From an uncultured Ardenticatenaceae bacterium (GTDB lineage: Bacteria; Chloroflexota; Anaerolineae; Promineifilales; Promineifilaceae), in the NCBI GenBank assembly GCA_964539885.1, contig CAZIKT010000001.1, positions 143,292-207,291 of the forward strand: 64,000 bases of DNA, read 5' to 3'. This document shows, piece by piece, positions 1-64,000 of the stretch (position 1 is the first letter of the stretch; each line of letters begins with the position of its first letter). The translations under genes were made by a program, and so were the position numbers. The notes under the pieces are model-generated. The model ran no database searches, was not told the origin of the DNA, and saw only the letters and a list, made by a program, of their open reading frames with translations.

Positions 1-386
1 ACACACGTGACGACGCTATCCTCGGCCTGCTCACCGGCAACAGCGAGGCGACGGCTCCCCTCAAGCTTTTGTCCGCCGGAATTCGGCCTGACTTCTTTCG
101 CATTGGCGCGTACGGCTCCGATCACGAGGACCGCAATCGGCTACTGCTTATCGCTATGTGCCGGGCGGAACAAGGTTCCGGTCACACGTTCAACGGGCGA
201 AACACGGTAGTTGTCGGAGACACGCCGGCCGATATCCAGTGCGCCCGCTCCGCCGGGGCCGGAGTCATTGCCGTGGCCAGCGGCTTCTATAGCTCCACTG
301 TCCTGGAGCAGCACCAGCCCGACCATCTGCTACCTGATCTGGCAGATGTGGACTATGTTATGTCTCTGTTGGTAGAGGCAGGGTAA
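1..386 (+). CDS. HAD-superfamily hydrolase, C-terminal part (5' end outside window)
   Basis: Frame 3 is open from the window edge (TRDDAILGLLTGNSE...). C-terminal HAD motif VVVGDTPADIQCARSAGAGVIAVASG. The listed start at 69 is an alternative-codon artefact. Confidence 0.7.
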   Translation, partial: TRDDAILGLLTGNSEATAPLKLLSAGIRPDFFRIGAYGSDHEDRNRLLLIAMCRAEQGSGHTFNGRNTVVVGDTPADIQCARSAGAGVIAVASGFYSSTVLEQHQPDHLLPDLADVDYVMSLLVEAG

Positions 387-464
387 CGGTGCGCGCCGCT
401 CAGTTGCCGACAACAATCACCGGGAATCGTCGGGGCAGACGGCCACCCCGCCGGCGAATGCAGA

Positions 465-1721
465 TCAGATCACCGTGTTGTCCGGCAGCACCGCGTTCTT
501 GGGCACAATGACGATACCGTCCTTGGCAACCCAGTTGTGTTCCTCCTGATCCGGACGATTGGGCAACATACGAATGATCACTCGCCTGCCGATACGCGCG
601 TTCTTGTCGATGATGGCGCCCTCAATCACGGAACCGGGGCCAATCCCAACATCGGGCCGCCCGAGTCGGCGGTTTTCCGCCTTATCTTTGTCCGTTTCGT
701 AATAGTCTGCGCCCATCAGCACGCTTCTGTGCAGCGTCACTCCCCTATTGACCACCGATCGCAACCCGACCACTGAGTAACGGATGGTAGCATCATACAC
801 GCGGCAGCCGTCCGCCATTAAGACATTGTGCATGTGGCCACCCTGCACAATCGAGCCCGGCAGAAAGCGGGGATGCGTGTAGATTGGCCGCTCCGGACTG
901 TAGAAGTCAAACGGAGGGTCCGGGGACGCCAGCTGCAGGCTGACTTCGTAAAAACGGCGGATCGTACCGATATCCTCCCAGAAGTCGTCAAAGACATAGC
1001 CCATGACGCGATGAGTGCTCATCGCCGCTGGAATCAGATCTCGACCGAAGTCGTCGCCTTCTGCCTCCAAGAGTTCCTTCAATACTTCCGTACGAAAGAT
1101 ATAGATGCCCATCGAGGCCATGAACGGCCGGTCGCTATCTGGAATACTCTCCAGACCGGCAAGCTGCTCATCGGTCTTCGGTTTTTCCACGAAACGTGAA
1201 ATGCGATAGTCAGCTCCAAGTTTCAGAATACCCAGATCGGAGGCGTCCTCCCGGCTGGCCGGCTGCACGGCAATGGTGACATCCGCCTCGCTGTCCAGAT
1301 GAAACTGGTGAAAGCGGCGGTAATCCATGCGGTACAGATGATCGCCGGCCAGCACCAGACAGAACTCGGCCTGGGCAGAGTCAATCTCGATCATCTGCTT
1401 ACGCACGGCGTCAGCCGTGCCCTGATACCAGTCCGTATGGGCCGGCGTTTGCTCAGCTGCCAGTATTTGCACCCACCCCTGGGCAAACACATCTCGAGTA
1501 TAAGTCTTGTAAAGGTGTCGGTGAAGTGAAGCGGAGTTGAACTGGGTGAGGATGGCGATTTTCTCAATGCCGGCATGAAAGCAATTGCTCATGGGAATGT
1601 CGATCAGCCGGTACTTTCCGCCCAGCGGCACAGCCGGCTTGGCCCGATCGCGCGTTAGTGGGTGTAAGCGCGTGCCGGCGCCGCCCCCAAGTATGATAGC
1701 CAGTACGTTTTTCATGCTCAT
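465..1721 (-). CDS. glgC: glucose-1-phosphate adenylyltransferase
   Basis: N-terminal LAIILGGGAGTRLHPLTRDRAKPAVPLGGKYRLIDIPMSNC signature and a left-handed beta-helix C-terminal region; 418 aa is the typical length. Confidence 0.95.
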   Translation of the reverse strand: MSMKNVLAIILGGGAGTRLHPLTRDRAKPAVPLGGKYRLIDIPMSNCFHAGIEKIAILTQFNSASLHRHLYKTYTRDVFAQGWVQILAAEQTPAHTDWYQGTADAVRKQMIEIDSAQAEFCLVLAGDHLYRMDYRRFHQFHLDSEADVTIAVQPASREDASDLGILKLGADYRISRFVEKPKTDEQLAGLESIPDSDRPFMASMGIYIFRTEVLKELLEAEGDDFGRDLIPAAMSTHRVMGYVFDDFWEDIGTIRRFYEVSLQLASPDPPFDFYSPERPIYTHPRFLPGSIVQGGHMHNVLMADGCRVYDATIRYSVVGLRSVVNRGVTLHRSVLMGADYYETDKDKAENRRLGRPDVGIGPGSVIEGAIIDKNARIGRRVIIRMLPNRPDQEEHNWVAKDGIVIVPKNAVLPDNTVI

Positions 1722-1851
1722 TAGAACCCCTTTGGTAGGTAGTCGGAAACCGCCTTCTCCCTTCCTCGTCCAGTATTATACGCCGTTACTCGGGCAATCA
1801 AAAATCGCTCCCGGCTACCCGGGCCCGGACATACATGTTAAGATCAGCCCC

Positions 1852-2286
1852 ATGAGTCGAGTCATCAATACAAACAGTCCTGGTAAGCTTCGCAATCAAC
1901 AGCGAAGAGTCATCGCCGAACTACTCCGCAACCTCGGCCAAAAGGTGCGGATAGATAGTGAGGCGCAAGATATGGTAGCGACAATCGTGGTCAATTTGCT
2001 TGAGATCTGGGACGGCGTGGATCAGACCGCGCAAGCCTGGGAGAAGCGCGGTTACTGGATGAAGGCCGAGCGCTTCTTGCGCGATTGGGAATGGACTAAA
2101 GAGCTGGCCGCCAATCTCGATGACGTCATCCGGCACCAGGCCTGGGACCTGGTTCCCGAGCTGCTAGCTGCGCTGTTCCCCCGCTTTGCTGATGTGGAGA
2201 TCAAGCGCAGCATGGTCAGGCCGTCAATTTGGCAGGGCGCACACGAGCGACTGCTGGCCACACCTCCGCTCGAGTTACCCTATTAG
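1852..2286 (+). CDS. hypothetical protein (144 aa)
   Basis: ATG at 1852 within the 1585..2286 ORF. The upstream part of that ORF overlaps glgC antisense and looks non-coding. No family recognised. Confidence 0.5.
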   Translation: MSRVINTNSPGKLRNQQRRVIAELLRNLGQKVRIDSEAQDMVATIVVNLLEIWDGVDQTAQAWEKRGYWMKAERFLRDWEWTKELAANLDDVIRHQAWDLVPELLAALFPRFADVEIKRSMVRPSIWQGAHERLLATPPLELPY

Positions 2287-2288
2287 CC

Positions 2289-3269
2289 GTGCGCCAATCT
2301 GTCTCTTTACTACTTCTTGTGGCCTTTATCATGGCGGGCTGCAGCCAGCAGGTGGAGGCCCCCGCTCCTGCCGTATCGATACTTCCCCAAACCGAAGCCC
2401 TGGACGCCGGCCTTACAGCGGACAGGAGCACGGGTGTGACGGAAATCGATGCCAACAACGAGTCCGTTGTACTGAAGCTGCCACCGTTTGTTCCCGTGCC
2501 CGGCATCGCCCCCAGCCCAGCCCCTTGCCGCTTGGAAGGTCGTGTAGTCGCCTCCAGTTTTCTAAGCGACATCGCCGGCGACCAACTCGACTACCGCATC
2601 TACCTGCCCCCCTGTTATGGTCTCGATGGACACGCCTATCCGACGCTGTACATCTTCGCCGGAAACATCCATGACGAGAACTTTTGGGACATGGCCGGCC
2701 TGGACGAAGCCGCTGAGCAGGCGATCAGGGTCGGCCGGATTCCACCGATGCTGATTGTGATGCCGGACGGCGGGTATATGGCCAACAATACCTCAGGTGG
2801 ACCCTATTCTTACGAAGGCATCATTCTGGATGAGTTGATTCCGCATATTGAAGAGAACTATTGCTCGTGGCGTGCACCTGAGGGACGCGCCATAGGCGGC
2901 CTGTCGCGGGGCGGATACTGGGCGTTGGAGATAGCCTTTCGTAACCCGGAGTTATTTGCTGGCGTGGGCGGGCATAGCGCGTCTTTGCTCGACTATGGGG
3001 CCGGCCCGGACATGGCTCCACGGTCAACAGGCGTCTCCAATCAGCTGGGCGACCTGCGAATCTACCTGGATATCGGGCAAAACGACTGGCTACGCTATGA
3101 TTTGGAGGAGCTACACAACGCTTTGGAAGCGGCAAACATCGAGCACATTTGGCATCTTAACGACGGTGAGCATGTCGACGCATACTGGGTCGAGCACGCC
3201 GCCGAGTATTTGCGCTGGTATGGCTCCCTGTGGTCTACTGAGAGAACGGATATCCCGGTCTGTCAGTAG
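2289..3269 (+). CDS. putative esterase-family alpha/beta hydrolase lipoprotein
   Basis: A GTG at 2289 gives the signal MRQSVSLLLLVAFIMAGC (lipobox MAGC). Nucleophile elbow GGLSRGGYWALE; esterase D / enterochelin-esterase-like layout. The ORF is listed from a TTG at 2229. Confidence 0.75.
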   Translation: MRQSVSLLLLVAFIMAGCSQQVEAPAPAVSILPQTEALDAGLTADRSTGVTEIDANNESVVLKLPPFVPVPGIAPSPAPCRLEGRVVASSFLSDIAGDQLDYRIYLPPCYGLDGHAYPTLYIFAGNIHDENFWDMAGLDEAAEQAIRVGRIPPMLIVMPDGGYMANNTSGGPYSYEGIILDELIPHIEENYCSWRAPEGRAIGGLSRGGYWALEIAFRNPELFAGVGGHSASLLDYGAGPDMAPRSTGVSNQLGDLRIYLDIGQNDWLRYDLEELHNALEAANIEHIWHLNDGEHVDAYWVEHAAEYLRWYGSLWSTERTDIPVCQ

Positions 3270-3292
3270 GGCACGCAGGCACTAGACAGTTC

Positions 3293-3913
3293 TTAGCCGG
3301 TCCCAAACTGGCGGTCTCCGGCGTCGCCCAGGCCGGGCACAATATAGCCGATATCATTCAGCCGCTCGTCGATCTTCGCGACGTATACGGGTATATCGGG
3401 ATGCACCTGTTGCAGGCGTTCGATGCCTTCCGGCGCTGCCAATATCGCAATCATGATGATGTGATTGGCGCCCCACTTCTTAAGCTGATCGGCAGCCGCT
3501 ACCGCTGACCCGCCGGTGGCCAACATGGGGTCTAGAATCAAGCAAACGTCTACAGTGGGGCTGGTGGGCAACTTGTTGTAGTAAAAGACCGGCTTGAGCG
3601 TCTCCTCATCACGGTACAAACCAATGTGCCACACTTCCGCGCTGGGCATCATCTCCCAGATTCCGTCGACCATTCCCAATCCGGCGCGCAGGATCGGCAC
3701 CAGGCCAATCTTTTCGTTCAGCACGTACCCTTCTGCCTCTCCCATTGGGGTCAATACGGGTCGGCTGCGCACTTTTAGGTTTGCGGTAGCCTCATAAGCC
3801 AGGAGCATGGCCAGTTCACGGATCAGTTCGCGGAACTTCTTCGGTTCCGTTGTGATGTCTCGCAACAGAGTCAATTTGTGCTTCACCAGCGGGTGAGTGG
3901 ACTCATAGATCAT
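3293..3913 (-). CDS. upp: uracil phosphoribosyltransferase
   Basis: [14 protein letters not shown]-terminus, PRPP-binding loop [13 protein letters not shown]-terminal [12 protein letters not shown]. Confidence 0.95.
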
Positions 3914-3924
3914 TGTTTTCCCTC

Positions 3925-5067
3925 CTAAGTAATCAGCATGGCATCGCCAAACGAGTAAAAGCGATACTCTGCCGCAATGGCTTCTGCATAGGCTTGCATC
4001 AGCAATTTCCGGCCAGCGAACGCGGAGACCATCATCAGCAACGATGAGCGCGGCAGGTGGAAATTCGTTATGAGGGCGTCCACCACCCGATATCTATAGC
4101 CGGGAAAGACATACAGATCCGTCCGTCCGCTAAAGGCCGACACCGGCCGCCAGGGACAATAGTCGCTCTCCAGGCCCTCCGCGTCTTTGGCGCTGACCTC
4201 GCGCAGGCTGCCGGTAATGCCGGCGGAGCGCAGAGCGGCGGTCTCCAGCACACGTGCTGTGGTCGTGCCCACTGCTACCAGCCGGCCTCCACTCAGCTTG
4301 GCCTCGTTGATTCGGCGCGCCGCCTCTGGTGTAAGCTCCGCCCATTCACTGTGAATCGTGTGCTCTTCGACCTCCCATGTCTCCACCGGCTTGAAGGTGT
4401 CCAGCCCCACATGCAGCGTACACCATTCCAAGATCACTCCGTTGATGCGAAGCTGCATCAGCAGCTCATCGGTGAAATGTAACCCGGCTGTCGGAGCGGC
4501 TGCCGAACCTTCAGATTGTGCGAAGACCGTCTGGTAGCGCTCCGGATCCTTCAGCTCATAGTGGATATAAGGCGGTAGCGGCACATTTCCCAGCCGCTCC
4601 AGAAATGAAGCGGTTGGTTGAGAAAAGACCACCTCTCGCGCCGACCCGCCGAGGTCGGCCGTCACCTCGCATGACACATCGGCCGGTCGGCCCGATTTGT
4701 CATGCAACAGTAACTTACTCCCCGGCGCGATTCGCTTTCCGCCTACTATGACCTTCCACGTGCGCTCGTTCAACGCTTCCAGCAGCAGTAGCTCAACCTG
4801 TCCACCACCCGGCACCTTGCGGCCAAATAGGCGGGCCGGAATTACCCGGCTCCGGTTCGCCACCAGGATGTCGCCGGGATGGAGCAATTCCAACAGGTCG
4901 CGGAAATCACGATGAAAGACTGAACCGTCCCTTCGATCCAAATGCAATAGACGAGCATTGTCTCGGCGCTCTAAGGGCTCTTGAGCAATGCGTTCCTCGG
5001 GCAGGACGTAGTCAAAGTCACTCGTGCGCATGTCCCGGAGTATAAGTCCCTCGCTGGGCGCAGACAA
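3925..5067 (-). CDS. queA: S-adenosylmethionine:tRNA ribosyltransferase-isomerase
   Basis: [27 protein letters not shown]-terminus, [10 protein letters not shown]-like core ([14 protein letters not shown]), C-terminal [10 protein letters not shown]. Confidence 0.95.
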
Positions 5068-5302
5068 GGATAATAATGTGGCCTCATTGCCTGGATACTG
5101 GACCAGTCTCGAAAACTCGGCGAACTGCGTGTTCCCCCAAGACTGCTCCAGCCAACCGCAGATAGAGAGCCGCTGCTCTAACAGCTTTCCAATGGCAGTC
5201 GCTGGAGAATTTCGCTATCATTGAGGCCGACGCGGAAAAGAGGACCCTGCTCCGGTTACACTAGGTGGGCGCGCTTGCGGTCTCTACTCAAACAGGTTGT
5301 CT

Positions 5303-5644
5303 ATGCGAACTCCGGCCGGCACTGAGTGCCGTTTTTATTACGAGGATTATCATCGAGGCCATGAGACTCAGGAATGTCGTCTCATCCAGGGTAATGTCAA
5401 CTCGCCCCCCTGGCGAGAAAAGGATTGCTCTAACTGCCCGGTGCCGGAGATTCTGCAGGCAAACAACAGCCCTAACCTGGTATTGGAGGCGACGGTGAAG
5501 AAAGGCGTACTTGGGATAGGGCGCAAGATTGAGGTAAACGCCTTCTGCAGCCGACATCTCGTCGAAGTGCCCAATCCGATTGTTGGCTGTCGGGAGTGCG
5601 CTCGCGAGCGTCCGGGCCTCGAAGAGTTATTTGGGGGACGATGA
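5303..5644 (+). CDS. small Cys-rich hypothetical protein
   Basis: Seven Cys arranged as CX15C, CX2C (CSNC) and CX2C (CREC). The stop TGA (5642-5644) overlaps the ATG (5641) of the next gene. The ORF is listed from a TTG at 5297; the first ATG is at 5303. Confidence 0.5.
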   Translation: MRTPAGTECRFYYEDYHRGHETQECRLIQGNVNSPPWREKDCSNCPVPEILQANNSPNLVLEATVKKGVLGIGRKIEVNAFCSRHLVEVPNPIVGCRECARERPGLEELFGGR

Positions 5645-6399
5645 TGACTGCTCGCTTCGATGCCGCCAAGTCGTACAGCGCCATCCTGTTTGACCTTGAT
5701 GATACACTGTTACACAATCCTGTTGATCGGTTTATGCGTGCGTATCTCGATCAACTGGCGGAGTACGCCAGTCCGCTTTTTGCCGACAAGTATTCTTTCT
5801 GGGCCGAATTGATGCGCTGTACACAGCAAATGATTGTCAACAACGATCGCTCCGTCACGAACCGCGAGGTTTTCTGGCGCTGTTTCACAGAACGAACCCA
5901 GCTTGACGTTGCCGAGACCGAGGCATTTTTCGCGATCTTCTACCGTGATCACTTCCCCAGGCTGCGGGCTGTGACAAGCAGTAAGCCGGCGGCAGCGCCA
6001 CTGGTGCGCACTTGTCTGGCCCAGGGGGCAAGAGTGGTCATCGCTACCAACCCGCTCTTCCCGCTGCCGGCCATACGGCACCGCCTTGCCTGGGCCGGCG
6101 TACCGGCCGATGAATTCGCGTACTCGCTGGTGACGTCATATGAATACATGCATTCGGCGAAACCACAGGCTGCTTACTATGACGAAATCCTAACCGTGGT
6201 GCGGGCCGCGCCGAATTCCGCGATAATGATTGGGGACGAGTGGCAGAACGACATCGTGCCGGCGCGCCAGGCGGGTCTGGACGCATTTTGGGTCACAGAA
6301 GACGGCAGTGATCCGCCGGACCCGGATATGCTGGTGGGCTGGGGCCCGCTTAACGCCTGTCGGGAATTTCTGTTCCCCATAGCGGCATCAGCACAGTAA
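5641..6399 (+). CDS. HAD-superfamily hydrolase
   Basis: Motif I ILFDLDDTLL directly after the ATG at 5641; motif IV MIGDEWQNDI. An ATGA overlap couples it to the upstream ORF. Confidence 0.8.
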   Translation: MMTARFDAAKSYSAILFDLDDTLLHNPVDRFMRAYLDQLAEYASPLFADKYSFWAELMRCTQQMIVNNDRSVTNREVFWRCFTERTQLDVAETEAFFAIFYRDHFPRLRAVTSSKPAAAPLVRTCLAQGARVVIATNPLFPLPAIRHRLAWAGVPADEFAYSLVTSYEYMHSAKPQAAYYDEILTVVRAAPNSAIMIGDEWQNDIVPARQAGLDAFWVTEDGSDPPDPDMLVGWGPLNACREFLFPIAASAQ

Positions 6400-6414
6400 C
6401 CATCGAACGCACTG

Positions 6415-6885
6415 ATGCAGGATCCTCCGCCAGTAGAAGTCTTGCTTGAGCAATTCGCGGCGTTTGCCCGTCGTCTGGCCCATGCGCTGGCGGACCCGGC
6501 CATCGACTGGCAGTGTCGACCGGCAGCCGGCGAATGGTGCCTGACTGAAGTTGCCTGTCATCTGCGCGACGTAGAACGCGAGGTTCACCAGTCTCGCTTC
6601 CGGGCCCTGATCGCCAACGATAACGCTTTCTTATCCGGCGCAGTCGCCGATTCTTGGGTGGAGGAGCGCAATTACCGCGCGCAGAGCGGCCCAAAGGCTC
6701 TGGCCGAGTTCCTCAGCGCGCGCGAAGAATCGATCATCCTGTTGTCCGACCTTGAGCAGCGCTATTGGCAACGCAGGGGACAGCATACCTTCTTCGGGCC
6801 AACCACCATGCACGAGCTGCTCAATCTGGCAGTACAACACGATGCGGCCCATTGGGACCAGGTCCAGGAATTGCTTGCTCTGTAG
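6415..6885 (+). CDS. DinB-family protein
   Basis: Four-helix-bundle-like pattern with conserved His (CHLRDVERE ... HDAAHWDQV), typical of DinB_2. Confidence 0.7.
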   Translation: MQDPPPVEVLLEQFAAFARRLAHALADPAIDWQCRPAAGEWCLTEVACHLRDVEREVHQSRFRALIANDNAFLSGAVADSWVEERNYRAQSGPKALAEFLSAREESIILLSDLEQRYWQRRGQHTFFGPTTMHELLNLAVQHDAAHWDQVQELLAL

Positions 6886-6904
6886 CTGTCGAGCCGGCTC
6901 AACC

Positions 6905-7552
6905 TCAGCAAGTCGATGGCTGCGCCCGCCGGTATTCGGTGAAAACAGTCAGCCAGCTGTCGTGCGGCGGGGACAACGGCGGCAAGTCGTTCAGAGGCGC
7001 CCAGAAGAGGGTAAAGAGGTGGTTGTCCACGGACACCTGCCAGTGGGAGTCTGACGGGGCGTCATGGGTCAGGTGGTAAAAGCGCCTAATAATCCTCTGG
7101 GTACAGTGCACTTCAGAGATCCAGCCGGCAATCTCCATCGTCACGTATTGCGGATCGGGGAAGCGGTCGTACTCACGATAGCGCACCTGCGCGTAGCCGG
7201 CGCTCTGTCTACCGGTCCGCTCTACCACCAACCCGCGGGGAAATGACGCCCACTGGAAACTGCCGGGGTCCGGCCGGGCGAACACCGGCGCGGGAGTGTA
7301 CAAAGCTGACAGGTCGGTCGGCAGTCGGTCCTCTTGCGTGTGGATCAAGCTCAGTAGCCTGGCCTGAGCCAGTCCGGTCTCCTCGCTCACTTCACGCCGC
7401 ACCGCTTTCTCGCTGGTCTCGCCCGGCTCTACGGTGCCGGCCGGAAATTGATTGCCGGCATAGGGGTGGCGGAGGAGCAACAATTGGTCTCCTCTCGGAA
7501 CTTGGCGAGTGATGAAGGCGGTCACTTTTTCCAGCGGCGGCGACTCATTCAC
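6905..7552 (-). CDS. NUDIX hydrolase
   Basis: Nudix box GNQFPAGTVEPGETSEKAVRREVSEETGL. The GTG at 7552 is preceded by AAAGGGAGAG (RBS). The longer ORF up to 7663 is probably an over-extension. Confidence 0.8.
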   Translation of the reverse strand: MNESPPLEKVTAFITRQVPRGDQLLLLRHPYAGNQFPAGTVEPGETSEKAVRREVSEETGLAQARLLSLIHTQEDRLPTDLSALYTPAPVFARPDPGSFQWASFPRGLVVERTGRQSAGYAQVRYREYDRFPDPQYVTMEIAGWISEVHCTQRIIRRFYHLTHDAPSDSHWQVSVDNHLFTLFWAPLNDLPPLSPPHDSWLTVFTEYRRAQPSTC

Positions 7553-7757
7553 AATGGATCTCTCCCTTTCGCGATCAGAGACGGTTGTCACATTTGAAGT
7601 GCCAGTCAGCTGAGGCGTCGTCAGACAAAAACGCCCCGGACAGGAACACCCTGTCCGGGGCAAGAGTCAGGAGATCCACTCACCGCCGGTCGGCGGCGAG
7701 AAGGATACGATTTGATGGGCCTGTTCGATTGGCGAGCCGGTCGCGGTCGTCAATCAC

Positions 7758-8012
7758 TCAGGCGTTCTTGATCACAATCTCTTCGTCGGGATCAAAGGCC
7801 TGCGCCTTACCCACTGTGTCTTTTTCCTCGCTGGGCATCAGGATTGCCAGCAGCAAGTAGGCCAGTATGGCGTGTCCGGCGGAGACCAACCCGGCCACAA
7901 TGAACACAACGCGGACGATGATCGGATCTATGTTGAAGTACCGGGCTATGCCGGCGGCTACACCGAGAAAAATACGGTCACTTTTCGCACGGACCAGTCG
8001 CTTGCCACTCAT
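7758..8012 (-). CDS. PspC domain-containing membrane protein
   Basis: RLVRAKSDRIFLGVAAGIARYFNIDPIIVRVVFIV matches the PspC domain. The ATG at 8012 has a GGAGG RBS about 8 nt upstream. Confidence 0.75.
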   Translation of the reverse strand: MSGKRLVRAKSDRIFLGVAAGIARYFNIDPIIVRVVFIVAGLVSAGHAILAYLLLAILMPSEEKDTVGKAQAFDPDEEIVIKNA

Positions 8013-8229
8013 CTTTGCTAAACCTCCAACTATTGGCGAAACTTGAGCCTGTTCGCAACTTCGACAGAGCATGTCCCTCTTGAGAACTCATCGAACGGGT
8101 TAGTGCTCGCCTGTCGAAAACGGACCTATCCGATAATTCTACCTCCAATACGGAACACTGGAGCGATAGTTGCATGAATTTCTCAACCAGTTGCACCCAC
8201 AGTGAATCCCTGCCGGCGGCGCCAATCCG

Positions 8230-9063
8230 ATGAAGCTCGCCGTCCTGTCTGACATACACGGCAATCTGCCGGCGCTGCAGGCGGTTGCCGATCACATCGC
8301 CGGATGGATGCCCGACCGGGTCATTGTCAATGGTGACGTGGTGAATCGGGGTCCCCTACCCCTTGCGTGCTGGCAGTTTGTCGAGGACCGCGGCTGGACG
8401 GTATTGGCCGGCAATCATGAGCAGTACGTGCTCAACTGGCGAGATCGCGAGCAGACCTCAACGGAGGTGATCTACCAGTTCTATGAAAGCTCCCTCTGGA
8501 CCTTCCGCCAATTGGCCGGGAAAATCGATGCGCTGGCCCAATTGCCGACAGCGCTGCCGATCACTGCCGCAGACGGCAAGGAAATTAGGCTGACGCACGC
8601 TTCCATGCGTGGCCTTGAAGACGGTATCTATCCCGAGACCGGGGACGACGAACTGCGCAAACAGATCGCGCCGGCGCCGGCGATCTTCCTTACCGCTCAT
8701 ACACATAGACCGCTGGAGCGGATCGTAGACGATACGCTCGTCATCAACAGCGGTTCCGTCGGCTCGCCCTTTGACGGCGACGAGCGTGCCTGCTATCTGC
8801 AGTTGAGCCGGTATAGAAACGGCTGGCAAAGCCAGCTCATCAGGTTGGGTTATGATCGTGATCAGACACGCGAGCACTTTCACACATCGGGCTATTTGGA
8901 GGGCGGCGGCCCCCTGACGCGCATCATCCTGCAAGAATGGGAATTGGCTCGACCATCCATTCGCCGCTTCATCCAACGCTATGAGGCTGCCGTCCTTAGG
9001 GGTGAGATCGATTTGGGCCGGGCGGTTGCAAGCTTCTTAGATCAAGAACTTGCGGCAGGTTGA
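8230..9063 (+). CDS. metallophosphoesterase
   Basis: MKLAVLSDIHGN, GDVVNRG, GNHE and THASMRG-type calcineurin-like phosphoesterase motifs. Confidence 0.85.
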   Translation: MKLAVLSDIHGNLPALQAVADHIAGWMPDRVIVNGDVVNRGPLPLACWQFVEDRGWTVLAGNHEQYVLNWRDREQTSTEVIYQFYESSLWTFRQLAGKIDALAQLPTALPITAADGKEIRLTHASMRGLEDGIYPETGDDELRKQIAPAPAIFLTAHTHRPLERIVDDTLVINSGSVGSPFDGDERACYLQLSRYRNGWQSQLIRLGYDRDQTREHFHTSGYLEGGGPLTRIILQEWELARPSIRRFIQRYEAAVLRGEIDLGRAVASFLDQELAAG

Positions 9064-9087
9064 CAGGCACATGAATCCGCATATAAT
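9060..9087 (+). promoter_or_regulatory. candidate sigma-70-type promoter for the metal ABC operon
   Basis: TTGACA (9060-9065), 16-nt spacer, TATAAT (9082-9087), about 70 nt upstream of the ATG at 9158. The AGGAG RBS lies at about 9143. Confidence 0.5.
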
Positions 9088-9103
9088 TTAGGTGCGTCTA
9101 AAT
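9086..9103. promoter_or_regulatory. AT-rich palindrome overlapping the -10 box (candidate metalloregulator operator)
   Basis: ATTTAG-GTGCGT-CTAAAT: a perfect 6-bp inverted repeat with a 6-bp spacer. The left half contains TTAGGT, as in DtxR/IdeR-type half-sites. Confidence 0.35.
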
Positions 9104-9157
9104 AGTGACTGAGTTATACTTGATCCTGGATAGTTCACTGCAAGGAGCACTGTCAAC

Positions 9158-10102
9158 ATGACAAGGATTTCAACCCTGTTGCTGCTCATCGCGCTTGCCG
9201 CGATGACAGCAGCATGTAACGCGGCTGATGCCGGCAGCACTGAAGATCTGGCCGACCAGCCAATTCGAGTAGTCACAACCACCGGCATGATCACCGACAT
9301 CGCCGAAAACGTGGGCGGAGAGCGCGTAGATGTCACCGGCTTGATGGGGCCGGGCGTGGACCCACATCTCTATCGGGCGACGGAGGGCAATGTTTCAACG
9401 TTGCAAGCGGCGGACCTCATCCTGTACAACGGCCTGCACCTAGAGGCCCAATTGATCGGCATTTTCGAGCGGATGAACGATCAGGGAATCCGCACCAAGG
9501 CGGTCACTGACAATATCGAGCGCGATATCTTGCTGGCCCCACCGGAATTCGCCGGCAACTACGATCCCCATGTTTGGTTCGATGTCACGCTGTGGATGAG
9601 CGCCACCGAAGTAGTCCGGGACACCCTGGCAGAGCTTGACCCTGAGAACGCCGAGCTCTACCGGCAGAACGCCGATGTGTACCTGGCGGAGCTGGAAGAA
9701 CTGCACACCTACGTGCAGGAACAGGCGAGTCTCGTACCGGCGGCGAAGCGGGTGCTGGTTACGGCCCACGACGCGTTCAACTATTTCGGTCGGGCGTATG
9801 GCTTTGAGGTGCGCGGATTGCAGGGAATCAGCACCGAATCAGAAGCCGGTACTGCCGACGTGCAGGGGTTGGCCGATTTCATCGCCGAGCGGCAAATCCC
9901 GGCTATTTTCGTCGAATCCTCGGTTCCCCGGCGCAACATTGAGGCGGTGCAGGCCGCTGTTGAGGCGCAGGGCTTTCAGGTGGAAATCGGCGGCGAGCTG
10001 TTCTCGGATGCGATGGGCAATCCCGGCACTGCCGAAGGCACATACCAGGGCATGGTGCGGCATAACATCGACACTATTGTCGGCGCACTACTTGGCCAAT
10101 GA
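9158..10102 (+). CDS. metal (Mn/Zn/Fe) ABC transporter substrate-binding lipoprotein, TroA/ZnuA family
   Basis: Lipobox AAMTAAC. Cluster-9 binding-protein motifs ([40 protein letters not shown]). Confidence 0.9.
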
Positions 10103-10932
10103 CGCTGAAATTCACCCGGGAGAACTACATGTCAGAAAGATCGCTTGCCGTTGAGGTTACCGACCTGACGGTCGCATACAAGGACAAGCCCGTCTTGTGG
10201 GACGTTGATCTGGAGGCGCCGGAGGGTATTCTGCTGGCAATAGTGGGGCCTAACGGGGCCGGCAAGACGACGCTGATCAAGGCCATTCTAGGGCTGGTTG
10301 AGCCCGCAGCCGGGCAAGTCCTGGTTTATGGAAAGCCTTACGTCACGCAGCGCCGCCTGGTGGGTTACGTGCCTCAGCGGGGCAGCGTCGACTGGGATTT
10401 CCCAACCAGTGTGCTGGATGTGGTGAAAATGGGCCGCTACGGTCGGTTGGGCTGGCTGCGCAGGCCGGGACCCGCTGATGAGCATTCGGCAATGGAAGCG
10501 CTGGATAAAGTGGGCATGGGGAAATTTGCCGGTCGCCAGATCAGCCAGTTGTCCGGCGGGCAGCAGCAGCGGGTCTTTCTAGCTCGCGCCCTCGCGCAGG
10601 ACGCCCAGGTCTACTTCATGGATGAGCCTTTCCAAGGGGTGGACGCTACCACTGAGCGCGCCATTGTCGATCTGCTCAAGTCGCTGCGCGCGGCCGGCAA
10701 GACCGTGATCGCCGTTCATCATGACCTGCAGACTGTGGCCGAGTACTTTGATTGGGTCACCCTGCTCAACGTGCGCCGCATCGCCTCCGGCCCGGTCTCA
10801 GACGTGTTCACCGAGCACAATCTACGCCTGACGTATGGTGGTCGGGTGGGTTTCCTGAACGGCCACGGCGTGTTGACTGGTGAGGCCGGGCCGGAAAAGG
10901 TCGTCCCTGATTTGGCCCAGAGCATTTCCTGA
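10099..10932 (+). CDS. metal ABC transporter ATP-binding protein
   Basis: Walker [10 protein letters not shown], signature LSGGQQQR, Walker B VYFMDEP. The ATGA overlap with the upstream stop suggests translational coupling (alternative ATG at 10129). Confidence 0.9.
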
Positions 10933-10941
10933 GCGATTTCC

Positions 10942-12108
10942 ATGGAACTGATCAGCGATCTCTTCTTTGATTACACGGTGCGCACGGTAGCTCTTGGAGC
11001 CCTTGTGCTGGGCGTCGTCAGCGGCGCGCTTGGCTCCTTCGCCGTTCTGCGAAAACAAAGCCTACTCGGCGATGCCATGTCACACGCCGCGCTGCCGGGT
11101 ATCGTGTTGGCCTTCATCATCACGCGCAGCAAAACGACTATCTATCTGCAAATCGGCGCGATGATAGCGGCGTGGCTTGGAGCCATTGCGATCAGCCAGA
11201 TAGTGCGCCACAGCCGCATCAAACAGGATAGCGCCCTGGGGCTGATACTTTCCGTCTTCTTCGGCTTTGGGCTGATGCTGTTGACGTTTGTCCAGCGGAT
11301 ACCGGATGCAACACAGGCCGGCCTGAACAAATTCCTCTTCGGGCAGGCGGCAGCGCTCCTACAGCGAGATGTGATTACCATGGCGGCGCTTGGCGGTATC
11401 GCGCTGCTATTGATGGCCCTCTTCTGGAAGGAATTCAAGCTACTGAGCTTCGACGCCGACTTTGGCGCGACCTTAGGTTTCCCGATGCGCTTGCTGGATG
11501 TTGCGCTGACCACCCTCATTGTGATTGCCATTGTGGTAGGGCTGCAGGCGGTAGGCGTGGTGCTCATGAGCGCCATGATTGTCGCCCCGGCAGCAGCGGC
11601 CCGCCAGTGGACGGACAAGCTGAGCGTAATGGTGCTGCTGGCGGCGTTGTTCGGCGCTCTGGCCGGCGTCTCCGGCACATTGGTCAGCAGTAGCGGAGCC
11701 GGCCTCTCCACCGGGCCGGTGATCGTATTGTCGGTCAGTCTCATCGTGCTGATGTCCTTGCTCTTTGCGCCAAACCGCGGGCTGATCTGGAACTGGATAA
11801 GCCACCGGCGCAACCGACGTCGATTAAGGATCGAAGCCGTGTTACTCGATCTTCACCGGCTTGCCGGTCAACATGGGGACACTGGACACGCCCATGATAT
11901 CGCTGTGTTGCGAGCGATGAGCGGCGGCGCCGGCGGCGTTCAGCGCTCGCTGGAGCGAATGCAGACGCAAGGCTGGGCGCAGGAAGTGCAACCCGGTTCC
12001 TGGGCGCTCACTGTCGCAGGGGTGGAGCAGGCGCGCCGGCTTGAGGATGAGCTTGCCGGGAAGTTTCCGCAGTCCGCCAAGTTGCCGGGGTCGGCCCGCT
12101 CGGTCTAG
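10942..12108 (+). CDS. metal ABC transporter permease (ABC-3 family) with a C-terminal winged-helix-like extension
   Basis: Polytopic ABC-3-like core, plus a 105-aa soluble tail (about 11791-12105) that resembles a DtxR N-terminal wHTH. Confidence 0.9.
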   Translation: MELISDLFFDYTVRTVALGALVLGVVSGALGSFAVLRKQSLLGDAMSHAALPGIVLAFIITRSKTTIYLQIGAMIAAWLGAIAISQIVRHSRIKQDSALGLILSVFFGFGLMLLTFVQRIPDATQAGLNKFLFGQAAALLQRDVITMAALGGIALLLMALFWKEFKLLSFDADFGATLGFPMRLLDVALTTLIVIAIVVGLQAVGVVLMSAMIVAPAAAARQWTDKLSVMVLLAALFGALAGVSGTLVSSSGAGLSTGPVIVLSVSLIVLMSLLFAPNRGLIWNWISHRRNRRRLRIEAVLLDLHRLAGQHGDTGHAHDIAVLRAMSGGAGGVQRSLERMQTQGWAQEVQPGSWALTVAGVEQARRLEDELAGKFPQSAKLPGSARSV

Positions 12109-12121
12109 GGGATTATCCAAA

Positions 12122-13234
12122 ATGACCATCACGCAACTCGAGATCCAGCTTATCGCCGCCGTAGTCGCCGTCGCCTGCGCATTGCCGGGAGTATTCCTGG
12201 TGTTGCGCGGCATGGCGATGATGAGCGACGCTATCAGTCATACGGTGCTGCTGGGCATCGTGCTGGCCTTTTTCTTGGTCGAGGACTTATCCTCACCCGT
12301 CCTGATTGTCGGCGCCACGCTGATGGGCGTTCTCACTGTCAGTCTGGTGGAAGCGCTGAATCGCACCCGCCTTGTCCGGCAGGATGCGGCAATCGGACTG
12401 GTCTTTCCGGCGCTGTTCAGCCTGGCCGTGATCCTCATCTCGCGCTATGCCGGGGATGTGCACCTGGACAGCGACGCTGTCCTGCTGGGGGAGCTTGCCT
12501 TCGCGCCATTCGAGCGCTTCATGCTTTTCAACCGCTTCGATATGGGACCGCTCTCGCTCTGGGTTATGGCCGGGATCCTGTTGCTGAATATCCTGTTCAT
12601 CGCGCTTTTCTACAAGGAATTGAAACTGGCAACGTTTGACGCAGCGCTGGCCGCCAGCCTAGGGTTCTCGCCGGCGCTCATCCATTACGGCTTGATGACT
12701 CTGGTCTCAATCACGGCTGTTGGGGCTTTTGACACCGTTGGATCGGTGCTGGTCGTGGCGCTGATGGTCGGCCCGCCGGTCACCGCGTACTTGTTGACGG
12801 ACAGCCTGCCGCGGATGCTGTCGCTCAGTGTCCTATTCGGAATACTGGGAGCAGTCAGCGGATACTGGTTGGCCCGGATGCTTGACGCGAACATTGCCGG
12901 CGCAATGGCGACCATGGTTGGGGTCTGGTTTCTGGTCGTCTTTCTGGCGGCCCCTGAGCGTGGGATTGTGGCCATGGCGCGCCGGCGCTCCCGCCAAAGG
13001 TGGCAGTTTGCTCAGACGGCGCTGGCTATTCACCTCTATCATCACGAGGGCCTGCCGGAGGAGAAGGAAGAAAACCGACTGGAACACCTGGGCCGCCATC
13101 TGCGCTGGCAGCCGGATTTTGCCGAACAGGTGGTCATCCGCGCCGAGAAGCAGGGGCTGATTCTGCGCAGCAATGGGGATCTGGCGCTGACCAACTCCGG
13201 CAGGAGATCAGCGCAGCAGGCGCTCGCTCAATAG
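12122..13234 (+). CDS. metal ABC transporter permease (ABC-3 family) with a C-terminal winged-helix-like extension
   Basis: ATG at 12122 (MTITQLEIQLIAAVV...). ABC-3-like core plus an 84-aa tail (about 12980-13231): TALAIHLYHHEG...AEQVVIRAEKQGLILRSNGDLALTNSGRR, DtxR-like. Confidence 0.9.
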   Translation: MTITQLEIQLIAAVVAVACALPGVFLVLRGMAMMSDAISHTVLLGIVLAFFLVEDLSSPVLIVGATLMGVLTVSLVEALNRTRLVRQDAAIGLVFPALFSLAVILISRYAGDVHLDSDAVLLGELAFAPFERFMLFNRFDMGPLSLWVMAGILLLNILFIALFYKELKLATFDAALAASLGFSPALIHYGLMTLVSITAVGAFDTVGSVLVVALMVGPPVTAYLLTDSLPRMLSLSVLFGILGAVSGYWLARMLDANIAGAMATMVGVWFLVVFLAAPERGIVAMARRRSRQRWQFAQTALAIHLYHHEGLPEEKEENRLEHLGRHLRWQPDFAEQVVIRAEKQGLILRSNGDLALTNSGRRSAQQALAQ

Positions 13235-13265
13235 TCCGTCCCTCCCCCGGTTAATTGCCTGCTTA

Positions 13266-13703
13266 CTATACGGGCTCGGCCTCTCGCAGCCAGTCGTGGA
13301 CGACCAGCCGGAAGATATCTGACTCGGTGATGATACCCACCAATACGCCGGCATCATCCACAACCGGTAGACCGCTGACCTTGTAACGCAGCATCAGGTG
13401 CGCCGCCTCTCCCACCCTCGCTTCCCGCTGCACGACAATAGGATTCGGAGTCATGATCTCTTCGACTTTGAGCCGGCTGATGAGATAGTTGATTTCCCAG
13501 ATGCTCAGCGCGGTAGCCCCGGAAGGCTCAGCGCCGCGCACATCTCCCAGGGTTACGATGCCGACCAGGCGCCCATCTTTGACCACGGGCAAACGGCGAA
13601 TCCCGTGCTTCTTCATTAACCGATGTGCCTCCGGCAGGGTGGTCTCCGGTTGGATGGTAATCGGATCTTTGCTCATCCAGTCATCAATTACTTCCCGCTT
13701 CAT
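13266..13703 (-). CDS. CBS-pair domain protein
   Basis: Two CBS repeats (HGIRRLPVVKDGRLVGIVTLGDV; YKVSGLPVVDDAGVLVGIITESDI). Confidence 0.85.
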   Translation of the reverse strand: MKREVIDDWMSKDPITIQPETTLPEAHRLMKKHGIRRLPVVKDGRLVGIVTLGDVRGAEPSGATALSIWEINYLISRLKVEEIMTPNPIVVQREARVGEAAHLMLRYKVSGLPVVDDAGVLVGIITESDIFRLVVHDWLREAEPV

Positions 13704-13743
13704 GACCTATCTCTCCTCGCTCAAGAGAACTTTCCCGTGAGAA

Positions 13744-14145
13744 TCAGGCGTACAGTTGCTTGTGGACGACCTCTGCCACCTGCTGGATTTCGGAAATCAG
13801 CCGCTCTGAATCAATGTCCTTCAACAAATAGCGGTGGGCGCCGGATTGTAGAGCTACCGCCCTCTCAAGATCATCCGGGTACGAGGTCAATACAATGACC
13901 CCGACCGAACGGCCCGAAATAGCGCGCGAAATCGCGCCAATAGGATCCAGCCTGAATTCGCTTAGCCCTTTCAGTTCAAGGATTACCACGTCCGGCTCGA
14001 GCTCCCGGATCCGCTGCAGACCACACTGAAAGGAGGTTGTAGCCGCCACAACTTCCAGGTGCGGCGCCGCGCTGAGCCGGGCAACCAACGCCTGGCTAAC
14101 CGCCGGATGCTCGTCAATGATGAGGATGTGTACCTTCTGCATCAT
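13744..14145 (-). CDS. stand-alone response regulator receiver protein
   Basis: REC fold pattern: ILIIDEHP, phospho-acceptor region DVVILEL, VIVLTSY, K in YLLKD. No output domain. Confidence 0.85.
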   Translation of the reverse strand: MMQKVHILIIDEHPAVSQALVARLSAAPHLEVVAATTSFQCGLQRIRELEPDVVILELKGLSEFRLDPIGAISRAISGRSVGVIVLTSYPDDLERAVALQSGAHRYLLKDIDSERLISEIQQVAEVVHKQLYA

Positions 14146-14687
14146 GGCTTGATGGTCTGGTTGGTTGGTGCGCTCACTGCTTCCGGCGTCTGCCGCTCCT
14201 CCTGAATGCTGCTATCGGACAAGAAGATGATGGCCCGATTTGCTCAGGGCAGCCAGATAATTCACTGTTCAGTATAGGTGAACCGTCCTGCCAACCACAG
14301 TAACAAATGTCATAAGAAAGGCATTATCGTTGTCACTCGGAAACAGGGGGAGGCGGGAGACCCCGACGGCTGATCAATCCTGGATCCTGGTCACATGTTT
14401 TGAGACAGCGGGGTCACCCGCGAAATGTGGACGCCTCGACTAGCTTTTGGGCAGCAAGCCGTTAGCTGCATGCACTGAACTGATCCAGTCTCCCAGCTGA
14501 GGGAGATGTCTGGAATTGCTGGAAGCCGCATCCGATATGGGCGAACGATCGATGATTCGGGTATACTTATGGTCAGGGAGGGTACTGCTTGGAGGCCAAT
14601 ACAGGGGTCAGCAGCGAGCCGGCCAGGAGGGCTGCGCCGGCGAGCGCTCTGCTCTGTCGATGTAGAACGCGATGTAGGAGAGCAAGA

Positions 14688-15128
14688 ATGAGCGAATTGA
14701 TGGTCTGCGATCTCATGACTTTGCACCCGGCGACTGTGACGCCAGAAACACCCTTACGAGAGGTTTTGGCCAGAATGCGCGAAGATTGTTGTCGCCAGCT
14801 CCCGGTACTCACCGAGAAAGGCAAATTGGTGGGAATCGTCACCGACAGGGACCTGCGACTGGCTATGAACTCGCCGCTCATATTGCACGAGCGCTGGCAG
14901 GATGAGACGCTATTGGACACCATGACGGCTGCCAGTTGCATGACCCCAGACCCGGTTTTTGTCACGCCGGACACGCCCGCACATAAGGCGGCCAAGTTGC
15001 TGAGCAGCTACAAATTCGGCGCTTTGCCGGTTGTGCATGAGGGAATGTTGGTGGGGATAATCAGCGTCACCGATTTCCTGGAACTGTTCATCGAACAGGA
15101 AAAGCAGACGACGGTAGTCGATTCTTGA
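14688..15128 (+). CDS. CBS-pair domain protein
   Basis: The ATG at 14688 is preceded by an AGGAG RBS. Two CBS repeats (CRQLPVLTEKGKLVGIVTDRDL; FGALPVVHEGMLVGIISVTDF). Confidence 0.85.
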   Translation: MSELMVCDLMTLHPATVTPETPLREVLARMREDCCRQLPVLTEKGKLVGIVTDRDLRLAMNSPLILHERWQDETLLDTMTAASCMTPDPVFVTPDTPAHKAAKLLSSYKFGALPVVHEGMLVGIISVTDFLELFIEQEKQTTVVDS

Positions 15129-15142
15129 GCGGACTCTAGGAT

Positions 15143-16306
15143 TCAGCCGACACCGGCGTACTTCTGCTCGGTCTGTATCGGCAGTTCAAATGTGATTAAG
15201 GTCCCCAGCCCCGGTTCCGCCTCAATATAGACCGCGCCCCCCAGCTCATCCGCACGCGCGCGCATGTTAGCCAATCCGTGGCCGGTCATGAAGGCCTGAT
15301 TCTCGCTATCAAAGCCGGTTCCATCATCCTGCACTTGCAGCGAGATCACATCCTCTCGTTGGGTCAACCTGATCAACACGTTGTCGGCTCGGGCGTGCCG
15401 GGCGACATTGGCAAGCGCCTCTTGCGCCGTCAGAAAGAGCGCCCGAGCGACGTTGGGCGGAAGACCACCAGCCGCGGGGGGCGGCACATGCATGATCACC
15501 GGCACCATCGTATTCGCCTGAAACTCGCGAGCCAGCCGGGCAAGCCCCTGGCTGAGGTTGCCTTCGAACCGTCTGGGCCGCAAATCCAGGATGAAGTTGC
15601 GCATATCGCCAATGGCATCATTCAAGCCGGAAATAGCCCGGTCGATCAGCGCGATCGCTTCCACCTGATCTTCAAGAAGCAGAAGTCGCGTAGACTCTAG
15701 TGTCAGGCCGACCGCGTATACCGCCTGAATGACGCCGTCGTGTAAATCCATACCGATCCGCGAGCGCTCTTCGACTACCGCTAGCCGCCGAACCTGCTCA
15801 TAAAGGCGGGCGTTTTGAATGGCGATGGCTGCGTGCGCCGCCAGCAACTCAATGAGCCCTTGATCATCCGCCGTAAACGGCTCGCCGCCCTGCTTCTCCG
15901 TCAGATAGAGATTGCCGATGATGCCTTCAGCGCCTCGGATCGGCACGCCAAGGAAGGAGTGCATGCTCGGATGGCCGGGCGGGAAGCCAACCGATCGCGG
16001 ATCATCGGCTATGTTGGGAATCCTGATCGTCTTGCCTTCGGTTAGAATTGCGCCGAGAAGCCCCTGCCCACGGGGAAGGCGGCCAATACTGTTTACCTGT
16101 CCGAGTTCCATTCCCCCGTGCACAAACTCGACTAACTCCCCGTCCTGGTTTGGCACTCCCAGGGCTGCGTATCGCGCGTTAACAAGCTTCCGCGCCGACT
16201 CAACGATCTGGCGCAGAACCTTATCCAGCGCCAGATTAGAGGAGACTGCCAGGGCCGCGTCACTGAGAGCCTTCAGCGCGTACTCGTCGATTACTTGCTT
16301 CTGCAT
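15143..16306 (-). CDS. GAF-domain sensor histidine kinase (HisKA_3/NarL-partner type)
   Basis: N-terminal GAF (ARYAALGVPNQDGELVEF...GNLYLTEK), H-box RSRIGMDLHDGVIQ, HATPase N/G boxes (EALANVARHA, DDGTGF, GHGLANMRARA). Confidence 0.9.
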   Translation of the reverse strand: MQKQVIDEYALKALSDAALAVSSNLALDKVLRQIVESARKLVNARYAALGVPNQDGELVEFVHGGMELGQVNSIGRLPRGQGLLGAILTEGKTIRIPNIADDPRSVGFPPGHPSMHSFLGVPIRGAEGIIGNLYLTEKQGGEPFTADDQGLIELLAAHAAIAIQNARLYEQVRRLAVVEERSRIGMDLHDGVIQAVYAVGLTLESTRLLLLEDQVEAIALIDRAISGLNDAIGDMRNFILDLRPRRFEGNLSQGLARLAREFQANTMVPVIMHVPPPAAGGLPPNVARALFLTAQEALANVARHARADNVLIRLTQREDVISLQVQDDGTGFDSENQAFMTGHGLANMRARADELGGAVYIEAEPGLGTLITFELPIQTEQKYAGVG

Positions 16307-16317
16307 GAATACGTGAT

Positions 16318-16974
16318 CTAAGACAGGTAGTCCCTGAGGTGGTGCTGAACCGCGTAGGCTGCTGCTTCCGCCCGGTTAGATACTCCCAGCTTCGACAACA
16401 CACTGCTCACGTAGTTGCGTACAGTGCCCTCACTCAAGAAAAGCGCCTCGGCGATTTCCCGATTGGTCTTGCCTTCCGCTATGAGCGATAGGACTTGCAT
16501 CTCCTGGGGGGTGAGGTTTGTGAAGGCGGCCTTCTCCTCATTCTGGATGGCGCGGCGCATCTCGTTGAACACTCGCTGCGTCAACGACGGATCAAGCGTC
16601 GCTTCACCCTTGGAGGCCGCCTCGATGGCGCGGATGAGGTCTTTGCTGTCGATCTGTTTCAGAACATAGCCGGACGCGCCGGCGCGAATGGCCGAAAAGA
16701 GCAATTCGTCTTCCGCGTAGGAAGTCAGCATCACTACTTTGGTGGCCGGCAGTAAGCTGGTGATCTCCTTGCAGGCCTCGATGCCGCTGCCGCCCACCAG
16801 CCGGATATCCATCAATACGATGTCCGGCTCAAACTGAACGGCCTTTTCCACCGCCTCTTGTGCGGCCGCGGCTTCCGCGACCACCTCAAAGCCGGCATGT
16901 CGCTCCAACAGGCTCTTCAAGCCCAGGCGAACAACCTCATGGTCATCTACAAGCAGGATTCGCAAGTGAGTCAT
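16318..16974 (-). CDS. NarL/FixJ (LuxR-type) response regulator
   Basis: REC domain ([26 protein letters not shown]) plus a LuxR HTH ([45 protein letters not shown]). Confidence 0.9.
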
Positions 16975-17139
16975 AGAATGGCGATCGTGGAAGGCCGGAG
17001 CACATGCTCACGGTCTAATGGGTTTCTTGAGCCGACTTTCCAGGTACTCGAGTTCACTCAAGTATAGCCCTCTTCATTTCATTCCGCCAGTGACCGTGAA
17101 AGGGCACAGCATTTCCGGATATGGCCTCTTAGCCGGGGG

Positions 17140-17193
17140 ACTGGACCAGTTTCGAGTAGTGGTTAATGGCTCACTCTTCGAAACTGGTCCAGT
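17140..17193. repeat. perfect 16-bp inverted repeat with a 22-nt loop
   Basis: ACTGGACCAGTTTCGA (17140-17155) pairs with TCGAAACTGGTCCAGT (17178-17193). It lies about 95 nt downstream of the cytochrome c stop and about 170 nt upstream of the response regulator start. No U-tract follows. Confidence 0.6.
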
Positions 17194-17286
17194 GATCTGC
17201 AAATCTCAAACGGATGGCGAGCGCATGATCGATGCGGAGATGAGAGCACCGCCAGTACCGTTGCCCACTCGCCGCCTACCGGCGGC

Positions 17287-17733
17287 TTACTCTAGCGTCA
17301 ACAGGAAGGCAACCAGGTCGTCGACCTCCTGGTCCGTCAGATCCTCCCCAAAGTTCTGATACATGACTCCCGGCACAAAGCCGTCAACGATGTGTGCGTC
17401 CGGACTCACGATGGACTCCCGCAGGTAGTCCTCGGCCGATTGGCCGGAGACGTACATACCCGCGCGGGTCGCTACGCCGGCGTGTGAGGGACCAACCAGC
17501 ACAACACCGTCTTCGAGCGAGTGGCACGTAGCGCAGCCGGGGGCGCCAGCTGAGCCAATTGTCGTCTGGTTGTATAACTCCTCGCCGCGAGCAGCATCGC
17601 CGCCCGAGGCGGCGCCTTCATTTGCGCCGGATTCGGCGTTGTTCTCTCCTCCGCCGCAAGCAGCGAGCGCCAGGGCAAGAAGGAAAACTAGAATTGAGAG
17701 CACTAGATTCTTGCGCATACTGGTTACCTCCAT
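17287..17733 (-). CDS. monoheme class I c-type cytochrome lipoprotein
   Basis: Lipobox LALAACGG, a single CATCH heme site, distal Met region. Paralog of 18087..18746. Confidence 0.85.
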   Translation of the reverse strand: MEVTSMRKNLVLSILVFLLALALAACGGGENNAESGANEGAASGGDAARGEELYNQTTIGSAGAPGCATCHSLEDGVVLVGPSHAGVATRAGMYVSGQSAEDYLRESIVSPDAHIVDGFVPGVMYQNFGEDLTDQEVDDLVAFLLTLE

Positions 17734-18086
17734 GTTAACTAGACAACCCCGTGAGCAAGAATTCGGGGTACAAAGTAGCGAGTACCGGCGCGCCGCCGCA
17801 AGTACAGCAGCCTAGCTTCCCGGATTCGCTACTCAACACGGATCTTATCACACTTTGACTACGGGTGACGTAAGGTTTGGGCCAGCCGGCATCGGCTCTC
17901 AGCCGCCTTGGGGCGGCTCCAACGACCCTGGTGCGTCACGGTCGCCTGTCGATCCCCCTTGATAGCGCCGGCACAAAAATGCCCCGCAGCTCACTGTCGG
18001 GCAAGTCCCCTCCGGAACATGCTCGCTAGTGGCTACGGGGCTGTTTCTGTTACTCATCAGGCAAGCGACTTGCCTGGCCGTGCTGA

Positions 18087-18746
18087 TTACTGCAGAGACA
18101 AGAGGTAGGCTACCAGGTCGGCGATATCTTCTTCCGACAGCTGCTCACCATATAGTTGGTACATGATGTCGGCGACAAATCCATCCACAATGAAGGCGTT
18201 CGGATCCACGATCGATTCGCGCAAGTACTCCTCAGCCGACATTCCCGACACCCGGGAGGCTGCCGCCGTTCCAACGCCAAAGTGAGAAGGGCCAACGATG
18301 ACCGTGCCCTCCAGAGGAGAGTGGCAGGCCGCGCAGCCGGGGGCGCTGCCCGCTGCGCCAAGCGTTGGCAGGTTATAGAGTTGCTCACCGCGAACGGCAT
18401 CGCCAGCCGGTTCAGCGGTCGGCTCTTCGGTTGGCTCAGCGGTTGGCTCTTCGGTTGGCTCAACAGTCGCTACTTCTGTCGACTCGGCGGTAGGTTCCTC
18501 TGTCGCTTCAGCCATCGGTTCTTCTGTCGGCTCAGCCATCGGTTCCTCTGTCGGCTCAGCCATCGGTTCCTCTGTCGGCTCAGCCGTCGGTTCCTCAGTT
18601 GGCTCAGCAGCCTCTTCGTCCGCGCCGTTGTTTTCGCTGACCGCCTGGCCGTTGTTCGACTCGGCTGAGTTGTCGCCGCCCCCACAGGCGGCCAACACCA
18701 GGAGCAGCAAAAGTGTGAATGTAATCATCAACAACTTCTTCATCAA
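18087..18746 (-). CDS. monoheme class I c-type cytochrome lipoprotein with a repetitive acidic Pro/Thr/Glu linker
   Basis: Lipobox VLAACGG, a single CAACH site. The C-terminal domain is roughly 60% identical by eye to 17287..17733. The linker is built of AEPTEEP(T/M) units. Confidence 0.85.
   Translation of the reverse strand: MMKKLLMITFTLLLLLVLAACGGGDNSAESNNGQAVSENNGADEEAAEPTEEPTAEPTEEPMAEPTEEPMAEPTEEPMAEATEEPTAESTEVATVEPTEEPTAEPTEEPTAEPAGDAVRGEQLYNLPTLGAAGSAPGCAACHSPLEGTVIVGPSHFGVGTAAASRVSGMSAEEYLRESIVDPNAFIVDGFVADIMYQLYGEQLSEEDIADLVAYLLSLQ
18408..18608 (-). repeat. in-frame 24-nt tandem repeat (about 8 units) encoding an (A/V)EPTEEP(T/M) linker
   Basis: The plus strand shows repeated ggctcagccatcggttcctctgtc units with small variations. 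Confidence 0.9.
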
Positions 18747-19012
18747 GAAATCCTCCTTTAGACCTTGCTGACAAAAACTGGAACAAGCGTGGGGCGCAGC
18801 TTGTGAGGCCGCGCCCCGATTTAAGAAGCAGGCATCCAGTCAAAGTAGCCCAGGTAGTTGCCATCATATTCGAATACCATTGCGGCGAAAAGCGACCAAA
18901 GTCGGAATGTGGCCTTGCCAGGCTAAGACTATTGGATGTCCCGAACTTCCATTATGTCATATTACCTCATCAATGCGCGCTCGTGTCAAATGCGTAGCAC
19001 GAACTCCGGCTC

Positions 19013-19039
19013 TTGGTCTCGGCGCAGGAAGTGTATAAT
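19013..19039 (+). promoter_or_regulatory. candidate promoter giving a leaderless or near-leaderless ywiC-like mRNA
   Basis: TATAAT at 19034-19039 is only 8 nt before the ATG at 19048. There is no purine-rich RBS. The -35 is weak: TTGGTC at 19013-19018 with a 15-nt spacer. Confidence 0.3.
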
Positions 19040-19047
19040 CTGATGCC

Positions 19048-19878
19048 ATGATTGACGAAGCAACGCAGACTGCCGACCGCCGCCGTTCCAGAGCCATCTT
19101 TCGCAGAAACCTGCTTTTGCCTACCGAGCATGGCTCCTGGTCCTGGTTCCTCGTTCCATTCGGGGTGGGTGTGCTGGTCGCCGGCGCCTTGACGTTGGCC
19201 ACGCTGCTGACGCTTGTCGGCGGCCTGGCGCTGTTTCTGATGCGCCAGCCGGCCACCCGCTGGGTTCGCATCCGGGCCGGCAAAGGTCGCCGCGCTGACG
19301 AATCGCTCGCCGCCGGCTGGACGGCCGCATTTGCCCTGATCGCACTCACTTGCCTGATCGGGCTGGTTGTAATGGGAGCAACCGCCCTTCTGTGGCTGAT
19401 TCCGCCGGTGCTGATCCTATTGACCATTTACCTTGCCCTGGCGTTCAGCAAGCCGTCCAACGTGCGCACGTTGTGGATGGAGGTCGCCGGCGCCGCCGGG
19501 TTGGCGCTAATGGCGCCGGCTGCCTATATCACCAGCGCAGGGGTCGCTGACGTTGTGGCGCTGCTGCTCTGGTTACTGCTGGCCGGGCAAAATCTGCTCG
19601 GGGTGCTCTATGTCCGGGTGCGCATCGCCGACACCCATGGCCGGCCTGCGCCGCGCCGCACCTCCTTTCTATTACACGTGGCGGTAACGGCATTGTTCAT
19701 ACTCATTGCGGCCGCCGGGTACTTGCCGTGGTTGGCTGTGCTCCCTTTCCTTGGCTTCGCCGTTCGCTCGGCGTGGGCGGCGGCCGCTGCGCGGCCGATA
19801 CCGAACATCAAGCGCTTCGGATTTCTGGAGATCGCGGTTGAAGTAGTTGGCGGACTGATCTTTGTGGCTGCGTTATGA
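19048..19878 (+). CDS. YwiC-like family polytopic membrane protein
   Basis: N-terminal LPTEHGSWSWFLVPFGVG motif followed by about 8 hydrophobic helices. Family recalled from memory, not searched. Confidence 0.6.
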   Translation: MIDEATQTADRRRSRAIFRRNLLLPTEHGSWSWFLVPFGVGVLVAGALTLATLLTLVGGLALFLMRQPATRWVRIRAGKGRRADESLAAGWTAAFALIALTCLIGLVVMGATALLWLIPPVLILLTIYLALAFSKPSNVRTLWMEVAGAAGLALMAPAAYITSAGVADVVALLLWLLLAGQNLLGVLYVRVRIADTHGRPAPRRTSFLLHVAVTALFILIAAAGYLPWLAVLPFLGFAVRSAWAAAAARPIPNIKRFGFLEIAVEVVGGLIFVAAL

Positions 19879-19893
19879 GCGCGTCCGAGTGAA

Positions 19894-22137
19894 GTGAGCG
19901 GGGGTGTCATGCAGGGCGAACCACCAGCAGGGCCGACCCACCTGAAACCAATCGCACGGAACTTACGCCAAATGTGCCGCCCTGGAGCGCGAGGCGGTCG
20001 AGCCTGGAAGGGCGCCTCAATCGGGGTAGCCGCCGCCTCGCTACTGATGCTCCTATGGGTAAGCCATTCTCTCTTTGCCGCTGCGGGGCCGCTTTATTTC
20101 GTCGCCGGCTTCCTGCTGTTCGTGCTGCTTGGCTTGGCGGCTGCCGGGATCGCCGTTGTCCTGCTGGCCACCCTCAACCGACTTCCCCGCGGCTATCAGT
20201 TCTGGCTGGTGGTTGGCGTCCTGGCACTCGCGCTGCCCCTGATCAACGTCCCGCTTCGGGGAGTAGCACTCCTGGTAGCCGCGGTGTTGCTCCTGTCGTC
20301 GATTGCGGGCGCGGCGCTGTGGGCGTGGTTGGATCCCCGCCGGAAGCCCTCGCGAGCCGCTCCGTTGGTGCTCGCGCTAAGTTCTGGCGGACTCCTGGCG
20401 GGTGCCGTCTGGTTGTTCCAGGTGAACACACACCGGCCGGCACAATCGCAATTCCAGCAGCAACCGTCAATACTTGAAACCGCCCTCCCGAACCCGGCAC
20501 TCCCGGGTGTTCGGGAGGTGCTTAGCCTGACGTACGGGAGTGGCGCGGATCGACATAGGCCGGAATACGGAACGCAGGCAATGCTTTTGACCGAGCCAAT
20601 TGACGGCCGTTCGTTTGTCAGCGATTGGAGCGCGCTGCGAACACAGTTCTGGGGCTTCAACCAGCGTGCAATGCCGCTCAACGGGAGAGTCTGGTACCCG
20701 GCAGGAGATGACACCGCCCCGCTGATACTGATGGTACACGGCAACCATGATATGGCCGATTTCTCTGACCCGGGTTACGCATACCTGGGAGAATTGTTGG
20801 CCAGCCGAGGGTTCATCGCGGTATCCATTGATCAGAACTTCCTGAACGGCTCCGCCGTCGGTGACATACTGGATATGGAACGCCTGAGCAACGAGAACGA
20901 CGCCCGGGCCTGGCTGATATTGCAGCACCTCGCGCAATGGCAGCGCTGGCATAATGGTGCGAACAATCCCTTCGCCGCGAGGGTTGATCTGAACAACATC
21001 GGCCTGATCGGTCACTCTCGGGGAGGGGAAGCGATTGCCGTCGCAACGCTCTTCAACTCGTTGGGGCGCTACCCTGAGAACGCGCGCGTCGCCTTCAATT
21101 TCGGCTTCAACATTCGCGCCGTCGCTGCCATCGCCCCTGTGGATGGGCAGTATTTGCCCGGCAGTCGACCAACCCCGCTGGAAAATGTCAGTTATCTTGT
21201 GCTACAGGGTTCCCATGACGCTGACGTTTCATCGTTTGCCGGCATCGATCAATACGCCCGGGTCAATTTCCCTGACGGCAGGCCGGATTGGTTTAAGAGT
21301 GCCATCTACATGTATGGTGCCAATCATGGGCAGTTTAACTCTACCTGGGGGTCGCTCGACCGCACCCCTCCCCGTGGCCTGCTCCTTGAGCGCAGCGAGT
21401 TGCTCAGTGCAACCGACCAGGAGCAGGCGGCCGCCGTTTTCCTGTCCGCCTTCATGGAAACCATGCTGCGCGGTGAATCTGACTACCGGCCATTCTTTCA
21501 GGAAGCTTCGATAGGAGCCGCCTGGTTACCGGCGACAACCTACATCACGCAGTACAGTGATCCCTCATACCATTACCTGGCTACATTCGAGGAAGACGTC
21601 GATGTGCTGACGGGCACGGCGCCGGGTGTGAGCATGAACGCCACGACCCTCACCACCTGGCGCGAACGAGCCATACACAGCAAGTGGGGCAGCCGGCAAG
21701 ACCATGCTGTCTACCTCGGCTGGGATCGCGAGCGAGCATCGCAGATGCCGACCTTCACCCTGTCTATGCTGTCGCCCCCGGGTTCACTGTCGAAGGACAG
21801 TGTTCTCCTTTTCTCTTTGGCCGATGATCGCGAGCCGGAGGAAGATCTTGCCCCACTGGAATTCACCGTTGAACTAAGCGATCGCTTCGGAGCGCGCGTA
21901 ACATCCCAGTTCGGTGAGGAGCAATTCCTTTCGCCTCCGCTGGTTGTGCCACTCGTGAAACTTGGGCTGTTCACCGACCTGGAGCCGGCCGAACCGATAC
22001 TCGCAAGTTTTCGACTGCCACTGGCTGACTTTACGGGTGATGACGCATTCCAGCCAGAGGCTCTCTCGACGATACGGTTGCTCTTTGACAGGTCGCCGGC
22101 CGGAGACGTGATCCTGGATAACATTGGCTGGCAGTGA
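19894..22137 (+). CDS. membrane-anchored alpha/beta hydrolase (multi-TM N-terminus plus large extracytoplasmic domain)
   Basis: Five to six N-terminal TM helices. Hydrolase core with ILMVHGNHD and nucleophile elbow GLIGHSRGGEA. The start is ambiguous (GTG 19894 or ATG 19909). Confidence 0.7.
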   Translation: MSGGVMQGEPPAGPTHLKPIARNLRQMCRPGARGGRAWKGASIGVAAASLLMLLWVSHSLFAAAGPLYFVAGFLLFVLLGLAAAGIAVVLLATLNRLPRGYQFWLVVGVLALALPLINVPLRGVALLVAAVLLLSSIAGAALWAWLDPRRKPSRAAPLVLALSSGGLLAGAVWLFQVNTHRPAQSQFQQQPSILETALPNPALPGVREVLSLTYGSGADRHRPEYGTQAMLLTEPIDGRSFVSDWSALRTQFWGFNQRAMPLNGRVWYPAGDDTAPLILMVHGNHDMADFSDPGYAYLGELLASRGFIAVSIDQNFLNGSAVGDILDMERLSNENDARAWLILQHLAQWQRWHNGANNPFAARVDLNNIGLIGHSRGGEAIAVATLFNSLGRYPENARVAFNFGFNIRAVAAIAPVDGQYLPGSRPTPLENVSYLVLQGSHDADVSSFAGIDQYARVNFPDGRPDWFKSAIYMYGANHGQFNSTWGSLDRTPPRGLLLERSELLSATDQEQAAAVFLSAFMETMLRGESDYRPFFQEASIGAAWLPATTYITQYSDPSYHYLATFEEDVDVLTGTAPGVSMNATTLTTWRERAIHSKWGSRQDHAVYLGWDRERASQMPTFTLSMLSPPGSLSKDSVLLFSLADDREPEEDLAPLEFTVELSDRFGARVTSQFGEEQFLSPPLVVPLVKLGLFTDLEPAEPILASFRLPLADFTGDDAFQPEALSTIRLLFDRSPAGDVILDNIGWQ

Positions 22138-22184
22138 AGCTGTGAGACATGCACTGATGCAACGGCCGGTACTTCACATTACAC

Positions 22185-22226
22185 TTGTCACAGAAATCAG
22201 TGACAATTGTCCCTTTTCCAATTGTC
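22185..22226. promoter_or_regulatory. clustered TTGTC-containing inverted and direct repeats upstream of the plus-strand cytochrome operon
   Basis: Inverted repeat TTGTCAC-N8-GTGACAA (22185-22206). Direct repeats CAATTGTC at 22204-22211 and 22219-22226. These lie about 160-200 nt upstream of the ATG at 22383. Confidence 0.3.
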
Positions 22227-22382
22227 GCTAGCATAGCAATCTTGAGCCTGCCAGGATGGACATACGCGCCCAGCGTAAGTAGTTCGCAGATCGGTCAAAG
22301 GATTGACCAAGCGGGTTAAGGAACCGTGCGTTGCGCCGGTCTCCCAGGTTTCCAAGCTAGGCAAAAAAAGGGGCACGATATT

Positions 22383-23666
22383 ATGAAAGCTCGGTTTCGT
22401 CTTCCTGCAATCTTGCTTATGCTGTTGGTTGCCGCCTTGATAGGGGGATGCAGAGAGCCTGCGCCGGATAGTGGGCCGGTCGGACCTGCGGGGCCGCCCG
22501 GACCGATGGGGCCGGTTGGTCCCGCCGGAGAAAACGCGTCGGCCAGCCAGCAGTACGTCGGCTCCGAAAGCTGCGGCTCTTGCCACGAGGACCAATACGC
22601 TACCTTTGTCCTGTCCGGCCATCCCTACCAGCTGACCAAGATTGAAAACGGAGAGCCACCGGTATTCCCTTATGATGAGATAACCGACGGCATCCCCTCT
22701 CCGCCGGACGGCTATGAGTGGGCCGATGTCTCCTACGTCGTGGGCGGTTATGGTTGGAAGGCGCAGTTCCTGGACCTGGACGGCTACATCATTGCGGGAG
22801 ATGAGGAGACTGCCACCCAATACAACTTAGCCAATGAAGATCTGGAGTTGCCGGCTGGCTGGGTCCCCTATCATTCCGGCGAGCAACTATCCTACGACTG
22901 CGGCACCTGCCATACGACCGGCTATCAGCCGGAAGGTCATCAAGATGCCTTGGAGGGAATTGTGGGCGTCTGGGCCTACCCCGGCGTCCAGTGTGAGGCG
23001 TGCCACGGGCCGGGCAGCCTGCATGCCGCCGATCCCTATGGAGTCCGCATGGTCCTCGATCGCTCCTCACAGATGTGCGGCGATTGCCACATGCGCGACA
23101 ACCCGGCGCTGATCGACGCCGGCGACGGCCTTGAGCAGAATTATCAGCAATATGACGACCTGTACAACTCCCGCCATTTCGCCATTAGCTGCGTGACTTG
23201 CCACGATCCGCATGCCGGCGTGCGCTTCACCGACCCGGAGGCAACGAGCGCACAGGGTATTCGGCAATCATGTGAGAATTGCCATTGGGCGCAGGTCATA
23301 CAGAAGAATGAGCGCCGGCACTTCAACCTGACCTGCACCACATGCCACATGCCGGCCATGGCCGTCTCCGCGCAATCCATTGCGGAGGAATTCAGCGGCG
23401 ATATTCACTCCCATCAATTCGCCATCAACACGGACCCGAACGCGCCGCAGTTCAGTGAAGACGGCAGTCAGGTAATGCCGTACATCACGCTGCAATATGC
23501 CTGCCAGCAGTGCCATAACGGTTCCTTTTTCAGTGAGCAGGACCTTGTGACGCTGTCGGAGATGGCCCGTGACTATCACGAGCCGGCGACCGCCACGCCT
23601 ACGCCGGAACCGACGTCGACAGTCGAATCAGGCGAGGAGACGCCCACCCCCACGCCGACTCCGTAG
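22383..23666 (+). CDS. octaheme c-type cytochrome lipoprotein with an N-terminal collagen-like stalk
   Basis: Lipobox LIGGC. Eight CXXCH sites (CGSCH, CGTCH, CEACH, CGDCH, CVTCH, CENCH, CTTCH, CQQCH). First site resembles the cytochrome c554-type context (C..CH...Y......GH). Pro/Thr-rich C-terminal tail. Confidence 0.9.
   Translation: MKARFRLPAILLMLLVAALIGGCREPAPDSGPVGPAGPPGPMGPVGPAGENASASQQYVGSESCGSCHEDQYATFVLSGHPYQLTKIENGEPPVFPYDEITDGIPSPPDGYEWADVSYVVGGYGWKAQFLDLDGYIIAGDEETATQYNLANEDLELPAGWVPYHSGEQLSYDCGTCHTTGYQPEGHQDALEGIVGVWAYPGVQCEACHGPGSLHAADPYGVRMVLDRSSQMCGDCHMRDNPALIDAGDGLEQNYQQYDDLYNSRHFAISCVTCHDPHAGVRFTDPEATSAQGIRQSCENCHWAQVIQKNERRHFNLTCTTCHMPAMAVSAQSIAEEFSGDIHSHQFAINTDPNAPQFSEDGSQVMPYITLQYACQQCHNGSFFSEQDLVTLSEMARDYHEPATATPTPEPTSTVESGEETPTPTPTP
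22473..22535 (+). repeat. collagen-like Gly-X-Y repeat (7 triplets) within the octaheme cytochrome
   Basis: GPV GPA GPP GPM GPV GPA GEN, starting 7 residues after the lipobox Cys. Confidence 0.85.
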
Positions 23667-23700
23667 CGGAGCCGCAATCAAGTGACTCGGAGGTAATCCT

Positions 23701-25425
23701 ATGCGCAGGCTCTTCAGGGGTATCAAGCATTTCTTTCTTCCTCCACCAGGGAGTTCAGTCTGGCTGCGCATCCTGCCGTTTGTCGTCCTTGGTGTACTGA
23801 CAGTATTTGTGCTCAGCGGCTCGTCTTACGCCTGGACGTACACCAACTCGCCTGAGTTTTGCGGGAGCGCCTGCCACACGATGCCGCCCAACTACAGCAC
23901 CTATCTGCAATCGCCGCACGCCCGCGTGCAGTGCGTCGAATGTCATATTGGCCGGGATGTGATCACCACCCAATTCACCCGCAAGGCTGGCGACCTGCGA
24001 CATGTCTACTACACGATTACTCAAGACTTCGAGTATCCCATTCATTCCGAGGCGATGCGCCCGGCGCGGGACAGCTGTGAAAGATGTCATTTCCCCGAGA
24101 AGTTTTCCGACGATAGCCTGCGCCTTATCCGCGACTATGAGGGTGAAGACAACTCGCTGCTCACCACGCATCTACTGATGAAGACCGGCGGTGGCAGCCA
24201 ACGCGAGGGCCTTGGACGGGGCATACATTGGCACATCGAAAACGAGGTGTGGTATCTGGCCGAGGACCAGCTCGAGCAAGACATTCCTTATGTGCGCGTC
24301 GTAGACGAAGATGGGCAGATTTCGGAATTCTACGACATTGAATCCGGCATCACGCCGGATGATGTTGCCGGCAAAAGCCTGGAGCTGATGGACTGTATCA
24401 ATTGCCACAATCGCGTGACCCACACCGTGCCCAGCCCGGAAGACGCCATCGACCTGGCCTTCACGAGCGGGCAGTTGTCCAGAGACCTGCCGGCAATTTA
24501 CGATGCCGCGTATGAGCGGCTCAGTCAGATCTACACCGACAGTCAGGCCGCGGAAGAGAGCTTTGACTCCGTGGTGGATTTCTATGCCGAGGGGTATCCG
24601 GACATCTACAGTGAGCGCCAAGAAGAAATCGAGGCGATCCCGGCCGTGCTCGCGGACCTCTATAGTCAGATGGTGTTCGGCGACCAGCGCGTGGATTGGA
24701 AGACACATCCAGATAATCTGGGCCATGTCAACTCTCCCGGCTGTTTTCGCTGCCACGACGGCAAGCATCTGAGCGGCACAGGGGAGGCGATCCGCCTGGA
24801 GTGCAACCTGTGTCATTCAGTGCCGATCATCAGCGATGAAACCACCCTGGTCACTAACCTGGAACTTGTGCGCGGGCCGGAACCGCCGTCGCACATTCAT
24901 AGCAGTTGGATAGCGTTGCACGGTAAAGCCATTGATTCCTCATGCGCGGCCTGCCATGAACCGGCCGATCCGGAAATGGATTACACCGCGCTGGAAGGCA
25001 GACCTCCCAATGACGGCTCTTTTTGCGGCAATGCGGCCTGTCATGGCCCTGACTGGGAGTATGCCGGCTTCGACTCCCCGGCGCTGGAACCCTTCCTGGA
25101 GCGCCAGCTTTACATCCTGCAAAACACCAGCCCTTATCTGCTGGAAGGCGTGCCGCGCACATATGACAGTACTTTCAAAGCGCTGTTCGATGGACGTTGC
25201 GTCTTCTGCCATGGGACGGAGGAGACCAAGGCAGACCTGGACCTGAGTAGCTATGAGGGGATCATGCAAGGCGGCAAAAGCGGACCCGTCATCGTTCCTG
25301 GCGACCCGGAGAACAGCGCACTGATCGCAGTGCAATCGGCCTCCCAGGAGCACTTCGGGCAGGTATTGGATGACGAATTGGTCGCGCTGTGGGAATGGCT
25401 TTTGGCGGGGGCGCCTAGGGAATAA
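23701..25425 (+). CDS. NapC/NirT-like membrane-anchored multiheme cytochrome with a C-terminal Planctomycete-cytochrome-C-like domain
   Basis: N-terminal TM helix, then a NapC/NirT-like context (SPEFCGSACHTM...SPHARVQCVECH). Seven CXXCH sites plus CGSACH (CX3CH) and CGNAACH (CX4CH). C-terminal FDGRCVFCHG...LDLSSYEGIMQGG...VPGDPENSALI. RBS GGAGG lies before the ATG. Confidence 0.9.
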   Translation: MRRLFRGIKHFFLPPPGSSVWLRILPFVVLGVLTVFVLSGSSYAWTYTNSPEFCGSACHTMPPNYSTYLQSPHARVQCVECHIGRDVITTQFTRKAGDLRHVYYTITQDFEYPIHSEAMRPARDSCERCHFPEKFSDDSLRLIRDYEGEDNSLLTTHLLMKTGGGSQREGLGRGIHWHIENEVWYLAEDQLEQDIPYVRVVDEDGQISEFYDIESGITPDDVAGKSLELMDCINCHNRVTHTVPSPEDAIDLAFTSGQLSRDLPAIYDAAYERLSQIYTDSQAAEESFDSVVDFYAEGYPDIYSERQEEIEAIPAVLADLYSQMVFGDQRVDWKTHPDNLGHVNSPGCFRCHDGKHLSGTGEAIRLECNLCHSVPIISDETTLVTNLELVRGPEPPSHIHSSWIALHGKAIDSSCAACHEPADPEMDYTALEGRPPNDGSFCGNAACHGPDWEYAGFDSPALEPFLERQLYILQNTSPYLLEGVPRTYDSTFKALFDGRCVFCHGTEETKADLDLSSYEGIMQGGKSGPVIVPGDPENSALIAVQSASQEHFGQVLDDELVALWEWLLAGAPRE

Positions 25426-25437
25426 GCTTTCCAAAAG

Positions 25438-25475
25438 AGAGGTCCCGTGGGATGCAGTATCGTCACGGGACCTCT
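25438..25475. terminator. hairpin between the convergent cytochrome operons
   Basis: AGAGGTCCCGTG (25438-25449) pairs with CACGGGACCTCT (25464-25475), with a 14-nt loop. An A-run on the plus strand (CCAAAAG) gives a CUUUUGG tail for minus-strand transcripts. There is no T-run for the plus strand. Confidence 0.5.
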
Positions 25476-25544
25476 ACGATTACTCAGTTCAGGCCGCGAG
25501 AATCAGTCGTTTCCGACCAACCGGCAACCGTCTTGCTGTACAGC

Positions 25545-27797
25545 CTAAGGCGCCGGTTCTTCAGGGACGACAACCGGCGGCCGGCTCAGCGCTGATACAT
25601 CCCCACCCACACTGGCAATCGAATCGTAAAGGATCTGCATCACGTAATCGCCGTTGTGGGCGAACGCGCCGGGATCCTTCTGCGAATACTGATAGTTGTA
25701 GGCGGCGCGCAACAGGGCCGGCGTCCAGGATGCATACCCTTCGGTATCGGCGGCAGACGCTACACCATCGGCGTCCGCATCCACAAAGAAGTATGGATAG
25801 CGAGCCGGGTTGTACACAATCGGCGTGCCGATCGTGTTAGCCGCGTAACCTTGGAATGCGGCGTAGAGTAACTCGGCTAGTGTTGCCACCTCGCCGGCGA
25901 TGCCTTCGGTTACGTCGCCATCCCCATCGTAATCGACCGGAGTTTCATCATCATCGTCGAAGCGGATGTTGACCAGATCGTCCATGGTCTCGACGCCCTC
26001 GTGGCAGTCAGCGCATTCCTCGAACTGCACTTCCAGGGTATGGGTACCGTGACATTCCGTGCAGGCGTTGAAAGCGTTAACGTGTTCGTTTTGGCCGTTG
26101 TACTCCAGGCCCTCGAACTCATATGCCCCTTGAGCCTCAGTTCCAAAGAGCGTCGCGCCGGCGGCGAAGTAATGGATGTTGCGGAATCCCAGCGAATCCG
26201 ACACCTCGTCATCGCCCAGCTCACCTATCGCGCGATTCACACTCGCCGTGGACTCGCGCCCCTGGTGGCAATTCAAGCAGAGGTTGCTGCCGGGATCGTC
26301 CAGGGCTAGCTCGGCTCCACTTGGGAACGTGACTGACTCAACCTCATAGATGGTGAACTCGCCCACATCACTGTGGCAGGTGGAGCAGGCCAAGCCGTTG
26401 GAAGCCGGCTGGTTGATGGCCACGTTCTGCTCGATGTACAGCGGCAGGCCGGCAGCGCTGTGGCAGCGGCTGCAGCTCCCCGGCACGATCCCACCGTCTT
26501 CTTCGCCGTCCCAGTGCCGGAAGGCTTCTTCGGAGCCGGCGAAGTGCCCATGATCAATTCGCCGCAGGGCGGCCAAATCCACCGGGGCTGCGATCGATCC
26601 ATTCAGATCTTCGATCGAGTCGTACAGCAACTGGATGATGTATTTGCCGCCATGTGCGAAGCGACCAGGATCCTTCAGGGACACCTGGTAGTTGTATGCG
26701 GCGCGGGTCAGGCGCGGAGTCCAGGTGGCATAGCGCTCGGTCTCATCTTCGCCGATGGTACCATCGCCGTTGGCGTCGATGAAGAAGTAGGGATGGCTAT
26801 CGCCGTTGTAGCCAATGGGCGAGCCGGCTACCTCGTTTGCATATGCTTGCACTGAGGTGAGCAGAATGTCCCGCATGCCGTCAATCTCGAATGCAATGCC
26901 TTCGTCCATGTCGCCGTCGCCGTCGTAGTCAACCAACGACCCCGGCATACGCACGTCCTGGAAATCCTCAACTGTTTCCACGTCAGTGTGGCATGCAGTG
27001 CACTCCTCAACCTGCACCTCCAGGGTGTGCGGGTCATGGCAAGAGTTGCACGTGTTGTACCCATCTACATGGTCGTAACGGGCATCATATGATTTCCCCG
27101 CGTATTCATAACCACCCTTCGCCAGCGTGCCGTACTGCGTCGCTGCCGCCGCGTAGTAATGGATATTGGAGAAACCGAGGTCTTCACTCACTGTGTCGGG
27201 TGCCTCCGCCAATCCCGCGTCCGCGATCTTCTGATCAACAGAAACGGTAGATTCGCGACCCTGGTGACACTCCATGCAGCGCGACTCATCACCCAATCCG
27301 GTGACTTCAAGCCCTGATGGGAAGACCACACTGTCCTTGGTAATCGTTACGTCATTGTGGCAGGCAGCGCACTCCACCGTGGTACCGATCGGCGCCGCCA
27401 CATCCACCACACCGGCTTCCGATCCATCGAGACCAAGGAAATCCTGGTATCCCGGCGTGCTGTGACACTTGGCGCAACTCGTCGGAATCTCTGCTGGATC
27501 CTCTTCGTTCCAGTGGACAAACGCCTCGGCGGTGGTGTCGTTGTGCGGAGACGATTCCCAGCGCTCGACGAAGACCATCTCGTCCGCCGCGCTGACTTCG
27601 GGCACCGGACATTCTTCACATACCGGCGCCTCAACTTCCGGGCACACAGCCTCTTCCACGTCCGGACATTCCGCCGCGACTTCCACCTCCACAATACGTG
27701 TTACTTCTACCGGCTCTTGCTGTTCGTCGCTACATGCCGCCAGAGCCAGGGCGACGAGGAGCAGTAGCGCCATGATAATCAGGCTTTTTCGTTGCAT
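25545..27797 (-). CDS. decaheme c-type cytochrome lipoprotein built from a tandemly duplicated pentaheme module
   Basis: ATG at 27797, lipobox LALAAC. Ten CXXCH sites (CAKCH, CAACH, CMECH, CNSCH, CTACH / CSRCH, CSTCH, CLNCH, CTECH, CADCH). The two halves align residue-for-residue over about 310 aa. Confidence 0.9.
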   Translation of the reverse strand: MQRKSLIIMALLLLVALALAACSDEQQEPVEVTRIVEVEVAAECPDVEEAVCPEVEAPVCEECPVPEVSAADEMVFVERWESSPHNDTTAEAFVHWNEEDPAEIPTSCAKCHSTPGYQDFLGLDGSEAGVVDVAAPIGTTVECAACHNDVTITKDSVVFPSGLEVTGLGDESRCMECHQGRESTVSVDQKIADAGLAEAPDTVSEDLGFSNIHYYAAAATQYGTLAKGGYEYAGKSYDARYDHVDGYNTCNSCHDPHTLEVQVEECTACHTDVETVEDFQDVRMPGSLVDYDGDGDMDEGIAFEIDGMRDILLTSVQAYANEVAGSPIGYNGDSHPYFFIDANGDGTIGEDETERYATWTPRLTRAAYNYQVSLKDPGRFAHGGKYIIQLLYDSIEDLNGSIAAPVDLAALRRIDHGHFAGSEEAFRHWDGEEDGGIVPGSCSRCHSAAGLPLYIEQNVAINQPASNGLACSTCHSDVGEFTIYEVESVTFPSGAELALDDPGSNLCLNCHQGRESTASVNRAIGELGDDEVSDSLGFRNIHYFAAGATLFGTEAQGAYEFEGLEYNGQNEHVNAFNACTECHGTHTLEVQFEECADCHEGVETMDDLVNIRFDDDDETPVDYDGDGDVTEGIAGEVATLAELLYAAFQGYAANTIGTPIVYNPARYPYFFVDADADGVASAADTEGYASWTPALLRAAYNYQYSQKDPGAFAHNGDYVMQILYDSIASVGGDVSALSRPPVVVPEEPAP

Positions 27798-27923
27798 AGT
27801 TCTGCGCCCCTTTATTATCATTCACTCCCGGGTCCGGAGGGCATGCGCACAGGGCAGGTGCTCCTGACAGACCCTTTTCCTGTACAAGGCCGGCTGACCA
27901 ATGACCGGCGTGACGACCATCTC

Positions 27924-28769
27924 TTATGGCGCCGGCGTAACGGTTGGCACCACAGTAATGATGGCCGTCTCTTCAAAGGTAAATGCCCAGATTATTACGA
28001 CTAACAGCAGTGCGCCCACCACCAAGCTGAACGCAAAGAAGATTCGCTGCCGGTGTCGCAATACGGGCTTCTCAACGATTGGCCACGGTTCGCCTCCGGC
28101 ATCTAGCCGCTCCAGTTCCAATGCATGTTCCTCCTCCATTTGCTTACGCGACATCGTGCCTGTAAACATACTGCGATTAAAATGCTTGATGTGCACATTG
28201 TACATGTGCCAGACGATCAGGGCGGAGACAGCGAGGATGGCCTCCCAGCCATGCGCCGCCTTCGCCATGGGAATGAGTTCGCCGGGAAAGATAGAGGTAA
28301 AGGCAATGGGGTTCCACATGATGAAGCCGGTAATGGTCATCAGCGCGGTACCCCAAAGTACAGCCCAGTACTCGAATTTTTCGCCGAAGTTGAACTTCAG
28401 CATCTTGGGCGGCTCCTCCTGCAAACCCAAATTGTGTTTGACGGTGCCCGTTAAGTCGTCCAGGTCCTTGCGGGTCGGGAACATCGGCATGCGTTCCCGC
28501 CGGACAAAAAAGCGATATGCAGCCACCCCCAAACTATAGATTGAGCCGAGCACCAGCACGACCGCGGCATAATGGTGAATGATGCGCACATTGGTGATGC
28601 CCCCCAACCAACCGACAAGCGTCTGTGCCCACGGTTGAGTCTCCCACATTTGTGGCAGGCCCGTGATCGCCAGAGTTGTGAAGCTGAAGATCAGTATGAG
28701 ATGTTCGATCCGCGCTCCCAGGCGGAATCGGGGGTAATGGGTTGGTAACTCGCGGGTGGACTCACTCAT
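27924..28769 (-). CDS. b-type cytochrome membrane subunit (FdnI / Ni-Fe-hydrogenase cytochrome b-like)
   Basis: Four core TM helices with conserved His (IEHLIL, IIHHYA, AAHGWE, VWHMYN), plus an extra C-terminal TM helix. Lies immediately downstream of the 14-heme gene. Confidence 0.8.
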   Translation of the reverse strand: MSESTRELPTHYPRFRLGARIEHLILIFSFTTLAITGLPQMWETQPWAQTLVGWLGGITNVRIIHHYAAVVLVLGSIYSLGVAAYRFFVRRERMPMFPTRKDLDDLTGTVKHNLGLQEEPPKMLKFNFGEKFEYWAVLWGTALMTITGFIMWNPIAFTSIFPGELIPMAKAAHGWEAILAVSALIVWHMYNVHIKHFNRSMFTGTMSRKQMEEEHALELERLDAGGEPWPIVEKPVLRHRQRIFFAFSLVVGALLLVVIIWAFTFEETAIITVVPTVTPAP

Positions 28770-28800
28770 CAGTACGCTTTACCTCATTTCCGTCAACATT

Positions 28801-30477
28801 TCATTCCAGTTGGCGACCAAAACGCAGCCGAACGCGCCGGAAGATATCCGTCGCAACCAAGAAACCGAACCCGATCAGCGTCATGGGAATAACGATGCGG
28901 TAGAAGGTTTCAACCAGGAAGACGCCGGTGTTGTTTTGCAGCGACGGCTCGTAATGACTGGTCCAGGCTGCCGGGAAGTTCTCCGTAGCGTTCGGGTGAC
29001 ATTTCTGGCACGTCTCTAGCAGGTTAGCCTGGATACCGTTTTCGGGATCATCGGGCCGCCGAATGTCGTGCACGCCGTGGCAGTCATAGCAGACCGCCTC
29101 GTTAAAAGGAGCGTTCGGATCTGCGGTCGGATCAAACAACACCGCGGAAGTGCCGTGAAAATCTGACACGTAGGTGTCAAACACGCTGGTGGAGATCTCA
29201 TATTTGGTCATCAGCTCTTTATCAGCGTGGCAACGCGCACAAATCAGCGGCGACCGGGAGCGATAAAGGGTGGTGGTGGGGTCCTGGATATTGTGCACGC
29301 CGTGACAGTCTATGCAGGTGGGCACATCCGGATTGCTGTTTTGCGCCAGCGCCTCACCGTGAACGCTGTCCACGTACTCGTCATGGATCTCCTGGTGGCA
29401 TTGGGCACACGTCTCTGAGATGCGTTGTCGAGGCTGATTCGGCGGCGGCGTATCGTGCGCGCCGTGACAGTCGGTGCAGACCGCGCCATCCAGATTGCCG
29501 CCGGCGACCAGGGCGCCATGTACATCATCTACGGCCTTCTCCGCATTCTGTTCGTGACAGCGATGGCAAAGCAGGCTGTTGGCGACAGTGTATTCACGCA
29601 AGCTGCCGGTGTTTGCCGGCGCCTCATGCGGAAATCTGTAGTTCTCGTGACAGTCTGTGCAATTCAGTGGTTGCCAGGGATTATCAGCGCCATGCACTGA
29701 TCCACCAAAGTGGGTCCGATCGACGGTTAGCGATAGCTCCTCCCCATTATCCAGCGTCAGTGTACGCCCCGGCTGATCGTGACAGGCCAGGCAATACTGG
29801 TTATCCACCTGGGACGTGAATAGGCCGTCTCGGATGATTGTCTCAAGGATTTCCGGGTCGGTTTGTGGGACGTCGTTTTTGGTATGACAGTTGACGCATG
29901 CCTGGACACCTTCCGGAGTGGTGAGTGTGGCAACCGGCATCACCTCGTGCGAGCCATGACAATCCGTGCAGACGACTGGATTATCGCTATCCGGGCCGGC
30001 GTGCGCGGTTTCATGCGGCTGCTGATGACAACTCAAACAACTCTCTGAGCGAGCGATCTGGAAGCTGCGCAGATCCGCGGCATCTGTCGGCCCGTGCGGA
30101 AACTGATAATCGCCGGCCGCATGACAACTTGTGCAATTGAGCGGCTCTTCGGCCGACGCGCCGTGAACGGAATCGGCCAATGTCTGCGGGTCCACGGCTA
30201 CCGGCAGCTGCGACCCGTCCGGCAACTCAAGGATTGCCTGTGAACCCTCATGGCAGATCCGGCATTGCAGGTCATCGCCGGGGTGAGGCAGGGGTTCGGC
30301 CGATTGCGCCAACACGCTAGCGACCGGGAGAGCGGACGGTGCAGGGCTATACTTCGTCGGCGACGGATCGCTGGCGGCGCGGCCGGCAGCAAACCACAGC
30401 GCCGATATGAGGAGTACCAGCGCCAGTGCCATACTCACACTGATCAGACTACGATTTCGTCGCTGTGACGAGCCCAA
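28801..30477 (-). CDS. 14-heme c-type cytochrome with a signal peptide and a C-terminal TM anchor
   Basis: 14 CXXCH sites, many in the doubled-CXXCH context C..CHG.H (CTDCHGSHE, CTDCHGAHD, CIDCHGVHN, CYDCHGVHD). The TTG start at 30477 has a GAGGAGAG RBS 9 nt upstream. C-terminal helix IVIPMTLIGFGFLVATDIF. Confidence 0.9.
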   Translation of the reverse strand: MGSSQRRNRSLISVSMALALVLLISALWFAAGRAASDPSPTKYSPAPSALPVASVLAQSAEPLPHPGDDLQCRICHEGSQAILELPDGSQLPVAVDPQTLADSVHGASAEEPLNCTSCHAAGDYQFPHGPTDAADLRSFQIARSESCLSCHQQPHETAHAGPDSDNPVVCTDCHGSHEVMPVATLTTPEGVQACVNCHTKNDVPQTDPEILETIIRDGLFTSQVDNQYCLACHDQPGRTLTLDNGEELSLTVDRTHFGGSVHGADNPWQPLNCTDCHENYRFPHEAPANTGSLREYTVANSLLCHRCHEQNAEKAVDDVHGALVAGGNLDGAVCTDCHGAHDTPPPNQPRQRISETCAQCHQEIHDEYVDSVHGEALAQNSNPDVPTCIDCHGVHNIQDPTTTLYRSRSPLICARCHADKELMTKYEISTSVFDTYVSDFHGTSAVLFDPTADPNAPFNEAVCYDCHGVHDIRRPDDPENGIQANLLETCQKCHPNATENFPAAWTSHYEPSLQNNTGVFLVETFYRIVIPMTLIGFGFLVATDIFRRVRLRFGRQLE

Positions 30478-30565
30478 AACTCTTATCTCTCCTCAACAAA
30501 GCGCCAAGAACAAATCACTTTACGCGCCGACAATCTGTTCTGCGGCGGAATCGCGGCTTGTGACC

Positions 30566-31858
30566 CTAGGGGGTCGGAGTTCCCTCGGTCGGCGCTCCTT
30601 CTTCGATCACTTCTTCAGCCGACGCCTCAACCGGAGGATTATGATATCCTACCGCGGTTTCGATCAACTCCTCATCCGTCTTGTCTCTGCCCAAGCCATC
30701 CGGGTTGTGGCAGCTCCGGCAAGAAGAATTCAGCGCGAGGCGTGGATGGGCCACTGTGCCGTCTTCGTTGAACTGCTCGATCTGGAGCGGGTCAATGGAC
30801 ACTTGATGCGTGCGCATATCGCCTGTGAACTTGGCCGGATCGCCGGCAGCAACCTGGATTATCCTGGGCATGTGGCAGGAAACACAATTCACGTCTATTC
30901 GAGCGTGCACTTCGTTATTCTGGTTCTGCACCTGCGCGAAATGACAGTTCTCGCAATTGACAATTGTGGTAGGCAGTTCAGCTTCACGAAGCTGGACTAC
31001 CCCGGTATGCGGGTCATGACAGACCACACAGTCGAGTATCACATGCTTGCCTTCAAAGAGGTCCTGATACTGGTCGTGATGCTGGATGAAGCCGTCGCTG
31101 CCGGCGACTTCGTCAACCGTTCCCCGGGCGTGACAGGCGGCGCAAGCTGCACTGTCCCGGTCCACGACTGGACGGAAGGAAAGCGGGTGATTGGCATGCA
31201 GGCTGCCGGGGCCGTGACATTCCTCACAACCGATGCCCGCTTCCGCCCAGGTGCCGGTTATGCCCGGCAGACCATCCTGGTTGCCGGATGAGGAGTAGCC
31301 GGTCGTGTGGCAGCGGCCGCAATCGTATGAAATCTCCTCTCCCGGGTGATAGGCTACCCATTCGTCGCGAGTCTCCAACTCGTCATTAGGAAGATTGTAC
31401 TGCGTGGTGGCTTCGGCGCTGTCTCCGGTAATGATCAAGCCGTCCAGACCGATAAAGCGAGCCTTCCAGTTATAGCCGCCTATTACAAACGCTATGTCTT
31501 CCCAGGTGTATCCCTCCGGCGGGTCAGGCACTCGACTGAATGGATAGGTCGGCTCCTCTCCATCAACGACCGCGTTGAGCTGGAAATTGTGCCCACTCAG
31601 AGCGTAGATATCAAACAATTCCTGGTGGCACTCTGCGCAGGCTTCGCTTCCAATGTATTGCGCCGGCTCGAAACTCACCCCGTCCGCTCCTGCCGGCCCG
31701 GACGCGCCGGGCGCTCCATCTCTGCCGGTGGGTCCAGGAAGGCCCTGTGGTCCCTGCGGACCTGGAGGTCCTTGCGGTCCTTCCTGCGGGGCGCAGGCGG
31801 TTATTAACAGGCCTACAGCGATGAAGATGATCCAACTAGAGAGATGAATGCGCCTCAT
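30566..31858 (-). CDS. octaheme c-type cytochrome lipoprotein with an N-terminal collagen-like stalk (paralog of 22383..23666)
   Basis: Lipobox LITAC. Eight CXXCH sites (CAECH, CGRCH, CEECH, CAACH, CVVCH, CENCH, CVSCH, CRSCH). Roughly 50% identity by eye to the other octaheme protein. RBS GGGAGGGAA. Confidence 0.9.
31673..31780 (-). repeat. collagen-like Gly-X-Y repeat (12 triplets) within the octaheme cytochrome
   Basis: [36 protein letters not shown], starting 4 residues after the lipobox Cys. Confidence 0.9.
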
Positions 31859-32275
31859 TATTCCCTCCCAGGCCCATTGTGGGCAGGAGACTCAATTAGC
31901 TATGCGGTTCGAGTCGCCGGAACTGCCGGCTTTGTGCTAGACAAGAGAATACTCGTTCCAATTCTAGAGCAAGTGCCCCGCTACGCCAACCAGCCCGGTG
32001 TAGTTATTCGAGTCGGCTTCGTCCGCCTACGATCTCACCAGAGCAGGCGTAATATCCTCTTATCCTAGTCAGGAGAGAGTACCAGATGACGCCAAGTGTA
32101 TCAAGGGCGGAGACTCCGCCAAGGTAACATTCTGCATATGCAAGATATGACAATCGTCACAATGATGCTTTCACACTATGTGCTTGCCGGCCGCCCTAGC
32201 ACATTTATCAGCCCCTTGATGCAGCGGTAAGCGATATCTACCGCACGTGTGGACTTCCCTGATAGTCGACTCGTT

Positions 32276-33727
32276 TCAAAGCATTGCCAGCGCTTCATGA
32301 ATCCTGACCATCGCCAGCGTATCAAGGCCGCAATACCTGCGCAGTTCATTCATCAGGAACTCCCTCTCCAGCTGATCTTCACAGGTGATCATTTGTTCCC
32401 AGGCGGCCTGCGCCTGGGAACCGTTCTGCACAATCAGATGTTCGTAGCTTAGCTCAGGCACGATCACCGGCAGCACCGACTTCAGCGAATTCGATTTGCC
32501 GAAGCCGTAATGGTGATAACTGCGCTTGATCAGCTCGTATTGGTCCCACAATCGGCCGATGATATGCAGCAACCGCTCGCTATGCGCCGGAAAGGCCTCA
32601 GCCAATTCAAGCAGCCGCGACCGCTCAAAAGAGGCGTAGTAAACAACTATGTGTCCCCGTTCTCCAATATCGTTCAACAACGACGTGACCAGCGTTTGTC
32701 GCGGATCTGTGCCGTCCAAGTGTAGGAACTCGCGGTGCTCAAGTGCGCCGTTTTCGTGCAGGATATGGCAACTGTACTGGAATGGTACGTTCTGATAGGG
32801 CCGGCAGCCGGCGTAGATCGGTACCGGGTACTCGATGGTCTCAAAATCAAGGAAGTGCAGCGGGAATTCCAGCCCTGCCAGCTCGCCGCGAAGCGGCTCG
32901 TAGTCAATCTGTACCAACCGCTGATTGATACGGGAGGTGAAGGTGCGCTGATTCTCCGTAAGCGCGAAGTCAGCCGGCACGTCTGCCAACGACAGTATGC
33001 CCATTGCGCGAAGGCGCAACTCCCGTTGGCCGCCCAAACGTGGAATGTCATAGATGGTAAGGCCCGGTACGAGCTGCCAGCAGTGGTCATATAGCGGGCA
33101 GCGATCCGGCCTCTGACAGTGGCGGCCGACGTCAATCTGTGGAGCTCGAGGCTGGGAATTGACCTCGCGCATTGCCGCTATGTCCTCCGTTATCCGACCT
33201 GTCATCGACACAGCCTGCTCCGTCACGTCAGCTAGTACGAACAGGTCCTCAAGGTCAGGGTACCGGCACTGTCCGTTGATATGCATGATGCTGACCTGGC
33301 TCACCGGCATCCCGGCCTGGCGCAACACGTAGTATTGGAAAGCGACATCCGGCAAGTGCTCTTCCTTAACGCTGAGCCCTGCCTTAACCTCGATCAGATG
33401 CCAGCTCTGATCCCGGCGCAGCAGGATGTCACTTCTACATAACAGGTCTTCCGCAGCGAATGTCGCCTGGAAAAGCACGTTCGCCCCCGCATCCAGAGCG
33501 TCCCGGGTACGCGAGACCATTTCCGCCGGCTGCGGCTCATAAGGAATGAGCACACCTCCTAAGAATCGGTCGCGAGCCGTGCGATCTACGTCCTGTCCCA
33601 GGCGCATCCGGCGCAGGGCGGCGTCATCCGGCGGCGCGACCAGGTCGGGCTGATACTCCTCAAGCCAAAGTCTCTTTGCGCAGCGCAGGAAGTTCATGTA
33701 GCGGCCCTTGGTGATGATCTTGCTCAC
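32276..33727 (-). CDS. DUF2779-like protein (putative PD-(D/E)XK-type nuclease fold)
   Basis: The N-terminus (SKIITKGRYMNFLRCAKRLWLEEY) resembles the DUF2779 family start as I recall it. IEVK motif and a C-terminal Cys cluster. Not verified by search. Confidence 0.6.
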   Translation of the reverse strand: MSKIITKGRYMNFLRCAKRLWLEEYQPDLVAPPDDAALRRMRLGQDVDRTARDRFLGGVLIPYEPQPAEMVSRTRDALDAGANVLFQATFAAEDLLCRSDILLRRDQSWHLIEVKAGLSVKEEHLPDVAFQYYVLRQAGMPVSQVSIMHINGQCRYPDLEDLFVLADVTEQAVSMTGRITEDIAAMREVNSQPRAPQIDVGRHCQRPDRCPLYDHCWQLVPGLTIYDIPRLGGQRELRLRAMGILSLADVPADFALTENQRTFTSRINQRLVQIDYEPLRGELAGLEFPLHFLDFETIEYPVPIYAGCRPYQNVPFQYSCHILHENGALEHREFLHLDGTDPRQTLVTSLLNDIGERGHIVVYYASFERSRLLELAEAFPAHSERLLHIIGRLWDQYELIKRSYHHYGFGKSNSLKSVLPVIVPELSYEHLIVQNGSQAQAAWEQMITCEDQLEREFLMNELRRYCGLDTLAMVRIHEALAML

Positions 33728-34260
33728 TGCCGGCCGTCCTTGTGCGTCACATCCTTCATCTCCGTCAGTATCGACCCAGTCGTTTGCATGGTTTCATTCC
33801 CCGATTGGCTAGCCCGATTGTACCAGACGCCCTCCAATATGAGCCGGGATTGGGCGAGCTATTTTCTATGTGTAAATTGCTTTACTGTGAGCGGCGGCCG
33901 TTTTCGTTTATTGTTGCGACTGATGAAAGTCTTCGCTAGGATGCACGAGGACAAGGTCGGGGGACCATTCAGCGTTGGTGATGGCGTCTTGAGTCAGTTT
34001 GGGCACATACCGGATATCCGGCATTTTCGCGTTCACTAGCAGAGGTTGAGAACCTGCATACGCAAGTTAACGGTGGGTGGAACAGTGATCACCCGCCTGC
34101 TCACTTCCCACTTCGGTCTTGAACGCCATTTGACCAGTGCTTCTCAATACCCAGTACAAGGAGGTACTCGATAGCGCATGTTTTCTGGTGCCGGCAGTTT
34201 TGCCACGAAATGACGCGGCAGAATCGTTCAACGTGACTATCGCTCAAAGGAGGCGTTTTC

Positions 34261-37200
34261 ATGTTTAGACACTCGCGTACCCTATTCTTGCGGCTGCTGA
34301 TTATCGTAGCAGCCGCCTTCTTGTTAGCCCAGTTGCCCGGCAAGAGCGAGGCCGTCTCGCCGGCGGTCGCCGATCACGAAATATCCTTGCTCATGGTCGC
34401 ATCTTCCGTTGCCGGCGCTCCTCTGCAGCAGACGGAGGGTGCGAATCCGGCGGTCCCTACCGCCTGTCCCCTCAACAATCCCCCATACACGGCCGGCTTG
34501 GAGATCATCGAGCGCACCGACTTCTGTCTCTACTACGAGGAAGGGGTGACCAGCGACTACGCGAACGGGATCCTTTCCGCAGCTGACGCGATCATCGCCG
34601 CCGACCACGTCGAAGACTATTGGGATCGCTACGCCGTTGATTTCGGCTTCGAGGAACCGTTTATCCTGGCCCCAAACACCAAGCTCGAGGTGTTGGTCGA
34701 GGGCGGCGGTAGCTGTAACGGCGCCACGAACTCAACGTGGAATTACATGTACAGCTATACAGAATGTTACGGCAACGCCGAGTCCATTCAAAAGGTCCTG
34801 GGCCATGAGCTGTTCCATCGCGTGCAATACAGCTACGACGGCTCCGAGGTGAAGTGGTTCAAGGAAGGCACAGCCCGGGCTATGGAGGATCTGGCATTCA
34901 CCAATATCGACAACTGGGCCACGACATTGACCGCTGTCTCCTCATCCTTCAACAAACAGGTTAACACCTACCTCTCCGGCACCACGGCGAACGAAGACAT
35001 CACCAGTGACAACCAGCGCTACAATTCGGCGCTTTGGTGGAAGTACTTTACGGAGCAGTACGGCAGCACTCCCGGCGAGCCGCAACTGGGCGTCGGTGCA
35101 TTCCTGGCTCTGTGGGAGGCGGCAGAGACGAGTGACGATCTGGCTGCCCTGAACAGCGCCCTGGCAGCGCTCGGCGCCAGTGACAACTTCAACGATGCCT
35201 TCCGCCAATTCGCCGTCGCCAACTGGACAAAGGACCTCACCGGCGTGCCGGATGACTCCTACAACTACGCCGACGAGGATCAGGTCGGCAATGGGGCTCC
35301 CTATGGACCGCTGGTGCCGACCAACGGCGGCACAATCACCACGGCGACAACTGCGGTCTGGAACAATCAGTGGGTAGATCGTTATGGGCTCCGCTATTAC
35401 CAGGCAACGCCGGGCGCCGACTGCCCGGCGATCAGCGCAACGTTCCACCAGGATGAAGGGCCGGACGCCTTTTATCACGTAATCACCCAGATTGGCAGCG
35501 CCTTCCAGACTCACGTGGAGGGTAGCGGCACTGACTGGACGCAGAATTTCCTCAACAACGGCATCACAAAGGTGGTCGCCATCATCGGCGGGCAGGACAG
35601 CGATGCCACGATAGATATCGAGATCGGCTGCGTAGACCCGGTCATTGACATCGAGATCCCGAACCAGCTCGCCCCGGCCTACGTGGGCAATTCCGGCAGC
35701 CCGGACGACATCATCATTCAGGTGTCCGTTACCGATGGTTCCCCCACCGGGCCGGTCGTCGGCGGTATCGCCAACTCCGACTTCAAAGTGGAAATCGGCG
35801 GCGATCCGGCGCTGGTCGTCGGCGGCGGCTTCGTGCAGGAGGAGTACTTCTTGCGGGTAGACACGCCGACCCAAGGCGCTAATGGCCCATACGACCTGGA
35901 GGTGTTCCTGGAGGAGCCGGGCACAACCACCGTGATCGCCTCAGACACCGAAACTGATGCTGTCGTTTACGACAACACCAATATTGACCACATCATTATC
36001 ACCGATGTCTCCTACTCGATGAACGATGACGGCAAGCTAATCGCGGCTGCCGATGCCGCGCATCTGTACATAGACGTCAGCAACAGCTCAGACGGGTTGG
36101 GGCTGGTCTCGTTTAGCACAGATGTGGAGGACTTCCTGGATGTCGAGTTCGGGACCTTGGGCCACAGGAACGATGCCCATGACCAGGTGGACAGCTACGT
36201 GCCGACCCTGGCGACAAGCATCGGCGATGGCCTGGACAAGGCGGTTGACCTGCTGAACGCCAGCCCAACCGGCAACACGCGCTGCCAGTTCACGCTGTTG
36301 TCTGACGGCATGGAAAATCGTGATCTGTACTGGGCAGATGTAGAGGGTGATGTCAAGGATACCGACTGCCCGGTCATGACCGTTGCCTTCGGCGAGGCCA
36401 GCAACGAACTGCTGATGCAGGAGATCGCTACTGAGACCGGCGGCGCGTCTTACTACAATGACGTCTACGTCAGCAATCAAGATGGCGGCGGAGGAATAGA
36501 CCAGACCGAATTGGAGTTGGGCAATTCATACATGCACGCTTTCTGCGAAGGTCGAGGATGTGAGCGCCTGTACTCGGTACAGGGCGAGATTGGTTACGCT
36601 GAACCGATTTCCCACTCGTTTAGCGTCGACAGCTCCGTTCTCGACCTGACTGTCGTCCTTGATTGGTATCCTAGTTATGTCATCCCCCTAGAGGGCGAGA
36701 CCCCGATGTCGGTCTATCTGCAATCACCATCAGGTGTCACCTATACCCCGCAGTCGCCCGAGTACTTCTATGATGGTTCCGCGGGCTTTGCCGGCTATAG
36801 GATCGACAATGCGAACATAGAGAGCGGCGAATGGTCAGTGGTGGTCCTCTCCTTCTTCGACGACAATGACAAGCCATATCAGGTGATGGCCTTCGGTCGG
36901 ACGCCTGTTACTGCCGACTTGTTGCTGCCCGCCGGCTTCCTTGCTACAGGCCAGTACTTCCCGCTATACGCTATCTGGCGTCCCGGCGGACAGGTTATGG
37001 TCAGAGTCACTGCCATGGACGGCACAGCTAACACAATGTTCCTACACGACGACGGGCAGCACGGAGACGGGCGGGCCGGCGACGGCTTCTTTGCCGGCCT
37101 GTATACACTCGTAAATCAGGCTGAAATCGTGCAGCCGGTAGACGAACAGGGTGTGCCCAGCCCGCCGGCTCTGGATGAAGGTGCATACAGAGTCGATATG

Positions 37201-38097
37201 CTGGCAACCGATGGCGAATTGCGCCGTGAAACCCGCGGCTCGTTCAGCGTCGAGGCCGGCGAGGAGACCGTCGTCCCTGGCGTGCCGGATGACTTCATTG
37301 AGACGCATTGCCCGGCTGCGCCGAATTCTGACAACGACCTCGACCAGCTCTCTTGCGCCGATGAGTACTATGTCGGCACCGATCCCAACAACTCAGACAC
37401 CGACGGCGGCGGCGAAAACGATGGATCGGAAGTGAACATGGGCCAGGACCCGCTGGACCCGAGCGACGACCTGATCGTCGCGCCGGAGTACTTGAAGACT
37501 ACCAATCAGAACAGTTCTGTACTTGTCGAATACGACGTGCAGCCGGAATATGAACAGATCGCGCTTTATCGTGCAAACAGCGCGGACGGCCCGTACTCGC
37601 TGCTGGTAAGCGAGCTTCCGCTCGACGGCTCATACGACGATGACAGCGCCAACAATGGCGAGAGCTACTGGTACAGGATGGTTGGGCGTGACTCCGATGG
37701 TCATTGGAGCGCAATTCCGACCAGCACGGAAGCGAACCCCAGCGAGGATCCTTATCCGCCGGAAGCGCAGGTGCTGATCAACGGCGGCGCCCCTTCGACC
37801 AACTCGCGAAACGTGGTCCTCTCGTTCATTCCTTATGAGGACACCATGGAGGAGCTGGCGGAGGTTTTCGACGACATCGTTGAGATGAAGATCAGCAACG
37901 ATCCCAGCTTCGCCGGCGCGGATTGGCAGCCTTTTGAGCAGGACGTGCCCTGGGTGCTGCCCAATACGCCGGGAATGGTCTCCGTCTACGTCATGTTCCG
38001 CGACGATTTCGGGAACGAATCGATCGGTCCAGCGGTGGGGATGATCCTGTACAATCCGGATCTGCTCTTCCTGCCGATCATGCTTCGACAGCCGTAG
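34261..38097 (+). CDS. large secreted multidomain protein: zincin-like HEXXH region, vWA domain, thrombospondin-type-3-like Asp-rich repeat, Ig/FN3-like modules
   Basis: Signal peptide ending KSEA; RBS AAAGGAGG. HELFH at 34804-34818. vWA MIDAS-like DVSYSM at about 36004-36021. DPNNSDTDGGGENDGSEVNMGQDPLDPSDD near 37380-37470. Confidence 0.8.
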   Translation: MFRHSRTLFLRLLIIVAAAFLLAQLPGKSEAVSPAVADHEISLLMVASSVAGAPLQQTEGANPAVPTACPLNNPPYTAGLEIIERTDFCLYYEEGVTSDYANGILSAADAIIAADHVEDYWDRYAVDFGFEEPFILAPNTKLEVLVEGGGSCNGATNSTWNYMYSYTECYGNAESIQKVLGHELFHRVQYSYDGSEVKWFKEGTARAMEDLAFTNIDNWATTLTAVSSSFNKQVNTYLSGTTANEDITSDNQRYNSALWWKYFTEQYGSTPGEPQLGVGAFLALWEAAETSDDLAALNSALAALGASDNFNDAFRQFAVANWTKDLTGVPDDSYNYADEDQVGNGAPYGPLVPTNGGTITTATTAVWNNQWVDRYGLRYYQATPGADCPAISATFHQDEGPDAFYHVITQIGSAFQTHVEGSGTDWTQNFLNNGITKVVAIIGGQDSDATIDIEIGCVDPVIDIEIPNQLAPAYVGNSGSPDDIIIQVSVTDGSPTGPVVGGIANSDFKVEIGGDPALVVGGGFVQEEYFLRVDTPTQGANGPYDLEVFLEEPGTTTVIASDTETDAVVYDNTNIDHIIITDVSYSMNDDGKLIAAADAAHLYIDVSNSSDGLGLVSFSTDVEDFLDVEFGTLGHRNDAHDQVDSYVPTLATSIGDGLDKAVDLLNASPTGNTRCQFTLLSDGMENRDLYWADVEGDVKDTDCPVMTVAFGEASNELLMQEIATETGGASYYNDVYVSNQDGGGGIDQTELELGNSYMHAFCEGRGCERLYSVQGEIGYAEPISHSFSVDSSVLDLTVVLDWYPSYVIPLEGETPMSVYLQSPSGVTYTPQSPEYFYDGSAGFAGYRIDNANIESGEWSVVVLSFFDDNDKPYQVMAFGRTPVTADLLLPAGFLATGQYFPLYAIWRPGGQVMVRVTAMDGTANTMFLHDDGQHGDGRAGDGFFAGLYTLVNQAEIVQPVDEQGVPSPPALDEGAYRVDMLATDGELRRETRGSFSVEAGEETVVPGVPDDFIETHCPAAPNSDNDLDQLSCADEYYVGTDPNNSDTDGGGENDGSEVNMGQDPLDPSDDLIVAPEYLKTTNQNSSVLVEYDVQPEYEQIALYRANSADGPYSLLVSELPLDGSYDDDSANNGESYWYRMVGRDSDGHWSAIPTSTEANPSEDPYPPEAQVLINGGAPSTNSRNVVLSFIPYEDTMEELAEVFDDIVEMKISNDPSFAGADWQPFEQDVPWVLPNTPGMVSVYVMFRDDFGNESIGPAVGMILYNPDLLFLPIMLRQP

Positions 38098-38151
38098 CTG
38101 ATCGGCTGAGCAGACCGCGGTTGATCCGTTTCGGCGCGGCCGCATGATTGA

Positions 38152-38212
38152 CTGCCGCCCGCTGTCAGGCTCTCATCAACGAGCCGGCAGCGGCGCGGCA
38201 GTCATTGTTTTG
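38152..38212 (+). terminator. candidate intrinsic terminator after the large secreted protein gene
   Basis: GC-rich imperfect stem CTGCCGCCCGCTG / CAGCGGCGCGGCAG (one bulge), followed by TCATTGTTTTG. Confidence 0.35.
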
Positions 38213-38260
38213 CGGGTCCGGCCAACGCGAACCGCCTATTTGCTGCAGAAAGGCCGGATC

Positions 38261-39910
38261 TCAGACGCCCGCCGCCTCGAAAGCGTCGCTGACGATCTCC
38301 CGCGCCTCCTCCTGTATCCGTCGCAGATGGGCCTCACCCCGAAAGCTCTCCGCGTAAATCTTGTAGACGGCCTCCGTGCCGGATGGCCGGGCGGCAAACC
38401 AGCCGTTCTCGGTGGTAATTTTCAGCCCGCCAATAGCGGCCCCATTTGCCGGGGCGTGGCTGAGCTTGGCCAGGACAGGCTCTCCAGCCAGCGTGTGGGC
38501 GCGGATCAGGTCCGGCGACAGCGAGGCCAAAGCGCTCTTCTGCGCCGCTGTTGCCGGCGCGTCTGCTCGCTCGTATACGGGCGCGCCGAACATCGCGGTC
38601 AGCGACTGGTAGTGCTCGCCAGGGTCGCGGCCCGTGCGGGCCATAATCTCGGCCGCCAACAAGTCCATGATGATACCGTCCTTGTCCGTCGTCCATACCC
38701 GCCCGTCCCGGCGTAAGAACGACGCTCCGGCGCTCTCTTCACCGCCGAAGCCAAAGGAGCCGTCAATCAGCCCGTCGACGAACCACTTGAACCCGACCGG
38801 CACCTCAGCCAGTCTGCGCCCTAGGTGGGCCGCCACGCGGTCGATGATGGCGCTGGAGACAAGGGTCTTGCCTACTGCCGCGTCGGGTCGCCACTGGGGC
38901 CGATGTTGAAAAAGGTACCAGATAGCCACAGCCAGATAATGGTTGGGGTTCAGCAAGCCGCTGCTGCGCGTGACAATGCCATGCCGGTCGTAGTCCGGAT
39001 CGTTGCCGAATGCGACGTCAAATCTGTCCTTCAGGCGGATCAAAGAGGCCATCGCGTATGGCGACGAACAGTCCATACGGATTTTGCCGTCGCGGTCAAC
39101 GGTCATGAATGAGAAGGTGGGATCGGTCGCCTCGTTGACCAGCCGCAGGTCCAGCCGGTAGCGCTCGGCTATTGGCGCCCAATACTCTATTCCCGCGCCG
39201 CCCATCGGATCAACCCCGATGGTCAGCCCGGCATTAGCCACAGCATCCATGTCCAATACATCAGCCAGGTCGTTAACGTAGGGCGTCACGAAGTCATGGG
39301 CATGGACACAGTCAGCCTGAAACGCACGGGCCAACGGCATGCGCCTAACCCCTTGCAGCCTGCCTTCGAGAAGCTGGTTGGCCTCGGCGGCGATGCGGGA
39401 GGTAATCTCCGTCCCGGCCGGCCCGCCGGAAGGCGGATTGTATTTAATCCCGCCATCCTCGGGTGGGTTGTGAGATGGCGTAATGACAATGCCGTCCGCC
39501 AGTTGGTCGTGGTCCCGGTTGAAAGTCAGGATTGCATGGGAGATGGCCGGCGTAGGCGTGTAACCGCGCCCGGCCTGAATCATGACCTGCGCGTCGTTGG
39601 CCGCCAGAACCTCTACGACGGTATCCAGAGCCGGCTCCGATAGCGCATGGGTATCCATGCCGACATAAAGTGGCCCGCGGATGCCTTCCGCCCGGCGATA
39701 GTCGCAGATCGCCTGCACGATGGCGAGGATATGCGCCTCGTTGAAGCTGCCTGCCGTTGACGTGCCCCTATGACCAGATGTGCCGAATGCGACGCGCTGC
39801 GCCGGGTCAGCTGGATCAGGAGCATGTGTAAAGTAGGCGGACACGAGGCGGGGAACGTTGACGAGAAGACTTCGTGGCGCCGGCTTCCCGGCTAGTTCAT
39901 GAAGTGACAC
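38261..39910 (-). CDS. pgm: phosphoglucomutase (alpha-D-glucose phosphate-specific)
   Basis: Active-site [10 protein letters not shown], metal loop GVDPMGGAG-like region, GEESAG sugar-binding loop; 549 aa. Confidence 0.95.
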
Positions 39911-40315
39911 CTGTTACTCCTGGCTGTCCCGGCATACGGGTCGTATGGTTGAGCGGATGTCGGCACTCCGCTGCGCGGTCGTTGAGCGCCGCTTTTAAGC
40001 CAGTATAAACGCAGACCGGCGAAGCGCAAGCAACAGGAGCGGAAGGTTTGCCCGCGCTGGTTGGGATTCCCTGCCGGAGTCGGCTATAATCGCTGAGCTT
40101 GGCATGACTTTTGTCGAAGTCAAACGTGCCTTCTGTCACTGCCTGCAAAGTGACATCGAACATACAATGAGTTGTCGGGCGGCACATTCTGTGCTGCATC
40201 AGATATAACAGGCCATCTACATACAAAAACTAGGCTAAAGCGGATCGACGTGCCGCTATCTGGCGACACAGATGCGACGTCGTGCAGGCAAGTCGCTCAC
40301 GCCGGGAGGAAAACA

Positions 40316-43090
40316 ATGGATTCAGTAGTTAGTGGGACAAAGGAGCAGGCTTCATGGAACGGGAAACCGGCCCAGGAGAAGTGGGTCTTCCTCTTCAATG
40401 AAGTGGAAATTGCGGAGGAGATAGTCGGCGGCAAGTGGGGCGATGTACGCGGCTTGCTGGGCGGCAAGGGCGCCAATCTGGCCGATATGACGCGAGTCGG
40501 TGTGCCGGTGCCGCCGGGTTTTACGGTGACCACGCGCGCCTGTAATGCTTACCTGGCCAATAATTCGCAGTTCCCGGACGGTATGTGGCAGGAAGTGCTG
40601 GATGCTATCTCTGCTATCGAGAAGCAAGTTGGAAGGAAGTTCGGCGACCCACAGAACCCCTTGCTTGTTTCCTGTCGCTCCGGCGCTAAATTCTCGATGC
40701 CGGGCATGATGGATACTGTCCTGAACATCGGCTTGAATGACGAGGTTGTTGCCGGCATGATCGCTCGCGGCGCTGATGCGCGCTTCGTTTATGATCTGTA
40801 CCGCCGGCTGGTGCAGATGTTCGGCAGCGTCGTGTTGAACGTGCCCGATGAAGTCTTCGAAGAGGTGATTACCGAGCGCCGTGCTCACGCCGGTGTGACC
40901 ACGGACACAGAACTGAGCGCTGCCGACTGGCGAGAAGTCACCGGCCGATTCAAAGAGATTACCCGCGTCTACGCGCGCACGGAGTTCCCGACCGACCCAT
41001 TCGAACAGTTGCGACTCGCGACCGAAGCAGTGTTCAAGTCCTGGAACGGTAAGCGGGCCATTGATTACCGCAACGCCGCCGGCATTGCCCACGATCTGGG
41101 CACAGCGGTAAACATTCAAACGATGGTATTCGGCAATCTGGGCCGCAACTCCGGCACCGGCGTGGCCATGTCCCGCAACGCTTCCACGGGAGAGCAGGAG
41201 CTTGAAGGCGACTACTTGCTCAACGCGCAGGGCGAGGACGTGGTGGCCGGCATTCGCTTGACCAATCCAATGAGCCAGCTGAAGGAAGAAATGCCGGTTC
41301 TCTACGCGGAGTTTGAGGAAATCGCCAAGAAGCTGGAGCGCCACTACCGCAATATGCAGGACCTGGAGTTTACGATTGAGGATGGTAAGCTCTGGTTGCT
41401 GCAGACACGCGACGGCAAGCGCACGGCGCAAGCCGAAGTGCGCATTGCGGTCGACATGGTCGAAGAAGGCTTGATCACCCCGCGGGAAGCCGTGGCCCGG
41501 GTGAAGCCTGAGCAGGTCGATTTCTTTCTACATCCCCAGTTCGATGCCGAGGCTCGTAAACAGAACAAGCCGATTGCCACGGGCCTGAACGTCTCGCCAG
41601 GCGCGGCGGTAGGCGTCATAGCCTTTGACGCTGACACGGCGGAGCGCTGGGCGAAACAGGACGGCAGAGCGGTGATCATGGTCCGCCCGGAAACAAAGCC
41701 GGACGATGTGCACGGCATGCTGGCCGCCAAAGGCATATTGACCAGCCGCGGTGGGCGCACCAGCCACGCCGCCCTGGTGGCCCGGCAGTTCGGTATCCCG
41801 GCAGTTGTCGGCGTCGGCGAGCTGGATATCGACATGGATAACCGGCGCATGAGTCTCGACGGTCAGCAGGTCATCAAGGAGGGAGAGTGGATCTCCATTG
41901 ACGGCACTGAGGGTCTGGTTTACTATGGCCAGTTGCCGACCGTTGTTCCTGACCTCAAGAACCCATATCTGATCAAACTCCTCAGCTGGGCGGATGACAT
42001 TCGAAAGCTGGGCGTCTGGGCCAATGCCGACTATCCCCGCGATGCGCAGCGTGCTCGCGAATATGGCGCTCAGGGAATTGGTCTCTGCCGCACCGAGCAC
42101 ATGTTCTTTGAAAACGAAAGATTGCCCACCGTGCAACACATGATCATGGCCAAGAACGTCACCGAGCGGAATGAGGCCATCAAGAGACTGCTGCCACTGC
42201 AGCGCGCAGACTTCGAAGGCATCTTCCGCGCCATGGACGGATTGCCGGTGATTATCCGGCTGATCGACCCACCGCTTCACGAGTTTTTGCCCGCTTACGA
42301 TGAGCTGATTCAGGAACTGGCTGATCTCAAGCTGAGCGTGCAGCATCTGACTTCCATGAGCGAAATGGACAGGGTGCTCTCAGAAATCCGCGTCAAACAG
42401 GACTATCTGGAGCGCGTGCGGACGTTGCGCGAATTGAACCCAATGCTTGGGACGCGCGGCGTGCGCCTGGGCATCATCATTCCCGAACTCACCAAGATGC
42501 AGGTACGGGCGATTTTCGAGGCGGCCTGCAACGTCACCCGAGAAGGAGTGTCGGTGCTGCCGGAGGTAATGATCCCGCTCACCTTCCACGTGAATGAGTT
42601 GCGTGTGCAGCAGACCGCTCTGGAAGATGAAGCGAAACAGGTAATGGAGGAGCAGGGCATCACCATCAACTACAAGTTCGGCACGATGATCGAGATCCCG
42701 CGCGCGGCCATCACTGCCGGCGAAATGGCCGAGTATGCCGAGTTCTTCTCGTTCGGCACCAACGATCTGACCCAGACCGCTTTCGGCGTTTCGCGAGATG
42801 ATGCGGAAGCCGGCTTCCTGGTGCACTACATTCAGGAAGGCATTCTGCCGGATAATCCGTTCGCTACGATTGATCCTGCCGGCGTCGGCAAGCTGATGGA
42901 GTGGGCTGTCACTGAGGGCCGCAAGGTGAGGCCTGACCTGGAGGTCGGCATTTGCGGTGAGCACGGCGGCGATCCCAAGAGCATCGCCCTCTGCCACAAG
43001 CTGGGGCTGAACTACGTCTCTTGCTCGCCCTTCCGTGTGCCCATTGCCCGGCTGGCGGCGGCACACGCTGTTCTGAAAGAAGGCGGTTGA
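40316..43090 (+). CDS. ppdK: pyruvate, phosphate dikinase
   Basis: KWVFLFNE...LLGGKGANLADMTRVGVPVPPGFTVTTRAC N-terminus, phospho-His loop GGRTSHAALVARQFG, C-terminal CGEHGGDP...VSCSPFRVPIARLAAA. The ATG at 40316 has a GGGAGGA RBS. The ORF is listed from 40172. Confidence 0.95.
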   Translation: MDSVVSGTKEQASWNGKPAQEKWVFLFNEVEIAEEIVGGKWGDVRGLLGGKGANLADMTRVGVPVPPGFTVTTRACNAYLANNSQFPDGMWQEVLDAISAIEKQVGRKFGDPQNPLLVSCRSGAKFSMPGMMDTVLNIGLNDEVVAGMIARGADARFVYDLYRRLVQMFGSVVLNVPDEVFEEVITERRAHAGVTTDTELSAADWREVTGRFKEITRVYARTEFPTDPFEQLRLATEAVFKSWNGKRAIDYRNAAGIAHDLGTAVNIQTMVFGNLGRNSGTGVAMSRNASTGEQELEGDYLLNAQGEDVVAGIRLTNPMSQLKEEMPVLYAEFEEIAKKLERHYRNMQDLEFTIEDGKLWLLQTRDGKRTAQAEVRIAVDMVEEGLITPREAVARVKPEQVDFFLHPQFDAEARKQNKPIATGLNVSPGAAVGVIAFDADTAERWAKQDGRAVIMVRPETKPDDVHGMLAAKGILTSRGGRTSHAALVARQFGIPAVVGVGELDIDMDNRRMSLDGQQVIKEGEWISIDGTEGLVYYGQLPTVVPDLKNPYLIKLLSWADDIRKLGVWANADYPRDAQRAREYGAQGIGLCRTEHMFFENERLPTVQHMIMAKNVTERNEAIKRLLPLQRADFEGIFRAMDGLPVIIRLIDPPLHEFLPAYDELIQELADLKLSVQHLTSMSEMDRVLSEIRVKQDYLERVRTLRELNPMLGTRGVRLGIIIPELTKMQVRAIFEAACNVTREGVSVLPEVMIPLTFHVNELRVQQTALEDEAKQVMEEQGITINYKFGTMIEIPRAAITAGEMAEYAEFFSFGTNDLTQTAFGVSRDDAEAGFLVHYIQEGILPDNPFATIDPAGVGKLMEWAVTEGRKVRPDLEVGICGEHGGDPKSIALCHKLGLNYVSCSPFRVPIARLAAAHAVLKEGG

Positions 43091-43120
43091 ACGCCTCGCG
43101 TTTAGCTAGATAGTAAACGA

Positions 43121-43152
43121 AAAAGGGGCCGACAGATCAGTCGGCCCCTTTT
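43121..43152. terminator. bidirectional intrinsic terminator between ppdK and the convergent small ORF
   Basis: AAAA-GGGGCCGAC-AGATCA-GTCGGCCCC-TTTT: a 9-bp GC stem and 6-nt loop, flanked by A- and T-runs. Confidence 0.7.
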
Positions 43153-43280
43153 GCCTCCACGCTCGCTGTGAGGCGGGTTGACGATGAGTCTGAACTGGCT
43201 GCCGTCTCCTTTGTGTCGTTGGCAACCGACAAACGGCCCGCAGACTCACCTATCCGGCCGGGCCAGCCGGGCAAGGGTCA

Positions 43281-43616
43281 TTAACCGCTGGCTTCCTCAG
43301 TGGGTGGATTGTAAGGCGCCATCCTAATTTCGTGCCACCGCTCCATCGCGCCGGTCCGGAAGAGGGCCGGGTCAAAGTCGGCCAGGACCTCCCAACCTTC
43401 GATAGCGGCCAGTTCCCGCTCCTCGTCGGACAACTCTACTTCGAGTACCCGGCCATCGGTGAACATCTCCAATGTCAGCAGATCGCTTCCATCGTCCACA
43501 ACGTCAATGATGCAATGCCGGTCGACGCCCTCGGGGTGCCGAATGAGCGCGGCGGAACAGCGCTGGCAGAAAGCCAGATTCGCGTCGCATAACCGGCGAT
43601 CAATGATAACTCTCAT
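43281..43616 (-). CDS. small hypothetical protein with an N-terminal Cys cluster (ferredoxin-like start?)
   Basis: MRVIIDRRLCDANLAFCQRC...C35: a CX6CX2C...C pattern after a beta-strand-like MRVIID start. No family recognised with confidence. Confidence 0.5.
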   Translation of the reverse strand: MRVIIDRRLCDANLAFCQRCSAALIRHPEGVDRHCIIDVVDDGSDLLTLEMFTDGRVLEVELSDEERELAAIEGWEVLADFDPALFRTGAMERWHEIRMAPYNPPTEEASG

Positions 43617-44032
43617 GGCAACCTCCTAAACAGCGCCTGCTATTACCACATCTACGCCTGAGGTACTCTGAAACCAACGCCTCAGGTTCCACGGCATACC
43701 ACTATGTACCCAATTATAGGTAAAGCATATCCGCGCCGCAGCGACATCTGTCACCAACTGTCGGTGACAACTGTCATAGAGAGCAGAATCCGTCTGTCTT
43801 GCCCGGACTCTTAACATCCAGCGCGATCGGCGCTGAACCCAGGCGATTTCAACCCACTTCCTGAACTGACATTGGCCGGCCGTCGAATGACAATCATCAT
43901 CGGCATTGGTGTATTCTGTCACTGCCCCCCGTCAAGAGCCGGCAAGTACAATAGCGACGTAGGCTTGAATGGGCCCATCGCTGGGATGCCAAGAGGCCTG
44001 CACCGGAAACAATGCAGCAAGGAGCGGGAATA

Positions 44033-47000
44033 ATGCCCAAGCAAATAGCTACGCTAGACGGCAACGAAGCCACAGCGCGTGTGGCGCACAAGGTAAGTGA
44101 AGTAATTGCCATATATCCTATTACCCCGTCCTCGTTGATGGGCGAAATCGCCGATGAGCTGTCGGCGAACGGGGAGACCAACATCTGGGGTGCTGTGCCG
44201 CAGGTTGTCGAAATGCAATCGGAAGGGGGCGCTGCCGGCGCTGTGCACGGCGCATTGCAGACCGGCGCACTGACCACCACCTTCACGGCATCGCAGGGTC
44301 TGCTTTTGATGATCCCAAATATGTACAAGATTGCGGGTGAACTGACCGCTGCTGTGTTCCATGTGGCTGCCCGTTCGCTCGCCGCCCAGGGCTTATCAAT
44401 TTTCGGCGACCATTCCGACGTGATGGCGGCGCGAAATACCGGCTTCGGGTTCCTGGCGGCCAATAGCGTTCAAGAGGCGCATGATTTGGCGCTCATAGCG
44501 ACCGCCGCCACGCTGGAAGCCAGAATACCCTTCGTCCATTTCTTCGATGGCTTCCGCACCTCACATGAGGTCAACAAGATTGAGCTGCTGGACGATGAGA
44601 CCATCCGTGCGATGATCAATGAGGAGCTGGTGCGGGCACATCGCGCCCGCGGACTGACGCCGGACGCGCCGGTCATGCGCGGCACCGCCCAGAATCCAGA
44701 CGTCTACTTCCAGGGCCGCGAAACCGTCAATCCCTTCTACCTGGCCTGCCCCGGCGCCGTACAACGGACGATGGACCGATTTGCCGCGCTAACGGGACGG
44801 CAATACCGGCTGTTCGACTATGTTGGCGCTCCGGACGCGGAACGGGTGATCGTGATCATGGGTTCCGGCGCTGAAACGGCGGAAGAGACCGCACTATTCC
44901 TCGCCGAGCGGGGAGAAAAGGTCGGCGTGCTGAAAGTGCGCCTGTATCGCCCGTTCGATGTCGAGGCTTTCGTCGCGGCTCTACCACGGAGCGTGCGGTC
45001 AATTGCCGTCCTGGACCGCACAAAGGAGCCGGGCGCGACCGGCGAACCGCTCTATCTCGATGTTGTGTCAGCCCTGATGGAAGCGGAAGTGGGCGACCTG
45101 CCTGAGATCGGGCTGCCGCGCGTCATCGGCGGTCGCTACGGCCTCTCTTCCAAGGAGTTCACGCCCGGTATGGCGAAGGCCGTCTTTGATGAATTGAGCG
45201 GAGAAAAGCCGAAGAAGCACTTCACCATCGGTATATACGACGACGTAACGAACACCAGCCTGCCCTGGGAGGAGGACTTCAACATCGAGCCGGATGAAGT
45301 GGTGCGGGCGGTATTCTATGGTCTGGGCGCTGACGGCACGGTTGGCGCGAACAAGAACTCGATCAAGATCATCGGCGAGGACACCGATAACTACGCCCAG
45401 GGTTACTTTGTCTACGACTCCAAGAAATCCGGGGCGGTCACAGTGTCCCACCTGCGCTTTGGGCCAAGACCGATCCGGCTGACAAACCTCATTCAAGCCG
45501 CCGGCTTTGTCGCCTGCCACCAGTTCAATTTCCTTGAACGGTATGAGGTCCTGGACCTGGCCGCCCCCGGAGCAACCTTTCTGCTCAACAGCCCATATGG
45601 CCCTGATGAGGTCTGGAATCACCTTCCCCGCTCCGTTCAGGAGACAATAATCGAGAAGCGCTTGCGGTTCTATGTTGTGGACGGTTACCTCGTTGCGCGC
45701 GAGGCGAAGATGGGCCAGCGGATCAACACAATTATGCAGACCTGCTTCTTCGCTCTCAGCGGGGTTCTGCCAAAGGACGAAGCGATTGCCGCCATCAAAC
45801 ACGCGATCGAGAAAACCTATAGCAAGCGCGGCGAAGCTGTCGTGCAGGCCAACTTCGATGCTGTCGATGCCGCGCTGTCGCATCTGCACCAAGTAGCTGT
45901 CCCGGCCAGAGTGGACAGTGCTTTCGAACGCCCGCCAATCGTCTCCGAAAGGGCGCCGGAGTTTGTGCGCAAGGTGACTGCGCGGATGATGGAGAGACAG
46001 GGCGACCTGCTCCCGGTGAGCGCTATGCCCATTGACGGCACTTACCCCACCGCGACGACGCAATGGGAGAAGCGGAACATCGCCACCGAGATACCGGTAT
46101 GGGATCCCGAGGTCTGCATCCAATGCGGCAAGTGCGTGCTGGTCTGCCCGCACGCGGTGGTGCGCGAAAAGATCTACGATTCGGCGCTGTTGAACGGCGC
46201 GCCGGCGACGTTCAAGTCCACGCCGGCCCGTTTCAAGGAATTCAAGGATCAGGTATACACACTGCAAATATCGCCGGAAGATTGCACCGGCTGCAGTCTC
46301 TGTGTCGAAGTCTGCCCGGCTAAGAACAAGCGCCAGCCCAAGCTGAAGGCGATAAACATGGAGCCGATCCTCCCATTGCGCCAGGCGGAAGTGGAGAACT
46401 GGGAGTTCTTCGAGACGCTGCCGGAGATAGACCGCACCGCCATCCCGGTTGGTCAGGTCAAATACTCGCAGCTGCTCCGGCCGCTTTTCGAGTTTTCCGG
46501 CGCCTGCGCGGGTTGCGGCGAGACCCCATATCTGAGCTTACTGAGCCGGCTCTTCGGCGATCGCGCAATCATTGCCAACGCCACCGGCTGTTCCTCCATC
46601 TACGGCGGCAACCTGCCCACCACACCCTGGGCAAAAGACGCCAACGGGCGCGGGCCGGCCTGGTCAAACTCCTTGTTTGAAGACAACGCCGAATTTGGCC
46701 TAGGAATGCGCATCGCCCTCGATCAGCGATTGGAGGCGGCAACTGATGTTCTGCGCGCGCTTCGGGATGAAATTGGGTCCGAATTGGTGGACGCAGTCCT
46801 GTACGCCGAGCAACTGGATGAAGCCGGCATCGAGCGGCAACGCGCCCGGGTAGCCGACCTGAAGAATCGTCTGACCATGCTACTCGAGGTACATCCGCCG
46901 GAAATGACAGCCGACGAGGTTGCCGTTCATCATCAGCGGGTGGAGCAGCTGCTCAGCGTGGCGGATGTCTTCGTCAAGAAGTGCGTCTGGATCGTGGGCG

Positions 47001-47644
47001 GGGACGGCTGGGCCTATGATATCGGCTACGGCGGGCTGGATCACGTCCTGGCTTCCGGCCGCAACGTGAACGTGCTGGTCTTGGACACCGAGGTGTACTC
47101 GAACACCGGCGGACAGATGTCCAAATCTACACCGCGCGGGGCCATCGCCAAGTTCGCCGCCGCCGGCAAGCCGTTACCCAAGAAGGACCTGGGTCAACTG
47201 GCTATCAGCTACGGTAACATCTACGTCGCCCGCATCGCCTTTGGCAGCAACGACAGCCAGACGATTAAGGCCTTCCTAGAAGCGGAAGCTTATACCGGCC
47301 CATCTCTGATCCTGGCCTACAGCCACTGTATCGCGCATGGCTATGACATGAAGTACGGCCTGGATCAGCAGAAGGCGGCCGTTGACAGCGGTTACTGGCC
47401 CCTCTACCGGCACAATCCGGAGCGTGCGAGCGAGGGATTCAATCCCTTCCAGCTTGACTCGCGACCGCCCAGCATCCCGCTGGAGCAGTACGCCTATCGT
47501 GAAGGTCGCTACCGCATGCTGACCCAGAGCCACCCCGAGCGCGCAGCACGATTGATGGAGCTGGCCCAAAACGATGTGAAGAGTCGCTGGGAACGTTACG
47601 CCGAAATGGCCGGCAAGCACAAGGAAAACGGACACCAGGAATAA
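44033..47644 (+). CDS. nifJ: pyruvate:ferredoxin (flavodoxin) oxidoreductase, single-polypeptide type
   Basis: ATLDGNEATARVAHKVSEVIAIYPITPSS N-terminus. Two 4Fe-4S motifs (CIQCGKCVLVCP, CTGCSLCVEVCP). TPP-binding GGDGWAYDIGYGGLDH. About 1200 aa. The ATG at 44033 has an AAGGAG RBS. Confidence 0.95.
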   Translation: MPKQIATLDGNEATARVAHKVSEVIAIYPITPSSLMGEIADELSANGETNIWGAVPQVVEMQSEGGAAGAVHGALQTGALTTTFTASQGLLLMIPNMYKIAGELTAAVFHVAARSLAAQGLSIFGDHSDVMAARNTGFGFLAANSVQEAHDLALIATAATLEARIPFVHFFDGFRTSHEVNKIELLDDETIRAMINEELVRAHRARGLTPDAPVMRGTAQNPDVYFQGRETVNPFYLACPGAVQRTMDRFAALTGRQYRLFDYVGAPDAERVIVIMGSGAETAEETALFLAERGEKVGVLKVRLYRPFDVEAFVAALPRSVRSIAVLDRTKEPGATGEPLYLDVVSALMEAEVGDLPEIGLPRVIGGRYGLSSKEFTPGMAKAVFDELSGEKPKKHFTIGIYDDVTNTSLPWEEDFNIEPDEVVRAVFYGLGADGTVGANKNSIKIIGEDTDNYAQGYFVYDSKKSGAVTVSHLRFGPRPIRLTNLIQAAGFVACHQFNFLERYEVLDLAAPGATFLLNSPYGPDEVWNHLPRSVQETIIEKRLRFYVVDGYLVAREAKMGQRINTIMQTCFFALSGVLPKDEAIAAIKHAIEKTYSKRGEAVVQANFDAVDAALSHLHQVAVPARVDSAFERPPIVSERAPEFVRKVTARMMERQGDLLPVSAMPIDGTYPTATTQWEKRNIATEIPVWDPEVCIQCGKCVLVCPHAVVREKIYDSALLNGAPATFKSTPARFKEFKDQVYTLQISPEDCTGCSLCVEVCPAKNKRQPKLKAINMEPILPLRQAEVENWEFFETLPEIDRTAIPVGQVKYSQLLRPLFEFSGACAGCGETPYLSLLSRLFGDRAIIANATGCSSIYGGNLPTTPWAKDANGRGPAWSNSLFEDNAEFGLGMRIALDQRLEAATDVLRALRDEIGSELVDAVLYAEQLDEAGIERQRARVADLKNRLTMLLEVHPPEMTADEVAVHHQRVEQLLSVADVFVKKCVWIVGGDGWAYDIGYGGLDHVLASGRNVNVLVLDTEVYSNTGGQMSKSTPRGAIAKFAAAGKPLPKKDLGQLAISYGNIYVARIAFGSNDSQTIKAFLEAEAYTGPSLILAYSHCIAHGYDMKYGLDQQKAAVDSGYWPLYRHNPERASEGFNPFQLDSRPPSIPLEQYAYREGRYRMLTQSHPERAARLMELAQNDVKSRWERYAEMAGKHKENGHQE

Positions 47645-47678
47645 CGCCGGATATCGCAGGTAGAAAGGAGAATCGCAG

Positions 47679-48722
47679 ATGGATCTGAGCACCACATACC
47701 TGGGCATGAGACTGAAGAACCCGCTCGTGCCGTCTTCGTCGCCCTTGATGCGCAGCCTGAGCAGCCTGCGCCGACTAGAAGATGCCGGCGCAGCGGCGGT
47801 CGTCTTGCACTCGCTGTTTGAGGAGCAAATGACGCTGGAAAGCCATGACCTGAACCACTATCTGACGCAGGGCATTGATAGCTTTCCGGAAGCGCTGACG
47901 TACTTTCCCGAGGCCAGCGACTACGTGACCGGCCCTGACGCCTACCTGGAGCACATTCGCCAGGCTAAGGACAGCCTGGGAATCCCGGTCATCGCCAGTC
48001 TGAACGGCGTATCCACCGGCGGGTGGATACGCCACGCGCGTGAGATCGAGGACGCCGGGGCCGACGCGCTGGAGCTGAACGTCTATTACCTGCCGACCGA
48101 CCCGCATATGACCAGCGCGACGGTTGAGCAGATCTACCTGGACATTCTGCAGGACATCAAACAAACAGTGACCATCCCGGTGGCGATGAAGCTCAGCCCC
48201 TACTTTAGCGCCATGGCCAACATGGCGCACCGGCTGGCCGACGCCGGCGTTGACGGCCTGGTGCTCTTCAACCGCTTCTACCAGCCGGACCTGGACATCG
48301 TTAACCTGGAAGTGGTGCCCAATCTGAAGTTGAGCTCGTCCAATGAACTGCGCCTGCCATTGCGCTGGATTGCCATCCTATACGGGCGCATTAATGCCGA
48401 CCTGGCGCTGACCACTGGCGTCCATAACGTAGAGGATGCTGTCAAGGGGCTGATGGCGGGCGCGAAGATCACGATGATGGCTTCCGCGCTGTTGCGGAAT
48501 GGCATTATCCGCCTGCGCGAGATGTTGTTTGAGCTGGAAGCCTGGCTGATCGAGCATGAATACAACTCCGTCGAGGAGATGCAGGGCAGCCTCAGCCAGC
48601 TCAGTTGCGCCGAGCCGGCTGCTTATGAGCGCGCGAACTATTTGCGCGTCTTGAGTTCTTACGCGCCGGATTACATGTGGCGCACCGGTTCGGTGGGCGT
48701 GGCGCCGGATACCCGTTCTTAA
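47679..48722 (+). CDS. dihydroorotate dehydrogenase-like protein (class 1 DHOD/DHPD TIM-barrel family)
   Basis: [25 protein letters not shown] and GLVLFNRF motifs. Sits directly downstream of nifJ. Confidence 0.8.
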
Positions 48723-48775
48723 GGTTCCGGCCGGTATCCGGCGGCTCTTTGCCGGGAATGAGGAAGAAAGGAGTG

Positions 48776-48812
48776 CAGAGGGCGGACGGAATCCGCCCTC
48801 TGTCTGTTTGGG
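48776..48812. terminator. bidirectional intrinsic terminator between the DHOD-like gene and the convergent peptidase gene
   Basis: CAGAGGGCGGA-CGGAA-TCCGCCCTCTG (11-bp stem), followed by TCTGTTTGG. The complement is preceded by a T-rich tract. Confidence 0.6.
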
Positions 48813-48816
48813 GCGT

Positions 48817-50730
48817 TCAGTCCGACGCGCGGTCCAGATGTTTGCTGAAGAACTCCTCGATTGAGTTGTAGCACCGCACCCGATTCTCGTATTTCAGCAC
48901 GTCGTGGCCTTCATCTTCGAACATCAGGTACTCCACAACATTTCCTTGGCCGCGCAACTCCTTGACCAGCTCACGCGACTCGATTTCCCACACTCGCGGG
49001 TCATTCTTGCCTTGAATCACCAGCGTGGGGCACTGCAATTGCTTCACATATGTCCGCGGAGAGCGCTCGCGCAAAAATTCCTGCTCAGTTTCTGGATCGC
49101 CAACCAGGAAGCGGATGTACGGCTTCCAAGTCTCCGGCACGCGATCCGCGAACGTGAGCAGGTCATAGGGGCCAAACATATCCACGGCCGCAGACCACAG
49201 CTCGGGATGCCGGGTAGCCAGGGTGAGCGTCATATAGCCCCCGTATGACCGGCCCACCACGCCCGCCCGGCTGACGTCAATACGAGGGTCGTTGGGTAGC
49301 ACTTTCGTCATCGCGTGCACATGATCGAGCCGGTCCTGTCCGCCCCAATCCTTCACCACGTGATTCATATAGCCGAAGCCGTAACCCGTGCTGCCGCGCA
49401 CGTTGGGCACGAATACCGCGAACCCGTTGAGCGTCAGGTGTTGGATCAAGGGCATCGAGAACCAGACGAAGTCGGGGCGCTCCTGCCCCTGTGGACCGCC
49501 ATGAATATAATAGACCAATGGATAGGGAGCCTGGAAGCCCGACGAGTCGGCCGGCAGGTAGAGGCGCGCTGAGATACGCAGTCCATCGAAAGTGGTGAAG
49601 GAGTAGTCTTCGCCGGCAGCCAGTAGACCATCGCGAATACCCAGTACCCTCTCGTTGGTGTGACGCACTAACTGATCTCGCTTTGGGCCGGATACCGTGA
49701 GGATTTGAGCCGGCGACGTGGCGGTGGTGAAGCTAAGCACATACCGATCGCCCTGCTCGTCGTAGTAATGGCCCTTCAGCACGCCGCCGGAAAGGCGGCC
49801 TTCGCCGGCAACCACATACTCCAGCCGCATCTCGGCCGCCTCAGAGTCGAACACTCCTTCGTAGAGCCAGTCGCAACCGTCAATGTTGTAAATCAGCTCA
49901 TAACGATTCCCATAGAGATGTTCGCATCCTTCCAATTCCCCTATGCCGGTGTGAACAATCCCCGAGATGCTGACCTCTCGAATACCTTGCGGATTGTCCA
50001 GCGGCATTAAGCCCAGGCCGCCCTCGTCAGAAAACAGCAGGGTGTTTACCAGGAGCGCCTGACCATCACCCACGAAGTGAGCACGACCAATGCCGTTTCG
50101 CGGCACTTCCTGGCCCGGCTGGCGATCCTCCAGGGGTGTGCCGAAGAGCAGCTTGCGCGCTTCGCCGCCCTCCTGCAGATATACGACATGATCGCCGGCC
50201 CCGTAAGCGTCAATCGTTACCACCCGACTGTGGTCTGCAGAATGGCCTGCCGGATAAGCGCCATACTTACTCTCACCCAGCTTCACTAGTTCGCCACTCT
50301 CAACATTTGCTCTAAAGAGGTCCGAGCGCTGCGCGCCTTGCGCTTCTGCCCATAGGTAGACGATGGATTCCTCTTCGCGGACAATTATGAGATAGACCCG
50401 ATGCTGGGAAAGCCTGTCGCCAAATGCCGGCTCTGGGAAGCCTCCGTCCATGGGTATGAACATGGGCTGATAGTTCTCATCGCCGTCGTTGTCAATCATC
50501 ACCAGGATCTTCCCCAGACGCGGGAATAGCGCGAACAAACGCCCATCCATCAGGTCCGGGTTCTGCAAGGCGAGGTGCGGCGGCAGCAATGGCTCCGGCA
50601 CACTGCCGCCGAAGCGCATCGCGTACAGGCTCAGCCGGCCGCTCAAGTTGCTGACGAAATAGATCTTGTCGCCGGCGATCTGAGGCGCCACAAAGAGGCG
50701 CGCTGCTAACAGGGATTCAATTCGTGTCAT
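48817..50730 (-). CDS. S9-family serine peptidase (prolyl oligopeptidase / acylaminoacyl peptidase-like)
   Basis: N-terminal beta-propeller-like region. Catalytic GRSYGGYMT, then D and H in the C-terminal alpha/beta fold (GKNDPRV ... EGHD). Confidence 0.85.
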   Translation of the reverse strand: MTRIESLLAARLFVAPQIAGDKIYFVSNLSGRLSLYAMRFGGSVPEPLLPPHLALQNPDLMDGRLFALFPRLGKILVMIDNDGDENYQPMFIPMDGGFPEPAFGDRLSQHRVYLIIVREEESIVYLWAEAQGAQRSDLFRANVESGELVKLGESKYGAYPAGHSADHSRVVTIDAYGAGDHVVYLQEGGEARKLLFGTPLEDRQPGQEVPRNGIGRAHFVGDGQALLVNTLLFSDEGGLGLMPLDNPQGIREVSISGIVHTGIGELEGCEHLYGNRYELIYNIDGCDWLYEGVFDSEAAEMRLEYVVAGEGRLSGGVLKGHYYDEQGDRYVLSFTTATSPAQILTVSGPKRDQLVRHTNERVLGIRDGLLAAGEDYSFTTFDGLRISARLYLPADSSGFQAPYPLVYYIHGGPQGQERPDFVWFSMPLIQHLTLNGFAVFVPNVRGSTGYGFGYMNHVVKDWGGQDRLDHVHAMTKVLPNDPRIDVSRAGVVGRSYGGYMTLTLATRHPELWSAAVDMFGPYDLLTFADRVPETWKPYIRFLVGDPETEQEFLRERSPRTYVKQLQCPTLVIQGKNDPRVWEIESRELVKELRGQGNVVEYLMFEDEGHDVLKYENRVRCYNSIEEFFSKHLDRASD

Positions 50731-50817
50731 CCTACATTCCTTTCTACATAGAGTGCGGGGTGACGCCGGGTGGCGTCGCCCGCGATATCCCAGGTTGACG
50801 ACTTACTGACCAGATGT

Positions 50818-52128
50818 TCAGGCGAGTGGCTCTACCTCCATCTCGGTTGCCGGCGAAGGAGTGAACGCCGGCTGCTGATCCAGATTCAACAACGCGCTGT
50901 TGGTGGCGCCCCAGGCAACCAGGATCAGGATTGTTATCCCGGCGACCACATACCACACGTTGACGGCAACCAGGTCTGAGAGTGGGCCGGCCAACAGCAG
51001 ACCGATCGGCGTCATGGCGGTAGCCAGGCTGGCCAACAGGGTGAACACCCGGCCTTGCATCTCCGGCGCGACCGTTACTTGCAAGGTAGCCTGCACCGGC
51101 CCGTTTGTGTTAGGTAGGGCCAGTCCTCCCAGGAACATCGCCGCCAGGGCCAGTGGGAAGAGATCAGCCGGAGCCAGCCCCAACATGAGCATCGCCCCAG
51201 CCAACACTACCAGACCGGCCAGACTGGTGACCATCCGGCGCTTGAAACCGCCCCACACGCTGAGCAGTAAGCCGCCCAGGATAATGCCGATGCCGAACGC
51301 CGCATTCAGCCAGCCGAGCTGCAGTGCACCGCCCTCAAAGTGCTCGGTAACGACGAGGGGCAGCAGTGCCATCGCCGGGCTGATCAGGAAGTTGATCAGC
51401 ACGGCTATCAGTATCAGGGCGCGTAGTCCGGAACGGCCCAGCACATAGCGGAAGCCGAGCACCAGTTCATGCCACAGGCCGGTAGACTGCGCTGGGTGAC
51501 TGTCCGATTCTGTTGCTTGTGCTTTGGCCGGCGGCTGCGGAATGGCGATGAAGAGCAGTGGTACAGCCGCAAAGAACGCCGTCACGACATCGATCAGCAT
51601 AATGCTCTGCATGGGCAGGAATTCCACCAGAACCGCGCCAATCGGCGCTGCAATGATATTCAGGCCGCCGTTCAGCATCTGGTTCAGCCCGGCTATGCGG
51701 GTCAGGTAATCGGGCGGCACCATCAACGAGGTGGAGGCGATCATTGCCGGGCCGTGGAACGCCCCACCTAACGCCCTGACAAACAGGATGGCGTAGACGT
51801 GCCAGATCTGAACCTGCCCGGTCGCGAACAGGACAGCCAGCAGCAGCGAAGCCAGCGCCACGATCGAATCGGCCCAAAACATAACCCAGCGCCGCGGCCA
51901 GCGATCGACGAGCGCGCCGGCGATGGGACCTAATAGCACCATCGGCAAGAGCCCCATCAGCGAGGCGATGGCCAGCACGGTGCCGGAGCCGGTCTCAGCC
52001 GTCAGGTACCAAATCAGCGCAAATTGGACGATCTGGCTGCCCAGCAAGGACAGCGCCTGCCCTGCCCACAGCACAAAGAAGGAGCGTACGTGATAACTGC
52101 TTGCCGGCGCGGCTGTGTTCGCATCCAT
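50818..52128 (-). CDS. MFS transporter (MFS_3 / EntS-like)
   Basis: Twelve predicted TM helices. GALVDRWPRR loop motif. Confidence 0.85.
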   Translation of the reverse strand: MDANTAAPASSYHVRSFFVLWAGQALSLLGSQIVQFALIWYLTAETGSGTVLAIASLMGLLPMVLLGPIAGALVDRWPRRWVMFWADSIVALASLLLAVLFATGQVQIWHVYAILFVRALGGAFHGPAMIASTSLMVPPDYLTRIAGLNQMLNGGLNIIAAPIGAVLVEFLPMQSIMLIDVVTAFFAAVPLLFIAIPQPPAKAQATESDSHPAQSTGLWHELVLGFRYVLGRSGLRALILIAVLINFLISPAMALLPLVVTEHFEGGALQLGWLNAAFGIGIILGGLLLSVWGGFKRRMVTSLAGLVVLAGAMLMLGLAPADLFPLALAAMFLGGLALPNTNGPVQATLQVTVAPEMQGRVFTLLASLATAMTPIGLLLAGPLSDLVAVNVWYVVAGITILILVAWGATNSALLNLDQQPAFTPSPATEMEVEPLA

Positions 52129-52256
52129 TTCTCGTTACCTCCAACTGATAATTGGCCTTGCACAACTGCATCGCGGCCCGAATTCTATGCTGTCAATCTT
52201 TTCGGAACTTGGAATAGCAGTGGGAACCTACAAAGAGAGAGACCGGTCCCGGCTGT

Positions 52257-52868
52257 TCATTCCGTTGCCGGAAGCGGATAGAAGACTTCAAGAAGTGCGT
52301 ATTCAGGCAGATCGTCCCGGGTTCTGTTCTCGCGGCCCATTGACTCGAACTGGGTCACGATCGCCTCCAATTGCGCATGGAACGCCGTGACCTGGTCCGG
52401 TGAAAGCCGGGCGTAACCTCGAACCAACACGTCGTGTTTGAACCCCGCCTGACGATCTTCCTGTAAAGCCAGGATACCTTGCCGTACTGCCCGCAGCACT
52501 TCATCCCGAGACCCATCAAACAACGCCGAAACGACCGCCTCCACATGCTCATCGGATGGCGCATTTCCCAGCAGAACTGCTTCATCAATGCGAATTCTGC
52601 GCGCGGTCACCTGATAAGTCTTCTCGATGATGCCGGACACGACGTTGGTCTCCGTCACGCCAATCAGACCATGTTGCTCCAGTAGATTGATGTGGTAGTA
52701 AAGTCTAGTCGGCGCAATATTCAGCGAAGCGCCAATCTCTTTAACGGTCCGGGGCCGGCGCATCAGGCGCAGAATCTGTAGTCGCAAGCTATCAGCCACC
52801 ACTTTCAAGGTGTCTGGATCGGAGATGATGACTTCTTCAGCCGGCGTGTAGGGCTCGTTTGCGCTCAT
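52257..52868 (-). CDS. ArsR-family HTH transcriptional regulator with a C-terminal extension
   Basis: LRLQILRLMRRPRTVKEIGASLNIAPTRLYYHINLLEQHGLI winged HTH. Confidence 0.8.
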   Translation of the reverse strand: MSANEPYTPAEEVIISDPDTLKVVADSLRLQILRLMRRPRTVKEIGASLNIAPTRLYYHINLLEQHGLIGVTETNVVSGIIEKTYQVTARRIRIDEAVLLGNAPSDEHVEAVVSALFDGSRDEVLRAVRQGILALQEDRQAGFKHDVLVRGYARLSPDQVTAFHAQLEAIVTQFESMGRENRTRDDLPEYALLEVFYPLPATE

Positions 52869-53025
52869 TGAGGCATCGCCTGTCTAATTAGTCTGGTCGT
52901 TGTAATTATTTTCAATGGTCGAAAACATTGTAACAGACAATGCCACACCTGTCAACACTTTTTAGACATTGGAAACTTTTCAAATAGAGCCTGGTTCAAT
53001 CTGGGTGCTGAGATGAGTGGGAGCA

Positions 53026-54423
53026 TTACATGACCGCGTGCGTTAGCTCGGCCTCGGCCCCTGCACTGTTTTCCAGCTTGGCTGGCTCGCCTCGTGCAAC
53101 CTCATGGTCCGGCAGCAGATCTTCGGCATTGCGGATGACCGGAAACAGGTAAGCGACAACCGCGACAACTGCAGTCAGCAGGCCGGTGGCCACCCAAATC
53201 ACCGAGATGCCTGCGCCGGCCCCGGACCCAACTAGCGGCTCCAGGAGCGGAACCATCGCGCCGCCCTCCTCCATTGCCGGGCCAAGAATCTTGTCTGCCA
53301 ACGGAATCGCAATTAAGCTTGCCAGCGGAGTGGTGACCCAGGCGATGACCCGGCGTACGGAAAAGACCCGCCCCTGCAAGTCAGGGGCTACTTTCGCTTG
53401 CCAGATGGCCTGATTGGAGCCGTTCATGATGGGGATGAGGAAGAATCCGATAAAGGCGCTCACGACCCACAAGACAATGCCCTGCGCCAGACCCATCAGC
53501 GTCATGCCGAGCAAGCCGGTCAAGAGCCAGCCAATCAGCACACCGTGCACTCTTCGCTTTGGCCCTCCCCAGGCACTCATGAGCAGAGCGCCCAACACGC
53601 CGCCGACCCCGGCAACCGATTGGATCGTACCGAAGATCAACTCGTTCGAATCTGTGCGTGCCAGAATGAGAGCCGGCATCGTGACATAGGCTATCCCAGT
53701 CAGAAAGTTGCCGGTCATGAACACAAGCTGCAGCCCCAACAGGCTGGGTCGTTTCCAGATATACCAGAAGCCGTACAGAGACTCCTTTAGCAGGCTTCCG
53801 GAACCTTCGGCACCTTCCGCAGTGCGAGGCGGCTGGGGAATGAAGACAAACACCAACGCTCCAATCGCGAAAACGAAGGTGATGATGTCAATCGTCAGAA
53901 TGCCTTGCAGACCTACAAACGCCAGTAGCGCGCCAGCCATGACCGGGGCAAAGATCTGTGAACCGCTTTCGGCCAGCGAGAGCAGGCCATTTGCCCGGCC
54001 GTACTGCTCCTTTGGCAGCATGACGCTGATGGTGGCCGAATATGCAGGCCATTGAAATGACTGGAAGACGCCGGACACGGCCGCCGTGATGTAAAGCTGC
54101 CAGATCTCCAGCCTGCCGGTCGTAAAAAGAATCAGGATGACGATGGTCATGACACCGGCGGCCAGGTCGCTGATCATCATCATCAGCTTGCGGTTCGAGC
54201 GATCGACGATCGCGCCGGCAAACGGGCTCATGATAATTAGCGGAAGCACAAAGGCCAGATTCAGCAGCGCCAGCTCCTGCACGCGCCCCGTCTGCTGAAA
54301 GATGTAGATAGGCAACGCGAAATTCGTCATCGCGGTGCCCATCAATGACACGAATTGCCCTACCCAGATAATGAGGAAGGCACGCATGCCGGTAGGTCGA
54401 TGCGCAATTCCTTCTGCTTGCAT
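53026..54423 (-). CDS. MFS transporter (MFS_3 / EntS-like), paralog of 50818..52128
   Basis: Twelve predicted TM helices. GAIVDRSNRK loop motif. Confidence 0.85.
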   Translation of the reverse strand: MQAEGIAHRPTGMRAFLIIWVGQFVSLMGTAMTNFALPIYIFQQTGRVQELALLNLAFVLPLIIMSPFAGAIVDRSNRKLMMMISDLAAGVMTIVILILFTTGRLEIWQLYITAAVSGVFQSFQWPAYSATISVMLPKEQYGRANGLLSLAESGSQIFAPVMAGALLAFVGLQGILTIDIITFVFAIGALVFVFIPQPPRTAEGAEGSGSLLKESLYGFWYIWKRPSLLGLQLVFMTGNFLTGIAYVTMPALILARTDSNELIFGTIQSVAGVGGVLGALLMSAWGGPKRRVHGVLIGWLLTGLLGMTLMGLAQGIVLWVVSAFIGFFLIPIMNGSNQAIWQAKVAPDLQGRVFSVRRVIAWVTTPLASLIAIPLADKILGPAMEEGGAMVPLLEPLVGSGAGAGISVIWVATGLLTAVVAVVAYLFPVIRNAEDLLPDHEVARGEPAKLENSAGAEAELTHAVM

Positions 54424-54519
54424 TCTAATTCCTCGCCGAATTGGCTAGTTGCGGAAAATTAATGACAACCAAACTATTTCTGATATTGTGATGGATTTTC
54501 ATGACTAATGGTGACCAGA

Positions 54520-54548
54520 ATTCTAGTTTCTCTGTGCAATATTGTCAA
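54520..54548 (-). promoter_or_regulatory. candidate sigma-70-type promoter for the MFS-ArsR-MFS unit
   Basis: On the minus strand: TTGACA (54548-54543), 17-nt spacer, TAGAAT (54525-54520), about 95 nt upstream of the start at 54423, within an AT-rich gap. Confidence 0.45.
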
Positions 54549-54627
54549 GTCATATAATAAAATCTTACATCCGTGTCAATTATGTTGCGGATCGCATAAC
54601 CGAACGGAGGCGAAAAGAGTCTGGCGT

Positions 54628-54657
54628 TGGTACAATTTCCCAGTAACCTGATACAAT
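54628..54657 (+). promoter_or_regulatory. two tandem extended -10-like elements upstream of the thioredoxin-TPR gene
   Basis: TGGTACAAT (54628-54636) and TGATACAAT (54649-54657). The GTG start at 54737 has a GAGGG RBS. Confidence 0.3.
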
Positions 54658-54736
54658 TGCTCCCTAATAGGGCCAGGCCCCGCGAGCGTCATTTGCGCGT
54701 CAGTTCGACACCAAACTTCCTGCATGAGGGCACCAC

Positions 54737-55585
54737 GTGAACCATAACGGTAACAGTGTTATTGATGTTTCAGAACAGGATTTTGAGTCGGCAGTTATCG
54801 AGCGCTCGCGGAGCACGCCGGTCGTTGTTGACTTTTGGGCTGCCTGGTGCGGACCTTGTCGAACGCTGGGCCCGATCCTGGAGCGGCTTGCCGGTGAGCC
54901 GAACAGCGGATTCGTCCTGGCCAAGGTCGACGTGGACGCCAACCAGCGGTTGGCGATGCAATACCAAGTGCGGAGCATCCCGGCGGTCAAAGGATTCTTC
55001 AACGGCAAAGTCGTCGCCGAATTCGTGGGCGCGCTGCCCGAGCCGCGCATCCGCCAGTTCCTGAAACAACTCGTTCCAAATGAGCTCGATCGTCACCTCA
55101 GCACCGCCCGCGAGCTTCTGGCTGAGGAAAGCTGGCCGGCAGCGGAAGGCGCGTTCCGGCTGGTGTTGCAGCGCAAGCCGGATGAACAAGCCGCCGTCAT
55201 GGGCCTGGCGCAGACGCTGCTCAGACAGGGCAAGGGCTGTGAAGCGGCGCAATTGCTTACCGAGGTCAATGCCGCGCACCTGCTGGATCAGGCCGAGCGC
55301 CTGCTCACCCTGGCCCGCTACCTGTGCGACAGCGAGCTGCAGGAACGAGAGAACGGTTGGCCGGATCTGCCGCCGCTTGACGCCCAATACATGCACTGCG
55401 CGCAGCTTGTCCGCAGCGGCAATCTGCCGGCCGCGTTCGATGGTTTGATCGGCATTGTCCGCCAGGATCGGCAGTTCCGGAGCGGCGCGGCGAAGCAGGT
55501 TTTGTTGGCAATGTTTGCGCTCCTGGGAGACCAGCATGAGCTCACCCGCCGATACCGTTCCGAACTCGCGATGATGCTATTCTGA
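54737..55585 (+). CDS. thioredoxin-domain protein with a C-terminal TPR-like domain (YbbN/CnoX-like architecture)
   Basis: VVDFWAAWCGPCR active site followed by a helical repeat region. Confidence 0.9.
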   Translation: MNHNGNSVIDVSEQDFESAVIERSRSTPVVVDFWAAWCGPCRTLGPILERLAGEPNSGFVLAKVDVDANQRLAMQYQVRSIPAVKGFFNGKVVAEFVGALPEPRIRQFLKQLVPNELDRHLSTARELLAEESWPAAEGAFRLVLQRKPDEQAAVMGLAQTLLRQGKGCEAAQLLTEVNAAHLLDQAERLLTLARYLCDSELQERENGWPDLPPLDAQYMHCAQLVRSGNLPAAFDGLIGIVRQDRQFRSGAAKQVLLAMFALLGDQHELTRRYRSELAMMLF

Positions 55586-55649
55586 GCACACCAGGCCGTT
55601 GTCTTGGCCGGGTCCCAACTCTGAGTCAACCGGAGCCGGCTTCAATGGC

Positions 55650-56738
55650 CTACTCCTCAGCAGGGGCCTCACGCCCATTCTCAGCCGGCTCGCTTTCCAG
55701 AAAATGCTGCAGCGCCGCGAAGGTCGTTTCTACTGCCCCGGCCCTTGCTGCATAACGTCGCTTGCCTTCCTTGCCCATGGTCAGATGCACCAGTCGCGCC
55801 AGGCGTAACACATGTAAATGATGCACGACTGTGGGTGCGCGCAATCGCAGCCGGCGGGCCAGCTTTGATGGGCTCATCGGCTCAGCGGTCAGATCATGCA
55901 GTATGCGCAGGCGAGTGGGATCGGCCAGCGCCTTAAGCGCCTGGTAAAGGGCGTCGGGTACGAACTCACCCGGCACCAACGAGGCATCCTGCGGCCGGGC
56001 CCCGAAGATAAAGAGCATGCCGGATTGTCCCACGGGTAACTGGATAATGAGCGGTGTGCTCCAGAACGATGGAGCCATGATCAGCTCGGTCACATCCGGC
56101 ATCGTTTCATAACGCAGGCCCTGAGAGAGTTCTTCGAGCAGAGAAAGCAGGGGCAGCGTCTCCGCCAGCCGGCGGCCGGCCGATACGGCTTCTTCCAGAG
56201 CAGGCAAAATTCGCTCTTCCTCTTCGGCAAAGAAGTTATCGTAATACGCTTGCAAGCCGGAGAGGATCAACTCACCGAACTCGTCAGGGCGCGCATGCAT
56301 CTCCAGGCGCGCCTCCAGCTCCCGTTTTGCCGGCGCGTGCGACCACTTCTCAGTCATCAGCCGGCGTACGGCATCGTAGTCGGTCCGGCGCCAGGCGCCG
56401 CGCTCGGCTACTTCTCCCAGGACCTGGTTGATCGGTTCGGCCCACGTTTCCGGCAGGGCGGTCAATTGGGGCAGGCGCTGCCGGAGGGGTGTCGCGGCGA
56501 TGGCTTTCAGCACCGTCAGACCATCACGAGGCGGCGACAGGTGATGAACCCAGCCGTAGGGCCACAAGAACGGCACCACGTTGTGCAGATAATCCCGCTC
56601 CCGCGTCGGCAACCGCGAGCGCACACCCGCTGCCCACGCGCCGCGCAGCCCATACTTGTCCGGATGATAGAGGACATGCAGGCTCAAGAAGAGATCATGT
56701 CCTGTCCCAACTTCCCAACTCAGTTCCGGCTCTTGCAT
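55650..56738 (-). CDS. ArsR-type HTH regulator with a large N-terminal domain of unknown function
   Basis: C-terminal LKALADPTRLRILHDLTAEPMSPSKLARRLRLRAPTVVHHLHVLRLARLV. The roughly 260-aa N-terminal region was not recognised. Confidence 0.7.
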   Translation of the reverse strand: MQEPELSWEVGTGHDLFLSLHVLYHPDKYGLRGAWAAGVRSRLPTRERDYLHNVVPFLWPYGWVHHLSPPRDGLTVLKAIAATPLRQRLPQLTALPETWAEPINQVLGEVAERGAWRRTDYDAVRRLMTEKWSHAPAKRELEARLEMHARPDEFGELILSGLQAYYDNFFAEEEERILPALEEAVSAGRRLAETLPLLSLLEELSQGLRYETMPDVTELIMAPSFWSTPLIIQLPVGQSGMLFIFGARPQDASLVPGEFVPDALYQALKALADPTRLRILHDLTAEPMSPSKLARRLRLRAPTVVHHLHVLRLARLVHLTMGKEGKRRYAARAGAVETTFAALQHFLESEPAENGREAPAEE

Positions 56739-56931
56739 GCCACTCTCACTCTCAACGTCACTGGCTGATCGTCATCCGGTGTTCTCTGCAATCGGCCTAC
56801 CCTTGCCCGCAGCCGCCCGCAAGCGGTTGCGCGGCAACACAGATGACAGCCATCATGATATGCGCGCCCACGGGATACTGCGCAATCCGGCAGAAGATTA
56901 CATTAGATAATAGTCTAATGTCTTGCGCTTG

Positions 56932-57723
56932 TCAAGAGTAAGGGGCTTGGGTTACGCCGCCCGCGGATGCTTTCCAGGCCCGGCCCAACTTGCGATACTT
57001 GACCCATTCGTAGTAGGCCATGTAAGCGCTCAATCGCAGACCATGCGCCCCCGCCTGATATCCATTGAGCGTGACAAAGCGCCACCAGAACTGGCGAAGC
57101 GGCATCGTCAAATAAGTGTACGGTCTTGGACGCACGCCGGCTTGCAGCAGTATCTCGGCCTCAAATGCGCTGTATTGCTCCTGTTTCCGGCGGAACTGGG
57201 CAACATCCCGGTAGTTGTAGTGAATGAGCGGCTCCTGCAGGTATCCGATTGTTCCGTCCACATCCGCGATCTCATGTACGGCCCGCCGGTACCGCACGTG
57301 ACCCTGACGGAACAGTCGCAATTGGTGGTCCGGATACCAACCGGCGCAGCGCGTCAACTTGCCGAAGAGGTAATTCAGGCGAGGCACATACCAGCCCGCC
57401 TCCGGAAGTTGCGCCACAACTTGCCGGATTTCCTCTCCCAAGGCCGGCGTCCCCCGCTCGTCGGCATCCACGAAAAAGAGCCAATCTGTGCTTACCGCTT
57501 CCAACGCGGCATTCCGTTGCTGAGCGTAATTCTCAAAGCGGGAGTAGAGCACATCAGCGCCCGCAGCTTCGGCCAGCGAGGTCGTATTGTCGGTGCTGAA
57601 GCTATCAAAGACGAGGACGCGGTCCACCCATGCCAGGCTGGCAATGCACTCCTGTATGTGCGCCTCCTCGTTGAGGGTCAGAATGACGGCGGTGAGGGTG
57701 GTATGTTCTCCAGGGGACTCCAT
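56932..57723 (-). CDS. family 2 glycosyltransferase
   Basis: LTAVILTLNEEAHIQECIASL...DSFSTDNT and a DADE (DXD-like) motif. The ATG at 57723 abuts the upstream gene's stop (57731). Confidence 0.85.
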   Translation of the reverse strand: MESPGEHTTLTAVILTLNEEAHIQECIASLAWVDRVLVFDSFSTDNTTSLAEAAGADVLYSRFENYAQQRNAALEAVSTDWLFFVDADERGTPALGEEIRQVVAQLPEAGWYVPRLNYLFGKLTRCAGWYPDHQLRLFRQGHVRYRRAVHEIADVDGTIGYLQEPLIHYNYRDVAQFRRKQEQYSAFEAEILLQAGVRPRPYTYLTMPLRQFWWRFVTLNGYQAGAHGLRLSAYMAYYEWVKYRKLGRAWKASAGGVTQAPYS

Positions 57724-57730
57724 CCCGCCC

Positions 57731-58702
57731 CTACGGCCCCGCCACCACGTCCGGCTGTCTCTGATCGCCCAGGTGTGGACTCCAGAAGCCGGCCGCAGTC
57801 CGATAGGCGCGCTGCATAGAGGGGTCAATACTCTGCCGGGCCTTACGCTGCAATCCGGCAGTTACCAGCCGGCGCGCCAGTCCCAGGCGCAGCGGCCCAT
57901 GATGCCGCTCGTAAAGCCGTTGCCGGCTCTCCCACAGCTCCACCAGCGACCGCGCCGGGGCCTGGCCGGTGCTTGACCCGGCGTAGTGGACAATCTCGGC
58001 GGCCGGTACGCTGTATATTACCCAGCCCGCGCTACGAACCCGTCGGCACCAATCGATCTCCTCACAGTACATGTGGAAAGCTTCGTCAAAGCCGCCGGTA
58101 GCTTCAGCCACGTCCCGACGCACCAGCATCGCCGCGCCGAGAATGACGTCCACGCTGAAGGGGTCGCCGGTTGGCTGGTAGTACCGTCGGGCATATCGGC
58201 CATTCAACCGGCTGTCGTACAGTCGGTGCGGTACTGGCCAGAGATCAAACACCGCCTGCAAGACACCCGGGAAAGCAAAGGCGCTGTGTTGAAAGCGACC
58301 GTCGCCATAGACGAGCCGCCCGCCTGCCATGCCGGCTTTTGGCCGTGCATCCAGGCAGTCCACCAACGCCGCAATCGCCCCGGACCGAACGACAGTGTCC
58401 GGATTGAGCAGAAGAAAGCATCGGGGATTGTCTTCCAGCGCCGCTCGCATCCCCTGGTTGTTGGCCGCTCCGAAGCCCACATTCTGGGCGTTGACCAGCA
58501 CCGTCGTGCTTGGAAAGAGGTCGTCTAGTAGCTCCAGCGTTCCATCCGTGGAGCCGTTATCTACCACCCAGATCTTGCCGGCGAGATTCGAGCGCCGCAG
58601 ATCCTCGTAGGTCGAGGCCAGGCATTTCGCCAGGTAATCGCGCACATTCCAACTTACGACAATGACCGCTACATCCAGCATAGTCTTGGGCCTACTGTCC
58701 AA
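57731..58702 (-). CDS. family 2 glycosyltransferase
   Basis: VAVIVVSWNVRDYLAKCL, VVDNGSTDGT, NVGFGAANNQG and the rhamnosyltransferase-like motif LLNPDT. Confidence 0.85.
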   Translation of the reverse strand: MDSRPKTMLDVAVIVVSWNVRDYLAKCLASTYEDLRRSNLAGKIWVVDNGSTDGTLELLDDLFPSTTVLVNAQNVGFGAANNQGMRAALEDNPRCFLLLNPDTVVRSGAIAALVDCLDARPKAGMAGGRLVYGDGRFQHSAFAFPGVLQAVFDLWPVPHRLYDSRLNGRYARRYYQPTGDPFSVDVILGAAMLVRRDVAEATGGFDEAFHMYCEEIDWCRRVRSAGWVIYSVPAAEIVHYAGSSTGQAPARSLVELWESRQRLYERHHGPLRLGLARRLVTAGLQRKARQSIDPSMQRAYRTAAGFWSPHLGDQRQPDVVAGP

Positions 58703-59951
58703 GGTCTTCCCAGAGCTGTTCGGCTGTCAATCCCAGGTGCTCCTGAATGAAGCGCAGGGGGTTGTATGCCTGATCATCAACCGGCGCCGCCCCGTCCCAA
58801 CCATAGAAGTCGTTTGAACAGAGCGCCTCAGCACAGGCTTCTGAGGCAGCGAACGCCACAATGCCTTCCTGTAGCTTTCGCGCCAGCGATAGCGGGAACT
58901 CGGCCCCAAACGCGACGGATGTGTTGGGAATCGGTTCACTAATACCGATGATCCTCGTCTGGCGAAATATCTCCGGCTGCACATCGAACAGACTCGCCCG
59001 TGCATCCCGGATGCGGTACCCGCCATCTTCAGGGTCGGCGATGACTACAATGTAACCAACCGGCAGTCTTTCGGGCGCGATCCCCAGTCGGCGCCAAACC
59101 TCCGGCTCATCTTCGCCGTAGACCCAGGGTCGCTCGTTGTAGGGCAGGATGGGTGGCAAGTAGGTGGCAGTAGCGAAGTCGGCCTCGCCGTTGAAGACCG
59201 CCAACAATGCGCTGTTTTCGCTGTCATACTCCACCACTTCCGCCGGTTCGATGCCGGCATCCTGCATGAGTGCCTGAAAATACAGGTCGCGGGTGACCGA
59301 CATTAAGGCCGGTTTCGCCCACCGCCTGTCGGCCAGGTCTTCCAGCGAAGTAATGCCGCTGTCCGCGCGGGCCACGATCATCCCCATCTGCCAGGGCAAG
59401 TCGGATTGCAGCGCCGTCGCGCCGGCCTGCACGTCGCACAGCTCATTAGCCAGCACGTACCCCATCGCAGGCAGGAGACCAATCGTATCTGCCGGGGCGG
59501 CGCACATCGCGTCTACCACTGCCTGGTAGCTTTCGAGGCGTTCAATCTGCAGGGTTATCCCTGTTTCCTCCGATAGGGCCTCACTGAGCGTCTCGCCACG
59601 GACGTTCAGTACGCGCTCCGGCACATCCGCCGGAAACAGCAGCCTGACCGGGCGCTCCGGCGCTCCCACCATCACCGGAGTCGCCGGCACAGCAACTGTC
59701 ACTGTGACCACCCGTTCTTCAATCAGGGGAGTCAACGTTCCCGGGATGGCTGGTCCCGCCCCTTCCGGCGTTACCATGACCAACCGGGTCACCACGACCT
59801 GGTCAGGTTCACTCATCTGGCCGGATTCCACGGTCACAACTTCCACTCGAGGCTGGCAGGCCGCTGCGCCGACAATCAACAAGAGTATTCCGGCCAGCGA
59901 GCATATGAGGGCATTTGTCTTTGAGGGCAATATCACACCGTTCCGGCTCAC
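58692..59951 (-). CDS. PhnD-like (phosphate/phosphonate-type) substrate-binding lipoprotein, orphan
   Basis: Lipobox GAAAC. The core resembles the Phosphonate-bd family (SYQAVVDAM...IGLLPAMGYVLA...MIVARADSGITSLEDLADRRWA...LLAVFNGEADFA). No adjacent permease or ATPase. Confidence 0.7.
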   Translation of the reverse strand: MSRNGVILPSKTNALICSLAGILLLIVGAAACQPRVEVVTVESGQMSEPDQVVVTRLVMVTPEGAGPAIPGTLTPLIEERVVTVTVAVPATPVMVGAPERPVRLLFPADVPERVLNVRGETLSEALSEETGITLQIERLESYQAVVDAMCAAPADTIGLLPAMGYVLANELCDVQAGATALQSDLPWQMGMIVARADSGITSLEDLADRRWAKPALMSVTRDLYFQALMQDAGIEPAEVVEYDSENSALLAVFNGEADFATATYLPPILPYNERPWVYGEDEPEVWRRLGIAPERLPVGYIVVIADPEDGGYRIRDARASLFDVQPEIFRQTRIIGISEPIPNTSVAFGAEFPLSLARKLQEGIVAFAASEACAEALCSNDFYGWDGAAPVDDQAYNPLRFIQEHLGLTAEQLWEDLGQ

Positions 59952-60047
59952 CGTATCTCGCCCTGCAAGTATACCTGACTACAAAGCGAAGCAGTTTAGA
60001 GCCCGATTAGAGGGGTGGTTCAAGCAAGCGGCGTGTCCGGGCAAGGC

Positions 60048-61382
60048 TCATGGAGCGGCAGCTTCGATCTCCCTGGGCTCACAGGCCGGCTCCTGATCCG
60101 GATCAGGGAACTCAATCAGTATGTCATGCGGGTCAACGCGATTGTTGAACTGCGAGATCTCGACGTCTTCGTGGATCAGGCCGGCCCACACCGGCTGCGG
60201 GTTGCGCACGCCCAGCTCATCAACCAGGCGGATGCCGCCGGTGACGACGGCGCGCTGGCCCGGCATCAGGTAATAGTGTCCATCAATCTCGGTCAGCTCT
60301 TCCGTCTCTCCCAGCGCCCAACGGTATGGGTAATCGGAGAGGGAGTTTTCGAAGCCGATGCCGACCCGCCAGGCGCCGGATTCCGTCGGCCAGCCAAGCG
60401 TGTTCGCGTTCCAGTCCGAGTCGTACACCGTACCCGGCGACGGGCCGGTGGTGCGAATGGGCGTGTCGCCATAGTTCTCCACTGTCAGCGTAAAGTACAG
60501 CGTATCACAGACGACCACCGACGTGGTATTGAACTCCAACGTGTCGCCGACCGGCGGGGAGACGATCTCGGCCCGGGGGACGCCGCCAAGCTCAATGGTG
60601 AGCCGGTTTTCAACCCGCATCTTCTGCCCCTCCGAGTCTTCGGCGAGGGCGACAATCGTATACTCGCCGTCCGGCGGTGGGGTAGCCCCGAAGTCAACGC
60701 CGCCTTCATAGTCGAAATAATGCCGGCCTACCTGGCCCGGCGGTACCCCGCGATCCTTTTCCGCGATCGGCAATTCGGCGCCCTCCGGCGTCAGCAAGAA
60801 TACGCGCACCGTTGCCGGTTTCTCCAGCCAGAACTGCGCTTCAAGGCGGTCGTCAATTCCGTCCCGATTCGGCGAGAAAGTGTCCCGGTCCAGGGTGAAA
60901 TTCCGCATCTCCGGCAGCATTTTGTCGGCGTTGGTGATCGTCAGCGTCCCCTGCGCCCGTTCCACGTTGCCGCTCTCATCTGTCGCTTCCAGCGTCCACG
61001 TGTATTCGCCGTTCTGCAGCAGCCGCGACACGATCTCCCCCTGCATCACCTCGCCGGGAAGTTCATAGCCCTCCACAACACCGCTGAAATACACCTCGTA
61101 CCGGCCTTTCCCTCGAGGTCTCTCGTCGCGAAAATGGTAACGCTGCCCGTCCTGATCCTCAAAGAAGATAGTTACGTCCGCGTTCCTTGCGAGCTCGTAC
61201 GAAAAGAGCGCAATGTCGTTGTCACCGTCCGCGTTCGGGCTGATCTCCTCGGCGGAGATTCCGGCGCTGCGGATAAGCGTGTCATTCCCACGAATCAGCC
61301 GCCAGCCAATCGCCAAAGCAACAGCCACGACGACCAGGGCCACAATGCTCACCAACAACACGAAGCTCTTGCGATCGCTCAT
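60048..61382 (-). CDS. membrane-anchored hypothetical protein with FlgD-Ig-like repeats
   Basis: ATG at 61382, a single N-terminal TM helix, and two SPN(A/R)DG(D/I)(N/D)D motifs typical of FlgD Ig-like domains. The opposite-strand 497-aa ORF is Arg-rich shadow. Confidence 0.6.
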   Translation of the reverse strand: MSDRKSFVLLVSIVALVVVAVALAIGWRLIRGNDTLIRSAGISAEEISPNADGDNDIALFSYELARNADVTIFFEDQDGQRYHFRDERPRGKGRYEVYFSGVVEGYELPGEVMQGEIVSRLLQNGEYTWTLEATDESGNVERAQGTLTITNADKMLPEMRNFTLDRDTFSPNRDGIDDRLEAQFWLEKPATVRVFLLTPEGAELPIAEKDRGVPPGQVGRHYFDYEGGVDFGATPPPDGEYTIVALAEDSEGQKMRVENRLTIELGGVPRAEIVSPPVGDTLEFNTTSVVVCDTLYFTLTVENYGDTPIRTTGPSPGTVYDSDWNANTLGWPTESGAWRVGIGFENSLSDYPYRWALGETEELTEIDGHYYLMPGQRAVVTGGIRLVDELGVRNPQPVWAGLIHEDVEISQFNNRVDPHDILIEFPDPDQEPACEPREIEAAAP

Positions 61383-61504
61383 CGGGGCAAGTTTACCAGA
61401 GCGACTACAGCGGGGCGAGGCACGCTTCGGCAACGCTCAGCCGGCGCTTTGGCGGTGACAGGTCGCTTGGCCCTGATGGCGGGTGGCCCGCGAAAGTGGG
61501 CGTG

Positions 61505-62719
61505 TTAGTGGGAAGCAGGCTGCGGCTGCCGGCGGTGACGAACGATAAGCCAGCCGGCCATCAGCAGCGCCACGACGATAGACACCAACGTCGCCACCGG
61601 CAGGCCAATATCCACCCCCAGTAATTGCACTGTCCGGCTGTCCAGCCGCACCAGTTCCAACAATGTGCGCCCAACGGCGTACAGGATCAGGTATAGGGCG
61701 AAGAGGTCGCCCGGCATAATCCGGTCGTCGTCCCGCCGGGCCAGGTACAGAAGAAGCAGGAAGGCAAGCAGGCTCCAGAGAGACTCATAAAGAAAAGCCG
61801 GGTGAAAGCGCGAGACGTCAGCGAACTCAGGTAGGCGATAAGACGGGTCAATCGTGACGGCCCACGGCAAATTGGACGGCCCGCCGTAAAGCTCCTGATT
61901 GAAGAAGTTCGCCCAGCGACCAATCGCTTGGCCCAGCGCCACGCCGACCGCGGCAATGTCTGCCCAGGCCAGCAACGGGATACGCGCCCTTCTTGTGTAA
62001 ATGAAAAGCCCTATGAGCCCGCCGGCCAACCCGCCGTAGATTCCCAGCCCTCCGCGGCGGAAGTTGATCAGTTCCAGCGGGTTGCGGAAGTAATCCAGCG
62101 GCGTATTGATTCCGATTTCGGCCATGCTGGGCGACGGGGTGAGCACATGATAAAGGCGCGCGCCAATAATGGCGAAGATCAAGCACCAGATGATCCCGCT
62201 CCAGACATGGCCGGGATCCCAGATTCGCCAGGGGGCGTCGGTCAGCCATTCCGGCGCGACTCCAGGCTGTTTCTGCAGCCGGCTGCGCACTTCGCGCTGA
62301 CCGTCCTTATTGAGACCAACGTAACCCGGATTATAACCCCATGGGAGCAAGAGTTGGCCCAGGGTCGTGATACGTCTCTTTTGCAGGGTCTTCAGTAACT
62401 CAGCGGGCAACTGCAGCCGTTCGAGGGAGCGTTGGCGAACATCATCCGGCACCGTGACGACGAACAGTCTCTCCCCACGTTCGCTCGCCAGCCGGCTGGT
62501 CACATACGCGCCATACGCGATCCCGCCGGTGATTATGATACCGTACCAGAAGACATCCAGGTTGAGGAAGGGGATGGTAAAGGCTACTCGGTCAGGGGTC
62601 AGGCCGGTGATCTGATGATAGATAAACAGGACCAGCCCGGTGATGACCAGTGCCAGGATAACATACCAGTATGGCTCAATCGTGCGCCGGCTCGGGCGCG
62701 CCTCCGCGTCCTCGCTCAT
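61505..62719 (-). CDS. lgt: prolipoprotein diacylglyceryl transferase with a roughly 90-aa insertion
   Basis: GGLGIYGGLAGGLIGLFIY, GQAIGRWANFFNQELYG and PAFLYESLW Lgt signatures. At 404 aa it is longer than the roughly 260-290 aa I recall as typical. Confidence 0.85.
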   Translation of the reverse strand: MSEDAEARPSRRTIEPYWYVILALVITGLVLFIYHQITGLTPDRVAFTIPFLNLDVFWYGIIITGGIAYGAYVTSRLASERGERLFVVTVPDDVRQRSLERLQLPAELLKTLQKRRITTLGQLLLPWGYNPGYVGLNKDGQREVRSRLQKQPGVAPEWLTDAPWRIWDPGHVWSGIIWCLIFAIIGARLYHVLTPSPSMAEIGINTPLDYFRNPLELINFRRGGLGIYGGLAGGLIGLFIYTRRARIPLLAWADIAAVGVALGQAIGRWANFFNQELYGGPSNLPWAVTIDPSYRLPEFADVSRFHPAFLYESLWSLLAFLLLLYLARRDDDRIMPGDLFALYLILYAVGRTLLELVRLDSRTVQLLGVDIGLPVATLVSIVVALLMAGWLIVRHRRQPQPASH

Positions 62720-63354
62720 CCGCCATCACGCGCCACAGCCTGACGCCATACATGGAAGATGCGATGGGCAAGGGTGAAATAGGCGCCAACAGCCAAGATG
62801 ATCAGAGCGTAGTCCGGCAGACCCAGCAAGAGAAACACAATCAGCACCAGATAGCGTTCCACGCGACTGAAGACGCCCACTTTGCAGTCGAGTCCGAGCG
62901 ATTCGGCCTTTGAGCGCACATAGCTCACCATCAACGAGCCGGAGACCGCCAGATAGGAGATGGCCAACATTCGGGGGTCTTCTGCCACATAGTAATAGTA
63001 GTAGATAAAGCCGCCGTAAAGGATGATTTCGGCCAGCCGGTCCAAAGTGGAATCGAGAAACGCGCCAAAGCCACCCTGCTTTCGGCCCAGCTTGCGGGCG
63101 AGCGAGCCATCCAGAGCATCCAATGGTGCAATCAGAATCAGGCCGACGCCGGCCCAGCGCATCTGGCCGGTGGCAATCAGCGCCGCCAGGATGAAATGGG
63201 CTAACATCCCCAGCACGGTCAGCAAGTCCGGAGACAGTTTCCAGTGAGCAAATACGGTAACGATGGGATCTATCACTGGGAAAAAGATCCGCCGTAACCT
63301 ATCGGTCAGCGTCGGCTTCGCCGGTTGAGCCTTGGTCGTATCAGGGGCAGTCAT
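62716..63354 (-). CDS. CDP-alcohol phosphatidyltransferase family protein
   Basis: DALDGSLARKLGRKQGGFGAFLDSTLDRLAE matches D(x)2DG(x)2AR...G(x)3D(x)3D. The ATG at 63354 is preferred over the listed start at 63411. Confidence 0.85.
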   Translation of the reverse strand: MTAPDTTKAQPAKPTLTDRLRRIFFPVIDPIVTVFAHWKLSPDLLTVLGMLAHFILAALIATGQMRWAGVGLILIAPLDALDGSLARKLGRKQGGFGAFLDSTLDRLAEIILYGGFIYYYYYVAEDPRMLAISYLAVSGSLMVSYVRSKAESLGLDCKVGVFSRVERYLVLIVFLLLGLPDYALIILAVGAYFTLAHRIFHVWRQAVARDGG

Positions 63355-63434
63355 ACATAACCTGTTTGCGAAAGATGGCGCGATGCTACAGGAGTTAGCA
63401 GGGCATGTCAAGCCGCGATACCACTGTTGATCAG

Positions 63435-64000
63435 CTACAATGCAAACACTAACCAGGGCACGTACATCTCGTCGGCTGACAGCCCGCCATGCCGGCCCAC
63501 CATGCGTTTCAAGTAATCCGGCTCGTCCTCAGACAGCAATACGTGACCGTCGCGCATGATAACCACGACATCCCCCAGACGTTGGGCCGTCTCCGGCGCG
63601 TACACAGGTGGTCCAAACAGATGAGAGTCCAACACCTCTTCGGACGTGTAGGCCGTCATTTCCGCGCCGAGTTGTTCCTGGATGTATGCCAGCAGATCCA
63701 GGCTCGCTCCGTGTCGAGCATAGAGATAAGCTGCTCTGGGCTCGCCGGCCGGACGCATCATCAGCATGGCCGCCATCTCCGGATGATGATGCAGGAACAC
63801 CCGTTCTGCCATCGGCGTATTGATCTGCCCATGATCGGCGACAACGCACAGCAGCGTCCCGCCGCCGCCGGATTTCTCAAGCGGAGCGATCAGCTCGCGC
63901 TCCAAAAGCTCCAGCAGCATCCGCGCCTCCGCGTACACGTTGTCCGACAGCGGCCCGTGCCAATGCATCAGGGAATCAACGGTCGGCCAGTAAGCGGACA
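63435..64000 (-). CDS. alkaline-phosphatase-superfamily (type I phosphodiesterase / nucleotide pyrophosphatase-like) protein, 5' end outside window
   Basis: The ORF is open to the window edge. C-terminal ADHGQ and GRHGGLSADEMYVPW motifs are typical of the family. Confidence 0.6.
   Translation of the reverse strand, partial: SAYWPTVDSLMHWHGPLSDNVYAEARMLLELLERELIAPLEKSGGGGTLLCVVADHGQINTPMAERVFLHHHPEMAAMLMMRPAGEPRAAYLYARHGASLDLLAYIQEQLGAEMTAYTSEEVLDSHLFGPPVYAPETAQRLGDVVVIMRDGHVLLSEDEPDYLKRMVGRHGGLSADEMYVPWLVFAL

Follow-up and report, generated by a model that had tools for sequence, protein, structure and literature searches.

The window analysed here, a 64,000-nucleotide stretch of DNA from an uncultured Ardenticatenaceae bacterium, encodes an octaheme c-type cytochrome lipoprotein of 430 aa (termed here B; open reading frame 30566..31858, minus strand, as translated), in which a true collagen-type Gly-X-Y segment, encoded by 108 bases, lies inside a 42-residue stalk module. 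A paralog in the same window (termed here A, 41% identical to B) carries a shorter module and, judged from the sequences of their orthologs, the length of each stalk is a clade-specific constant under purifying selection. B is made up as follows:

31796..31858, minus strand: signal peptide (aa 1-21) ending in the lipobox, from the translation, a hydrophobic segment at aa 3-21 and a lipobox position kept in orthologs.
31793..31795, minus strand: lipobox Cys22, predicted lipid-attachment site and mature N-terminus (LITAC matches the lipobox pattern).
31673..31780, minus strand: 12 uninterrupted Gly-X-Y triplets (aa 27-62), from a six-frame G-X-Y scan.
31673..31798, minus strand: full 14-position stalk module (aa 21-62), from the register counted from lipobox residue -1 and a constant 52-aa spacing.
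30641..31672, minus strand: octaheme domain (aa 63-406) with eight CxxCH motifs, OcwA/MccA-like by phmmer against the PDB, Foldseek and Pfam multiheme families.
30569..30640, minus strand: acidic C-terminal Pro/Thr tail of 24 aa, from the translation.

The six-frame scan returned exactly the coordinates at which the earlier note had placed a 12-triplet stalk (31673-31780), and the triplets do begin, as it had said, only a few residues after the lipobox Cys (five residues past Cys22). The full module begins at lipobox Gly(-1)/Cys(+1) and stops 11 residues short of the first Cys that binds heme, and its first two positions are degenerate in the window's B (ACA, PQE). Because the scan took in every ORF of 100 aa or more in the six frames of the 4.03-Mb genome and recovered only six runs of six or more triplets (with B the longest, and A and B the sole cytochrome cases), a chance Gly-X-Y run can be ruled out. 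Against the Pfam Collagen profile (PF01391; gathering cut-off 27.2 bits), B scored 25.2 bits as a protein and 29.3 bits in a six-frame search of the genome, and A gave no match; relatives with more triplets passed the cut-off (P0255, with 41 triplets, at 72 bits and P0343 at 38 bits). Both paralogs satisfy the lipobox test ([LVI][ASTVI][GAS]C), with LITAC in B and LIGGC in A, Cys22 is invariant in an alignment of 80 sequences, and the genome holds four matches over the cut-off to Lgt (PF01790) and two to LspA (PF01252); we predict that A and B are lipid-anchored at the lipobox Cys.

The corresponding features of A are:

22383..23666, plus strand: octaheme lipoprotein A, 427 aa, with Cys23 at 22449-22451; orthologs start at the equivalent Met, and a purine-rich stretch lies upstream.
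22446..22535, plus strand: stalk module of ten positions counted from lipobox Gly(-1), strictly G-X-Y in the last seven only (22473-22535), with a constant 41-aa spacing.
23580..23663, plus strand: C-terminal Pro/Thr-rich tail EPATATPTPEPTSTVESGEETPTPTPTP, from the translation.

An alternative start of A at GTG 22326 was dropped in favor of ATG 22383 on account of the N-termini of orthologs and the purine-rich sequence upstream (AAAGGGG, ~10 nt before the ATG). A has eight CxxCH motifs, its tail ends in ETPTPTPTP, and its module comprises 30 residues, with the first three membrane-proximal positions degenerate in the window's copy. That the paralogs differ in stalk length, as had been proposed, holds for the uninterrupted triplets (7 in A and 12 in B); the register in most orthologs starts at lipobox Gly(-1)-Cys-x, which gives conserved lengths of 10 positions in A and 14 in B.

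Among orthologs compared at 55-65% identity, the lipobox Cys is separated from the first heme Cys by 52 aa in 114 of 120 B sequences and by 41 aa in 104 of 115 A sequences; counted by species genome, these values hold in 17 of 19 (B) and 28 of 30 (A). The frequency of Gly in the 114 B orthologs is 0.45 and 0.62 at the first two positions and 0.98-1.00 at the remaining 12 (1.00 at 11 of the 14), while X and Y vary, and in A it rises from 0.55, 0.62 and 0.91 to 1.00 at seven positions. Pro makes up 42-63% of residues at X and 15-23% at Y. The heme-proximal triplets are the most conserved in sequence beyond Gly (QGPPGPAG..GxPGPAGxDGLS in B, GPVGPAG in A), and X and Y are variable in the membrane-proximal half of the stalk. 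A and B form separate clades (support 0.98 and 0.83), and related clades have 8 to 41 triplets, with steps at 8, 13, 20, 27 and 41. Random variation of the two length classes, which the earlier note had named as a refutation of its view, was not observed: repeat number did not change across more than 200 orthologs, a near-identical strain variant of unchanged stalk length, or the same-genus genome G001, whose B stalk, over 40 codons, differs at 18 synonymously and at 4 non-synonymously, without a single indel.

These observations leave next to no probability for a slippage-prone, low-complexity repeat of random copy number (i.e., phase or contingency variation) or for a coding artefact, even though the stalk DNA has a weak periodicity of 9 bp or 18 bp and public gene calls begin past the stalk (P0123, P0394). 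TRF found matches of merely 72-73%, so the stalk DNA does not represent a perfect tandem repeat of recent origin; the invariant lengths of the orthologs, the Gly profile and the codon comparison with G001 refute slippage, and a signal peptide and lipobox lie in frame upstream of the stalk in every full-length ortholog, which argues against an artefact.

As an internal length control, we took the C-terminal tails, whose lengths drift (SD ~5 aa) in the same proteins whose stalks stay constant. In B orthologs, they measure 12-55 aa (P 23%, E 22%, A 14%, T 13%) and in A orthologs 9-39 aa (P 33%, T 25%, E 14%). The earlier description of both paralogs as ending in acidic Pro/Thr tails is correct in that such tails are present and rich in Pro, Thr and Glu, but these are not fixed elements, and in some orthologs the tail serves as a linker to an additional C-terminal domain. 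They are best explained as length-variable disordered extensions that act as extra-domain linkers in some relatives; the earlier suggestion of possibly glycosylated, wall-spanning linkers is a conjecture.

Based on CxxCH motifs, sequence and modelled fold, we place A and B with the OcwA/MccA/NrfA-related multiheme cytochromes c. Eight CxxCH motifs together with seven invariant and two nearly invariant other His residues are conserved across 80 sequences. The best sequence and fold matches are OcwA of Thermincola potens (6I5B) and the undecaheme S-layer cytochrome of Carboxydothermus ferrireducens (6QVM), which share an NrfA/MccA-related fold and come from monoderm envelopes: phmmer of B against the PDB gave E=3.5e-14 for 6i5b (aa 50-252) and E=2.4e-7 for 6qvm, and Foldseek returned 6qvm, 6i5b and 4rkm at probability 1.00. 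However, OcwA has nine hemes and 6QVM eleven, against eight in A and B, identity is merely 18-20%, TM-scores are merely 0.37-0.46, and phmmer alignments gave no collagen-like match in the solved 6I5B and 6QVM chains. The AlphaFold monomer model of B has moderate confidence overall (pLDDT 72.7) and low confidence over the stalk (~50-56). OcwA has a five-coordinate heme with a His-His pocket, and an HH pair (FIQHHDQY, aa 259-260) that is kept throughout the 80-sequence alignment is a possible counterpart of its HH motifs. OcwA has been characterised as a terminal reductase that acts in extracellular electron transfer, and the paper describing it mentions a signal peptide without using the word "lipoprotein" (PMC6703420).

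The third match, the sulfite reductase MccA of Wolinella succinogenes (4RKM), is an octaheme protein in the same structural superfamily as B (Foldseek E=2.6e-5). MccA is a homotrimer, the oligomeric state that a collagen stalk would impose; this enzyme is soluble, resides in the periplasm and has both a copper site and a CX15CH heme. A and B differ from it in having eight plain CxxCH motifs, a predicted lipid anchor and a stalk, and the likeness does not imply catalysis.

Rods that project a globular head are known from other proteins. The collagen segments of collectins, ficolins and the C1q/TNF family (~11-25 triplets) are nucleated by a trimeric head and act as spacers of defined length; they differ from A and B in being eukaryotic, hydroxylated, secreted and free of a lipid anchor, and homology is not implied. 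In bacteria, streptococcal Scl1/Scl2 and BclA of Bacillus, surface proteins of "lollipop" design, have hydroxyproline-free, homotrimeric Gly-X-Y rods of this kind (PMC8968730). Their rods run to tens of triplets in strain-variable number, whereas A and B have stalks of 10 or 14 positions, constant to the single residue; the Scl and BclA proteins are anchored by a C-terminal LPXTG or in the exosporium basal layer and carry an adhesin or trimerisation head (with a separate V or C1q-like trimerisation domain), in contrast to the N-terminal lipid predicted for A and B and their redox head. Given the short invariant length, the lipobox anchor and the cytochrome head, we do not assign A and B to the Scl/BclA-type surface proteins, and the likeness is one of rod plus head only. 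Our search of the literature on collagen-like segments with multiheme cytochromes, Chloroflexi/Anaerolineae and extracellular electron transfer found no description of such a protein: a paper on extracellular electron transfer in Ardenticatena does not mention collagen, and a 2022 review of prokaryotic collagen-like proteins contains neither "cytochrome" nor "lipoprotein" (PMC8968730).

Both paralogs sit in a cluster of cytochrome genes:

23701..25425, plus strand: NapC/NirT-like membrane cytochrome beside A, 574 aa, with an N-terminal TM segment (Pfam; motif and TM count).
28801..30477, minus strand: 14-heme cytochrome beside B, with N- and C-terminal hydrophobic segments (Pfam; motif count).
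27924..28769, minus strand: cytochrome b of the B operon (PF01292, Ni_hydr_CYTB/FdnI-like; Pfam; position conserved in 12 clusters).
25545..27821, minus strand: 10-heme lipoprotein cytochrome, 758 aa, last gene of the B operon, with an acidic Val/Glu/Pro tether that is not collagen-like.

The NapC/NirT-like protein has seven CxxCH, one CX3CH and one CX4CH motif. A adjoins this gene in 28 of 29 other genomes and B the 14-heme gene in 18 of 19, and besides cytochromes, no consistently encoded partners were found at the clusters. The six-gene cluster that holds A and B is conserved in 10 genomes, and the two lie 8-14 kb apart within it in at least 10. Database searches gave more than 1,500 protein matches for each paralog. 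In a sample of 151 genomes of the order, the family is present in 108; B occurs without A in 69 and A without B in 6 (four in one genus), and 33 of the 39 A-bearing genomes have both. The same-genus genomes G001 and G002 have B only and lack both A and its NapC-like neighbor.

We consider it rather probable that the stalks are homotrimeric triple-helix spacers of ~12 nm (B) or 8.6 nm (A), each with a length tuned to the partner or envelope layer of its paralog. Packing of a collagen triple helix requires Gly at every third residue, and three copies of the protein would zip their stalks into such a helix, thereby trimerising the heme domains. The stalk would then act as a stiff spacer that fixes the distance of the heme head from its anchor in the cytoplasmic membrane, and at a rise of 0.286 nm per residue, the head would be held at ~12 nm in B and ~8.6 nm in A, which in a monoderm Chloroflexota cell would place it in the zone of the wall. 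There, electrons might pass in either direction between B and both the 10-heme lipoprotein and the quinol module formed by the neighboring 14-heme cytochrome and cytochrome b, and likewise between A and the NapC/NirT-like cytochrome beside it. Because A and B are the only credible Gly-X-Y proteins of the genome and B occurs alone in same-genus genomes, any triple helix would be homotrimeric; the lack of another candidate, together with the many genomes that have B only, rules out a heterotrimer with a further collagen-like protein. Without hydroxyproline, 10-14 triplets would be marginally stable alone (cf. (PPG)10-type peptides), so that the helix would need the head domain or confinement at the membrane in order to fold.

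Besides this marginal stability, several observations count against the trimer: OcwA, the closest solved relative, is a mixture of monomers and dimers (PMC6703420), AlphaFold confidence is low over the stalk and moderate overall, with TM-scores to known folds of 0.37-0.46, and the PF01391 score of the B protein falls just under the cut-off. The state of OcwA and the low confidence over the stalk are also compatible with a monomeric, extended polyproline-II-like tether that would provide reach and some stiffness without triple helix or trimerisation, as are the shortness of the stalk, the two or three membrane-proximal positions that accept residues other than Gly, and the fact that disordered N-terminal tethers are common in lipoproteins, including two other cytochromes of the window. 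However, a monomeric tether is not known to need Gly at every third residue, whereas more than 100 orthologs of each paralog have Gly without exception at 7 (A) or 11 (B) positions in a row. The other lipoprotein cytochromes of the window are tethered by Pro/Glu/Thr or Val/Glu linkers, not by Gly-X-Y, which indicates that a generic tether would not need such a repeat. Moreover, the stalks keep their length to the residue, in contrast to the drifting tails and other linkers, and relatives with 27 and 41 triplets exceed the Pfam collagen threshold. A monomeric tether is on the whole unlikely. The linker of the 10-heme lipoprotein, considered as a drifting-tether control, was uninformative, its length also being fairly constant (82-86 aa in five orthologs).

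The earlier note had gone on to suggest a staggered relay, in which A and B stand at two heights and pass electrons between them across the wall. The two conserved length classes, exactly four triplets (~3.4 nm) apart, the co-occurrence of the paralogs in most A-bearing genomes and their shared cluster are all consistent with it. However, as an obligatory or general function, the relay is not supported in the 151-genome sample, in which 69 of the 108 family-bearing genomes have only B and 6 only A, and G001 and G002 entirely lack A and its neighbor. In addition, the strict pairing of A and B each with a different membrane cytochrome suggests that electrons enter at two points in parallel and not in series, and we regard the relay as improbable. 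Still less likely, by analogy with Scl1 and C1q, the rod would be mainly a binding element for a wall polymer, sheath, S-layer or mineral surface and not a passive ruler. The conservation of the heme-proximal triplets beyond Gly could reflect a binding surface, and known bacterial collagen-like proteins are surface adhesins (PMC8968730); but those triplets could equally be a folding nucleus, X and Y vary in the membrane-proximal part, and the only consistently encoded partners are cytochromes.

The homotrimeric spacer can be extended to a bolder and rather doubtful scheme, in which the stalks serve as molecular rulers. With quantised lengths of ~8.6 and 12 nm, the rods would place trimeric heads, each of 24 hemes, at two defined levels of the envelope; these heads, the NapC-like and 10-heme proteins and the 14-heme/cytochrome b module would then make up a layered conduit of fixed geometry that carries electrons from quinol to the cell surface. 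If true, this would be a way of crossing the wall unlike porin-cytochrome complexes or cytochrome nanowires. How electrons cross the wall of monoderm or filamentous bacteria such as Chloroflexota, which lack an outer-membrane porin-cytochrome complex, is poorly understood, and a lipid-anchored multiheme head set on a collagen rod of constant length would solve the problem by simple geometry. The two clade-specific lengths, along with the relatives that have 8 to 41 triplets, offer a natural series for testing membrane distance as a selected variable. These proteins also add a redox protein to the short list of functions of prokaryotic collagen-like domains and provide, for work on biomaterials, candidates for very short triple helices without hydroxyproline.

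Among public gene calls, P0123 (386 aa) and P0394 (370 aa) start downstream of the stalk; such gene starts are a systematic annotation error that hides the lipid anchor.

The 12-triplet collagen-like stalk belongs to a 430-aa octaheme lipoprotein, B, and a shorter stalk to its paralog A, with which B shares 41% identity. Translation and a G-X-Y scan bore out in full the observation of the earlier note, which had described a 12-triplet stalk just after the lipobox Cys of B, a 7-triplet stalk in A, and Pro/Thr-rich tails on both.

Features of the two octaheme lipoproteins
30566-31858, minus strand: B, open reading frame of 430 aa (translation)
N-terminus of B, minus strand: signal peptide, then lipobox L-I-T-A-C with Cys22 (translation)
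Between Cys22 and stalk of B, minus strand: four residues, APQE (translation)
31673-31780, minus strand: stalk of B, 12 uninterrupted Gly-X-Y triplets, aa 27-62 (G-X-Y scan)
Within B, minus strand: eight CxxCH heme-attachment motifs (motif count)
C-terminus of B, minus strand: acidic Pro/Thr tail of 24 aa (translation)
22383-23666, plus strand: A, of a design like that of B, with lipobox LIGGC, eight CxxCH and a tail ending ..ETPTPTPTP
22473-22535, plus strand: stalk of A, 7 triplets (G-X-Y scan)

A six-frame scan of the 4.03-Mb genome (every ORF of 100 aa or more) gave only six G-X-Y runs of at least 6 triplets, the longest being that of B, so the run in B is not due to chance; A and B are the only cytochromes among the six. 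The Pfam Collagen model scores 25.2 bits on the B protein, against a cut-off of 27.2, and 29.3 bits on the same stretch in a six-frame genome search, and the stalk DNA has weak periodicity (9-bp or 18-bp, 72-73% matches). Outside the window, a 938-aa ORF with a single CxxCH has an internal run of 8 triplets (G000:C12:75897-75968 of the source genome; GCDGEDGQDGQDGTDGTDGADGQS), which differs from the cytochrome stalks in being acidic and devoid of Pro.

Pfam matches in the two proteins are to the multiheme families Cytochrome_C7, C554, Paired_CXXCH and MtrC/MtrF II-IV, and the closest solved structures by sequence are 6I5B (E=3.5e-14) and 6QVM (E=2.4e-7). An AlphaFold model built from 80 homologs was of moderate quality (mean pLDDT 72.7; stalk ~50-56), and Foldseek matched it with probability 1.00, at TM-scores of just 0.37-0.46, to 6QVM (the S-layer undecaheme cytochrome of Carboxydothermus ferrireducens), 6I5B, and 4RKM (the octaheme sulfite reductase MccA). 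6I5B is OcwA, a terminal reductase on the cell surface of monoderm Thermincola potens (PMC6703420). A conserved His-His pair of B (aa 259-260, GFIQHHxQY) is reminiscent of the OcwA HH motifs above five-coordinate hemes; if the two correspond, the octaheme head might carry out catalysis and not just transfer electrons. Lgt and LspA are both encoded in the source genome, which makes the lipobox usable. The homologs that carry a name belong to Anaerolineae/Ardenticatenia-type Chloroflexota MAGs (e.g., Promineifilaceae, Ardenticatenaceae, 'Ca. Leptofilum'), and the cultured relative Ardenticatena maritima is described as a monoderm filament with heme proteins on its surface (PMC5808234).

Stalk length falls into two conserved classes. 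Each paralog retrieved more than 1,500 database proteins, and among the best 120 matches to each, 116 of those to B carry 12-14 triplets and 111 of those to A carry 7-10. The distance from lipobox Cys to first heme Cys is 52 residues for B (114/120 orthologs) and 41 for A (104/115), and the same spacings recur in species-representative genomes (17/19 and 28/30, respectively). The spread in triplet counts is only apparent, reflecting whether Gly is kept or lost just after the Cys. The G-X-Y register of many orthologs starts at the lipobox itself (G-C-x), and the modules, counted from there, therefore comprise 14 (B) and 10 (A) triplet positions, so that B exceeds A by exactly four. In the ortholog profiles, Gly frequency is 0.45-0.62 at module positions 1-2, 0.91 (A) or 0.98-0.99 (B) at the next one or two, and 1.00 at the remaining 7 (A) or 11 (B), with X and Y variable and 42-63% of X positions occupied by Pro. 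Between the window and a same-genus genome at 85% identity, 18 of the 40 stalk codons differ synonymously and 4 non-synonymously, without any indel, and the heme domain has 108 and 46 such differences, respectively, in 338 codons; stalk length is also unchanged in a near-identical strain variant. Random variation in repeat number, with no conserved length classes, was the outcome that the earlier note had named as refuting its reading; the data clearly favour two conserved classes instead.

The C-terminal tails served as an internal control for this constancy. As proposed, they are real and Pro/Thr/Glu-rich in both paralogs; their length, however, varies among orthologs, spanning 9-39 aa in A and 12-55 aa in B (SD ~5). 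They may, as the earlier note suggested, be glycosylated and span the wall. In some longer orthologs the tail is an interdomain linker, because a further domain follows it: a class I cytochrome c domain (PF00034/PF13442) in A-type proteins of ~509 aa (P0150, P0168, P0190), and a domain labelled PF27154 in the database in B-type proteins of ~510 aa (P0048, P0088, P0092). Other lipoprotein cytochromes in the window have Pro/Glu/Thr or Val/Glu linkers instead of Gly-X-Y. The tether after the lipobox of a 10-heme lipoprotein (25545-27821) is 82-86 aa long; in relatives it consists of Val/Glu units like 'VEVTRVVEVEV', and in the source genus it contains four extra Cys residues (..AAECPDVEEAVCPEVEAPVCEECP..).

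Invariant Gly at every third residue, free X and Y, high Pro and zero indel tolerance are together the signature of collagen triple-helix packing, and we infer from these four features that the stalks adopt it, rather than acting as disordered or monomeric polyproline tethers. Since the six-frame ORF scan found no other credible Gly-X-Y protein in the source genome, and B occurs alone in most genomes, any such helix would be homotrimeric. This would agree with MccA, which is trimeric. It would disagree with OcwA, which behaves as a monomer/dimer (PMC6703420). The modules begin at the predicted lipidated Cys and end 11-12 residues ahead of the first heme, and may for that reason be read as fixed-length spacers that trimerise the protein; with a rise of 0.286 nm per residue they would measure ~12 nm in B and 8.6 nm in A. 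Rod rigidity and height, like the direction of electron flow, we likewise infer.

The window contains two convergent operons:
A operon: A, then a NapC/NirT-like membrane cytochrome (7 CxxCH, one CX3CH and one CX4CH)
B operon: B, then a 14-heme cytochrome with terminal hydrophobic segments, a cytochrome b (PF01292) and the 10-heme lipoprotein

The same six-gene layout is seen in 10 other genomes of those compared; the NapC-like gene lies alongside A in 28/29 loci, and the 14-heme gene alongside B in 18/19. The family is present in 108 of 151 genomes of the order: A in 39, together with B in 33 and without it in 6, and B alone in 69. The difference in stalk length had been taken to place the two heads at different heights as a staggered relay, but A-to-B transfer is not required, because B manages without A in the majority of genomes and the two paralogs have separate membrane partners. 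Each stalk length is more likely tuned to the paralog's own partner or envelope layer, with a staggered relay possible in the 33 genomes that have both. Two same-genus genomes (G001, G002) have only the B operon. The A plus NapC/NirT-like module (22383-25425) is missing from both at the loci compared (L061, L062), and in G002 the 10-heme gene comes straight after a hydrolase gene; the module was thus either gained or lost here recently.

An exhaustive search recovered 264 relatives at E<=1e-30 (50%-identity representatives), and A and B form separate clades on the heme-domain tree (support 0.98 and 0.83). At least 5 triplets follow the lipobox in 28 of the best 149 representatives, with counts of 6, 7, 8, 11, 12, 13, 15, 16, 18, 20, 27 and 41; these proteins fall mostly in the tree region around A and B, and distant members mostly have short ordinary linkers. 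Stalk length is thus fixed within clades and different between them. The longest stalks, in P0255 (41 triplets; 72 bits, well over the Pfam collagen threshold), P0268 (27), P0269 (20) and P0270 (18), belong to the same octaheme family and offer a natural length series. Six relatives (P0279, P0285, P0288, P0298, P0343, P0356) have Cys/Asp-rich 'CWDLDxDG..D' motifs between collagen run and heme domain that look like calcium-binding repeats (thrombospondin type 3 or dockerin-like). Others (among P0006, P0124, P0146, P0236, P0242) are octaheme tandem fusions of 714-724 aa with 15-16 CxxCH, plus one 1398-aa protein with four matched stretches; the tandem fusions checked have a lipobox and lack the collagen stalk.

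Full-text literature searches turned up no account of multiheme cytochromes with collagen-like segments, and a 2022 review of prokaryotic collagen-like proteins mentions neither cytochromes nor lipoproteins (PMC8968730). The combination is present in automated annotation, where one JGI name reads 'Collagen triple helix repeat/Cytochrome c554', and the design combines two known kinds: bacterial collagen-like rod-plus-head surface proteins and the multiheme cytochromes of monoderm envelopes. It is partly hidden in databases because public gene calls of A and B begin downstream of the anchor (window 22326-22535 and 31673-31858): the recorded A has 386 aa and begins MGPVGPAGEN (P0123), and the JGI/IMG record of B has 370 aa, from GTG/Val61 onwards (P0394, P0391). 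These short calls, like similar ones in orthologs P0183, P0220 and P0238, lack the signal peptide and lipobox, along with most or all of the stalk.
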